Part shown: in pieces, positions 1-64,000 of the stretch
How positions within the stretch are numbered: position 1 is the first letter of the stretch
Layout: the number at the start of each line of letters is the position of its first letter
Origin: an uncultured Bacillales bacterium
GTDB lineage: Bacteria; Bacillota_I; Bacilli_A; RFN20; CAG-826
Length of the DNA stretch: 64,000 nucleotides
Direction: 5' to 3'
Assembly (NCBI GenBank): GCA_937902735.1
Contig: CALELS010000015.1
Location: forward strand, 15,070-79,069
The notes under the pieces: generated by a model
Database searches by the model: none
The model's input: only the letters and a program-made list of their open reading frames with translations
What the model was told of the DNA's origin: nothing
Program-made: the position numbers and the translations under genes

Positions 1-787
1 AAAATAGCCCCAAGTATGCTTAAAACAAAGTATGGTGCTAATAGCCAAAACTTTTTTGTTTTTAACCCATTAGTGACTAATACAAACAAGAAATAAATCA
101 TAAATCCAAATACGAGGTATGCTCCCCAAAGACTTATAAAATAAAGCATCGCGGTCGCAAGGGCTAATCCAAATAAAATTCCATCAATAATAAAAGGGCT
201 ACCTATATCATCATTAAACGTCAATTGGAATCTAGACAATTCGAAACTGATAACTAAAGAAACAAAACTCATCTCTATTAAAGCGAAGGCAAATATAGTT
301 AATAGAATGATATTCCTTGCGCCAACCGATTCGTTTAATTTGAGAATTGTTAGAATAATCTCGATACTATCAATTTCAAATAAACCCTCAACAAGTCGGT
401 TAAATCCATAAATTAATACAGTTTGTATGACACTTGATAAAAACAAACCATACACCAAAGGGACTCGTTTTTTAATTATTAAACCAAAGATGTATCCACT
501 GATTAAAGAAGGTAATAAATAATAGAATGTTGCTTGAAAATTCCACAAAGTAACAACAAAAGATAAAAGTAATGTTGTTAGGAAGAAAATTGGATAATAA
601 CGATCTTTACAAGATACCTCTACCAACGTAACCAACATTGGAAGTAATAACGATAAAAAGAGAGCTAAAATAGGTAAATACATATCGCTTAAAGCGATAA
701 GAGAATTAAGTATTACAAGAATCGCGGCGATGATTCCCATAAAAGCCATATTTTCAATAAGACTTTCTCTTTTCTTTAAAATTTTCA
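1..787 (-). CDS. Multi-pass integral membrane protein (hypothetical); runs off the window start so the C-terminus is missing
   Basis: Reverse-complement reading gives an ATG at 787 (MKILKKRESLIENMAFMGIIAAILV...) and a continuous hydrophobic ORF to the window edge. It is absent from the ORF track because it is truncated. Confidence 0.45.
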
Positions 788-866
788 TCACTAAAATTAT
801 AAATTTTTTAGATTATTTTTCACACTTTTCTTCACAAAACTTCCTATATAAGTAATAGGAGGCAAT

Positions 867-1328
867 ATGAAATCTTTTATATACATTTTTTTAATATCTC
901 AAATTACCTTATTAAGTAGTTGCGTTAGTCTATCTATCACTCATTCGAATGAACAAAACGAAGAAAGAAAAGAACAGGTTATTGAACATAGTTACGATGA
1001 AATATCTCATTTGAAAATTTATTGGAGTACTATCTTCGTTCAAGAGGAGGATAACTATTATGTTTATCTTTATTCAGTCACTTGTTCACATTGTAATTCT
1101 ATAAAGAATGAAATGATTGAATACGCTCTTCTCGAGCAGGAAAAAATATACTTTGTATCAAGTAGTGCCGAACATGTTTTAACGCAGGAAGTTAATAAAT
1201 ATGAACAAATAGATTCGCTCGATGACTTAAAAATAAAAGGTTATCCAACTCTCTTAAAACTTGAAAATCATATAGTGAAAAAGAACTTGGCTGGAGCGAA
1301 AGAAATACGTGAAGAATTGCGTATCTAA
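867..1328 (+). CDS. Thioredoxin-fold lipoprotein (CxxC: TCSHC; cis-Pro GYPT)
   Basis: N-terminal signal with lipobox LLSSC. The CSHC redox motif and GYPTLL loop are typical of TlpA/thioredoxin-like proteins. There is a GGAGG-like RBS (aggaggcaat) before the ATG. Confidence 0.65.
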   Translation: MKSFIYIFLISQITLLSSCVSLSITHSNEQNEERKEQVIEHSYDEISHLKIYWSTIFVQEEDNYYVYLYSVTCSHCNSIKNEMIEYALLEQEKIYFVSSSAEHVLTQEVNKYEQIDSLDDLKIKGYPTLLKLENHIVKKNLAGAKEIREELRI

Positions 1329-1397
1329 AAAAGACAATTTATTCATTGAGAGAAGGTGTCCATTGTGATAAAATTACCATAGGTAAAATTTGATTTC

Positions 1398-5608
<4,211 letters not shown>

Positions 5609-5631
5609 AAGGAGTGATAGCATACTAGCAT

Positions 5632-5928
5632 ATGAAAACATATAACATTGAAGTATTAAAAGATGCATCACGTCGTTTGTTATTTGAAATGAGTGATGAA
5701 CAATATGACACGCTTTTGAAGGAATTTGATATCGTCGTTTCTCAAATGAAATTAATTGGTCAAGACAAAGAAGTTGATTCATATGAACCAATGATTTTTC
5801 CATTTGAATGTAAGACTAGTTATCTTAGAGAAGATGTCCCGTCAACTCCTTTAACTCGTGAAGAAGCACTTAAAAATGCCCACAACAAAACTGGTGGGCA
5901 AATTAAACTTCCAAAGGTGGTGATTTAA
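5632..5928 (+). CDS. gatC: Asp/Glu-tRNA amidotransferase subunit C
   Basis: 98-aa ORF immediately upstream of gatA/gatB, in the canonical gatCAB order. Confidence 0.8.
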   Translation: MKTYNIEVLKDASRRLLFEMSDEQYDTLLKEFDIVVSQMKLIGQDKEVDSYEPMIFPFECKTSYLREDVPSTPLTREEALKNAHNKTGGQIKLPKVVI

Positions 5929-5929
5929 C

Positions 5930-7390
5930 ATGGATTACCGCAAATTATCAATTAAAGAACTTCACGACTTATTAGTGAAGAAAGAAATCACGCCTTTAGA
6001 AATAACTAAAGAAGCTTTGAAATATTTAAAAGAAGATGACAATAACGCTGTTGAATATGTAATGGAAAAAGAAGCATTAGAAATCGCTTCTAAACTAACT
6101 GAACCAGAAGAGAATAACCTTCTTTGGGGTATTCCATTTGCTATTAAAGACAATATGTCCACCAAGGATGTTCCAACAACAGCATCAAGCAATATCTTAA
6201 ATGGATACGTTCCTGTCTATAACGCTACTGTTGTAGAAAGATTACTTGCCAAGCATGCTGTTCCAATCGCTAAATCCACACTTGATGAACTGGCTATGGG
6301 TGGAACAGGAACAACTGGACATTTAGGAATCACATATAACCCATATGATAAAAATCATGAAAGATTAGTCGGTGGATCTTCTTGCGGAAGTGCTGCTTTA
6401 ACTAGCGCAGGTATCGTACCATTTGCTTTAGCAAGTGACACTGGCGATTCTACCCGTAAACCAGCATCATACGCAGGCTTGGTTGGTTTCAAACCAACAT
6501 GGGGAAGAATATCTAGATATGGTTTGTTCCCATTTGCACCATCGCTTGACACCGTTGGTGTGTTCTCACGCTGTGTTTTTGATTCTGCGCTTGTTCTTAA
6601 TGCTTTGGCAGGAAGAGACGAGAAAGATTCAACATCATCTTCTAAACCTGTTGAAGATTATACTTTGCTTTTAGGCAAAGGCATTCGCAAAAACAAAATC
6701 GCAATTATTAAAGAAATCAATGATTCAATCACTGATAAAGAAGTTAATGATGCATTCTATAAAACTTGTGAAAACTTAAAGAAGCAAGGATATGTTGTTG
6801 AGGAAGTTAGTATCCCTGCATCATTACTTGCAACTCTTTTCCCAACATATTTTGTTATTTCTTGCGCTGAAGCAACAAGCAATAATGCTAATCTTGATGG
6901 AATTAAATTTGGTCCATATTATGATGGATCAACCTATGAAGAGGTTATGTCTAAAGCTAGAACAAAAGGTTTTAGCGAACTTATTAAACGTAGATTTGTT
7001 ATTGGTTCATACGTTTTAATGAGAGAAAACCAAGAAGAGTTATTTATTCGCGCTCAAAAGAATAGACATCGAATTGTTGAAACTATAAACAAAATATTCG
7101 AAAAATATGATTTCATTTATGCACCAGCTGCACCAAGTATTGCTCCTAAAATGAATGAAAAAAACGATAGATTATCCAATGAATACTTAATTGCAGATAA
7201 TCATCTTTGCATTGGAAACTTTGCTGGTTTACCTTCAATTACAATTCCAATTGGTATTAAAGATAACATGCCTTTTGGTGCAAATATTTCTGGTCGTCCA
7301 TTCGAGGACGCTGATGTTTTACAATGTGCATATAAACTTGAAGAAACAACATCTTTAAAAGGAATTGTTGCTCTTAAGGAGGATAGATAA
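5930..7390 (+). CDS. gatA: Glu-tRNA(Gln)/Asp-tRNA(Asn) amidotransferase subunit A
   Basis: Amidase signature GGSSCGSAA and Ser-cisSer-Lys region; 486 aa. Confidence 0.9.
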   Translation: MDYRKLSIKELHDLLVKKEITPLEITKEALKYLKEDDNNAVEYVMEKEALEIASKLTEPEENNLLWGIPFAIKDNMSTKDVPTTASSNILNGYVPVYNATVVERLLAKHAVPIAKSTLDELAMGGTGTTGHLGITYNPYDKNHERLVGGSSCGSAALTSAGIVPFALASDTGDSTRKPASYAGLVGFKPTWGRISRYGLFPFAPSLDTVGVFSRCVFDSALVLNALAGRDEKDSTSSSKPVEDYTLLLGKGIRKNKIAIIKEINDSITDKEVNDAFYKTCENLKKQGYVVEEVSIPASLLATLFPTYFVISCAEATSNNANLDGIKFGPYYDGSTYEEVMSKARTKGFSELIKRRFVIGSYVLMRENQEELFIRAQKNRHRIVETINKIFEKYDFIYAPAAPSIAPKMNEKNDRLSNEYLIADNHLCIGNFAGLPSITIPIGIKDNMPFGANISGRPFEDADVLQCAYKLEETTSLKGIVALKEDR

Positions 7391-7391
7391 T

Positions 7392-8822
7392 ATGGAATTC
7401 GAGCCAGTTATCGGTCTAGAAATTCACGTTGAACTTAAGACCAAATCCAAGATGTTTTCTTCTGGCCCTGTTTTATTTGGCCAAGAAGCAAATACTTTAG
7501 TTGCCCCTTTAGACATGGCTTTTCCAGGAACATTACCAACTGTAAACAAACAAGCTGTAATTTATGCAATTAGAGTGTGTAATGCACTTCACATGTCAAT
7601 TGATCACGAACTACACTTTGATCGTAAAAATTATTTCTATAGCGATCTTCCTAAGGGATATCAGATTACTCAAAACCTAAGACCAATTGGTTCTGAAGGT
7701 TATTTAGAAATCGATGTTAATGGAGAAAAGAAACGTATCAACATTGAACGTCTTCACATGGAAGAAGACACTTGCAAACAACTTCACTTCAACACATTTA
7801 CGCTTCTTGATTATAACCGTGCCGGAACACCTTTAATTGAGATTGTTTCAAAACCTGAAATAAGAAGTGGTGAAGAGGCAATGAAATATGTCGAAAAAAT
7901 ACGTTCCATTGTTGTCTTTAGTGATGTTAGTGATGGCAAGATGGAAGAAGGATCGCTTCGATGTGATGTAAATATTTCTCTTAGACCAAAAGGCAGCAAT
8001 GTTTTTGGTACAAAAGTTGAGATTAAGAATATCAACTCTATTTCATATATTCAAAAAGCTGTTGATTTCGAAATTGAAAGACAGACAAAACTTCTTCTAG
8101 AAGGCAAGGAAGTCATTCAAGAAACACGTCGTTATGAAGACGCTAAGAAAGAGACAATCTTAATGAGAGTTAAGACTGATGCGGTCGATTATAAATATTT
8201 CCCTGAGGGAAACATTACTCCAATTGTTCTTTCAGATAAATTTGTTGATGATGCAATCAAAGGATGCCCAGAACTTGCAGAACACAAAAAAGAAAGATAC
8301 ATAAAAGAGTTTTTATTAAATGATTATGATGCTTCTCAATTAATTATGGATAAACCGATATCCGATTATTATGACGAGGCTAGTAAACATACAAAAGCAT
8401 ATAAGATATTGGCTAACTGGGTTTTAACTGATGTTAATGGTTATCTTAACAAAAACAATATTACCATTGATAAATTTAATGTCTCGCCAGTTAATCTTGC
8501 CGAACTCGTTGATATGTTTGCTAAGAATGAAATTTCATCAACACAAGCCAAAGAAATCTTTGCAAAAATGGTAAAAGATGGGGTTTCTGCAGGAAATGCT
8601 AAGAAAGAATTAGGCATTCAAACTCAAGTAAGTGATACTGATTTCATTATTAAAGTAATTAATGAAGTATTAGATGAATTCCCAAATAGTGTTACTGACT
8701 ATAAAGATGGTAAAGATAGAGCAGTTGGCTTTATGATTGGTCAAGTTATGAAGAAAACTCAAGGAAAAGTTAATCCAAAATTAACGAACCAATTATTAAT
8801 TGAAGAGCTCAAGAAGTGGTAA
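7392..8822 (+). CDS. gatB: Amidotransferase subunit B (start moved to the internal ATG after the GGAGG RBS)
   Basis: MEFEPVIGLEIHVEL is the typical GatB N-terminus. The track ORF start at 7365 lies inside gatA; ggaggatagataATG at 7392 is the likely start. Confidence 0.9.
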   Translation: MEFEPVIGLEIHVELKTKSKMFSSGPVLFGQEANTLVAPLDMAFPGTLPTVNKQAVIYAIRVCNALHMSIDHELHFDRKNYFYSDLPKGYQITQNLRPIGSEGYLEIDVNGEKKRINIERLHMEEDTCKQLHFNTFTLLDYNRAGTPLIEIVSKPEIRSGEEAMKYVEKIRSIVVFSDVSDGKMEEGSLRCDVNISLRPKGSNVFGTKVEIKNINSISYIQKAVDFEIERQTKLLLEGKEVIQETRRYEDAKKETILMRVKTDAVDYKYFPEGNITPIVLSDKFVDDAIKGCPELAEHKKERYIKEFLLNDYDASQLIMDKPISDYYDEASKHTKAYKILANWVLTDVNGYLNKNNITIDKFNVSPVNLAELVDMFAKNEISSTQAKEIFAKMVKDGVSAGNAKKELGIQTQVSDTDFIIKVINEVLDEFPNSVTDYKDGKDRAVGFMIGQVMKKTQGKVNPKLTNQLLIEELKKW

Positions 8823-8824
8823 TT

Positions 8825-9847
8825 ATGGCAAAAGAAATATTAGTTACTGGTGGTATGGGTTATATTGGTTCTCATACAGTTGTTGAATTATTAACTAGTG
8901 GATATAAACCAATCATCGTTGATAATTTATGCAATTCAAAAACCGAAGTTTTAAATCGCATTGAAAAAATCAGCGGAGTAAAGCCAGAATTTTATGAATT
9001 AGATGTTCGTGATGAAGAAAAATTATCTGAAGTTTTCAAAAACCATAATATTTTTGCTGTTATTCATTTTGCAGGTTTAAAGTCTGTTGGTGAATCCGTT
9101 GAAAAACCTCAACTTTATTACGACAACAACTTTGGTTCGACAGATACATTACTAAAAGTAATGGAAAAATATAATGTTAAGAATTTAGTCTTTTCTAGTT
9201 CTGCAACAGTTTATGGCGACCCAAAGAGAGTTCCAATTTATGAAGATGATCCAGTTGGAGCTTATACAAACCCATATGCAGAAACAAAAGTTAAAATCGA
9301 AAGACAATTAGTTAAAAAATATAATGCAGACCATTCTCTAAATTTTGCGATTCTTCGTTACTTTAACCCAATTGGTGCGCACAAGTCCGGTCTAATTGGC
9401 GAAGACCCACGCGGAATTCCAAATAATTTAATGCCTTATGTTACACAAGTGGCTGTAGGTAAACGCCCAATTCTTTCAGTATTTGGAAATGATTATCCAA
9501 CCCCAGATGGAACATGTATTCGTGACTATATCCATGTTGTGGATTTAGCAATTGGTCACGTATTAACTTTAAAGAAACTTGAATCAAATCCTGGTTTAGT
9601 AATTTATAACTTAGGTACAGGTGTTGGAACTAGTGTCCTTGAACTTGTTCATGCTTTTGAAGAAGCAAATCATCTCAAGATTAATTATCAAATTGTTGGA
9701 AGAAGAGCAGGGGATATTCCAAGTTGCTATGCAAACGCTGATAAGGCATATCGTGAAATTGGGTTTAAAACCAAATACAATATAGTAGATTGCTGTCGCG
9801 ATTCTTGGAATTGGCAAAAGAACAATCCAAATGGTTACGATAAATAG
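8825..9847 (+). CDS. galE: UDP-glucose 4-epimerase
   Basis: Rossmann TGGMGYIGSHT, a YxxxK region (PYAETK), and about 340 aa. The start is likely MAKEILVTGG at 8825. Confidence 0.85.
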   Translation: MAKEILVTGGMGYIGSHTVVELLTSGYKPIIVDNLCNSKTEVLNRIEKISGVKPEFYELDVRDEEKLSEVFKNHNIFAVIHFAGLKSVGESVEKPQLYYDNNFGSTDTLLKVMEKYNVKNLVFSSSATVYGDPKRVPIYEDDPVGAYTNPYAETKVKIERQLVKKYNADHSLNFAILRYFNPIGAHKSGLIGEDPRGIPNNLMPYVTQVAVGKRPILSVFGNDYPTPDGTCIRDYIHVVDLAIGHVLTLKKLESNPGLVIYNLGTGVGTSVLELVHAFEEANHLKINYQIVGRRAGDIPSCYANADKAYREIGFKTKYNIVDCCRDSWNWQKNNPNGYDK

Positions 9848-9856
9848 GAGGTAAGT

Positions 9857-10807
9857 ATGGCTAGAGAATTAGTACAAGAAACATTTAAGGATGGTACAAG
9901 TCGTCTTGGTTATGCCTGGACAATCAAACAACCAAAAGGGAATGTAATTATTATTACAGGCATGGTTGAAACAGCACTTCGTTATGATGGATTTGCAGAA
10001 TTCTTAAACAAACATGGTTACAACGTTTATTGTTTAGATCATTATGGTCAAGGTCTTAATGCAGGAGAAAAAGAAGAAGGATATCCTTTAAAAGGTATTG
10101 TTCCTAAATCATTCTTCTCTAAAACTGTTAAAGATGCCGATGAGTTAGTGTCTAAATTACGTGCGTCATTAATTCCTACATATATCTTTGCTCACTCAAT
10201 GGGAAGTTTTATGCTTCAAGACTATATTCAAAGATATACTCAACACGTTAACAAAGTTATTATATGCGGTTCTAACGGACCAAATGCTACAATGGCATAT
10301 GTTTTTGGTAACTTAATTACTAAGTTAATAGTCCATAAGAAGAATAGAGAAAATGAAGGTAAATTCTTCGATAAATTAATCTTTGGTGGTTATAACAAAA
10401 AGATCAAAAATCCAAGAACCCATTTTGACTGGTTATCAGTTAATGAAAAGAATGTTGATGACTATCTTGCCGATGATTTATGTGGCTTTACTCCTACAAA
10501 TGGTTTCTACCGCGAATTCTTAAAAGGTGACGCTCGTCTTTATAAAAGAAAATTCTTAAAGAAAGTTCGTAAAGATATGTCCATCTTAATTATTGCTGGT
10601 GATCAAGACCCTGTTGGTGCATATGGTAAAGGTCCGCAAAAATTAGCAAAGATGTATAAAGGTCTAAAGATTCAAGATGTTAGATGCAAAATCTATCCAG
10701 GTCTTAGACATGAAATATTAAATGAAGGCATTCAACAGGTTTATGATGATATTGTTGAGTTCTTAGATGAACCTCATGAACCAGCTGAATCATTGTTAAA
10801 GAAATAA
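9857..10807 (+). CDS. Alpha/beta hydrolase (lysophospholipase / monoacylglycerol-lipase-like)
   Basis: Nucleophile elbow AHSMGS (GxSxG), HG-type oxyanion region DHYGQG, and a C-terminal D...H (GLRHEILNE). Confidence 0.7.
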   Translation: MARELVQETFKDGTSRLGYAWTIKQPKGNVIIITGMVETALRYDGFAEFLNKHGYNVYCLDHYGQGLNAGEKEEGYPLKGIVPKSFFSKTVKDADELVSKLRASLIPTYIFAHSMGSFMLQDYIQRYTQHVNKVIICGSNGPNATMAYVFGNLITKLIVHKKNRENEGKFFDKLIFGGYNKKIKNPRTHFDWLSVNEKNVDDYLADDLCGFTPTNGFYREFLKGDARLYKRKFLKKVRKDMSILIIAGDQDPVGAYGKGPQKLAKMYKGLKIQDVRCKIYPGLRHEILNEGIQQVYDDIVEFLDEPHEPAESLLKK

Positions 10808-10810
10808 TAA

Positions 10811-10850
10811 AAAAGATGTGATTAACCTATAGGAAGTCACATCTTTTTCT
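10811..10850. terminator. Bidirectional rho-independent terminator between the convergent hydrolase and membrane-protein genes
   Basis: Stem aagatgtga/tcacatctt flanked by A-run and T-run (aaaaagatgtgatt...aagtcacatctttttc). Confidence 0.6.
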
Positions 10851-10862
10851 ATTTGAGTATAA

Positions 10863-11354
10863 TTATTTCTTGATTAATCCAAGGACACTTGGAACTGCAC
10901 CAACGCCAGCGGCTAAGATTGCTAAGATACCAGCAAAGACATAACCAACACCAATGCTTAAATCGCGTAACTCGTTGACAGCTTCAAAGACAGGAACTGT
11001 AACAAAGACAAAAATAGCAGCAATAATTAATAAGGCAGACAATCCTAATTTAATAAATGGAGCATATTTGTCTAAAACGCTTACTTTTAACATTTCGAGA
11101 ACAAATAAAACAACAAAGGCAACTACTGCAATGATGATTAAAATCCATGCAACAAGAGCTGACCAAGCTAATTTGACTTGACCTTCAAATATTAAGAATT
11201 TGACGGTACCTCCAAACAATACGGTTGTTCCTGGGAAATTGTATTGTGAATTATTGCTAACACTTACGACACCTGGAGTAACAAGTAAAAGAATGAATGC
11301 TACTAAAGCTAATAAGGCTGCAGCTGGGGCGAAATATTTAAGATATTTTTTCAT
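10863..11354 (-). CDS. Hypothetical polytopic membrane protein
   Basis: 163 aa, about 4 hydrophobic segments, RBS ggagaaaaa upstream on the minus strand. Confidence 0.5.
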   Translation of the reverse strand: MKKYLKYFAPAAALLALVAFILLLVTPGVVSVSNNSQYNFPGTTVLFGGTVKFLIFEGQVKLAWSALVAWILIIIAVVAFVVLFVLEMLKVSVLDKYAPFIKLGLSALLIIAAIFVFVTVPVFEAVNELRDLSIGVGYVFAGILAILAAGVGAVPSVLGLIKK

Positions 11355-11458
11355 GATTTTTTCTCCTTCCGAGTGGTAATTATAAAGGAAATAAAAACAT
11401 AATGTAAGAAAAACCCTAACAAATTAATTGCTAGGGTAAATCATAGGTTAATCTTTAT

Positions 11459-13147
11459 TTAATGTTTTGCGATATAATCACTTATTAATTTCTTATATTT
11501 TTCAATTCCTTTACTGCCTTTAGCAAATAAATAAGCTTTTAGCTTAGGTTCGGTTCCAGAAGGTCTAAATATAATAGATTGATTATCTTCCAAGAAATAT
11601 TTAACAACATTACTTGTTGGAAGGCTAATTTCTTCAACGTGATCTTTGAAATAATGTTTTTTTGCTTGATAATCACAGACAGATTCAACTGGTCCAAATA
11701 TTTCTTGAACCTCTTTTGTTCTAAATTCTTTCATCAAATTAGCCATGTGGTCCTTGCCATCAAGTCCTTCAAATTGGAAGTTAAGTGTAAGAGTTTTATA
11801 CTTTCCAAATTCTTCATAAATTTGATTTAGTCTATCAACAAGAGTGAAACCTTTATGTTTATAGTAGTTAGCCATTTCAGCTGTAAGTAAGCATGCATTT
11901 ATTGCATCTTTATCTCTTACGTCAGTGTTGGTGAGATAACCACAGCTTTCTTCGAAACCAAAGATAAAGCGTTTTTCCTGTCCTTCTCTTTCTAAAAAGA
12001 GAATTTGTTCACCAATGAATTTAAATCCCGTTAAAACATTTCTAACCTCGACGCCATATTTTTGTCCGATAATTGAACAAATATCACTTGAAACAATTGT
12101 TTTAACCATGACTGGTTTTTCAGGAAGAGTATTGTGTTCTTTTCTGATGTTATAGACGAAATCGAACAAAAGAATACCAACTTCGTTACCAGTAAGAATT
12201 ACATATTTTCCATTTTGATTTACTGCAACACCAACACGATCACTATCTGGATCAGTCGCTAAAAGAATATCATTTTTGTTTTCAATTAATTTCTTTAAAC
12301 CAAGTTCAAGGGCAGGAGCCATTTCTGGGTTTGGGTAAGGACATGTTGGGAAATCACCATTTGGCATTTCTTGTTCTTTCACAACATCAATATTTTTGAA
12401 TCCATCTCTATTCAAAACTGTTAATACTGGTTTACGACCTGCACCATGTAGTGGAGTATAAGCAATTTTTACAATTCTTTCTTTGCCGTCTAAAGATTGT
12501 TTTGCAGTGGAGCTATAATATGCTTCAATCAATTCATTATTGATATAACTAATTAATCCTTCTTTCATTAATTGATCGAATTGTCCAACTTTGACATCTT
12601 TAAAAATATCAAGTTCAAGAATTTCGTGAAGGACAGCGTTTGCAGATTCGGTTGTCATTTGACATCCATCATTTCCGTAAACTTTATAACCATTATATTG
12701 CTTTGGGTTGTGGCTAGCTGTAACAGCAATACCAGCAGAACATTTTAAATATCTTGTTGCAAAAGAAAGCATAGGAACTGGCATCAATTCTTTGTAAATG
12801 TGTACTTTGATGCCATTTTTTGCTAAGACTGAAGCAGCCTCTTTTGCGAATTTATCAGAGTTATTTCTTGAATCATAAGCAATAGCAACACTTGGTGCTT
12901 TATATTGTTTTAAAAGATAATTTGCTAAACCTTGGGAAGCACGTCTTACAACGTATTTATTCATCATATTTGTGCCTAATCCCATAACTCCTCTAAGACC
13001 TGCTGTTCCAAATTCGAGATCAGCAATAAAGCGAGTCATAATTTCTTTTTCATCATCTTTGAAGGCTAATAATTCGTCTTTTTCTTCTTTGCTTAAAAGA
13101 TCGCTATTAAGCCAGGATTGATATTTTTCTAATATTTCTTTTTGCAT
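11459..13147 (-). CDS. pgm: Phosphoglucomutase / phosphomannomutase (alpha-D-phosphohexomutase)
   Basis: Active-site loop TASHNPKQYNGYKV, Mg loop DPDSDR, sugar-binding GEESCG-like region; 562 aa. Hairpin plus T-run downstream on the minus strand at about 11412-11440. Confidence 0.85.
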   Translation of the reverse strand: MQKEILEKYQSWLNSDLLSKEEKDELLAFKDDEKEIMTRFIADLEFGTAGLRGVMGLGTNMMNKYVVRRASQGLANYLLKQYKAPSVAIAYDSRNNSDKFAKEAASVLAKNGIKVHIYKELMPVPMLSFATRYLKCSAGIAVTASHNPKQYNGYKVYGNDGCQMTTESANAVLHEILELDIFKDVKVGQFDQLMKEGLISYINNELIEAYYSSTAKQSLDGKERIVKIAYTPLHGAGRKPVLTVLNRDGFKNIDVVKEQEMPNGDFPTCPYPNPEMAPALELGLKKLIENKNDILLATDPDSDRVGVAVNQNGKYVILTGNEVGILLFDFVYNIRKEHNTLPEKPVMVKTIVSSDICSIIGQKYGVEVRNVLTGFKFIGEQILFLEREGQEKRFIFGFEESCGYLTNTDVRDKDAINACLLTAEMANYYKHKGFTLVDRLNQIYEEFGKYKTLTLNFQFEGLDGKDHMANLMKEFRTKEVQEIFGPVESVCDYQAKKHYFKDHVEEISLPTSNVVKYFLEDNQSIIFRPSGTEPKLKAYLFAKGSKGIEKYKKLISDYIAKH

Positions 13148-13187
13148 ATTAAAACCTCATCTACTCCTTAATTCTACTTTATTTTTA

Positions 13188-15257
13188 TTGTCTATATCAA
13201 TAAAGACGTTTATGTCCAATGTGTTGATATATCGTTCTAATAAATGTATATTTATTGTAATTCAAATGAAAAACAAGATTACTTTATTCACAAATTGGCT
13301 AGCCTACATACTCATTTGTTTGATTATGTATTTTTGGGAAAACGTGGTTATTCTTGATTTTCAAGAACCAATGAGAGCTTTTAATACAAATGAAGTTATT
13401 GCTTTATTCACTGGTTTAATTGTTATAACAATAGTGTTTTTCTTTATCGAAAAGAAATATAACAACTATAAATTTGACATTCCTTTAACAATTATTCTTT
13501 CTTTAATGTTTTTATGTTCTTTAATTTCTATATTACTTGCTCCTGAAACTAGAGAATTTCTTGTATATGGTAAAGGTATTTTTATTGGATATATAAAAGA
13601 AGAAACTTGGTATGAGGGTGTCTTTAAACTAACTACAGATGATCGTTTATTTTCTATCTTATTTGCCTTCTTAAATTATTTATCAATTTATTTCTTGCTT
13701 GCAGTGTTTCCTCGTAAGATTAGATTTATCAAAATCATAGATATTATTTTCTATGTTTCTGCAGCATTCACTCTAGTAATGCTTACATATTCATATATTA
13801 CTGAGTGGAGTAAGTATGTTGAATTTGTTACCACCTTCTTCGATAAAGGAATGCCATATGGAAATATGGTCCAATCATTCTTGAGACATAGAAATAATTT
13901 TGGTTTTATGCTCTATTACATGATTTTTATGTGTTATTTTGTCCATCATAATCATCCAAAATGGTGGTGGTTATATCTTATTAGTCCATTATTACTTTTA
14001 GCGATGATTCCATCTTTATCAAAAACAAATGTTGGAGCAGGTTTCTTCCTAGTCGTAGCTTACCCAATAGGTAGATTTTTCCTAACTTATAAACACCATA
14101 AAAAACGTAATATTTTAGCCTTAATTATCACACTTAGTTCCTCATTAGCAGTCCTTGGAATTCTTGGAATTATCTTCTTTATTAATGACCATCTTAGAGA
14201 AGTTACAATCAATTCACTTAAGTGGGTATTTGTTTCTGAAGAAGGAATGCACGCTACAACATTACAAACTAGAACTTGGCTTTGGGCTAATACTTTTGAT
14301 ATTTTGAATCATTCTTCTTGGATTTTTGGCGCAGGTTTTGGAATATTTGAAAAATTCTTAATCACATATAACGTGGCAGATTTATCTTTACATAACAAAG
14401 AGGTCACACATCTAGCTCACAATTACTTCATTCAGGCTCTCGGATATGGTGGTGTTATTTATCTTGTATTTATCATTTTCGTAATGGTTTTATATTTCAG
14501 ATGTCTCTTCAAACTTATTAAGAAACATCCAACCTTTGTATTTTTACAATTCCTATTATTCGCAAGCATGATTCCGCATATGATGCTTGAAAGCGAAGGA
14601 CCATTAGGAAGAGGAATACCTTCTATTGATTCATTTATGGTCTATGCGATTATGTATGCTCCGGTCTTCTCTCTTTATTATCATGAGAAACATATTGAAG
14701 ATAATGAAGAATTCTTAAAACTAGCAAATATAAGAATTAAAACAAGACTAAAATACTTCGATAAACCTTATAGTGTTTCCGAGGCCATTTATCTTGTTTA
14801 CACTCCAATATTAGCAGTTCTAATTGGACCTGTTTGGATGGCATTTAAAAATGATGTGTTGGTGCCAGTGATAATTGGTCTTGTATTATTCTTCTTTGGT
14901 CCTTACATAATTCATCTTTTAATACACGTTTGGAAAGAAAAAAACCGCAAATACTTAAACCCTTTAAAATATATGCTTAAGATACAACTGCCATTCCTTG
15001 TTGGATTAATTGTAATGTTTACCTATTTTAGAATCTTTTTAACAATCACAGGTGTTACATATTCAATGTCCTACTTTGTAGGAGGAACTGGTTTATTCTT
15101 ATATGCCTTATTCTTTGTTGCTATTCCTTCATTTAATGAAAGAGCATCATTATTCACCACATTTGAAAATAATTACACTAATCTTGCAATGAGATTATAT
15201 CGTCCATATGTTAAAGAATTTGTAGATAATACAAAGAAGGGAGTTGTTTATGAATAA
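13188..15257 (+). CDS. O-antigen ligase/polymerase family (Wzy_C domain) polytopic membrane protein; start uncertain (alternative MKNK at about 13266)
   Basis: Wzy_C signature TRTWLWANTFDILNHSSWIFGAGFGIFEKF...LHNKEVTHLAHNYFIQALGYGG, embedded in a protein with more than 12 TM segments. Confidence 0.6.
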   Translation: MSISIKTFMSNVLIYRSNKCIFIVIQMKNKITLFTNWLAYILICLIMYFWENVVILDFQEPMRAFNTNEVIALFTGLIVITIVFFFIEKKYNNYKFDIPLTIILSLMFLCSLISILLAPETREFLVYGKGIFIGYIKEETWYEGVFKLTTDDRLFSILFAFLNYLSIYFLLAVFPRKIRFIKIIDIIFYVSAAFTLVMLTYSYITEWSKYVEFVTTFFDKGMPYGNMVQSFLRHRNNFGFMLYYMIFMCYFVHHNHPKWWWLYLISPLLLLAMIPSLSKTNVGAGFFLVVAYPIGRFFLTYKHHKKRNILALIITLSSSLAVLGILGIIFFINDHLREVTINSLKWVFVSEEGMHATTLQTRTWLWANTFDILNHSSWIFGAGFGIFEKFLITYNVADLSLHNKEVTHLAHNYFIQALGYGGVIYLVFIIFVMVLYFRCLFKLIKKHPTFVFLQFLLFASMIPHMMLESEGPLGRGIPSIDSFMVYAIMYAPVFSLYYHEKHIEDNEEFLKLANIRIKTRLKYFDKPYSVSEAIYLVYTPILAVLIGPVWMAFKNDVLVPVIIGLVLFFFGPYIIHLLIHVWKEKNRKYLNPLKYMLKIQLPFLVGLIVMFTYFRIFLTITGVTYSMSYFVGGTGLFLYALFFVAIPSFNERASLFTTFENNYTNLAMRLYRPYVKEFVDNTKKGVVYE

Positions 15258-16197
15258 CATTGCTATTTCTGTTATCATTCCAACTCACAATAACGCTGAT
15301 ACTATTTTAGATGCTGTGGGTTCTTGTTTTAGCCAAGATTTTGATCAACCATTTGAAGTCGTATTACTTGCAGATGCCTGCACAGATGATACTGTCTCTC
15401 TTATTAAAAATTTTCAAAAAACCCATAATAACCTCGTTATGTTTGAGGTCAAGAATAAATCTGCTCTTAAAAATAGAATTGAAGGAGCAAGAAAAGCTAA
15501 AGGTGAATATTTAATGTTTTTAGATGGCGATGACGCATTTGTACCACACGCTTTCAAAACCTTATATAACGCTATCAAAAAGTCTGATGCCGATATGGTA
15601 AATGCTAGCTTCTACATCAAAACAAAGAAAAGAACTAGGAAATACGCGTTTAATCAAGACGTTTTGCTAAATAGAAATGAAGCAATTCGTGATTTGTTTA
15701 AAGATTTAAAAATGAGGGCTTTTATGACAACCAAAATCTTTAAAAGAGAGTTGTTCTTAAAAATCGAGATTTTAGATGCTTTATTTAAATTTGATGTTGG
15801 AAACTTTCTCTATGAGGACTTACTAACCAATTTCTATTATTTCTTAAACGTTAAAAAAGTTAGGTGCATTCAAGAACCAGTCTACATTTACAACAAAACT
15901 AATGAAAACTCGTCTACATCCAGTGGATATCGTAGAGTGATTGATCATGCAATGGTTAAAAACATGATTAGGTTTAAAATTGAACAAATTAACGATCCAG
16001 AAATAAGGAAATATTTCATTAAATCTAAATTTAGAACTCAAACATTGTTTCTAGCTGATAAAGTTTTAGCAAAATTCCCTAATAAAGATGTTCGTAAAAC
16101 CATTATCAGCGAAGCAAGACATGATTTTAAAAATGCATATAGTAAGAAATTTGATGTTGCTAAGGTTGTATTCAATCAACTAATCAAAGAATTATGA
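15250..16197 (+). CDS. Family 2 glycosyltransferase
   Basis: ISVIIPTHNNADTI, DxD region FLDGDDAFV, about 315 aa. The start overlaps the end of the upstream gene. Confidence 0.8.
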   Translation: MNNIAISVIIPTHNNADTILDAVGSCFSQDFDQPFEVVLLADACTDDTVSLIKNFQKTHNNLVMFEVKNKSALKNRIEGARKAKGEYLMFLDGDDAFVPHAFKTLYNAIKKSDADMVNASFYIKTKKRTRKYAFNQDVLLNRNEAIRDLFKDLKMRAFMTTKIFKRELFLKIEILDALFKFDVGNFLYEDLLTNFYYFLNVKKVRCIQEPVYIYNKTNENSSTSSGYRRVIDHAMVKNMIRFKIEQINDPEIRKYFIKSKFRTQTLFLADKVLAKFPNKDVRKTIISEARHDFKNAYSKKFDVAKVVFNQLIKEL

Positions 16198-17879
16198 AAC
16201 AAAGAAAACCAGGATTAATTAGAAAGATATTTGGCTACGTTTCCATAGGAATTGGAGGCTTTTTATCTTTCTTAATTATCTTAAATGCTGCTCTACCAGC
16301 AGGGTTATCTGGCATAATTTCATCGACTATTTTTATTATTGCTGGCGATGCTCTTAATCCAAGTAGAGCTGCACCAGTTGTTAATGTTACAGAAGTTAAT
16401 TTATCTTTCTATTCAAAGTCCGAATTGAACAATATTGATGGGTATAAGAAAAACGAAATTCCTGTAGGTGCTACCAAGGCAATGCAGTTTAGTGTAAAAC
16501 CAAATGATGCGACAAATACAAATTTTACTTATGCTTGCACGAAGGATGATGTCACATTAACTCGAAGTGGTAACATTCTTTATGTTCAACCTAATTCTCT
16601 TGGAGAATTTTCGATTGAATTCAAGAGTGTGGATGGCGAATTTAGTAAAACCCAAGAGTTCAAAGCAGTCGATTTAATTGCGCCTAAAAATATTAATCTA
16701 CAAGAGGAAAATATCGAACTTGTGATGGGGAAATCATATAGATTTGAACCAGAATACTTAAGCGATTTAATGAAAGATCCTTTGATGTCGGTTCGCTATT
16801 ACGATGTTTCAAGACTATCTTTTACATGTGATGATGAAAGCGTTGCTAAAGTAGACGAATATGGTGTTATCTCGTCAAGTGCTGTAGGTGAAACTTTTGT
16901 AACAATAAGCGATGGTAGTAACACAAAGAAAATCAATGTTAAGGTTAATGAAAATCAAGATTCAATTATTGAACCTTCTTCGTTTTCCTTGAGCAAAAAT
17001 CAAGAATATGCATATATTCAGGATCTTGATTATGATAGAAATGCTTCTGAAGGAGAAACCTTCCATACACATCTAGAAGTTAATTGGGAGAATTTACCAA
17101 CAGATGATACTGTAACTTTTATATCCTCTGATCCACTTGTTGCAAAAGTTGATAATAATGGTGATGTTCGTGGTTATCGTAAAAAAGGAACAACCACAAT
17201 TACTTGTTTTTCAAATCGAAAACCAGAAATTAAACAAACAATCGATATTGAAGTTAAAGATGTTTTTGTAAGTGAATTTGATATTAAAAAAGATCAGTTT
17301 AAAGATATACCAGTCGGTAAAAATATTACTTTAACTCCTTCTTATGGTCCAAGAAATGCAACAACATATACTTTTGGATGTGAAAGTAAAAATCCAGACA
17401 TTGCTTTAGCAACTTCTGCTGGGAGAAGCATAATTGTTGAAGGGAAGGCTATAGGGGATGCCACTATTGTTATCTATCCAAAGAATAATCCTGAACTAAA
17501 GAAAGAATTCGCTGTTACAGTTGTTCCTTATAGTATTGCAGATGATCCAAACTTTAGTGAGAACCATAATTCGTTTAGAAAAATAGTAGGACATTTTTCT
17601 CTTTTTATGGTTGATGCCATATTCTTAACTGTTGGTTTTGCTTTGTTATTCTTTGACAACAAGATTTTTAGATACGTTATTTATTTGATTTCTATTAGCA
17701 CAGGTTTATTCTTGGCAGGTATTTCTGAATTTATACAAACTTTCTCACCAGGAAGAACAGGCAAAATTGATGACTTCTTAATTGATTCCGCTGGATATAT
17801 TGTGGGTTTATTGATTGTTTTAAGTGTGTTCCTAACGATCTATTTAGTTAAATTCATTGTTAAGAAGGTGAAGAAATAA
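16194..17879 (+). CDS. Membrane protein with N-terminal TM, multiple Big_2-type Ig-like domains and a C-terminal VanZ-like TM domain
   Basis: Big_2-like repeats (e.g. LSFTCDDESVAKVDEYGVISSSAVGETFVTISDGSNTKKINVKV). The C-terminus FSLFMVDAIFLTVGF...EFIQTFSPGRTGKIDDFLIDSAGYIVGL matches the VanZ family motif E..Q...PGR...D.D...N..G. Confidence 0.6.
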   Translation: MKQRKPGLIRKIFGYVSIGIGGFLSFLIILNAALPAGLSGIISSTIFIIAGDALNPSRAAPVVNVTEVNLSFYSKSELNNIDGYKKNEIPVGATKAMQFSVKPNDATNTNFTYACTKDDVTLTRSGNILYVQPNSLGEFSIEFKSVDGEFSKTQEFKAVDLIAPKNINLQEENIELVMGKSYRFEPEYLSDLMKDPLMSVRYYDVSRLSFTCDDESVAKVDEYGVISSSAVGETFVTISDGSNTKKINVKVNENQDSIIEPSSFSLSKNQEYAYIQDLDYDRNASEGETFHTHLEVNWENLPTDDTVTFISSDPLVAKVDNNGDVRGYRKKGTTTITCFSNRKPEIKQTIDIEVKDVFVSEFDIKKDQFKDIPVGKNITLTPSYGPRNATTYTFGCESKNPDIALATSAGRSIIVEGKAIGDATIVIYPKNNPELKKEFAVTVVPYSIADDPNFSENHNSFRKIVGHFSLFMVDAIFLTVGFALLFFDNKIFRYVIYLISISTGLFLAGISEFIQTFSPGRTGKIDDFLIDSAGYIVGLLIVLSVFLTIYLVKFIVKKVKK

Positions 17880-18046
17880 TGCATTCATATATTGTACGTT
17901 TTTTCTATCAAAACAAGATAATTGAAGAGACAGTAACAACACATTCACCTGAAGATGCTTCTCGTATTATTAAATCTAAATATGAGAACTCGACCATCAT
18001 TTCTATGAAATGTATCGATTACGATAATGATGATAGAATCTATTAA
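17879..18046 (+). CDS. Possible small protein (55 aa) overlapping the upstream stop (ATAATG)
   Basis: ORF MHSYIVRFFYQNKIIEETVTTHSPEDASRIIKSKYENSTIISMKCIDYDNDDRIY, not in the ORF track because it is below the cutoff. There is no clear RBS. Confidence 0.2.
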   Translation: MHSYIVRFFYQNKIIEETVTTHSPEDASRIIKSKYENSTIISMKCIDYDNDDRIY

Positions 18047-18108
18047 ATATTAGAAAACGACATTTAAATAAATGTTATGCTATAATATGTTGACCTTGGA
18101 GGTAGTTT

Positions 18109-18576
18109 ATGAAATCAAATATTAGTTGGGACGAATATTTCATGGGTATGGCTCTTCTTTCTTCTCAAAGAAGTAAAGATCCAAATACCAAAGTAGGTGC
18201 ATGTATTGTTGATAAAGACCATAAGGTTGTTTCAAATGGTTATAATGGCATGCCAACAGGAATTGATGAAACAAAGATTTCTTGGAACAAAGGTGAAGGT
18301 TTAGATAGCAAATATCTCTATGTTTGCCATGCTGAATTCAACGCAATTTTAAATACTCGTGATGGAGCCGCTTTAAAAGGCTGCACATTATATGTCACAT
18401 TATTCCCATGTAATGAATGTTCAAAAGCTATTATCCAAACAGGAATTAAAGAAGTTGTCTACTTAGACAACAAATATGCTGATACAACTGCAATTAAAGC
18501 TTCGGCTTTGATGCTTGAACTTGCAGGTATTAAAGTTCGTAAATACGAAGGAAGATTAATTAACCTCGAATACTAA
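18109..18576 (+). CDS. comEB: dCMP deaminase (ComEB/Dcd family, cytidine/deoxycytidylate deaminase zinc-binding)
   Basis: Zinc motifs CHAEFNAI and PCNECSKAI, 155 aa. GGAGG RBS. Upstream promoter-like cgacat-N17-tgcTATAAT. Confidence 0.8.
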   Translation: MKSNISWDEYFMGMALLSSQRSKDPNTKVGACIVDKDHKVVSNGYNGMPTGIDETKISWNKGEGLDSKYLYVCHAEFNAILNTRDGAALKGCTLYVTLFPCNECSKAIIQTGIKEVVYLDNKYADTTAIKASALMLELAGIKVRKYEGRLINLEY

Positions 18577-18577
18577 A

Positions 18578-19393
18578 ATGGAACTTATTAAAGCCAGTAA
18601 CATTAGCTTTTCCTACGATGATAAAGTAGACGCGCTTCACTGTGCTACTTTTTCTTTTGAAGAAGGTAAAAGCTATGCTGTTATTGGTCATAATGGTTCT
18701 GGTAAATCTACCTTAGCAAAAATATTAATTGGATTACTCAAAGCAAGTGATGGTGAAATCACCGCTTTTGATCTTCCATATAATTCAAAAAATATTAAAG
18801 AAATCCGTTCTAGACTTGGAATCATCTTCCAAAACCCTGATAACCAATTCATAGGTGCTTCTGTTCGTGATGATATTGCCTTTGGACTTGAAAATAGGCG
18901 AGTTCCTACTAAGAAAATGGAAGGAATCATCCAAGAATTTTCTAAAGAAGTGGGAATGGAAGACTACCTAGATTATGAACCATCTTCCCTTAGTGGTGGT
19001 CAAAAGCAAAGAGTTGCAATCGCTGGAGTTCTTTCAATGCATCCAGATGTAATCATCCTTGATGAAGCAACATCAATGTTAGACCCAAAAGGTAAGAAAG
19101 AAGTTTTAGATTTAATTGCTAAGTTAAGAAAAGAGAATCCAAAACTTACATTAATCAGTATTACTCATGATATTGAAGAAGCTTTTTCGCATGACGAAAT
19201 CATTGTGATGAATCGCGGTAGAGTAGTTCTTAGAGGTGACAAAAAAGAAGTACTTGAACATTCTGATATTTTAGAATCGTGTCGTTTAGATATTCCTTTC
19301 ATGTATAAACTTGCAAATGATTTAGATTCAATTGGGGTAAAAATTGATCCAAATAAATCAATTGAAGAGGTGGCAAAAGATATATGTCGATAA
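18578..19393 (+). CDS. ecfA1: ECF transporter energy-coupling ATPase A1
   Basis: Walker A GHNGSGKST, signature LSGGQKQR, Walker B ILDEATS; followed by the ecfA2-ecfT-truA arrangement. Confidence 0.85.
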   Translation: MELIKASNISFSYDDKVDALHCATFSFEEGKSYAVIGHNGSGKSTLAKILIGLLKASDGEITAFDLPYNSKNIKEIRSRLGIIFQNPDNQFIGASVRDDIAFGLENRRVPTKKMEGIIQEFSKEVGMEDYLDYEPSSLSGGQKQRVAIAGVLSMHPDVIILDEATSMLDPKGKKEVLDLIAKLRKENPKLTLISITHDIEEAFSHDEIIVMNRGRVVLRGDKKEVLEHSDILESCRLDIPFMYKLANDLDSIGVKIDPNKSIEEVAKDICR

Positions 19394-20244
19394 GATTTAA
19401 TGATGTCACCTTCATTTACAATCGTCGTAGTCCTTTTGAAAAGGTTGCTAATGACCATATTTCTTCTGAAATAGAAGATAAATCTTTCACATGTATTGTT
19501 GGTAAAACTGGATGTGGTAAATCAACTTTAATTCAACAAATGAACGCTCTTCTTGTTCCAACAGAAGGTGAAGTTGTTGTTGATGAATTTATTGTTTCTA
19601 GCAATCGCAAAAGAAGAACAAAAAAATTACAAAATCTTAGAAAGAAAGTAGGCATTGTTTTCCAATTCTCTGAAAATCAATTGTTTGAAGACACCGTTTT
19701 AAAAGATGTAATGTTTGGACCAAAAAATTTTGGTGCAAACAATGAAGAAGCTAAAAAGATTGCAATTAAATGTTTAGAACAAGTTGGTCTTGATTCTTCA
19801 TATTATGAAAAATCTCCTTTTGACTTAAGTGGTGGAGAAAAACGAAAAGTTGCAATTGCAGGAATTTTTGCTCTTTCACCAGATGTCGTTGTTTTAGATG
19901 AACCTACTGCAGGACTTGATCCTCATGCAAGTAGAGAAATGTTGAACATCTTAGAGAAGATGAACAAAAACGGAACAACGATAATAGTGGTTACTCATAA
20001 CATGGATTTAGTCCTTCGTTATTCAGATAAAGTCGTTTTAATGCACGAAGGAAAAATAGCAAAACATGTTTCACCAATTGAATTGTTTTATTCTGATGAA
20101 TTGGACGAATATTCTTTAGAAGTCCCTCAAATTGTTCAATTAACTAAATTGTTAATTGATAAAGGAATGAAGATTAACAAACAAAATGTTAAAGATATTA
20201 AGTCCTTTATAGAAGAATTTGAAAAAGCGAGGAAACACAAATGA
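19384..20244 (+). CDS. ecfA2: ECF transporter energy-coupling ATPase A2
   Basis: Walker A GKTGCGKST, signature LSGGEKRK, Walker B VLDEPTAGLD. Confidence 0.85.
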   Translation: MSIRFNDVTFIYNRRSPFEKVANDHISSEIEDKSFTCIVGKTGCGKSTLIQQMNALLVPTEGEVVVDEFIVSSNRKRRTKKLQNLRKKVGIVFQFSENQLFEDTVLKDVMFGPKNFGANNEEAKKIAIKCLEQVGLDSSYYEKSPFDLSGGEKRKVAIAGIFALSPDVVVLDEPTAGLDPHASREMLNILEKMNKNGTTIIVVTHNMDLVLRYSDKVVLMHEGKIAKHVSPIELFYSDELDEYSLEVPQIVQLTKLLIDKGMKINKQNVKDIKSFIEEFEKARKHK

Positions 20245-21203
20245 ATGGTGTAGCGCTTGGTAGATACACTCCAAGAGATACATTTATTCATCGCTTGGAT
20301 GCTAGAAATAAAATAGTTTGCTTAATTTTGCTTATGGTAGCATCCTTTTGGTCTTTTAATCTACCTTCAGGAGCAGTTGACTTTGTAATGAGTTTTATTG
20401 TCCAGGGTGTAATTTTGTTTATAACAATTGTTTTATTAATAGTGTCTAAAATTTCATTCAAAAGTATATTTTCATCATTAAAACCTCTTTGGTTACTTGC
20501 AATTGTGATGTTTCTTATCAACTGCTTTATTCCTCCAGTAAATTCCGAAGTGTATGGTGTTGCTTTTTATCTTTGGAAATATCCTATCTGGTGGGGTTCT
20601 ATTATGCAAAGCATAAGGATTATTCTAAGAATCGTAATTATGCTACTAATGACGCTTGTATTAACAGCAACTACAAAACCATTAGATTTAACTTTTGCCT
20701 TCGAATGGTTTATGTATCCACTTAAACTTATACGTTTCCCTGTTCATGAAATAGCAATGACTCTTTCAATTGCCTTAAGATTTATCCCAACATTACTTGA
20801 TGAAACTGATCGAATTATGAAAGCTCAAGCATCTCGTGGTGTAGATTTTAAACACGGAAAAATATCATCAAGATTTAGAGCGTTAACCTCTTTAATTGTT
20901 CCATTATTTATTTCTGCTTTCCAAAGAAGCGAAGAACTTGCAGATGCAATGGAAGCTAGAGGATATAATCCAAGAGCAAAACGCACGAGATATCGTAAAT
21001 TACGTTTTTCTCTCTATGATGTTATTACATTTTTATTTGTAACTGCTTTAACAACTGGAGTAATTCTAGTTGCGTGTTTCCATATTAATATGGATAACAC
21101 TTTGTTCTTACCATGGCTATTAATTGCTCTAGCAGGCATGATTGTGTTATTTATTTTGTTAGGAATTATATTTGTGTCATTTCCTAGAAAGGAAAAGAAA
21201 TGA
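20241..21203 (+). CDS. ecfT: ECF transporter transmembrane T component
   Basis: Polytopic membrane protein following ecfA1/A2. Has the conserved ARG (AMEARGY) motif region. Confidence 0.8.
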   Translation: MNGVALGRYTPRDTFIHRLDARNKIVCLILLMVASFWSFNLPSGAVDFVMSFIVQGVILFITIVLLIVSKISFKSIFSSLKPLWLLAIVMFLINCFIPPVNSEVYGVAFYLWKYPIWWGSIMQSIRIILRIVIMLLMTLVLTATTKPLDLTFAFEWFMYPLKLIRFPVHEIAMTLSIALRFIPTLLDETDRIMKAQASRGVDFKHGKISSRFRALTSLIVPLFISAFQRSEELADAMEARGYNPRAKRTRYRKLRFSLYDVITFLFVTALTTGVILVACFHINMDNTLFLPWLLIALAGMIVLFILLGIIFVSFPRKEKK

Positions 21204-21949
21204 GAATCTTAGCAATTGTTCAATATGATGGAACTAACTTTGTAGGCTGGCAAATTCAACCTAATGGAAGAAGTGTCCAAGAAGAAATTGAAAAGATTCT
21301 TTCAATGATTTTAAATACACCTACCAAAATACACGGATCAGGCAGAACAGATGCAGGGGTTCATGCTCTTGCTCAAACATTCCACTTTGATATAACAAAA
21401 GAGGATATTGATTTAGGAAGATTAAGATATTCGGTTAATTCTTTACTTCCATTAGATATACATATTCTCTCTTTTGAAAGAGTTGATGATAATTTTCACG
21501 CTAGATATGATGTTTCTACGAAAACATATTTATATTCATTATCAATGGGTGAATTTGATGTATTTTCCCATAGATATTCCACCCAATTCTTGAGAGAACT
21601 TGATTTTGAAGCTATTAAAAAAGCTGCGAAATTGTTCATTGGCACACATGAATACAAGAATTTCACCACTAAAGAAACTGATAAAAACAATTTTGTTAGA
21701 ACAATATTTGAATTTAATGTTGACTTAGTGGAATCCACTATTGTCTTTAGAATCACTGGAAGTGGTTTTATGAGATATATGGTTAGAATGATCGTTGGTA
21801 CATTAGTAGAAGTAGGACTTCATAAAATAACAAAAGAAGATATTGAATCACTTCTTGAAAGTAAAATTAGATCTATAACTCCATATAAGGCTCCACCAGA
21901 AGGATTGTTCTTGATGAATGTCACTTATGAACGTGGAGAGAAGGCATAA
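21200..21949 (+). CDS. truA: tRNA pseudouridine(38-40) synthase
   Basis: MRILAIVQYDGTNFVGWQIQPNGRSVQ and GSGRTDAGVHA with catalytic Asp; the ecf-truA order is conserved in Firmicutes. Confidence 0.85.
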   Translation: MRILAIVQYDGTNFVGWQIQPNGRSVQEEIEKILSMILNTPTKIHGSGRTDAGVHALAQTFHFDITKEDIDLGRLRYSVNSLLPLDIHILSFERVDDNFHARYDVSTKTYLYSLSMGEFDVFSHRYSTQFLRELDFEAIKKAAKLFIGTHEYKNFTTKETDKNNFVRTIFEFNVDLVESTIVFRITGSGFMRYMVRMIVGTLVEVGLHKITKEDIESLLESKIRSITPYKAPPEGLFLMNVTYERGEKA

Positions 21950-21957
21950 GAAGCGAT

Positions 21958-22155
21958 ATGAAATATGCATTAAAAACTGGTTTAGGAATCATATCCGTAT
22001 TAATGATGTTTTTCGGTTTCTACCTTGCATTAAATAATTTTGGTAAAGATACAACGTCATTCATTATCTACACAGTTATGTTTGGGGTCGGACTATTAGG
22101 TTTATGTGGTTCTGCTATTTGGATAATCATAGAGAATCGAAATAAAAATAACTAA
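21958..22155 (+). CDS. Small two-TM membrane protein (hypothetical)
   Basis: 65 aa, two hydrophobic helices, basic C-terminal tail. Confidence 0.35.
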   Translation: MKYALKTGLGIISVLMMFFGFYLALNNFGKDTTSFIIYTVMFGVGLLGLCGSAIWIIIENRNKNN

Positions 22156-22250
22156 AAAACGAATTGAAAGATTGCACAATATTGCAATTTTTTCATTTTA
22201 TGTTGCATATATCATTTTTATATATATAATATGTGGGCGAGGTAAATTAT

Positions 22251-23444
22251 ATGACTTTAAAAGAAATACGCAAAAATTGCAAATTAACTCAAGAAGAAGC
22301 TGCTAAGGTTGTTGGAGTTAGTAAACGTACATTCGTTTCATATGAAAACGACGAATCTAAAGCAGACTTACTTAAACTTGAAAGAATTAAAGAAAAATTA
22401 AATGAACTTATTGCTAAAGATACAGCGATCTTAAAAGATAAGGTTCTTCTTATTACTGGAGGTACTGGTTCATTTGGTCACGCTGTTGTTGATCGTTTCT
22501 TAGATACAGATATTAAAGAAATTAGAATCTTGTCACGTGATGAAAAGAAGCAAGATGATATGCGCAAGGCATACAATAACTCCAAATTAAAATTCTACAT
22601 TGGAGATGTTCGTAATCTTGATTCAATCATTGATGCATTTAAAGGTGTTGACTATGTTTTCTCTGCCGCAGCACTAAAACAAGTTCCATCATGCGAATTC
22701 TATCCAATGGAAGCTGTAAGAACTAATGTTATTGGTTCTGATAACGTTATTACTGCATGTGTTCGTAATAATGTTAAGAAAGCAATCTTCTTATCGACAG
22801 ATAAGGCTGCATATCCAATTAACGCTATGGGCATTTCAAAAGCCTTAATGGAAAAGAATGTTATTGCTAGAAGTAGACAACTTCTTCCAGGTGATACAGT
22901 TCTTTGTCTAACTCGTTATGGTAACGTTATGGCTAGTAGAGGAAGTGTTATCCCATTATTCTTAAATCAAATCCGTGAAGGAAAACCTATTACTATTACA
23001 AATCCAGATATGACAAGATTCATGATGACTCTTGATGATGCTGTTGATTTAGTCCTATACGCTTTTGAACATGGTGAACAAGGTGATTTATTTGTTCAAA
23101 AAGCTCCTGCAGCTACAATTGAAACATTAGCAAAAGCAGTTATTGAATTAACAAATAGTAAAACTGGTATTTCATACATTGGTACACGTCATGGTGAAAA
23201 ACTATATGAAACATTAGTAACTCAAGAAGAAATGCTCAAATCAGTTGATATGGGTAACTTCTTCTGTATTAAAGCTGATAATCGTGATTTAAACTATGAT
23301 AAATATTTCTCTAAAGGAAATAAGAAACTTAATCTTGGAGAAAGCTATACATCCCATAATACTGGTAGACTAGATGTTGAAGGAATGAAAAAACTTCTTA
23401 AAAAACTTGAACTCTTTGGTGGTCCAGTTAGACAACATGAATAG
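22251..23444 (+). CDS. UDP-GlcNAc 4,6-dehydratase/5-epimerase (FnlA/CapE/PseB class) with an extra N-terminal XRE-type HTH domain
   Basis: LLITGGTGSFGHAVVDRFL Rossmann fold plus extended SDR of the inverting-dehydratase type. Preceded by about 60 aa MTLKEIRKNCKLTQEEAAKVVGVSKRTFVSYEN (helix-turn-helix). Promoter TTGCAT-N16-TATAAT at 22203-22230. Confidence 0.75.
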   Translation: MTLKEIRKNCKLTQEEAAKVVGVSKRTFVSYENDESKADLLKLERIKEKLNELIAKDTAILKDKVLLITGGTGSFGHAVVDRFLDTDIKEIRILSRDEKKQDDMRKAYNNSKLKFYIGDVRNLDSIIDAFKGVDYVFSAAALKQVPSCEFYPMEAVRTNVIGSDNVITACVRNNVKKAIFLSTDKAAYPINAMGISKALMEKNVIARSRQLLPGDTVLCLTRYGNVMASRGSVIPLFLNQIREGKPITITNPDMTRFMMTLDDAVDLVLYAFEHGEQGDLFVQKAPAATIETLAKAVIELTNSKTGISYIGTRHGEKLYETLVTQEEMLKSVDMGNFFCIKADNRDLNYDKYFSKGNKKLNLGESYTSHNTGRLDVEGMKKLLKKLELFGGPVRQHE

Positions 23445-23455
23445 GAGGATAAAAT

Positions 23456-24604
23456 ATGGCCTTCAAAAATAATGGGAAATTAAAATTAATGATTATTGTT
23501 GGCACTCGTCCAGAAATTATTAGACTTGCTGCCGTTATTAACAAATGTCGTGATTATTTTGACACTATCTTAGTCCATACAGGGCAAAACTATGATTACA
23601 CCCTTAATGGTGTATTCTTTAAAGATTTATCTATCAAGGATCCAGATATCTATCTTGATGCAGTAGGCAAAGATTTAGGTGAAACAATGGGTAATATCAT
23701 TGCTAAATCATATCAAGCAATGGTGGAACTTAAACCCGATGCAGTGCTTGTTTTAGGAGACACTAATTCATGTTTAAGTGTTATTGGAGCAAAACGTCTT
23801 CATATCCCAGTATTCCATATGGAAGCAGGTAATAGATGCAAAGATGAATGTCTCCCAGAAGAAACAAATAGAAGAATTGTTGATATCATCTCGGATGTTA
23901 ACCTTGCTTATAGTGAACACGCTAGAAGATATCTTGCAGATACTGGACTTCCTAAAGAAAGAACATATGTCACTGGTTCACCAATGGCAGAAGTCTTAAC
24001 AAATAACCTAAAACAAATCGAAGCAAGTAAAATCTTAGAAAAACTTCATTTAGAAAAAGGTAAATATATTTTGTTAAGCGCTCATCGCGAAGAAAATATT
24101 GATACTGATAAGAACTTCTATTCACTCTTTAATGCAATTAATAAGATGGCAGAAATTTATGATATGCCAATTCTATATTCTTGCCATCCAAGAAGTAGAA
24201 AGAAACTTGAAGAAACAGGATTTAAATTAGATAAGAGAGTTATCATGCATGAACCATTAGGTTTCCATGATTATAACAATCTTCAAATGAATGCTTTTGC
24301 GGTCGTAAGCGATAGTGGTACTCTTCCAGAAGAATCATCATTCTATACATCAATTGGTAAACCTATAGCAGCAGTCTGTATTCGTACATCTACTGAAAGA
24401 CCAGAAGCTTTAGATGCTGCATGCTTTGTCCTTGCAGGTATTGATGAAGTAAATCTCCTTCAAGCTGTAGAAGTTGCAGTTAAAAACAAAGAAGGTAGTA
24501 GACCAGTTGATGTCTACACTGATACAAATGTTTCAGATAAAGTTGTTAAAATCATCCAATCTTATGTTGGTGTTGTTAACAAAATGGTTTGGAGAAAATA
24601 TTAA
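23456..24604 (+). CDS. UDP-N-acetylglucosamine 2-epimerase, non-hydrolysing (WecB/CapG/FnlC class)
   Basis: IVGTRPEIIRLAAVI, HxEAG (FHMEAGNR), 382 aa. Confidence 0.8.
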   Translation: MAFKNNGKLKLMIIVGTRPEIIRLAAVINKCRDYFDTILVHTGQNYDYTLNGVFFKDLSIKDPDIYLDAVGKDLGETMGNIIAKSYQAMVELKPDAVLVLGDTNSCLSVIGAKRLHIPVFHMEAGNRCKDECLPEETNRRIVDIISDVNLAYSEHARRYLADTGLPKERTYVTGSPMAEVLTNNLKQIEASKILEKLHLEKGKYILLSAHREENIDTDKNFYSLFNAINKMAEIYDMPILYSCHPRSRKKLEETGFKLDKRVIMHEPLGFHDYNNLQMNAFAVVSDSGTLPEESSFYTSIGKPIAAVCIRTSTERPEALDAACFVLAGIDEVNLLQAVEVAVKNKEGSRPVDVYTDTNVSDKVVKIIQSYVGVVNKMVWRKY

Positions 24605-24606
24605 TA

Positions 24607-25710
24607 ATGAAAGTATTAGTTACTGGAAGTAATGGCTTCATTGGTAAACATGTTTCTTTAATCTTAAAACGTAACAATATCGAAGTTTTAGGATTTGATA
24701 AAGATGATAATGAAGAAACATTGACTAAACATATCTCAGAAGCTGATTTTGTTGTCCATTTAGCAGGTATTAACCGTCCATTAACAGTTGAAGAATTCTA
24801 TGATGGAAACACTAATTTCACCAAACATTTAGTGGATTTAATTAAAGAATCAAAAAGAAACACCCCGATTATCATGTCTAGTTCAATACAAGCTGAACTT
24901 AATAATGATTATGGCAAATCTAAAAAGATGTCTGAAGACTACCTCTTCTTAAGTGGCTTACCAGTCTATGTATATCGTTTATATAATGTGTTTGGTAAGT
25001 GGTGTAGACCAAATTACAATTCAGCATGTGCAACATTTTGTTATAACATTGCTCATAGTTTAGATATTCAAATTAGAGATAGGAATTATGTAGTCCATTT
25101 CAACTATATTGATGATATATGTGAAGAATTCCTTCATGTCATCTTATCTAATAATCATGAAGGTAAAAAAGATATTCAATATGTTAAACCAATTCACGAT
25201 TGTTCCTTGGGTAATTTAGCAGATCTCCTCTATTATTTTAAGGCTGAAGTTGAATCCGATAGACATCTTCCACTTCTACACAATGACTTTGAATTGAAGT
25301 TATTTAAAACATTCCTAGATTATCTAAGTGATGAAGGATATTCATTTAACTTTGCTAAAGATGATAGGGGATGGTTTGAAGAACTTTATAAGTCTAAAAA
25401 ATATGGTCAAATAAGTGATAATGTTTCCTATCCTGGAATAGTTAAAGGTGGACATTATCACACATATAAAAAAGAGATATTCTACACAGTTAAGGGAGAA
25501 TGTCTTATTGAACAAAGAAATATTAAAACTGATGAATTTATCTCAAATAGAGTAAGTGGTGATAAACCTAATCCTATTGAAATCAAAGTAGGATATACTC
25601 ACCAAATTACTAATGTAGGTAAAGATTTGTCTCACACAATCATGTGGATCAATGAAGTATATAATCCCGAGACACATGATACCTATCGTGAAGAAGTAAT
25701 TAAGAAATAA
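24607..25710 (+). CDS. CapF/FnlB-like bifunctional reductase-epimerase (N-terminal SDR plus C-terminal cupin)
   Basis: MKVLVTGSNGFIGKHV and ADFVVHLAGINRP resemble S. aureus CapF. Length about 368 aa from the ATG at 24607. Confidence 0.7.
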   Translation: MKVLVTGSNGFIGKHVSLILKRNNIEVLGFDKDDNEETLTKHISEADFVVHLAGINRPLTVEEFYDGNTNFTKHLVDLIKESKRNTPIIMSSSIQAELNNDYGKSKKMSEDYLFLSGLPVYVYRLYNVFGKWCRPNYNSACATFCYNIAHSLDIQIRDRNYVVHFNYIDDICEEFLHVILSNNHEGKKDIQYVKPIHDCSLGNLADLLYYFKAEVESDRHLPLLHNDFELKLFKTFLDYLSDEGYSFNFAKDDRGWFEELYKSKKYGQISDNVSYPGIVKGGHYHTYKKEIFYTVKGECLIEQRNIKTDEFISNRVSGDKPNPIEIKVGYTHQITNVGKDLSHTIMWINEVYNPETHDTYREEVIKK

Positions 25711-25716
25711 CTAAAA

Positions 25717-25760
25717 GGCCAACCAGTTTGATGGATACCCATCAAGGGCTGGCTTTCTTT
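25717..25760. terminator. Hairpin terminator between the convergent capF-like gene and the ABC permease
   Basis: ttgatgg-atac-ccatcaa stem with an extended GC-rich outer stem and a following ctttcttt. Confidence 0.5.
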
Positions 25761-25823
25761 AATTGGTCTATTTATTCCAGATAATACAATAAAATTGGAT
25801 TTTGAGGAGCAAACAAAGTATTT

Positions 25824-27047
25824 CTATTCAATTGGATGATTAATGATATATCCAACTGTGTTAAGAATAAGAAGTGCTAATGATAATAAGAATGTTGAAG
25901 CAGATAGACTTCCAAATATAGTCCATTCTTTCCAATTCCATTTAAATCTTCTTCTTATTAAACCACTTAATGCAAAATATACTGCAGTTAAACTAATGCA
26001 TGTAGCAAATGAGAATATCGAATTAAATATTCCTAATATTCCTTGGTTCATAACAATTAATAATTCGAATGAACCAATAATAAAGGTGGAATGGAATATA
26101 ATCTCTTGAAGTTTGTCTCTTCCAACTGGTTTTCCTGCATATTCTCCACTAGATTCTTTTTCTAAGATGAAATAAACAATACCTAAAGCAGTTAGAGCAA
26201 ACATCAAAACTAATCCAATAATGAAGTGAATAAATGCAAGAATTGCATCTAAATTTCCAAATTCAAACATCTTGATATTGCTTCCTATAATAAGAGGATT
26301 AAAGATGTTATTAATGAATATCATATATGAGAATGGGGAAAATGATTTAAGCCCCATATAATAACTTGATAAGTTAATTGTGATATTCTCATTTATTGGA
26401 CCAACACAACCGTTATAAAACACATATGGAAGTAATAAACTAAAGCCAATGATTAAATGTCCTCCAACAAGAGTGATTAATGAATTAATAAAGTTGTTAC
26501 TTCTTGTTACGAAGAAATAGGAAATAAAGTAAGTAACAATAATTGATAATATAGATGGGATGTAGGCTAAAGCGTAGTATTGATAATTGGAGAATATATA
26601 TACTTCTCTATAATATGTATCTTCAATAATCATTCCTGCATATGGAATTTGTTTAATAAAGATAAATAACATAGTAAATGCATATATACCCGTAAAGATA
26701 ATAAGAATCATAGATAATAAGACTAAATTATGAACATATCTAATCGTCTTATTTCCTTTACCCGTTTGATAATATAGATCAACACTTCTAAGTGAATACC
26801 TATAATAATTTGCAATTAGTGGTGCAATACACACTAAGAAGAATGTTGGTATCAATAGAATCAATAATCCAGAATACGGTGTTCTAGTTAAGAATTCATT
26901 ACATTCATCTACGTTACAATAAATATAAGAGAAATAAACGCTATCTTCGCTGCTTAGATACATCAAAGCCATTGAGAATAAAATAGCAGCAAAGACAATA
27001 TAGAAAGGAAGGAATCTCTTAAGAGTGTTTTTAATATATGATCTCAT
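25824..27047 (-). CDS. ABC transporter permease (YtrB-operon-type, polytopic)
   Basis: 407-aa hydrophobic protein immediately downstream, on the minus strand, of an ABC ATPase and a YtrA-type GntR regulator. Confidence 0.6.
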   Translation of the reverse strand: MRSYIKNTLKRFLPFYIVFAAILFSMALMYLSSEDSVYFSYIYCNVDECNEFLTRTPYSGLLILLIPTFFLVCIAPLIANYYRYSLRSVDLYYQTGKGNKTIRYVHNLVLLSMILIIFTGIYAFTMLFIFIKQIPYAGMIIEDTYYREVYIFSNYQYYALAYIPSILSIIVTYFISYFFVTRSNNFINSLITLVGGHLIIGFSLLLPYVFYNGCVGPINENITINLSSYYMGLKSFSPFSYMIFINNIFNPLIIGSNIKMFEFGNLDAILAFIHFIIGLVLMFALTALGIVYFILEKESSGEYAGKPVGRDKLQEIIFHSTFIIGSFELLIVMNQGILGIFNSIFSFATCISLTAVYFALSGLIRRRFKWNWKEWTIFGSLSASTFLLSLALLILNTVGYIINHPIE

Positions 27048-27048
27048 C

Positions 27049-27927
27049 TTATTTGTCCTCCCTTCTTGAAAGAATCATCTCTAGTTTAAATATTTCATCA
27101 TCATCAAGTTCGACTTTCTCTAATAAAGTAGGTTTAAATTCTTTTTTGATAATAGGTTCTATATCTTTATTTGATTCAAATACTAAATGAGTAATAGAAC
27201 CCACTTTTCTAAATGAAATTAAATCTAAACCAACTTTCTTAAAGTCTTCTTCTTTTAAATCATCTTTAAAAATAGCTTGGTATTTTCTAAAGCTAGTGCC
27301 CATATCTTCAAGTGCACCATTTTTGGCAAGTCTACCTTTAGACAATAAAATGAAGTTATCACATAGTCTTTCCAAAGAAAGGAGATTATGTGATGAAATG
27401 ATAAATGTTTTTGTATCTGCAAATTTAATAATTTCTTGTTTAACCACATCTTGCATAATTGGATCAATACCATCAAAAGCTTCATCCATTAGGATATATT
27501 CTGCTTTCATAGAAAGAGCTATTGCTAAGAATAGTTGTCTTTTCATACCTTTTGAAAAAGTAGAAATTTTTCTTTTTCTAGGTAAATCTAAAGTTAACAA
27601 GATTTCGTTGAATTTATCTTTGTCCATCTCAAATAATTCTGAGTAGAATCTAAGAGCACTGTTTACAGTCATATTATTTGAATACATTGGGTTATCACTT
27701 AAAAGAAATACATTGTTTTTAATTTTAGGGGAGGAGTTAGGAGTACCATCAATTATTATTTCTCCTTCACTTGCTTGATATATATCTGCGATCAATCTAA
27801 GTAATGTAGATTTACCTGCACCATTTTCTCCAACAAGTCCATTTATACCAGGATGAATATCAATTGAAAGATTATTAACTGCAGTAACGTTATCAAATCT
27901 TTTAGTTAATGAATGTATTGATATCAT
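27049..27927 (-). CDS. ABC transporter ATP-binding protein
   Basis: Walker A GENGAGKST, signature FSKGMKRQ, Walker B ILMDEAFDGID. Confidence 0.85.
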   Translation of the reverse strand: MISIHSLTKRFDNVTAVNNLSIDIHPGINGLVGENGAGKSTLLRLIADIYQASEGEIIIDGTPNSSPKIKNNVFLLSDNPMYSNNMTVNSALRFYSELFEMDKDKFNEILLTLDLPRKRKISTFSKGMKRQLFLAIALSMKAEYILMDEAFDGIDPIMQDVVKQEIIKFADTKTFIISSHNLLSLERLCDNFILLSKGRLAKNGALEDMGTSFRKYQAIFKDDLKEEDFKKVGLDLISFRKVGSITHLVFESNKDIEPIIKKEFKPTLLEKVELDDDEIFKLEMILSRREDK

Positions 27928-28256
27928 TTCTTTAACTCCTTCCTTAAATATTCATATATTTCTTCATTAGATATATTTTGATTATTTAATTCATCTAGAG
28001 AATGTTTAATTACTTTATTCTTATCTATCTTTTGATTGTTCACAAAAAAACCCTTCTTAGGAACACTTCTAAGATATCCATCATTCACAAGAAGAGTGAA
28101 CGCTCTTTGAACAGTATTGGGATTAATCTTATAAAATAATGCTATTTCTCTAACGGAAGGCATTTCGTCGTCTTCTTTTAAAGAGCCCGAATCTATAAGA
28201 TGCTCATAATATTCTTTTAATTGGATATATATCGGTTTTGATGAATTAAATTCCAT
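27924..28256 (-). CDS. GntR-family transcriptional regulator, YtrA subfamily (short, wHTH only)
   Basis: 110 aa; MPSVREIALFYKINPNTVQRAFTLLVNDGYLRSVPKKGFFV; overlaps the downstream ATPase gene. Confidence 0.8.
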   Translation of the reverse strand: MEFNSSKPIYIQLKEYYEHLIDSGSLKEDDEMPSVREIALFYKINPNTVQRAFTLLVNDGYLRSVPKKGFFVNNQKIDKNKVIKHSLDELNNQNISNEEIYEYLRKELKK

Positions 28257-28365
28257 ACATATTTATTGTATTAACTGTATTAAGAGAAAGCAAGTAGTTT
28301 AAATCTTTATAATTCATATTGTCACAAAATTATACCTGTGGTATAAAAACTTTTTGCTACAAATA

Positions 28366-28394
28366 TTGACTAATAGTTTAGTTTTAAATATAAT
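28366..28394 (+). promoter_or_regulatory. Sigma-70-type promoter TTGACT-N17-TATAAT for the AbiEi gene; the -10 ends 6 nt before the ATG (leaderless transcript predicted)
   Basis: Exact consensus hexamers read at 28366-28371 and 28389-28394; ATG at 28401. Confidence 0.5.
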
Positions 28395-28400
28395 TTATTC

Positions 28401-29036
28401 ATGGAACTCATTCAATATTTGAACGATATATATGGTCAAAATAATCCGATTTTTTTAAATAAGATTAGAATTGGTGGAAAAAGTAACACTGCTATTCGAA
28501 CAGAATTTTCGCGTTTAGTAAAAAAAGGAGAATTATATAGAGAATCAAAAGGAATCTATTATATAAAAGGAAACGAAGAATTCGGTAATGTTATTTCTTT
28601 TGATGAAATACTGGATAAGAAATTTATTCATACAAAATCTTCTACAATAGATTTCGGTGATTTATTTATTGATGGGTATTATTCTGGTCTAACATTTCTA
28701 AATATGATTGGAATTAGTCAACAAGTTCCCTCAATTCCTGAAATAACCACCAACAATACAAGCAGCAAGAAACGTTTTTATCACGTTAACAATAGGACCG
28801 CTGTTATAAGAAAAGGGAAATGCGAAATTAATCATAAAAATTTTAAAATATTACAGTTTTTAGATTCGTTCCACTGGATGAATGAAAACGATATTAAGGT
28901 TAATAAGAAGTTGTTAACGGATTATATTCAAAAAAACCATTTTACTAAAAACCTTTTAAATGAGTATATTCGTTTATATGGCTTTAACACTATAAAAATG
29001 ATTATAGAAGGTGGTCTCATTGATGCTTTTGCATGA
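28401..29036 (+). CDS. AbiEi-like antitoxin / transcriptional regulator (COG5340-type) of a type IV TA-abortive infection pair
   Basis: 211 aa with an N-terminal wHTH-like region. Its end overlaps by 26 nt with the downstream DUF1814/AbiEii-like gene. Confidence 0.55.
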   Translation: MELIQYLNDIYGQNNPIFLNKIRIGGKSNTAIRTEFSRLVKKGELYRESKGIYYIKGNEEFGNVISFDEILDKKFIHTKSSTIDFGDLFIDGYYSGLTFLNMIGISQQVPSIPEITTNNTSSKKRFYHVNNRTAVIRKGKCEINHKNFKILQFLDSFHWMNENDIKVNKKLLTDYIQKNHFTKNLLNEYIRLYGFNTIKMIIEGGLIDAFA

Positions 29037-29910
29037 GAATCCGAAACTATTTAATGGGTTATTAAAGGAAGCGGCTCTAAATTTAGGAATAGATACGAAA
29101 TATATAGAGAAAGATTATTATGCATTAACGCTCCTAAAGCAGATTACGAGTAAAGATCCAAATATTGTTTTTAAAGGTGGTACAAGCTTAAGTGCTTGTT
29201 ACAATATTATTAATAGATTTTCAGAAGATATTGATATTACCTATGCTTTTAAAACTGGACGCAGTAAGAAGCGAACAATAAAGAATAATATCATCGATTC
29301 AATTAACGAAATTGGTTTGAAACTAATTAACTTAAATGAAATTAGAAGTACTCATTTAGTAAATAAGTACAAATGTTCTTATGATACAAAAGACAATGTA
29401 TTAGTAGAATTTTCTTCTATTGCTACAGCGTTTCCAATCGAAAAAAGAAATGCACAAACATTAATTGGTAAATATCTTTGTTCAATAAATAGAAAAGATT
29501 TATTAGAGGAATATCAACTTGAAGAATTCTCAATTAATACTCTCTCAATAAAACGTACTTTGATTGATAAAATATTTGCTATTTGTGACTATTATCTTGC
29601 AGAAACTACAAATAGACAATCAAGACACCTATACGATATTTATAGAATTATGAAAGTCGTGTGTCTAGATGAAGAAATATTAGAACTTTTCACAAAGGTT
29701 AGAAAAGAACGTATGCTTCATGATAGATGTTTTTCTGCAAAAGAAGAATATATTATCTCAGACTTGCTTGAGAAAATAGTTTTGACTAACGTCTTTAAGA
29801 TGGATTATAAAAATATTACATCATTGCTCTTATATGAAAAATGTTCATATGATGAGTGTCTAGTTTCCATAAATAAATTGATACTCTTTCTTAGAACGCA
29901 CAATATTTAG
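29011..29910 (+). CDS. AbiEii/AbiGii-family nucleotidyltransferase toxin (DUF1814)
   Basis: Motifs FKGGTSLSACYNIINRFSEDIDITY (GG[ST]xL ... RFSEDID) are characteristic of AbiEii NTases; 299 aa. Confidence 0.7.
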   Translation: MVSLMLLHENPKLFNGLLKEAALNLGIDTKYIEKDYYALTLLKQITSKDPNIVFKGGTSLSACYNIINRFSEDIDITYAFKTGRSKKRTIKNNIIDSINEIGLKLINLNEIRSTHLVNKYKCSYDTKDNVLVEFSSIATAFPIEKRNAQTLIGKYLCSINRKDLLEEYQLEEFSINTLSIKRTLIDKIFAICDYYLAETTNRQSRHLYDIYRIMKVVCLDEEILELFTKVRKERMLHDRCFSAKEEYIISDLLEKIVLTNVFKMDYKNITSLLLYEKCSYDECLVSINKLILFLRTHNI

Positions 29911-29977
29911 TCCATATTAAAAGAGCTAAGTTTACGTCAACCTAGCTCTTAAAAGTTTAATAAAGAATTAAATCAAA

Positions 29978-31702
29978 TTAACGATTTAAACTTTTTCTTT
30001 TAATAACAATGATAGTGACAACACTAGCAACTGAAACAAGTGCAACAGCAGCAATTACAATGAGAGCAATGCCATTATTTGTTTCAATGTTGGTATTAAT
30101 ATAACCAACTTCTGCTGGAGTTCTACCATTGATGAAGTTAGATAAGTTGTATCTTGCTGTTAAGTAATCATAACGAGCCATAGCTTGTTCGACGACAGTA
30201 CCTTCTTCGTTTGCATCAGCATCACCAAGAATGGTCTTTTCGCCTGCTGGTAATGCAGGATATTTGTCATCACTTTGTAAATCGTTCCAAATAGCTTCGA
30301 TGGCATCATGATTATTGTCGCCTTTTTGATATCCTGTACAAACGGCGTCTGTTTGATCAAGTAAATCTTGAGCAAAGTCTTCGGCTGTATAGTTTTCTGC
30401 GGTTGGGACATAACCATTCATTTGAACTTGGAATCCATCATACCAACCAGTGAAACCTTTGATTGTGATCTCAGTGCTATTAGCAACAGCATCTTTAATT
30501 GCTGCAAAAGCTTCTGCATCTGCAGTTTGAGCAGCTTTCTTGTAGAAAACTTGTACTGTCTTTGTGCCAACAGTAAAATTCATCTTAATATCGCTTGTAC
30601 CTGCTGCATCTTCAAAATTGCCGCTTGTGAGTGTTGGAGTGCCACTAACAGTTGTTAAACGTGAGGCATAATCGGCAGTTTCACTACCTGTTGTTGAGTA
30701 AACAACTGGAGTATCTGGAGCATCATATGTTCCAGAAGCAATGCTCATTGATGCACTACCAATTTCATACAATCCTTTGTAAATACTGATAGAACCAGTT
30801 ACGTGAAGAATTGTTTCGTTAGCTGTATAACCAGAAACATCTGCAGTTTTGTTGTAAACAACGATACCATAAGCGCCATCCATGATTACTGGGCCAGTTC
30901 CATCTAAGAAACCAACATAGTATCCATAGACATCAACACTTGCACCTGAAGTTTTAGTATAAAGAACTTGAATAGGATTTGTTCTAGAAACAGAAACAAC
31001 TTGTGCATTACTTGAATCGTTTAGTCCACCAAAAGTGGCAGTAGCGACTACGCTTGTAACATTTAATGCAGGAGAAGCTGGATTATATGTCCAAGTAGCA
31101 TTGGCAGTAACATCTTTATTTGAATCATCATCATAGTGTGCCGTTACAGTGAATCCTGCTGGACTCCATGATTCACCAACATAATATGCGGTTTTAGTCA
31201 TAGCACCAGAAACCTCGATACCAGTTAATTGTGCTTGAGCGCCACCTGTAGTTACGGTAAAGGTGTTAAGTTGTAATTGCCCTGAACCTCCCAAAGTAAA
31301 TACAACCTCTGTTGCTTCGCCGGTCCACGAACCCTCACCAGCAGCGCTTGGGTGAGTATAAGTACCAACGTTAGCTGTTACAGAAGCAAAGGCCTTAGAT
31401 CCTTGTTTTTCCCAGTTAAACACAATTGAAGTGATGGCTGAAGAAGAAGAAATGGTAACTGTATTATTTGCGTATAATCTTAAACCAGCAGGATACCAAG
31501 CTGGATTAGAACTACCTGAACCCTTGGCAAAAGATGCGGTAACACCATCAACAGTAGCATCAGCAGCACTTGATAGTGTAAACTCAGCGGTTGTATCAGC
31601 ACTTACACTAAGAGCTTCCTTTGCGTTAAGAGCAATACCAGCTCCAACACCAAGAGCTAAAGCTGTGCCTAGTACTAGTGCACTAAGCTTAAATTTTCTC
31701 AT
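29978..31702 (-). CDS. Surface protein: N-terminal signal peptide, Ser/Thr/Ala/Gly-rich beta-rich ectodomain, C-terminal TM anchor plus basic tail (no LPXTG)
   Basis: MRKFKLSALVLGTALALGVGAGIALNA signal. The C-terminus is IIAAVALVSVASVVTIIVIKRKSLNR. The membrane-proximal region is homologous to that of the adjacent 795-aa protein (VEQAMARYDYLTARYN...FINGRT). Confidence 0.7.
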   Translation of the reverse strand: MRKFKLSALVLGTALALGVGAGIALNAKEALSVSADTTAEFTLSSAADATVDGVTASFAKGSGSSNPAWYPAGLRLYANNTVTISSSSAITSIVFNWEKQGSKAFASVTANVGTYTHPSAAGEGSWTGEATEVVFTLGGSGQLQLNTFTVTTGGAQAQLTGIEVSGAMTKTAYYVGESWSPAGFTVTAHYDDDSNKDVTANATWTYNPASPALNVTSVVATATFGGLNDSSNAQVVSVSRTNPIQVLYTKTSGASVDVYGYYVGFLDGTGPVIMDGAYGIVVYNKTADVSGYTANETILHVTGSISIYKGLYEIGSASMSIASGTYDAPDTPVVYSTTGSETADYASRLTTVSGTPTLTSGNFEDAAGTSDIKMNFTVGTKTVQVFYKKAAQTADAEAFAAIKDAVANSTEITIKGFTGWYDGFQVQMNGYVPTAENYTAEDFAQDLLDQTDAVCTGYQKGDNNHDAIEAIWNDLQSDDKYPALPAGEKTILGDADANEEGTVVEQAMARYDYLTARYNLSNFINGRTPAEVGYINTNIETNNGIALIVIAAVALVSVASVVTIIVIKRKSLNR

Positions 31703-31969
31703 AATTTAATATTTTCCCCTTTCTGTCGACCCTAAAAACATGTCGACTAAATTATGATCGGTTCCAATATGTCTACGTATCACACATTGAAACACTTACT
31801 TATATGCTAGCAAACATATATATAAAAGCAACTTAATTAAAAATTAAAAGCAACTATTGTCTTAATAGCGTTACAAATCAGTAATTGCTTAGTGTATTAG
31901 AGTTATCTGGTTCTATGAAATTCCCTGTGGTCTTTATTCTTAAGTAACCACGTGTATTTTCATAGAACC

Positions 31970-32001
31970 AAAAAGTTCCTTGGTTAGTCAGTCCAAGGAA
32001 C
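31970..32001 (-). terminator. Rho-independent terminator of the 795-aa surface protein gene
   Basis: On the minus strand: gttccttgg-actgactaa-ccaaggaac followed by ttttt. Confidence 0.55.
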
Positions 32002-32028
32002 AATATTTAGGATTATTTAACTAATAAA

Positions 32029-34416
32029 TTAGTTATGGAATCTTCTTTTACGAATGATAACAATTGTAACAACACTTACAACTGAAACAAGAGCAACAGA
32101 AGCAATGATAATCATCAAAGCTCCGTTATTTGCATCAGTAATTGGAGCATTGTAAACATTACCAATTGTACGTCCGCTAATGAATTCTGGGCATACTTCC
32201 TTATATTTTGTAACTAACATGTCATATCTTGCTAAGGCTTGTTCAACTTTATCAGCTGAATTCTTATCAGCATGACCTTCTACAAAATATGCTTTTGCTT
32301 CGCCGCTTAAGTTGCCATAAGCATCAGCAAGGTCACTCCAAGAAGTAGTGAATGTTGGAGCTGTAGCACCATTATCATGACATTCAACAGCATCTAAGAA
32401 AGATTGAGCAAATGTATCTGCTTCTTCTTTCTCTGGCAAGACTGAACCTGCTGGTCCATATAATTGAATAGCAGTTTGTGCTGTTGTATAAGCAGCAAAA
32501 CGTGGAGCACCATGGTTCCAACCAATTTTTCTAGTGGCATCTGCAACGTTTGTGATGATAGCATCATCTGTTTCTCCATCAAATTCGATGGTCCATGATG
32601 AATTGCCTGTCTTTTCATCAGCAAGTGTAATCTTATTTCCATCTGTCCAGTTGAGATACTTATCACCATTTAAGAATGCAAACGAGCCATCAGCTGTACC
32701 TTCTTCAAGTTCAAATGTGAATACATCAGCAGGTGCGGTTTCATAGAAAACATATGTGCCAATATTGCTTGAAATACCAGCAATTTGGGTTCCATCTGCT
32801 TCGCAGACTAAAGTAACAACATCGCCTACAGCAACTGCTGTTTTCTTTTCGTAAGAACCAGTAACAACTTCGATTACTGTAATATCAGTTGTAGATTGGA
32901 CATATTCTTGACCATTTGTGTCGGTTGCATTAATTGTAATTTTTGCTTTACCAACACCAGAAGCTGTAACAAAATCACCACTGACTGTAAATACATCAGT
33001 TTTGTTTGTTGACCATGTGTATGAAGCAATAGTTGCACTATCGCCATCAGCAGGTACGAAATTAAATTGCATTTCTAAAACTGTGTTTTGACGAATTGAA
33101 GATGGAACTTCAGTCACGATTGAAAGTGTACCGCGAACTGGAACTTCACTTAATGGTGCGAATGATGTGTAAATCCATGTGTCAGCGGATTGTGTTCTTT
33201 CATACGCAGCAAAACGTTGGCCAGTAGAACCATTATTCCACCAAATAACTCTAGTTAAGCTAGCAGCATTGTAGATTAATTGATGATCATCATATTGAAT
33301 AACATACCATGAAGTATTGAGTGATTTAGTTGCATTAACATCTAATGAGTTACCACTATTCCAAGTGAGATATTTTTCATCATTGACAAATGAATAGGAA
33401 CCATCGGCTTCACCAGCCTCGACTTCAAATGTGAATAGTCCAGCTGGATCGGTCGAATATTCAACGCCCTCACCGTAATGGGTGCTACCAGAAGTATTAA
33501 TCGCACTTAGTTCTTTATTAACACCAGAGGCAACCAATGCAACAGTATCACCAATTTCAAATGGAAGCGCATTTGATACAAAAATCATTGCAGATTGAAT
33601 CTCATATAATTCACCCAAACTATCTTCAGCTGTTAAAACAACTTTTGCAGAACCAGGAGCAACAGCTGTTAATTTGTTCCCTTCAACAGTCATAACTTCT
33701 ATGTTATTTGAAGACCAAGAAGCAGAAACGATAGTTGCGCTTGAACCACTAGCTGGAGTCCATGTATAAGACAATGTTTCTTCTGCTTCGACTGTATACA
33801 CAGCATCAAGATCATTAATTACTAAATCTCCACGAGGATTTGTTGATTCTTTGTAGAAATTAATAGCATTTAATTGAATGAATCTATTACTTTTACCAGA
33901 TACTGTTACAGTAAAAACGAACTTGTAAAACGCGTTTGCCCATGTTTTACCTGAACTTGGAGTAAAGGTGATTGTACTATTAGCAGAGACGGACGTTTCA
34001 CTTCTTGTATCAATCACTGTATCAAATGTACTATCGGAAGCAACGGTTAAAACTATGGAACTAACAGTAATGCTTGAAGCTGTTCCAACTGACATTTCAA
34101 TTTTAGAAACGGTTTCGGCCATCACGGTGGTCGTATATGCAGGTCTTTCTTCATTAGTAATAGAATTACCACCAATGCGCCATGGGTTCATTGTGGTATT
34201 ACCCATAACTTTCCATGAATAACCGCCTTGAGTGATATCAGACTCTGCAGCATAGCCACCAGAGCCACCTGTAATGGTACCATCAAGGGTATAGAAGCAT
34301 TGTTCAGCAGCACTTACACCTGCAGCCTCTTTATGTACATTCAAAGCAACTGCGGCACCTCCTGCTAAAGCAATACCAAGAGATAATAGACCTACTCTTT
34401 TAAATATTTTGTTCAT
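32029..34416 (-). CDS. Large surface protein: signal peptide, Big_2-like domains and an internally duplicated ~100-aa domain, C-terminal TM anchor plus RKRR tail
   Basis: Signal MNKIFKRVGLLSLGIALAGGAAVALNV. Duplicated segments FTFEVEAGEADGSYSFVNDEKYLTWNSGN...RFAAYERTQ and FTFELEEGTADGSFAFLNGDKYLNWTDGN...RFAAYTTAQ. The C-terminus is MIIIASVALVSVVSVVTIVIIRKRRFHN. Confidence 0.7.
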   Translation of the reverse strand: MNKIFKRVGLLSLGIALAGGAAVALNVHKEAAGVSAAEQCFYTLDGTITGGSGGYAAESDITQGGYSWKVMGNTTMNPWRIGGNSITNEERPAYTTTVMAETVSKIEMSVGTASSITVSSIVLTVASDSTFDTVIDTRSETSVSANSTITFTPSSGKTWANAFYKFVFTVTVSGKSNRFIQLNAINFYKESTNPRGDLVINDLDAVYTVEAEETLSYTWTPASGSSATIVSASWSSNNIEVMTVEGNKLTAVAPGSAKVVLTAEDSLGELYEIQSAMIFVSNALPFEIGDTVALVASGVNKELSAINTSGSTHYGEGVEYSTDPAGLFTFEVEAGEADGSYSFVNDEKYLTWNSGNSLDVNATKSLNTSWYVIQYDDHQLIYNAASLTRVIWWNNGSTGQRFAAYERTQSADTWIYTSFAPLSEVPVRGTLSIVTEVPSSIRQNTVLEMQFNFVPADGDSATIASYTWSTNKTDVFTVSGDFVTASGVGKAKITINATDTNGQEYVQSTTDITVIEVVTGSYEKKTAVAVGDVVTLVCEADGTQIAGISSNIGTYVFYETAPADVFTFELEEGTADGSFAFLNGDKYLNWTDGNKITLADEKTGNSSWTIEFDGETDDAIITNVADATRKIGWNHGAPRFAAYTTAQTAIQLYGPAGSVLPEKEEADTFAQSFLDAVECHDNGATAPTFTTSWSDLADAYGNLSGEAKAYFVEGHADKNSADKVEQALARYDMLVTKYKEVCPEFISGRTIGNVYNAPITDANNGALMIIIASVALVSVVSVVTIVIIRKRRFHN

Positions 34417-34586
34417 TTTTCTTCCTCCTTTCTCTTAAAGATAAATGTATTAAGGAGAGAGATTATTACGCGTTGATAATCTAATTCCTTAATAATAAAA
34501 ATATATGAAAACATCATAGTAGTGACTAGTTACTAATATTTGTCTTCATGCAATTAATTTTATTAATTAAAAGAATAAAAGAAAAG

Positions 34587-44057: not shown

Positions 44058-45236
44058 ATGAGAATCGCATTATTTACTGATACATATACCCCAGAAATAA
44101 ATGGAGTGGCCTCATCTTGCAAAGCACTTAGAGATATCTTAGTGAAGAATGGCCATGATGTTTTAGTAGTCACCACTAATCCATTCAATAACAAAGTTAT
44201 GCAAGAAAAAGGTGGCATAGTAAGAGTCCCAGGTATTGAGATCAAAAAACTCTACAATTACCGTCTTGCCCAACTTTATAACTCTGAAGTCATGGATATT
44301 GTCCGAAAATTTAAACCAGATATCATTCATACTCAAACCGAATATTCGATTGGTATATTCTCTAGAACTGCTGCGGATAATCTAAAAGTTCCAGTAGTGT
44401 ATACATATCATACTATGTATGAAGATTATTCATATTACATTACAAACGGACACTTTGATAGAGTAGCCAAAGGTATTTTCCGAGTTCTCACTAAAGGTTT
44501 AGTTAATGGAGCTGATGAATTTATTACCCCATCTTTAAAAACCAAGGATTATATGAGACAAATCGGTGTAGATGGCTATATCAATGTCATTCCAACTGGA
44601 ATTGATTTCTCCAAATTCTTTCCTGAAAACATTAAACCAGGTACAAAAGAAAAATTACGTAAGAAATTCAATATTAAACCATCAACTTTTACTGTGCTTT
44701 CTTTAGGTAGAATTGCTCAAGAAAAGAGCATTGATTTTTCAATTGATTGCTTTGCTTATTTCATTAAGAAATACCCTAAAATTGATGCAAAAATGATTAT
44801 TACTGGAAAAGGTCCTGCAGAAGAAGAACTTAAAAAATATGTTAGTGATAACAATTTAAATAACAAAATTATCTTTACTGGACCATGTGATCCAAGCGAA
44901 GTTCAAAACTATTACACATTAGGTGATGCATTTGTATCATCATCATTAAGTGAAACACAAGGTTTAACTTATATGGAAGCTATGGCGGCTCATCTCTACG
45001 TTCTTGCTCGTTATGACCATAACCTAGTAGATGTTATCCAAGATGGAGTGACTGGTTTCTTCTTTGAAAACAAGGAAGAATTCGCTGAAAAACTTTTAAT
45101 AGCTTACAACATGAAAAACAAAAATGATGTATCAATGTTAAATAAAGCCATTAAAGGAATCGACCAATATTCTATTGATACATTTTATGAAAGAATAATG
45201 AAAGCTTATCGACATGCCAGGAAATCAAAATGGTAA
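44058..45236 (+). CDS. GT4 glycosyltransferase, diacylglycerol glucosyltransferase-like (resembles Acholeplasma MGS-type enzymes)
   Basis: MRIALFTDTYTPEINGVASS N-terminus and a C-terminal E(x7)E-type region GLTYMEAMAA; 392 aa. Confidence 0.7.
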   Translation: MRIALFTDTYTPEINGVASSCKALRDILVKNGHDVLVVTTNPFNNKVMQEKGGIVRVPGIEIKKLYNYRLAQLYNSEVMDIVRKFKPDIIHTQTEYSIGIFSRTAADNLKVPVVYTYHTMYEDYSYYITNGHFDRVAKGIFRVLTKGLVNGADEFITPSLKTKDYMRQIGVDGYINVIPTGIDFSKFFPENIKPGTKEKLRKKFNIKPSTFTVLSLGRIAQEKSIDFSIDCFAYFIKKYPKIDAKMIITGKGPAEEELKKYVSDNNLNNKIIFTGPCDPSEVQNYYTLGDAFVSSSLSETQGLTYMEAMAAHLYVLARYDHNLVDVIQDGVTGFFFENKEEFAEKLLIAYNMKNKNDVSMLNKAIKGIDQYSIDTFYERIMKAYRHARKSKW

Positions 45237-45981
45237 GATAATTAACAAAATTAAAGTTAATAAAAAGAATGCCTACGTCTGTTTTGATGATGATTCAAAA
45301 ATAGAAATTTCCCATAACACCTTAGCTGAATTTAATCTTTACAAGAATAAAAGGCTAAGTGATAAACTAATCAAAGATATCTTAAAACAAGATAATTTTG
45401 ATGCTTTATTTCAATACTCTTTAAATATTGCTAATAGATATTTGTGTTCTGAGAAAAAGATGATAGATAAGCTTAAAAAGAAGAATGCTAAAGATAGTGA
45501 TATTAAGAAGATAATAAATAAATTAAAAGAATATAAATTAATAAATGAAGAAGACATGGTCCAATCCTATTTAGAATCTTCAAATCACAAATGTTATGGA
45601 ATTAATAAAATTAAAGAAGGTTTATATAAAAAAGGTATTAATAAATATTTGATTGATAAAATAAATATTTCTTTTGATGAAGAATATAAAAAAGCTAAAA
45701 AATTAGTGAACAAAGCCGTATCTAAATATGATCATCATTCAAATGAAGAAATGAAGAATAAATGCTATCTTTATCTTATTAGATATGGTTACAACCATGA
45801 TGTAATTAACAAAATAATATCTGAAGTAGATGATTTAGATGACAATAAAGAATTAGAAAACCTAACAAAAGAATATAAAAAGATAAGTAGAAAAGACAAA
45901 GATAATAACAAAATGATAAAATATCTAATGTCTAAAGGTTATAAATATAAAGATATAAATAAGATAATAAAGGAGAACTAA
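45214..45981 (+). CDS. Lys-rich helical-repeat protein, possibly RecX-like
   Basis: 255 aa with repeated three-helix-like segments (ALFQYSLNIANRYLCSEKKMIDKLKKK...). The assignment is weak. Confidence 0.35.
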   Translation: MPGNQNGKIINKIKVNKKNAYVCFDDDSKIEISHNTLAEFNLYKNKRLSDKLIKDILKQDNFDALFQYSLNIANRYLCSEKKMIDKLKKKNAKDSDIKKIINKLKEYKLINEEDMVQSYLESSNHKCYGINKIKEGLYKKGINKYLIDKINISFDEEYKKAKKLVNKAVSKYDHHSNEEMKNKCYLYLIRYGYNHDVINKIISEVDDLDDNKELENLTKEYKKISRKDKDNNKMIKYLMSKGYKYKDINKIIKEN

Positions 45982-45982
45982 G

Positions 45983-46921
45983 ATGAAGTGGGTAAAAGAT
46001 TTAATTGATGGAGACTATGTTAACGGTCCTCTTCTTGTAGTTGGAATCACTAAAGGAGTTACAGATAAAGGGCAAGCATATTTAAATGTAACATTACAAG
46101 ACAAAACAGGTTCAGTAGAAGCCAAGAAATGGGAAGTAACTGATTCAGATTTAGTTTTGCTAAGTGTTGGTAATGTAGTTTTTATTGAAGGTACAGTAAA
46201 TCTATACAAGAACATGAATCAACTTAAGATTGCTACTGTAACAGAAGTAAGACCAGAAGAAGTTGATTTCACAATGTTTCAAAAAGTAAGCCCAATTCCT
46301 CTTCCTGAAATGAAGAAGAAATTAGAATATTACCTAAATTCATTTAAAGATAAAGATGTTGAATTAATTACAAAAACAGTCATTCATCATTTTTATGATA
46401 AATACATTACCTATCCTGCTGCAGTTAGAATTCATCATGAATTCGGTAGTGGTATTCTTCACCATTCTCTCGCAATGGCAGATTTAGCAGAAGAAGTTGC
46501 TAAACTTTACCCTCAAGTAGATAGAGATATCTTAATCGCAGGCTGTCTTATGCATGATATTGGTAAAACAATCGAATACGAAAAACCAATGACTCCAAGT
46601 GTCACTGTTGAAGGTAAACTTGCTGGTCATATTTCAATCATGTATGGAGAGTTTAAAAAGATTGTGGATCCTCTAAATATCCAATCAGAAGTCCCATTAT
46701 TGCTTGAACATATGATTCTTGCTCATCATGGCACTCACGAATTTGGATCACCAGTTTTACCATCTACTAGAGAAGCAATGTTACTTAGCATGATTGATCT
46801 TCTTGATTCAAGAATGATGGTAATTGATAAAGCAATGGAAGGAGTAAAACCCGGGGAATTCACCCAAAAGATTTGGGCAATGGATAATATCTGTTTCTAT
46901 AATCCAAAAGAAAGAAAATAA
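45983..46921 (+). CDS. yhaM: 3'-5' exoribonuclease YhaM (OB-fold plus HD domain)
   Basis: N-terminal OB-fold and HD motif HHSLAMADLAEEVAKLY...GCLMHDIGK; 312 aa. Confidence 0.8.
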   Translation: MKWVKDLIDGDYVNGPLLVVGITKGVTDKGQAYLNVTLQDKTGSVEAKKWEVTDSDLVLLSVGNVVFIEGTVNLYKNMNQLKIATVTEVRPEEVDFTMFQKVSPIPLPEMKKKLEYYLNSFKDKDVELITKTVIHHFYDKYITYPAAVRIHHEFGSGILHHSLAMADLAEEVAKLYPQVDRDILIAGCLMHDIGKTIEYEKPMTPSVTVEGKLAGHISIMYGEFKKIVDPLNIQSEVPLLLEHMILAHHGTHEFGSPVLPSTREAMLLSMIDLLDSRMMVIDKAMEGVKPGEFTQKIWAMDNICFYNPKERK

Positions 46922-46983
46922 AAAGTTTTTGTCTTATAAAATAGACAATAGTATAATAAACACGTTTTTAGGAGATACTAATT

Positions 46984-47691
46984 ATGGGTAGACATCACGA
47001 AGTTCGCGCTGCCGCAATGGCCAGAACTGGAAAAATTAAATCAGCATTATATGCTCGCGCTTCAAGAGAAGCTTATTTAGCTGCAAGAACTGGTAGTCCA
47101 GATCCAAAGACTAACCTTGCTCTTAGAGCAGTTTATGAAAAATATCGTGGTAAATCAGTTCCAAGAGATGTTTTTGATAGAGCTATTAAAAAAGCCCAAG
47201 GTGGTGATGCTGAAGTATTTTTAGCAGGAAGATATGAATTCTTTGGTCCGGCCGGTAGCTACATCATTGTCGATACATTAACTGATAATCCAAATCGTGC
47301 CTTAGTAGATGTTAAAACTACTGTAGTTCGTAAAGGCGGTCACTTAGGTAGTGTTGCATATAACTTCACTGAAAGTGGTGTCCTTGCATTTAAAGGAAAT
47401 AACCGTGATGAAGTTGAAGAAGCATTAATCTTAGGTGATGTTGATGTTCAAGAAGTTGAACAAGACGAGGACTTAATTGTTGTCTATGTTGCTCCAGCAG
47501 CATTTGCTCAAGCTAAAGAAGTTTTAGCAGCTATGGGAATCACTGAATATGAAGAAGCTGAAATTCAAATGATTCCAAATGAAACAATTGATATGCCTGA
47601 TGAAGAAACTAAAAACCGTTTCCAAGAACTTATTGATAATTTAGATGAATTAGAAGATGTTCAAAACGTCTTCCATAACGTAAATCTTTAA
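46984..47691 (+). CDS. yebC: YebC/PmpR-family probable transcriptional regulator (YeeN subtype)
   Basis: NLALRAVYEKYRGKSVPRDVFDRAIKKAQGG conserved block; 235 aa. Confidence 0.8.
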   Translation: MGRHHEVRAAAMARTGKIKSALYARASREAYLAARTGSPDPKTNLALRAVYEKYRGKSVPRDVFDRAIKKAQGGDAEVFLAGRYEFFGPAGSYIIVDTLTDNPNRALVDVKTTVVRKGGHLGSVAYNFTESGVLAFKGNNRDEVEEALILGDVDVQEVEQDEDLIVVYVAPAAFAQAKEVLAAMGITEYEEAEIQMIPNETIDMPDEETKNRFQELIDNLDELEDVQNVFHNVNL

Positions 47692-47707
47692 TTAGAATTT
47701 AACAATC

Positions 47708-47737
47708 AATGAGGGTGAAATAATCCCTCATTTTTTG
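47708..47737 (+). terminator. Rho-independent terminator after yebC
   Basis: aatgaggg-tgaaataat-ccctcatt followed by tttttt. Confidence 0.65.
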
Positions 47738-47822
47738 TTAGTTACATTAGGTTACATAATTACACATTTTTACACTTGATGAACTTTTTTACTTATAGTA
47801 AGATAATAGTGAGGAAAAAGAT

Positions 47823-49505
47823 ATGACAATCAAAGAATTACGAAATTCAGTTAAAATGTCTCAAGAAGATTTTGCTCGTATTTTAGGCATTAGTAGAAAA
47901 ACATATATTAATCTTGAAAAACCTAATGCTGAAAAAGAAACGCCTAATTATGAGATATATCTAAAGATTCTTTCTAATCTTTTTTCTACTAAATTCAGAT
48001 GTAGTGTCACTCTAGGTGATGAACTTAAGGAATACTACAATGTAGTAAAAAAATACAAAAAGAGATTTTGTTATAAGTATTTACTTGATTACATAAACAA
48101 TGATTATCGAGGAAAAGTTTGCATTTTGTATGGTCTTAGAAGAACCGGAAAGACCACGATGCTATTTCAACTATTAAACGAACTTGATTTAGCAAAAACA
48201 GCTTACATCAAAGTAAATAGATCAAATACCATGAATGATTTAATTGATGATATTGATTTATTAAAAATGAGAAAGGCTAAATACATATTAATTGATGAAG
48301 TAACCTTAATAGATAATTTCATTGAATCTTGTTCAGTCTTCAGTGATATCTATTCAATGCTTGGTCTAAAAATCATTCTTTCAGGAACAGATTCTTTAGG
48401 TTTTGCTTTTGCAGATAGAAATGAATTATATGACCGTAATGTAATGATTCATACTTCATATATTTCATTTAAAGAATTTTCATATGTTTTAGATATTGAT
48501 GATGTTGATAAATATATCGAATATGGTGGAACACTCAAACACGAGAATATGTCTTTTAATGACCCTAACTATAAAAATGATGAAGTCTCATTTCTAGATG
48601 ATGAATCTACAAGAAAATATATAGATACTGCCATATGCCATAATATTCAGAATTCATTAAAGAACTATAAATACGGAACGATGTTTGTTCATTTGAGAAA
48701 ACTATATGAAAATAATGAACTTACGAATGCTATTAATCGTATCATTCAGGATATGACTCATTCTTTCCTTGTTTCTGTTATTACAAAGACATTTAAATCG
48801 TCAGATCTTGGCTCTTCTAAGAATTTATTAACTCATTCAAGAGATAAAAACATAAGAGAATCTTTAGATAATATTAATGAAGAAAAAGTCATAAAAAAAC
48901 TTAAAGAAATAATTGATGTAAAAGAAAAAGAAGAGACTAAGTTATCAATTGATGAAGATATCGTTTACCAAATCAAAGATTATCTAGAATTACTAGATTT
49001 AACTAGAAATGTTGAATATAGATATGATGATGGTTCGGTCGAAGACTATACAATATTTACCCAGCCAGGAATGAGATATTCAATCACAAAAGCTCTTGTA
49101 TATTCTCTTATGGAAGATACTTCATTTTCATCACTAAAAGAAAAAGAAGCAGTTATTAATCTCATATTAAATGATGTTAAAGGAAGAATGCTTGAAGATA
49201 TAGTGCTTTTAGACACTGTTACAAAGAGTAGAGATTTAAATATTTTCAAATACAAACTTATCACCGGTGGTGAAGTTGACATGGTTATCTCAAAATCTAA
49301 TCTACATGTTGATCTTTATGAGATAAAACATTCTTCATCAATATCCTTTGAAAATCAGACAAGATATTTGAATGATGGAAAGAACCTTTCTTTAATTGAA
49401 AAACAATTTGGACCAATTGATAGTAAGAATGTGATTTATCGCGGTGAAGACAGCGTTGTTAACGGAATTAATTACATAAACGCGGAAAAATATTTAAAAA
49501 GATAA
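47823..49505 (+). CDS. XRE-HTH fused to an AAA+ ATPase of the COG1373 type (AAA_14 plus C-terminal DUF4143 nuclease-like domain)
   Basis: N-terminal HTH MTIKELRNSVKMSQEDFARILGISRKTYINLEK. Walker A ILYGLRRTGKTTML, Walker B YILIDEVTLI, and C-terminal GGEVDMVI (DUF4143 E.D motif). Confidence 0.7.
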   Translation: MTIKELRNSVKMSQEDFARILGISRKTYINLEKPNAEKETPNYEIYLKILSNLFSTKFRCSVTLGDELKEYYNVVKKYKKRFCYKYLLDYINNDYRGKVCILYGLRRTGKTTMLFQLLNELDLAKTAYIKVNRSNTMNDLIDDIDLLKMRKAKYILIDEVTLIDNFIESCSVFSDIYSMLGLKIILSGTDSLGFAFADRNELYDRNVMIHTSYISFKEFSYVLDIDDVDKYIEYGGTLKHENMSFNDPNYKNDEVSFLDDESTRKYIDTAICHNIQNSLKNYKYGTMFVHLRKLYENNELTNAINRIIQDMTHSFLVSVITKTFKSSDLGSSKNLLTHSRDKNIRESLDNINEEKVIKKLKEIIDVKEKEETKLSIDEDIVYQIKDYLELLDLTRNVEYRYDDGSVEDYTIFTQPGMRYSITKALVYSLMEDTSFSSLKEKEAVINLILNDVKGRMLEDIVLLDTVTKSRDLNIFKYKLITGGEVDMVISKSNLHVDLYEIKHSSSISFENQTRYLNDGKNLSLIEKQFGPIDSKNVIYRGEDSVVNGINYINAEKYLKR

Positions 49506-49561
49506 TTGATATTTTACATAATAATCGTTTAAGTATTAATATATGATATCATATACACAAT

Positions 49562-50428
49562 ATGAATAAGAAAATAAACTACATAAATTCCTATAACAAA
49601 GACAAATACAAGATGTATCAATTTCGTATTAAAAGAAGTAATGATGCTTTAATCAATAAATTAGATAATCTCACTAATAGGAACCATTATATTGAGAACC
49701 TTGTTTTAGAAGACATTGATTCATCCATTTTAACTATCAAAGAAATAAAAGATAGAATTCGTCCAATAGTAATTAAGTATAAAATCAAAGAATTGTATCT
49801 ATTTGGTAGCTATGCTAGGGGAGAAGCCAATAGAGATAGCGATATAGATTTATATGGAGATACTGGAAATGCTGGTGGTTTTGAATCACTCGCCATGGCG
49901 GATGAATTTAAAGAAGTCTTAAATAAAGAAGTCGATTTTATTTCAATTGGATCAGAACTAACACCATTATTTAGAGAAGAACTAAATAAAGATAAAATCA
50001 AACTATTTGATAATGATGTTTTGAATGAAAATTTTCACACTTTTTCGTCAAATACCTCCTATATAAGTAATGGAGGAAAAAATATGATAAGTACACGTGA
50101 TAGAAACATCATATTTAACATCATCAAACACTCTAAAAGAGTAATGACCATAATGAAAAATATAAGTTTTAAAGAATTTGATGCTGATGAGCTTAGAAAA
50201 GAAAGCGTTTGTATAAACATTCTTCAAATTAGCGAATTAGCGAAATCATTATCAAGAGAATTCATTAAAAAGCACAATGAAATTCCGTGGAAAAAGATAA
50301 AAGGCAATAGAGATATAATCGCTCATGGATATGGAACGATAAATTTTAAAAGAACGTATAAAACGTGTGTAAATGATATTCCTGTATTGCTTAATTATCT
50401 TGAAAACATATATTTTAACGAAGAGTAG
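49562..50428 (+). CDS. Fused minimal nucleotidyltransferase (MntA-like) plus HEPN (DUF86/HepT-like) protein with an N-terminal extension
   Basis: MNT motif LYLFGSYARGEANRDSDIDLYGD. HEPN motif RDIIAHGY (Rx4HxY). 288 aa. There is no convincing RBS, so the start is uncertain. Confidence 0.65.
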   Translation: MNKKINYINSYNKDKYKMYQFRIKRSNDALINKLDNLTNRNHYIENLVLEDIDSSILTIKEIKDRIRPIVIKYKIKELYLFGSYARGEANRDSDIDLYGDTGNAGGFESLAMADEFKEVLNKEVDFISIGSELTPLFREELNKDKIKLFDNDVLNENFHTFSSNTSYISNGGKNMISTRDRNIIFNIIKHSKRVMTIMKNISFKEFDADELRKESVCINILQISELAKSLSREFIKKHNEIPWKKIKGNRDIIAHGYGTINFKRTYKTCVNDIPVLLNYLENIYFNEE

Positions 50429-50468
50429 TTTGATTGTTTTTAACAGACTTAAACATGAAGATGATACT

Positions 50469-50497
50469 GGGTGAATCAATATTCACCCTATTTCATC
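50469..50497 (+). terminator. Hairpin terminator after the MNT-HEPN gene
   Basis: gggtgaat-caat-attcaccc followed by tatttcat. Confidence 0.5.
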
Positions 50498-50517
50498 AAC
50501 AATATAGAAAAAATCAA

Positions 50518-50546
50518 TTGACTACGTATATGCATGCATATATAAT
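50518..50546 (+). promoter_or_regulatory. Consensus sigma-70 promoter (TTGACT-N17-TATAAT) for rplM-rpsI, with a 65-nt leader
   Basis: Exact hexamers at 50518-50523 and 50541-50546; strong RBS aaggagg before the ATG at 50613. Confidence 0.6.
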
Positions 50547-50612
50547 CTTTTTCGGCACACAGAAAAATCAATAGTCCCGGTAAGATTATTGCTTGAGTAA
50601 GGAGGAAACAAA

Positions 50613-51056
50613 ATGCAACGTCAAACAACGATCGCAAAGCCAAGTGAGATTAGCCGTAAATGGTATGTCATTGATGCAACCGATGTACCTCTCGGTCGTC
50701 TTGCTTCCCTCGTCGCCGTAAAACTTATGGGTAAAGATAAACCTATCTACACCCCACATGTCGATTGCGGTGATTATGTTATTATCGTTAATGCTGAAAA
50801 AGTCGCGCTTAATGGTACAAACAAAAAACAAAACAAAAAATACTACAATGTTTCCGGATATAATGGAGGTCTCCGCACAAGAACTGCTGGAGAAATGCTC
50901 GAAAAATATCCAGAAGAAATGGTAGAAAGATCCGTCTGGGGTATGTTACCAAAGGGTCCACTCGGTAGAGTAATCTACAAGAAACTCTTTGTCTACAAAG
51001 GACCAGAACATAAACACGAAGCTCAGAAACCTGAAGTTCTCGTGTGGAAGAGATAA
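50613..51056 (+). CDS. rplM: 50S ribosomal protein L13
   Basis: [16 protein letters not shown]...; 147 aa. Confidence 0.93.
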
Positions 51057-51067
51057 GGAGAATAGTT

Positions 51068-51460
51068 ATGGCAGAAACTAAAGTATTTTATGGCACAGGC
51101 CGCAGAAAATCTTCTGTCGCTCGCGTCTTCGTTACTGCAGGTAAAGGTAAAATTACTGTCAATGGTGAAGATGTAAATAAATATATGCCTTACGCAACTC
51201 TTGTTATGGATTTAAGCCAACCATTAGAAGTAAGTGGTAACATTGATAAATTCGATGTTAACGCCCAAGTCAAAGGTGGTGGATTCACAGGACAAGCAGG
51301 TGCAATCCGTTTAGGTATTGCTCGTGCTCTTCTTGAAGCAGGTGTTGATCGCAAAACCTTAAAAGTTGCTGGACTCTTAACTCGTGATGCTCGTGCTAAA
51401 GAACGTAAAAAATACGGTCTTAAAGCTGCTCGTCGCGCTCCACAATTCTCCAAACGTTAA
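51068..51460 (+). CDS. rpsI: 30S ribosomal protein S9 (start at [14 protein letters not shown]; the track ORF is extended upstream)
   Basis: [13 protein letters not shown] and C-terminal [29 protein letters not shown]. Confidence 0.93.
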
Positions 51461-51479
51461 TCGTTTCCAAATGTATGCT

Positions 51480-51511
51480 AGAGCCGTGGTGATTCATGGC
51501 TCTTTCTTTTT
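51480..51511 (+). terminator. Rho-independent terminator after rpsI
   Basis: agagcc...ggctct stem followed by ttctttttg. Confidence 0.6.
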
Positions 51512-51625
51512 GCACACATACGTATATATGCGCGTATATGTTTCTATTCTATTTATATAAATAAAAATATCTTTGCAAAATAAATAAAGTATTGTATATT
51601 ATTTAAGCGCTTAGGCGTAAAGAAT

Positions 51626-51702
<77 letters not shown>

Positions 51703-51749
51703 TTTAGATTAATCTAGCCCCGAAAGGGCTATTTTGATAGAAGTGTTTG

Positions 51750-51825
51750 GGGCACTTAGCTCAGCTGGGAGAGCGTTTCCTTCACACGGAAGAGGTCGCA
51801 GGTTCGAGCCCTGTAGCGCCCACCA
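51750..51825 (+). tRNA. tRNA, read as Val (anticodon CAC); Ala-like scaffold
   Basis: GGGCACTTAGCTCAGCTGGGAGAGCGTTTCCTTCACACGGAAGAGGTCGCAGGTTCGAGCCCTGTAGCGCCCACCA. Anticodon stem TTTCC/GGAAG, loop TTCACAC. There is one A-C mismatch in the acceptor stem by my fold. Confidence 0.6.
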
Positions 51826-51843
51826 CTAAAAAACATTACATTT

Positions 51844-51919
51844 GCCGTCTTAGCTCAACTGGCAGAGCAATCGCCTTGTAAGCGATAGGTTGATGGTTCG
51901 ATTCCGTTAGACGGCACCA
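51844..51919 (+). tRNA. tRNA-Thr (anticodon TGT)
   Basis: GCCGTCTTAGCTCAACTGGCAGAGCAATCGCCTTGTAAGCGATAGGTTGATGGTTCGATTCCGTTAGACGGCACCA; anticodon loop CTTGTAA. Confidence 0.85.
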
Positions 51920-51972
51920 CGAAAATGAAATTCCCCCTAATATTTGGGGGTTTATTCATTAAAAATCCACCT

Positions 51973-52057
51973 GGAAGTATGGCGGAACTGGCAGACGCGC
52001 TAGACTTAGGATCTAGTGGGGTAACCCGTGCAAGTTCGATTCTTGTTACTTCCACCA
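51973..52057 (+). tRNA. tRNA-Leu (anticodon TAG), class II with long variable arm
   Basis: GGAAGTATGGCGGAACTGGCAGACGCGCTAGACTTAGGATCTAGTGGGGTAACCCGTGCAAGTTCGATTCTTGTTACTTCCACCA. Confidence 0.85.
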
Positions 52058-52181
52058 GTGTGCACAAATTACAATAACTTAGTTATTGTACACCACAGAA
52101 AATCGCACCATTACGTATGCTATGGTGCTTTCTTTTTTAGATAGACTTTTATGTGGTATATTATATTTAGAGAAACAAATC

Positions 52182-52793
52182 ATGGAAGTAAAATACATTA
52201 AAATCAGAGCGGATTTTAAATATGCGGATAAAGGAAGATTTTATCGTACCTTTTTAGTTAAAGAAGATGTTAATTTAGGTGAACTTGGTGAATTCATAGT
52301 TGAAATATTTGGAGGAACATTAGAACACTATTTTCTATATAGACTAAAAGATAGACATTACGTTCCAAGTGAATGGATGGATGATAGTTTAATGTCTAAC
52401 TTCATTAAATACGAACCATTTAAAGAAAAATCTATTTTAGATTTACCAGATGAATTTGAATTTGCCTATGATACAGGTGATGGCTGGGATTTTAAGTGTA
52501 AAAAATACAAAAAACCTATAATAAAAGAAGTGGATGAAAGTGATATTTCTTTTGGGTTTGTTTTAGAAGGAAAAGGAATGGGTATATGGGAAGATAATAT
52601 ATATTCTTTATATGCTTATCTTAATGGTGAAATAGATAAAGATTTCAATAAAGAAGATGAAGAAAAAGGAATATATAAACCATGGAATTTTGATATAGAT
52701 AAATATTCCGAATTTGATAATCCGTTAGACATTAATGAACTCAATCATATTGCTATGAGTTTTTGGCCTATTGGCGAAGAAAATAGATATTAA
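52182..52793 (+). CDS. pRiA4b ORF-3-like family protein (PF07929-type; YDxGDxW motif); start likely MEVKYIK
   Basis: FAYDTGDGWDFKCK matches the conserved Y-D-F/T-G-D-x-W core of this family. The track ORF from 52086 overlaps tRNA-Leu and has no RBS; the ATG at 52182 is preferred. Confidence 0.5.
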   Translation: MEVKYIKIRADFKYADKGRFYRTFLVKEDVNLGELGEFIVEIFGGTLEHYFLYRLKDRHYVPSEWMDDSLMSNFIKYEPFKEKSILDLPDEFEFAYDTGDGWDFKCKKYKKPIIKEVDESDISFGFVLEGKGMGIWEDNIYSLYAYLNGEIDKDFNKEDEEKGIYKPWNFDIDKYSEFDNPLDINELNHIAMSFWPIGEENRY

Positions 52794-52816
52794 AATACAT
52801 TATTCTTTAATGATTT

Positions 52817-52846
52817 GGTTTACTATGTAAACCATTTTCTTTTTTG
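52817..52846 (+). terminator. Rho-independent terminator before the polysaccharide island
   Basis: ggtttac-tat-gtaaacc followed by attttcttttttg. Confidence 0.65.
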
Positions 52847-52943
52847 TTAACTATACGCTCTAGTTTAACATTTTTTTCTTGCGTGCTCGCGTTATGTGTA
52901 ATATATTAGAGTCTATCTTTTTCAAAAGATAAGAAGTTAATAT

Positions 52944-54845
52944 ATGAAAGAAAAACAAAAAAGCAACTTCATTAACTTAGTCAATAAAATCTCATATAAA
53001 TTGGGATTGAAAAATTTTCACTTTGTATACGCTATTGTTGATTTTGTTTTATGCTTTGGAATCATTGCTATTTCGTTCTTAGCAACATACGGATTACAAA
53101 ATTTTGCTAAGAACTGGATTTCAACGCTTATCTACGCTTCATCTATTTCTTTAGCAACAGTATTATTCTTTGCAATCTTCAAAATATATAAAATCATTAC
53201 AACTGATATTGGTCTATTTGAAACATTCAGAATGTTAGCAATCGTTCTTTCGGTTCATTTAATAGGATTAATCTTTATCTTAACTTTACCTTATTTCCCA
53301 TCATTTAGATTTATCTATATCTGGGCTTTAGCGACTCTATCACTTTTATTCATACATCCTGCTATTAGAGTATTTGTGCGTCTTATCTTCATTGCTGCTC
53401 AAATCCGCCAAAAGAAAGAATTGGTTAGAACTATTGTTATTGGAGCAGGTTCTACAGGTAAAATCGTTGTTGATGAAACTAGAAGAAATAAAGATAACCA
53501 CAACAAGATAGTTGCAATAGTGGACGATAGTCCTGCTAAGATAGGTGGTTTATTTGCAAATATCCCAGTTAAAGGTCCAATTTCAAATATTAATAAAATC
53601 ATTGAAGACTATAATGCGGATGAAGTTATCATCGCTATGAGTTTAATTGATGATAAAAGATATAAAGAAATTTTGTCTTTATTAAGTGAAACAAGTGTTC
53701 GTGTTAGAAGGATGCCTTTAATTGCAGAAATGCAAGGACCTAATGATAAGAGAATCATCGATGTTGATTTGGATGAACTTTTATCTAGAGATCCTGTTTC
53801 ATTAGATAATTCTGAAATTCAAGGTATGCTTAATGGTAAATGTGTAATGGTAACAGGTGCTGGAGGTTCAATTGGTTCAGAACTTGTTAGACAAATATTT
53901 AACACCCATCCAAAAACATTAATTCTTTTCGATATCTATGAAAACTCAACATACGATATTCAAATGGAATTAACTAGAAGAATCAGAGAAGAAAAGATAA
54001 CTGATATAGATTTAATTACTCTTATTGGATCTACATACAATGAAACAAGAGTAGAACAAATCATTAAAAGATATAGACCAGACTATATTTATCATGCTGC
54101 AGCTTATAAACATGTGCCATTAATGGAAGATTCTCCTGCAGAAGCAATAAGAACTAATGTTATAGGTACATATAATGTTGCTAAGATGGCAGATAAATAT
54201 GGTGTTAAGAAAATGGTTTTAGTATCCACTGATAAGGCAGTTAGACCTACTAATGTCATGGGTGCAACCAAACGTTTTGCAGAAACAATCATTCAATATT
54301 TTGATAGTAAATCCAAAAACACAAACTATGCTGCTGTTAGATTTGGCAATGTCTTAGGATCTAATGGATCTGTGGTGCCTTTATTTAAAAAACAAATTGA
54401 AGCTGGTGGTCCAGTTACAATTACTGATAAAGAAATAATTAGATATTTCATGACTATCCCTGAAGCAGTTTCTTTAATCCTTCAATGTGGTTTGTTTGCA
54501 GAAGGTGGAGAGATATTCATCCTTGATATGGGTAAACCAGTAAAAATCTTAAATCTAGCAGAACGTCTTATTAGACAAGCTGGTTTAGTACCATATGAAG
54601 ATATTGATATCGTTGAAACTGGTTTAAGACCTGGTGAAAAACTATTTGAAGAATTACTTCTTGATAAGGAACATCAAACCAAGACTTCAAATAATCGTAT
54701 ATATATCGAACAAAAAGAAAGTGTTAATAACAATCTTGAACACGATGTAGTGGAATCATCTAAAGCTTTTGATATGGAAGAAACAAAAGATGTTAAGATT
54801 CTCATCACTAAATTAATCAAGACATATGTAATGGAAAATAAATAA
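52944..54845 (+). CDS. Membrane-anchored polysaccharide biosynthesis protein CapD/WbpM/PglF type (UDP-GlcNAc 4,6-dehydratase)
   Basis: N-terminal 4 TM segments, Rossmann fold VMVTGAGGSIGSEL, and extended SDR; 633 aa. Confidence 0.85.
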   Translation: MKEKQKSNFINLVNKISYKLGLKNFHFVYAIVDFVLCFGIIAISFLATYGLQNFAKNWISTLIYASSISLATVLFFAIFKIYKIITTDIGLFETFRMLAIVLSVHLIGLIFILTLPYFPSFRFIYIWALATLSLLFIHPAIRVFVRLIFIAAQIRQKKELVRTIVIGAGSTGKIVVDETRRNKDNHNKIVAIVDDSPAKIGGLFANIPVKGPISNINKIIEDYNADEVIIAMSLIDDKRYKEILSLLSETSVRVRRMPLIAEMQGPNDKRIIDVDLDELLSRDPVSLDNSEIQGMLNGKCVMVTGAGGSIGSELVRQIFNTHPKTLILFDIYENSTYDIQMELTRRIREEKITDIDLITLIGSTYNETRVEQIIKRYRPDYIYHAAAYKHVPLMEDSPAEAIRTNVIGTYNVAKMADKYGVKKMVLVSTDKAVRPTNVMGATKRFAETIIQYFDSKSKNTNYAAVRFGNVLGSNGSVVPLFKKQIEAGGPVTITDKEIIRYFMTIPEAVSLILQCGLFAEGGEIFILDMGKPVKILNLAERLIRQAGLVPYEDIDIVETGLRPGEKLFEELLLDKEHQTKTSNNRIYIEQKESVNNNLEHDVVESSKAFDMEETKDVKILITKLIKTYVMENK

Positions 54846-54846
54846 T

Positions 54847-55479
54847 ATGGCAAAAAGAACTTTCTTGAGAGCAAGACAAAAAATATATCTTCCATTCAAA
54901 AGATTTTTTGATATTGTTTTGTCTTTACTTACCATAATTGTCTTTTCACCTTTATATATCATCTTAGCAATCTTAGTTAAATGTAGTTCAAAAGGTCCAA
55001 TCTTCTTCAAGCAAGAGCGTATTGGAAAGTATAAAAAGCATTTTAAGATTCTCAAGTTTAGAACAATGAGAATTGATACACCTAAAGATATTCCAACCCA
55101 TCTATTAGATAATCCAGAAATGTATATTACAAAAGTTGGCAAATTCTTAAGAAAGACGTCATTAGATGAAATTCCTCAAGTATTCAATATTCTTGCAGGA
55201 CAAATGTCTATTGTTGGACCTAGGCCAGCTTTGTATAACCAAGATGATTTAGTGGAAGAAAGAGATAAATACCACGCTAACGATATTGTTCCTGGCTTAT
55301 CTGGTTGGGCACAATGTAACGGCAGGGATACCCTTCCAATAGTAGAAAAAGCCAAATTAGATGGAGAATATGTTAAAAGATTTAATATTTGGTTTGATAT
55401 AGGAATTATCTTCAAAACTGCTTTTCAAGCTTTTAGGGGAAAAGATGAAGTAGAAGGCAAAAAAGAAACAAACAAGTGA
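54847..55479 (+). CDS. Initiating sugar-phosphate (undecaprenyl-phosphate) transferase, small PglC/WbaP-C-terminal type
   Basis: Bacterial sugar transferase motifs KILKFRTM and MSIVGPRP; single N-terminal TM; 210 aa. Confidence 0.85.
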   Translation: MAKRTFLRARQKIYLPFKRFFDIVLSLLTIIVFSPLYIILAILVKCSSKGPIFFKQERIGKYKKHFKILKFRTMRIDTPKDIPTHLLDNPEMYITKVGKFLRKTSLDEIPQVFNILAGQMSIVGPRPALYNQDDLVEERDKYHANDIVPGLSGWAQCNGRDTLPIVEKAKLDGEYVKRFNIWFDIGIIFKTAFQAFRGKDEVEGKKETNK

Positions 55480-55511
55480 TTAATTTATAAAATTAAGATA
55501 AAATATCGACT

Positions 55512-56384
55512 ATGCAAAAATTTAAGACAGTAATAACTTCTAAACACCGATTATTTAATCTCCATCTTAAGGAGACGCTTAAATATCGTGATTTAATCTT
55601 TTTGTTTGTAAAAAGAGATTTTACTGCTTTATATAAACAAACAATTTTGGGTCCACTATGGGCTGTTATTCAACCAGCGTTAACTACTTTTGTATTTACA
55701 TTTGTTTTTGGTGAAATTGCTGATTTAGCTACAGGTGATAGATCCGAGGCATTTGACGGACCTAAGTTCTTGTTCTTCATGACAGGAACATTGTTATTTA
55801 CATATTTCTCCACTAATGTGGCCAAGGTATCAAAAGTATTTATTGAAAATAGGGCTACTATGGGTAAAGTCTATTATCCAAGACTTGTTCAACCTATCGC
55901 TATTTCAATTTCAAATTTAATTCCATTTGTTATTAACTTTGCAATATTTGTCATTATCTGGTTAGTCTGTTTATTTACCAAAACCGCATCTATATCTGTA
56001 ACGTGGTGGATGTTCTTAGTACCTGCTTGTGTTCTTGAATTAATGATTCTATCAGTTGGTCTAGGAATGGTGATATCTGCTGTTACAACCAAATATAGAG
56101 ACCTTCAAATGTTGGTAGGTTTTGGTCTTCAATTATGGCAATATGCTTCACCAGTTGCATATGGTTTATATATGATTCAAAAAGGCCATCCTGAATTATT
56201 AATGTTATATAACTGTATTAACCCTCTTACTCCAATAGTAACTTCATTTAGGTTAGCGGTATTTGGTACGGGTTATTTTGAACCTATATCATTTGGAGTT
56301 AGCTGGGCTATTTCAATATTTGTATTCTTTATTGGTTTATTACTGTTTAGTAAGACCGAAAAGAACTTCATGGATACAATCTAA
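55512..56384 (+). CDS. ABC-2 type polysaccharide/teichoic-acid export permease (Wzm/TagG-like)
   Basis: 6-TM ABC-2 permease placed immediately upstream of a Wzt/TagH-like ATPase. Confidence 0.8.
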   Translation: MQKFKTVITSKHRLFNLHLKETLKYRDLIFLFVKRDFTALYKQTILGPLWAVIQPALTTFVFTFVFGEIADLATGDRSEAFDGPKFLFFMTGTLLFTYFSTNVAKVSKVFIENRATMGKVYYPRLVQPIAISISNLIPFVINFAIFVIIWLVCLFTKTASISVTWWMFLVPACVLELMILSVGLGMVISAVTTKYRDLQMLVGFGLQLWQYASPVAYGLYMIQKGHPELLMLYNCINPLTPIVTSFRLAVFGTGYFEPISFGVSWAISIFVFFIGLLLFSKTEKNFMDTI

Positions 56385-56396
56385 TGGGAGGCATCT

Positions 56397-57674
56397 ATGG
56401 TTAACGATGAAATCATGTTAAAAGTAGAAAATGTCTCCAAGATATATAAACTCGGAGAAATTGGAGGAACTACTCTTAGAGATGAACTCCAAAGATTTTG
56501 GGCTAAACTTAGAAGAAAAGATGATCCTACTAAAAAAATAGGTGCTAAGAATTACAACAAAGGTGAAAAGTTTAAAGCACTAGATGATATTTCGTTTGAA
56601 GTTAAAAAAGGCGAACGTATAGGTATTATCGGCCACAATGGTGCTGGTAAATCTACATTATTAAAACTTATTTCCAGAGTAACAGGACCTTCAAAAGGTA
56701 ATATCTATCTTAATGGTCGTGTTGCTTCCATGCTTGAAGTAGGCACTGGCTTCCACCCAGAACTTACTGGTAGAGAAAATGTTTACATGAATGGTGCAAT
56801 CTTAGGTATGACCAAAAAAGAGATTGATGCCAAGATGGAAGACATTATCGAATTCTCTGAAGTTAGACAATTCATTGATACACCAGTAAAACGTTATTCT
56901 TCTGGTATGTATGTTAAATTAGCTTTCTCTGTCGCAGCACATCTTGATTCCGAAATTATGATTATGGATGAAGTCCTTGCTGTCGGTGATGTAGCATTCC
57001 AGAATAAATGCCTTTTAAAAATGAAAGATGTTTCTATTCAAGATAACAGAACAATTCTTTATGTTTCACACAACATGAATACCATTAGACAACTTTGTGA
57101 TAGAGTAATCGTTTTAAGTCATGGACAAATTATCTTTGATGGCGATGTTGAGGAAGGCATTAGAAAATACATTGGTGTTTATAGCGATGATCAGTTACCT
57201 GTCGAATATGATATGTCGACAAAAAAGAGAATATTTGAATTCGGAAAATACGCAAAACTCCTTTCTTTGAAGATTTTAAATAAACAGACTGCAACATTTG
57301 AAAACGATGAGAAAATGAAGGTAGAAATCAAGGCCTTATCGCACAAGAAAATGGATAATGGCTGCTTTGTATTTTCAATACTTGACTCAAATGGCTTTAG
57401 AATTGGTGCCACTTCTACCAGTACATTTCATGTCAATGAAGAGGAAGAAATTGTGAAAACATTTGAATTTGATTTATCGCGAATTGCTTATGGAAGATAT
57501 TTTATCTATGTGGCTTTTGCTGATATAAGTACCGATAAAACAATAATTGAATATGATGATCCTGCCGTTAAAGTCTTTTTCGAGATTCTTGATGATAAAA
57601 AGACTGGATTTAAATGGGATAAGAAATATTATGGAAATATCTATTTTCCTCAGGCAAACGAAATTGAGGAATAG
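56397..57674 (+). CDS. ABC transporter ATP-binding protein Wzt/TagH-like with a C-terminal substrate-binding extension
   Basis: Walker A GHNGAGKST, signature YSSGMYVKL, Walker B IMIMDEVLAVGD, plus an approximately 170-aa C-terminal beta-rich domain. Confidence 0.85.
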   Translation: MVNDEIMLKVENVSKIYKLGEIGGTTLRDELQRFWAKLRRKDDPTKKIGAKNYNKGEKFKALDDISFEVKKGERIGIIGHNGAGKSTLLKLISRVTGPSKGNIYLNGRVASMLEVGTGFHPELTGRENVYMNGAILGMTKKEIDAKMEDIIEFSEVRQFIDTPVKRYSSGMYVKLAFSVAAHLDSEIMIMDEVLAVGDVAFQNKCLLKMKDVSIQDNRTILYVSHNMNTIRQLCDRVIVLSHGQIIFDGDVEEGIRKYIGVYSDDQLPVEYDMSTKKRIFEFGKYAKLLSLKILNKQTATFENDEKMKVEIKALSHKKMDNGCFVFSILDSNGFRIGATSTSTFHVNEEEEIVKTFEFDLSRIAYGRYFIYVAFADISTDKTIIEYDDPAVKVFFEILDDKKTGFKWDKKYYGNIYFPQANEIEE

Positions 57675-57677
57675 AAA

Positions 57678-58544
57678 ATGGCAAATGTTTTCAATACCAT
57701 TAAATCATTAATTCATACTTCTAAATACTATAGAAATAAGCAAACAATTAATGGCAAAAAGATTATTAAGAAGGGAGTGAATATTGAGTATTCTAATTTT
57801 CCTCCTGATGCACCTTTTAATATTGGTGACACTTTAACACCAGTCGTCTTTGACTATTTATGTCATCGCTATCACTTAGACAATAAAAGACAAAAGAAGA
57901 CAATTCATTTGAACATGATTGGTTCTATTATAGGTTTTAAAAACTATGATGCTACTATTTGGGGAAGTGGAATACTTAACGAAGGTTTTGAGAAAAAGTT
58001 AAAAGCTAATTCTAAATATGTGGATTATGATGTTCGTGCTGTAAGAGGACCACTCACAAGAGAAATATTAAAAAAATGTGGCTATCAATGCCCTGAGATT
58101 TATGGCGATCCTGCTATTTTGATGCCACTAATCTATTTCCCAAAAGCAATTTCGAAAAAATATGATGTTTCGATAATAAGACACTACAAAGACAATAGTG
58201 AAGTTCCATATGGCTTTCATGAAATAAGTGTTGTGACAGATGATTATAAATATTTTATTGATGAAATATGTGCATCTAAATTAATCATTTCTTCTTCTCT
58301 TCATGGTCTAATAATTGCTGAATCATATGGAATTCCAACAATTTGGTATAGTCCTAAAGGACGTGATGAATTCAAATATATGGATTGGTATTTATCAATA
58401 GGAATAAATAATCCGGCCAAAATCGAATCATTACAAAATATTAATATTAAGGCTAATAAAGGTCTAAAAGAAAAAATACAAATGCTAGTTAATCCATTAT
58501 TAGATTCATTCCCTTTTGAATTCTGGAGAGTAAAAAATGGCTAA
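57678..58544 (+). CDS. Polysaccharide pyruvyl transferase family (CsaB/WcaK-like)
   Basis: GSIIGFKNYDATIWGSGI...RGPLTRE...YGDPAIL...ISSSLHGLIIAESYGIPTIW pattern typical of PS_pyruv_trans. Confidence 0.6.
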   Translation: MANVFNTIKSLIHTSKYYRNKQTINGKKIIKKGVNIEYSNFPPDAPFNIGDTLTPVVFDYLCHRYHLDNKRQKKTIHLNMIGSIIGFKNYDATIWGSGILNEGFEKKLKANSKYVDYDVRAVRGPLTREILKKCGYQCPEIYGDPAILMPLIYFPKAISKKYDVSIIRHYKDNSEVPYGFHEISVVTDDYKYFIDEICASKLIISSSLHGLIIAESYGIPTIWYSPKGRDEFKYMDWYLSIGINNPAKIESLQNINIKANKGLKEKIQMLVNPLLDSFPFEFWRVKNG

Positions 58545-59706
58545 TCAAGTTGTTTTTGGAAAACCATATTTATTAATCGATGAGAAATATGTTTTTTTAA
58601 ATTGTGATGTCATGCTAAATGGAAATACAGAAACTTTTTGGTTCAAATACGATATTCAATACAAAGATTATCTAGTGACTGAATCTATTGAATCATTCGT
58701 TTTGGCATTTCTTCCATTTCTTTTAAAGAAGAATATTGATATCAAAAGTGATTTCCCTATTAATGAACAATTTAAATATTCTATTGAACAATATTTGATA
58801 CCTACTTTAGCGCGTAACATCAAAAGTTATAACACCATCAAAATTGATACTCCAGTGAACAATTTAAGATATAACGGCAGTGGTGTGGCAGTTGGTATTT
58901 CCTGTGGGGTAGATTCTTCTTACACAATATTAAAAAACTATAATACTCACAGTGAAGAAAGTGGAATGAATATCAACTATGTTACATTCTTTAATGCCGG
59001 TTCTTCTGGATCAAGCGATAAAGCACATGATTTATACAAAAAGAGACTCGCTGAGGCTCAAAAGGCTGCAAACTATTTAAGATTAAAATTAATAACAGTT
59101 GATACAAATATTAATTCAATTTATCTCGATTTTGATTATGAATCAGTTCATTCTTATAGAACCCTTGCTATACCTTTAACATTGCAAAAACTCTTTAAGC
59201 GCTATTATTATTCGAGTTCGTTTACTTTTGAAAATTTTAAATTTGATGATAGCGATCCCACATATCATGATTTACTTACCATGTCGTGTATTAATACGCC
59301 TTCTTTGTTATTTACTGTTGTTGGATGTGAGGCCACTAGAATTGAAAAACTTCAGTACATTTCGCAATTTGAATTTCCTAAAAAATTCTTAAATGTATGC
59401 GTTAGAAAAGAAACCAATTGTTCTAAGTGTTTCAAATGTATTAGAACAATGTTGGAATTGTATTTGATTGGAAAATTAGAAGATTATTCCGAGGTATTTG
59501 ATATCAAATATTTTTATGATCATTTTGATGAATACATTATTTACGCCATTGAGCACAAGAATGATGTAGATATGCCGGAAATATATGACATTCTCAAACA
59601 AAGAAAGATCATTAAAAGAAAACATTTAAGGAAAGTTAGATCAAATTCCTTCAAAAGAAAAATCCTCAATTCATTTGTTAAGAAAGTTTTTAAAAACAAA
59701 CATTGA
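58537..59706 (+). CDS. Hypothetical protein with a degenerate PP-loop-like motif (VAVGISCGVDSS) and a C-terminal CxxCxxC; possibly an N-acetyl-sugar amidotransferase-like ATP pyrophosphatase
   Basis: SGGxDS-like SCGVDS preceded by a hydrophobic beta-strand; NCSKCFKC near the C-terminus; sits inside a glycan locus. Confidence 0.35.
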   Translation: MANQVVFGKPYLLIDEKYVFLNCDVMLNGNTETFWFKYDIQYKDYLVTESIESFVLAFLPFLLKKNIDIKSDFPINEQFKYSIEQYLIPTLARNIKSYNTIKIDTPVNNLRYNGSGVAVGISCGVDSSYTILKNYNTHSEESGMNINYVTFFNAGSSGSSDKAHDLYKKRLAEAQKAANYLRLKLITVDTNINSIYLDFDYESVHSYRTLAIPLTLQKLFKRYYYSSSFTFENFKFDDSDPTYHDLLTMSCINTPSLLFTVVGCEATRIEKLQYISQFEFPKKFLNVCVRKETNCSKCFKCIRTMLELYLIGKLEDYSEVFDIKYFYDHFDEYIIYAIEHKNDVDMPEIYDILKQRKIIKRKHLRKVRSNSFKRKILNSFVKKVFKNKH

Positions 59707-59730
59707 TTGAATAATATTGGTATAACAAAG

Positions 59731-60966
59731 ATGAAAAAAATCTTAATCATTCCTCCTCAGTTTTATCCAATACCAGCTGTAAAAGGTGGTGCAGTTGAAG
59801 TTTTAATAACTCAATTAATTCAAGAAAACGAAATACATAATAAAGCAAAACTTTACGTTATTTCTAAAGCCGATGAAGATGCTCAAAGAATTAAATTTAA
59901 CAATACAAAGATATTTTATTTAAATAGCAATGAAAAACCATCTTTCTTATTTAGAATTAAATGTTTCTTTCGCAAGATATTTTTTAACCGTTTAACGAAA
60001 AAGATATTTAAAAAATCTACATATGGTTTTATGGAATTAACCTATTTTGCATATCGATGTAAGAGAATTGCAAAAAAGATTAAACCTGATATTGTCGTAT
60101 CTGAAAGTTATGATCGTGTTCATAGATTATGGCCACTAGTTAAGTTGGTTGGTAAGGATAATTTCTATTATCATCTACACTACACGAAAGAAGAAGTGTT
60201 GAGTGTCAGACAATTAATTCCAAACACTATTGCTATCAGTCAATTTGTTCTTGATCATTGGGTTAAAAATAAAATATTGCCCGGAAGAAATGTTGTTCTA
60301 TTTAATGGAATAGATATTGATCTTTTTGACAATAAACTTACAACTGACGAGGTTGACGAAATTAGAACCTCTTATGGTTTAAATAAGGATGACTTTGTTG
60401 TTTTGTTTAGTGGTAGATTAAGACCTCACAAAGGAGTTTTAGAATTACTTAAGAGTTTTGATTCAATAAAAGTAAAAAATATCAAACTTTTATTAGCTGG
60501 TCATTTTCTTTCTGAGTCAAAAGAACATAATATCGATGAAAGCGATTTTGAAAACAGTTGTAGAGCAATTATCGATAATAATTCAAATATCATAAGACTT
60601 GGTAACGTTGATTATAGTGAAATTAATAAACTATATTTCATTAGTAATATTCAAGTTATCCCATCAATGTGGGAAGAGGGTGCTGGTCTTGTAGCAATAG
60701 AAGGTATGGCAAGTGGATTGCCATTAATCATCACTAATTCTGGTGGTATGCCAGAATATACTGGAAAAGAATGTACCATTATCATTGAAAGAGACAATTC
60801 TTTAATTAAAAATCTTGCAAAATCAATTATGGATTTGTACAAAAATCCTTCACTTTGTGAAAAGATGTCTACCGCAGGAATAGATAGAGCAAAACAATTT
60901 TCAAAAGAGAATTATTATAAAAATTACATGGACATTTTATTGAAAGAGGATGGTATTAATGAATAA
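59731..60966 (+). CDS. GT4 glycosyltransferase
   Basis: E(x7)E motif EGAGLVAIEGMASGLPLI and GT-B C-terminal domain. The start is probably MKKILIIPPQ at 59731. Confidence 0.8.
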   Translation: MKKILIIPPQFYPIPAVKGGAVEVLITQLIQENEIHNKAKLYVISKADEDAQRIKFNNTKIFYLNSNEKPSFLFRIKCFFRKIFFNRLTKKIFKKSTYGFMELTYFAYRCKRIAKKIKPDIVVSESYDRVHRLWPLVKLVGKDNFYYHLHYTKEEVLSVRQLIPNTIAISQFVLDHWVKNKILPGRNVVLFNGIDIDLFDNKLTTDEVDEIRTSYGLNKDDFVVLFSGRLRPHKGVLELLKSFDSIKVKNIKLLLAGHFLSESKEHNIDESDFENSCRAIIDNNSNIIRLGNVDYSEINKLYFISNIQVIPSMWEEGAGLVAIEGMASGLPLIITNSGGMPEYTGKECTIIIERDNSLIKNLAKSIMDLYKNPSLCEKMSTAGIDRAKQFSKENYYKNYMDILLKEDGINE

Positions 60967-61957
60967 TGGTATTAAATTCTCTATTATATGTCCGGCATAT
61001 AATTGCGAAGCATCTTTACAGATGTCAATCAATTCTATTATTAAGCAATCTTTTTCAAATTGGGAATTAATTATTGTAGATGATGGCTCCTCTGATAAAA
61101 CATCATCAATATGTGATAAAAATTCATCTAATGATAAAAGAATTAAGGTCATACATCAGGAAAATTTAGGACAATCAAAAGCAAGATTAAATGGAATCAA
61201 TGTTGCTACTGGTGATTACATATTATTTTTAGATAGTGATGATGAATACTATCCAGAAGCCCTCGAAACTATTAATAAACAGTTATGTAAAGAGCCTATT
61301 AAATTAATTGTTTATAATGCCTCTGTTTATAAGAATATCGAGAGCACTGAACCAATCTATAACTTTGATGCAGTAAAGAACTATAGTCTAGTTGAGGAAT
61401 TCTTTTTAAAAAGACGTATCTCATATTTTTGGTCAATTTGTTTTAAAAAAGAATTATTTGATTTACCAAAAGAAGTATTAGAACGCTATTGCTCTTTATC
61501 ATATAGTGAGGATTTATATCTCATTTATAACATTGTAAAATCGCTCAAACATGGAGAATATGATTTCGTTGATAAAGAGTTGTATCAATATAATTTCAAC
61601 GAAAACTCCTTAACAAAAAATCAAAATGCTAAAAAGGCGGTGGATAGATTCTATGCCTTCAATAGTGTATATGAATCTATATATCTCGAGAATGCAAAAG
61701 AGTTTTCAAATATTTCTAAAGATGTCAAAGATACTGCAGGATGGACATATCTATCCGCAGCAAGAAAAATGGCTTTAGAGTACAATTATGAAAAATATCT
61801 CGTTTTAATAAAACATATAAGAAATTCGTTTATTTTTAAAAACATGAACGATTTTAAGAAAGATAAATATAATTTTGTTGGATACATTTTATTAAAATTA
61901 AAAATGTATAAACAATTTCGAAAATATATAATTAAGAAAGAAGGCAATAACAAATGA
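60959..61957 (+). CDS. GT2 glycosyltransferase
   Basis: FSIICPAYNCEASL, IIVDDGSSD, DxD FLDSDDEY. Confidence 0.8.
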   Translation: MNNGIKFSIICPAYNCEASLQMSINSIIKQSFSNWELIIVDDGSSDKTSSICDKNSSNDKRIKVIHQENLGQSKARLNGINVATGDYILFLDSDDEYYPEALETINKQLCKEPIKLIVYNASVYKNIESTEPIYNFDAVKNYSLVEEFFLKRRISYFWSICFKKELFDLPKEVLERYCSLSYSEDLYLIYNIVKSLKHGEYDFVDKELYQYNFNENSLTKNQNAKKAVDRFYAFNSVYESIYLENAKEFSNISKDVKDTAGWTYLSAARKMALEYNYEKYLVLIKHIRNSFIFKNMNDFKKDKYNFVGYILLKLKMYKQFRKYIIKKEGNNK

Positions 61958-63045
61958 AAATTAATGTAACAAGATCATCCATGCCATCTTTTGATGAATA
62001 TTGTAATGAAATAAAAGATATCTGGGATTCTAGATGGCTTACTAACCATGGTGAAAAGGTGCAAGAACTCGAAGAAAAATTAAAAGATTATCTTGGAGTA
62101 AGGAACATTGTTATGTACACTAATGGACATTTAGCCTTAGAAGCTGCAATTTCTTATTTTAATTTCCCAAAAGGAAGTGAAATTATTACTACGCCATTCA
62201 CTTTTATTAGTACGACAAATTCAATTATTAGATGTGGCATGGTTCCAGTCTTTTGTGATATCAACGATAAAGATTACACGATTGATGTTAATAAAATTGA
62301 AGAATTAATTACTGATAAAACTGTCGCGATTATGCCAGTTCATGTGTATGGAAATATATGTGATGTAGATGCAATTGATAGAATCGCAAGAAAACATAAC
62401 TTGAAGGTTATTTATGATGCTGCTCATGCTTTTGGAGTCAAATACAAAGATAAAGGTATTGGAACTTTTGGTGATTTTTCAATGTTTAGCTTTCATGCTA
62501 CAAAAGTATTCCATACTATTGAAGGCGGATGTTTGTGCTTTAAAGACGACTCTATAAAACCAATCTTAGAACAACAAAAAGATTTTGGTATTATTGATGT
62601 GGAACGTTGTAACTATGCTGGCGGTAACGCTAAGATGAACGAATTTCAAGCTGCTATGGGTCTATGTAATTTAAGACATATTGATGAATACATTAAGAAT
62701 CGAAAAAACGCGATGGAACATTACAGAAGGAGACTACAAGGTGTTAGGGGTATTAAGCTATTAGAACCACAGGAGAATGTGTTATCTAATTATGCATATT
62801 TGCCAGTCATTTTCGATGGTTACAAATATAGTAGGGACGAAGTAAAAGATATTCTTGAGAAAAACGATATCGGTGCTAGAAAATATTTTTACCCAACAAC
62901 AAATGAATTTGAATTCACAAAAGGCAAATATAGAGGATTTACTCCATTTGCTGAATCAATATCAAACAAAGTCTTAACCCTACCTTTTTATTCAGATTTA
63001 TCTATTGATGATATAGATGAAATTTGTGATTTGATTTTGAAATAA
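61954..63045 (+). CDS. DegT/DnrJ/EryC1/StrS-family PLP-dependent sugar aminotransferase
   Basis: Fold-type I aminotransferase with the PLP lysine in FSFHATKVF; 363 aa. It partners the CapD-type dehydratase to give an amino-dideoxy sugar. Confidence 0.85.
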   Translation: MKINVTRSSMPSFDEYCNEIKDIWDSRWLTNHGEKVQELEEKLKDYLGVRNIVMYTNGHLALEAAISYFNFPKGSEIITTPFTFISTTNSIIRCGMVPVFCDINDKDYTIDVNKIEELITDKTVAIMPVHVYGNICDVDAIDRIARKHNLKVIYDAAHAFGVKYKDKGIGTFGDFSMFSFHATKVFHTIEGGCLCFKDDSIKPILEQQKDFGIIDVERCNYAGGNAKMNEFQAAMGLCNLRHIDEYIKNRKNAMEHYRRRLQGVRGIKLLEPQENVLSNYAYLPVIFDGYKYSRDEVKDILEKNDIGARKYFYPTTNEFEFTKGKYRGFTPFAESISNKVLTLPFYSDLSIDDIDEICDLILK

Positions 63046-63046
63046 T

Positions 63047-64000: not shown

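Follow-up and report, generated by a model that had tools for sequence, protein, structure and literature searches.

Within the window, the whole stretch of 64,000 nucleotides that we analysed, two ORFs on the same strand occupy the interval between yebC (46984-47691) and rplM (50613-51056). The first encodes an ATPase and the second, after a spacer of 56 nt, a single polypeptide that joins an MntA-type nucleotidyltransferase (MNT) to a HepT-type HEPN RNase, the two halves of a toxin-antitoxin (TA) pair. The original prediction had placed both ORFs exactly here, and all the motifs that it named are present. The features of the locus are as follows.

47708-47737, + strand: intrinsic terminator of yebC, a hairpin plus a U6 run (folding and shuffles).
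47742-47775, + strand: four direct repeats, TTACAT/TTACAT/TTACAC/TTACAC, candidate operator array for the ATPase HTH (from the repeats).
47776-47804, + strand: candidate ATPase promoter, TTGATG-N17-TAAGAT (8/12 consensus positions).
47823-49505, + strand: ATPase ORF, 560 aa, an HTH - AAA+ (AAA_14) - helical region - C-terminal PD-(D/E)xK-like (DUF4143-like) protein (Pfam, AF2 and alignment).
49513-49542, + strand: promoter-like site, TTTACA-N18-TAATAT (9/12 consensus matches).
49540-49555, no strand assigned: perfect 16-bp palindrome TATATGATATCATATA, candidate TA operator (single occurrence in the 64-kb window).
49562-50428, + strand: fused TA ORF, 288 aa.
49562-49729, + strand: conserved N-terminal extension, residues 1-56, candidate operator-binding domain (alignment and AF2).
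49736-50008, + strand: MNT (MntA-type minimal nucleotidyltransferase) domain, residues 59-149 (Pfam, Foldseek, AF2 pLDDT >90).
50009-50083, + strand: 25-codon in-frame spacer, D150-N174, in place of the stop/start overlap of relatives (alignment).
50084-50428, + strand: HepT (HEPN RNase) half, residues 175-288, beginning at an internal ATG.
50469-50488, + strand: terminator-like hairpin ending the TA segment (dG -17.4 kcal/mol, z -4.1; weak U-tract).
50511-50612, + strand: rplM promoter and 5' leader, first part of the block shared with locus L006 (89% DNA identity from 50511).

The strong terminator predicted upstream was confirmed, since the yebC hairpin (47708-47732) folds with a dG of -16.4 kcal/mol (z -5.2) and none of 200 shuffles equalled its fold. 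The hairpin predicted downstream is likewise stable, but its U-tract is poor. Past this hairpin, the rplM promoter (TTGACT-N17-TATAAT, 50518-50546) matches the consensus at 11/12 positions. Promoter/terminator scanning and folding of the 49500-49565 intergene revealed no terminator and no significant structure. An Rfam scan of the window returned four tRNAs only, with no L13 leader, and no phage or integrase genes were identified among the neighbours scanned. Base composition was dropped as evidence of insertion, because the low G+C of the locus (0.26-0.30) is equalled in other parts of the window.

The ATPase gene had also been credited with a promoter of its own. Its hexamers shift slightly from the predicted coordinates (TTGATG to 47776-47781 and TAAGAT to 47799-47804) and their 8/12 matches fall under our scan threshold, but the location is conserved at L006, the locus of the closest ATPase relative, which has TTGTGA-N17-TAAAAT at the equivalent position. 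The four repeats, spaced by 8-10 bp and situated at -81, -71, -63 and -53 from the ATG, abut the -35 hexamer. There are five such repeats in the L006 promoter, and in L088 and L090-92 four or five TTTGCGC repeats replace those of the TTACAC type. Among ATPase homologs, the promoter repeats switch together with the N-terminal DNA-binding domain, and we regard the array as a candidate operator for the N-terminal HTH.

Pfam bore out the predicted HTH (HTH_3, 28.1 bits, cut-off 23) and AAA_14 (51.3 bits, cut-off 27) domains of the ATPase, with DUF4143 scoring 17.5 bits, under its cut-off of 28.1. The protein contains Walker A (GLRRTGKTT, G104-T112), Walker B (D158/E159) and the GGEVDMVI motif. The original prediction depended on the DUF4143 and HEPN motifs being conserved, which proved to be the case in 73 ATPase homologs and 30 HepT relatives. 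In the former, no variation affects either Walker motif, E458, E484, E500 or K502, and at least 90% of the sequences keep D486. The AF2 model of the ATPase (pLDDT 85, pTM 0.81) shows an alpha-beta-beta-beta-alpha-beta order over residues 441-539.

A PADLOC HMM search, suggested with the original prediction, did match both genes to candidate families, overall PDC-S01, for the ATPase, and PDC-S09; the ATPase match, however, is not full-length, the best PDC-S01 model (PDLC04791, E 8.6e-10) aligning over profile positions 5-167 of 395 only. In hhalign comparisons, the ATPase and a canonical PDC-S01 member from L022 showed a 91% homology probability over the ATPase and lid region, and a PDC-S01 model aligns through its C-terminal part with the ATPase homolog of L088. 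PDC-S01 (AAA_14 ATPase plus DUF4143 PD-(D/E)xK, COG1373) is a single-gene module in which AAA_14 precedes a PD-(D/E)xK-type C-terminus, an order that the window ATPase, with its putative PD-(D/E)xK-like C-terminus, would share. The latter nevertheless exceeds it in length by ~160 aa, bearing an XRE HTH at the N-terminus and an extensive helical region, and matches PADLOC models over its ATPase part only, with DUF4143 below the Pfam cut-off. From its sequence, it is a long, HTH-bearing relative of PDC-S01, for which the defence role of that candidate type is possible. The family is very large, with >7,950 relatives; a scan of the genome collection with the window ATPase returned a single weak HTH match.

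As predicted, MNT and HEPN domains reside in one chain, supported by both Pfam and motifs. Residues 66-152, which include the GS-x10-DxD motif (G82 S83 ... D94 D96), exceed the cut-offs of Polbeta (47.5 bits) and NTP_transf_2 (39.3 bits), and HepT-like (68.7 bits, cut-off 23.5) covers residues 188-283, including R-x4-H-x-Y (R250, H255 and Y257). The H and Y are invariant and the R is nearly invariant among the 30 HepT relatives. Judged by these residues, each half retains an intact catalytic motif. In Foldseek, the fused-protein model matched best to the MntA chains of solved MntA/HepT complexes (7bxo, 7ae9, 8xeh and 5yep); the model has low confidence in the HEPN half and in the domain arrangement (pLDDT 37-76, pTM 0.48). 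Fold and motifs of both halves, and the position of antitoxin 5' of toxin, are common to the fusion and HepT/MntA, whereas the NCBIfam equivalog cut-off of 60 is missed by both halves (MntA_antitoxin, 43.2 bits; HepT_toxin, 23.0 bits).

HepT/MntA is classically an overlapping gene pair, as in the relatives of the window gene, which is itself one fused ORF. All but one of the 88 matches to the fused protein were ~158-200 aa long and covered its N-terminal half only; these relatives are ~160-aa antitoxins, and no fused close relative was found among the 88. Likewise, no fused MNT-HepT occurs in the 18 locus types that bear the N-terminal extension: HepT is separate and intact in eight (L005, L008, L010-L013, L015 and L016, with the antitoxin upstream), disrupted in six and absent from four. 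In those eight the antitoxin stop codon falls in an overlap with the HepT gene, and the junction in two-gene relatives is ATATGTTAA. The window lacks this stop codon, and a 25-aa spacer, DNDVLNENFHTFSSNTSYISNGGKN, with pLDDT <50 over residues 158-174, merges the two genes into one frame. HepT still has a Shine-Dalgarno sequence and a start of its own (GGAGGA at 50072-50077, 6 nt, ATG at 50084). Conversely, the fusion ATG at 49562 is preceded by no Shine-Dalgarno sequence, whereas the relatives compared upstream all show a purine-rich SD-like motif (weak in L009). The sequence identifies the fused gene as a HepT/MntA pair merged into one reading frame. Among the best 150 HepT representatives retrieved with HMMER there was one MNT-HepT fusion only, P0339.

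The extra N-terminal region, originally estimated at ~70 aa, corresponds instead to a conserved domain of ~56 aa, with 12 invariant positions among relatives. AF2 predicts strands at residues 16-18 and 22-24 and helices at 28-35 and 40-52, a beta-alpha-alpha topology with pLDDT 77-90 for the strand at 22-24 and the two helices. Comparison of the extension with Pfam and PDB sequences gave no meaningful match at E up to 10. The palindrome core, ATGATATCAT, occurs upstream of 15/20 MNT genes with the extension and 0/63 without it; the same palindrome is also present in unrelated contexts elsewhere. Because of this co-occurrence, we infer that the extension is a DNA-binding domain acting on the palindrome, and that the TA therefore has its own operator. 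Ribbon-helix-helix repressors share the predicted topology and, as in the window TA by co-occurrence, a palindromic candidate operator at their own promoter, but the extension has no sequence match to any known ribbon-helix-helix family or structure. It also distinguishes this subfamily from canonical MntA, which is described without a DNA-binding domain.

The original prediction interpreted the two genes as an inserted defence operon; the genes and their domains are real, but several observations separate them. Synteny could be compared with one close locus, L006, a 3-kb metagenome contig, where rplM-rpsI immediately follows the ATPase gene (74% identity) and an MNT/HEPN gene is absent. DNA similarity between the window and L006 is 73% over 47754-49450 and 89% over 50511-51473, and the TA segment of ~1 kb between these blocks (49506-50510) corresponds to ~36 nt in L006. 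Since L006 has the ATPase and its promoter next to rplM-rpsI without the TA, the TA segment is an indel of its own. A gene other than yebC precedes the ATPase in L006, and the ATPase is therefore linked to rplM and not to the yebC/rplM gap. A single co-acquired defence or abortive-infection operon with cooperating parts, as would suit two co-oriented genes that are separated by 56 nt free of terminators and both match PADLOC candidate families (PDC-S01 and PDC-S09), is thus very improbable in our view, all the more as the ATPase stands alone in varied contexts elsewhere and the TA has a conserved candidate operator and a promoter-like site. Homologs of the window ATPase were found by phmmer within 5 kb of 0/85 MNT loci, a test that was too narrow, overlooking canonical PDC-S01 genes in L001 and L022. 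We thus counted PDC-S01 adjacency by a PADLOC HMM census, with ordinary MNT/HepT loci as control, obtaining PDC-S01-type genes among neighbour ORFs in 2/80 cases for this MNT subfamily versus 2/117 for ordinary modules. Adjacency of PDC-S01 to this TA subfamily is therefore at background rate. On three independent occasions, in the window, in L022 (with the gene order of the window) and in L001-4, PDC-S01-type genes do sit immediately next to a TA of this subfamily, so they may have a weak functional or positional affinity for it; in both juxtapositions other than the window, however, one partner is broken, L001-4 retaining a PDC-S01 fragment only. The neighbourhoods of this TA subfamily hold other defence candidates, which would also agree with a shared defence role, but the defence activity of PDC-S01 itself lacks experimental validation (PMC12988326). 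As no terminator separates the genes, read-through co-transcription from the ATPase gene into the TA may occur.

The fusion has alternative explanations of its own. It may be non-functional, because many of its relatives are decaying: intact HepT has been lost in 10/18 related locus types, and L001 shows a comparable stop loss (TAA to TGG) with a deleted HepT. We consider it unlikely, though, that the gene is a decaying HepT/MntA remnant, its lost stop codon and ribosome-binding site reflecting pseudogenisation and its spacer being open by chance. The missing Shine-Dalgarno sequence before ATG 49562, the absence of a fused close relative among the 88 matches, the change of a nearly invariant QIGEL motif to QISEL and the ~10% chance of a 25-codon open spacer in this base composition would all fit decay, but both catalytic motifs and other conserved HepT residues are intact, the palindrome is perfect and the internal start has a consensus GGAGGA, from which a toxin expressed without a working antitoxin would be lethal. 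Moreover, experimentally made MntA-HepT fusions were non-toxic and functional (PMC13000451). Lack of a fused close relative might also reflect a sequencing or assembly artefact; yet a single-base error would not produce the fusion, which needs 75 additional bases in frame, and NCBI, Logan and ENA list the identical 288-aa protein, which occurs on two contigs. Nor does a drug-modifying nucleotidyltransferase of the ANT/Lnu type fit better: ANT(4'), AAD(9) and LinB, which also combine an NTase with a helical domain, are weak Foldseek matches (ranks 20-35, TM ~0.2, E 1e-3 to 1e-2) scoring below the MntA/HepT complexes, and the C-terminal half contains R-x4-H-x-Y and shares 46-49% identity with HepT proteins that stand alone. 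Neither artefact nor drug-modifying enzyme seems at all credible to us.

We therefore favour, as the probable explanation, that two accessory modules, independent of each other and each equipped with regulatory DNA, lie side by side in the region upstream of rplM-rpsI. In the first (47742-49505), the HTH would repress its own gene by binding the phased TTACAC repeats at the promoter, and the ATPase would oligomerise and control the nuclease-like domain. In the second, by analogy with HepT/MntA and FhepTA (PMC7641770, PMC13000451), the N-terminal domain would repress the TA promoter through the palindrome, and the MNT domain would use ATP to AMPylate Tyr257, beside the R250-x4-H255 RNase site. 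This modification, together with a steric block of HEPN dimerisation, would keep the RNase off, and loss of AMPylation or a cut in the disordered linker could free the RNase, leading to growth arrest. Given that HepT retains a Shine-Dalgarno sequence and an ATG, translation of the fusion mRNA may additionally yield free HepT, which would be neutralised in trans.

Fused MNT-HEPN proteins are already known as a class, represented by FhepTA of Shewanella oneidensis (SO_1440; Yao et al., NAR 2026, PMC13000451), while we did not find the N-terminally extended HepT/MntA subfamily described in the literature examined. According to its published description, SO_1440 resembles the window protein in being a single polypeptide with an N-terminal MNT and a C-terminal HEPN, and both would derive from a two-gene HepT/MntA ancestor through loss of the stop/start junction. 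They differ in that the FhepTA linker has 3-8 hydrophobic residues and is needed for self-AMPylation in cis, whereas that of the window has 25 polar residues and is predicted to be disordered; FhepTA lacks an internal ribosome-binding site and start for the HEPN, but the window fusion keeps the SD and ATG of HepT and has the additional 56-aa N-terminal domain and palindromic candidate operator. Additionally, FhepTA has relatives with >90% identity, whereas the window fusion has no known two-gene relative above 60% identity. FhepTA is found on a prophage or mobile island; the window TA is an indel relative to L006, and no prophage context was seen among the neighbours scanned.

It is conceivable, if on the doubtful side, that one frame yields two products, a full-length protein with operator-binding, MNT and HepT parts and free HepT from GGAGGA-N6-ATG. 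If so, this would be a nested in-frame TA, its outer start without a Shine-Dalgarno sequence and its inner start with a strong one, in which the ratio of start-codon usage sets the toxin:antitoxin balance. The antitoxin would then combine a type II feature, a DNA-binding repressor, with a type VII one, a modifying enzyme.

Annotation by gene neighbourhood would lump these two separate modules into one defence system, and our analysis parts them. The TA module points to a HepT/MntA subfamily whose antitoxin has its own putative DNA-binding domain and a conserved 16-bp candidate operator. Within it, the window gene illustrates independently how a fused MNT-HEPN arises, contrasting with FhepTA in its long disordered linker and its retained internal start, and it allows asking whether AMPylation in cis needs a short linker. 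For the ATPase module, promoter repeats that vary with the N-terminal DNA-binding domain offer a testable handle on an abundant, uncharacterised family.

Both ORFs that the original prediction placed between yebC and rplM are present, encoding a 560-aa HTH/AAA_14/DUF4143-like protein (hereafter the ATPase) and a 288-aa MNT-HEPN protein (hereafter the fusion), within the following arrangement:

46984-47691, yebC, 5' flank of the ORF pair
47742-47775, direct repeats (TTACAC) at the ATPase promoter
47776-47804, proposed ATPase promoter
47823-49505, + strand, ATPase ORF
49540-49555, perfect palindrome TATATGATATCATATA, just 5' of the fusion start codon
49562-50428, + strand, fusion ORF
50547-50612, rplM 5' leader
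50613-51460, rplM-rpsI, 3' flank of the ORF pair
51626-52057, cluster of four tRNA genes downstream of rplM-rpsI
52086-52793, PRiA4_ORF3-like gene with a TTG start, directly after the tRNA cluster

yebC has a strong terminator (dG -16.4 kcal/mol, z -5.2), and a downstream hairpin and an ATPase promoter also exist as proposed, but the stable hairpin 3' of the fusion gene has a weak U-tract and the promoter matches only 8/12 consensus positions. The G+C content of the ORF-pair region is not distinctive within the window, and the PRiA4_ORF3-like gene may be another accessory insertion. The rplM leader is conserved in L006, the locus containing the closest ATPase relative (74% identity), within a block of 89% identity starting at 50511; no Rfam family, ribosomal-protein leaders included, matched it above threshold.

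In L006, the ATPase gene has the same repeat-bearing promoter and lies directly 5' of rplM-rpsI without the toxin-antitoxin (TA) gene, and the gene preceding it is not yebC; the ATPase is linked to rplM rather than to a yebC/rplM gap. DNA similarity with the window ends at the ATPase stop codon and restarts at 50511, the 1-kb TA segment corresponding to ~36 nt in L006. No homolog of the window ATPase was found near MNT genes at 85 loci, a search too narrow for canonical members of PDC-S01, a very common but unvalidated candidate family (PMC12988326, PMC13356809). In loci L001-L004, a 95-aa ORF beside the antitoxin corresponds to the C-terminal part of a canonical PDC-S01 gene (PADLOC model PDLC04787, E 1e-18, for L001), and locus L022 (3393-5606) contains a full-length one (442 aa, Walker A GVRRSGKSY) directly 5' of a frameshifted antitoxin gene, which carries the palindrome and precedes HepT remnants, in the gene order of the window. 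Because the homolog search had missed these cases, all neighbour ORFs were scanned with PADLOC models, comparing antitoxins that bear the N-terminal extension of the fusion (residues 1-56) with ordinary MNT/HepT modules. PDC-S01 matches amounted to 2/80 ORFs near the former versus 2/117 near the latter, and other defence candidates and methyltransferases occurred in both sets. The ATPase and the TA are thus not one unit, and the best explanation for their lying side by side is that genes of both types reside in the same variable regions; a single inserted defence operon, as originally predicted, is unlikely.

Widespread and forming a single-gene module of its own, the ATPase is a long, HTH-bearing relative of PDC-S01: PADLOC matched it to this family over the ATPase part only, and hhalign gave a 91% probability of homology with a canonical PDC-S01 protein. 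Pfam searches confirmed the anticipated HTH_3 (residues 3-33) and, above cut-off, AAA_14 (98-219), but the DUF4143 match (419-503) was sub-threshold; DUF4143/COG1373 has been listed as a functionally uncharacterised PD-(D/E)xK family (PMC3424549). In the AF2 model (pLDDT 85), an AAA+ core follows the HTH, and after a helical region comes an alpha-beta-beta-beta-alpha-beta C-terminal unit bearing the conserved acidic and lysine residues; PDB searches returned only generic AAA+ or HTH matches. E458, E484, E500 and K502 are invariant across 73 homologs, as are Walker A and Walker B; D486 is shared by at least 90% of them. Relatives number more than 7,950 (about 565-575 aa each); elsewhere their genes stand alone, in varied contexts, and phage and plasmid collections contain few of them.

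Promoters of this family carry four or five direct repeats with ~10 bp spacing, whose sequence varies by lineage (TTACAC, TTTGCGC, TATAACCCC) and changes in step with which kind of DNA-binding domain lies at the N-terminus. The window repeat recurs in L006 (270-315), TTTGCGC is found in L088 (about 5905-5950), L090 (about 3420-3470) and L091-92, and the repeats upstream of the ATPase gene in viral contigs L094-L104 (IMG/VR) differ from both. In these contigs, the XRE HTH is replaced by another N-terminal domain of ~90 aa (..LPIGYISKKTINGKTRYYHQW..), and a related protein, P0135, has a PF20586 annotation. The ATPase homolog is followed in L090 (5509-6897), L091 and L092 by a PDC-S27-type ATPase (E 1.7e-43), an uncharacterised protein of 606 aa and an rve transposase, and its divergent neighbour in L088 is a NERD-domain protein.

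The claim of a one-chain MNT-HEPN protein held: Polbeta/NTP_transf_2 (residues 66-152) and HepT-like (188-283) domains both exceed Pfam cut-offs, with GS-x10-DxD (G82 ... D96) and R-x4-H-x-Y (R250, H255, Y257) motifs. In the AF2 model, the MNT domain is predicted with confidence, whereas the linker is disordered and the HEPN half poorly determined; MntA chains of solved MntA/HepT complexes are the top PDB matches to this model. This gene is the fused form of a two-gene TA. A search of 5.8 billion proteins recovered the fusion itself and 87 others, almost all of 158-200 aa and covering only its N-terminal half. In locus L005, a 162-aa antitoxin gene (56% identity to the fusion) precedes a separate 114-aa HepT gene (46%) overlapping the antitoxin stop codon. 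After fetching 80 further metagenome loci and scoring all their ORFs, we found intact separate HepT in 8/18 locus types with an extension-bearing antitoxin, split or truncated HepT in 6/18, no HepT in 4/18 and an antitoxin-HepT fusion in 0/18. The usual junction in relatives is ...ATT AAA ATA TGT TAA.., with the HepT ATG inside; the window reads IKLF, 25 in-frame codons and then GGAGGA-N6-ATG, which stands where the HepT gene of relatives begins. HMMER with the HepT half (1.84 billion representatives) yielded 4,007 matches, P0339 being the one MNT-HepT fusion among the top 150. Other fusions in this set of nearest relatives have the form Eco57I-type methyltransferase + HepT (P0267, 331 aa) or HepT + GNAT acetyltransferase (P0304, 298 aa).

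A serious alternative is that the window TA is a non-functional, decaying module. HepT is split by a stop, frameshifted or truncated beside an intact antitoxin in L017 (3938-4273), L018 (5426-5569), L019 (4338-4668) and L020 (2535-2831), the antitoxins of these loci, like those of many relatives, being orphans in the course of decay; in L001 (235-1168) and L002-L004, the antitoxin stop is mutated (TAA to TGG) and HepT deleted. The HepT half of the fusion retains H and Y, which are invariant among relatives, as well as R, W, G and E, which are nearly so, QIGEL to QISEL being the sole change at conserved positions. The fusion start codon has no Shine-Dalgarno sequence; all relatives compared have a purine-rich SD-like motif upstream of the antitoxin, weak in L009.

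The extension is strongly conserved among relatives, has a predicted strand-helix-helix topology (AF2) and no sequence match in Pfam or PDB. The palindrome occurs once in the window, and its core also precedes the antitoxin gene where relatives have diverged and their flanks are unrelated; the 10-nt core was upstream in 15/20 extension-bearing loci versus 0/63 MNT loci without extension. This association suggests that the extension is an operator-binding domain and that the TA module would be self-regulating. According to its description in PMC7641770, canonical MntA has no DNA-binding domain.

Fused MNT-HEPN proteins are already known as FhepTA, described in 2026; they AMPylate themselves in cis, and their MNT domain prevents the HEPN domain from dimerising (PMC13000451). 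The window fusion shares this architecture, but differs in its long disordered linker, its retained internal start and its extra, putatively operator-binding, domain.
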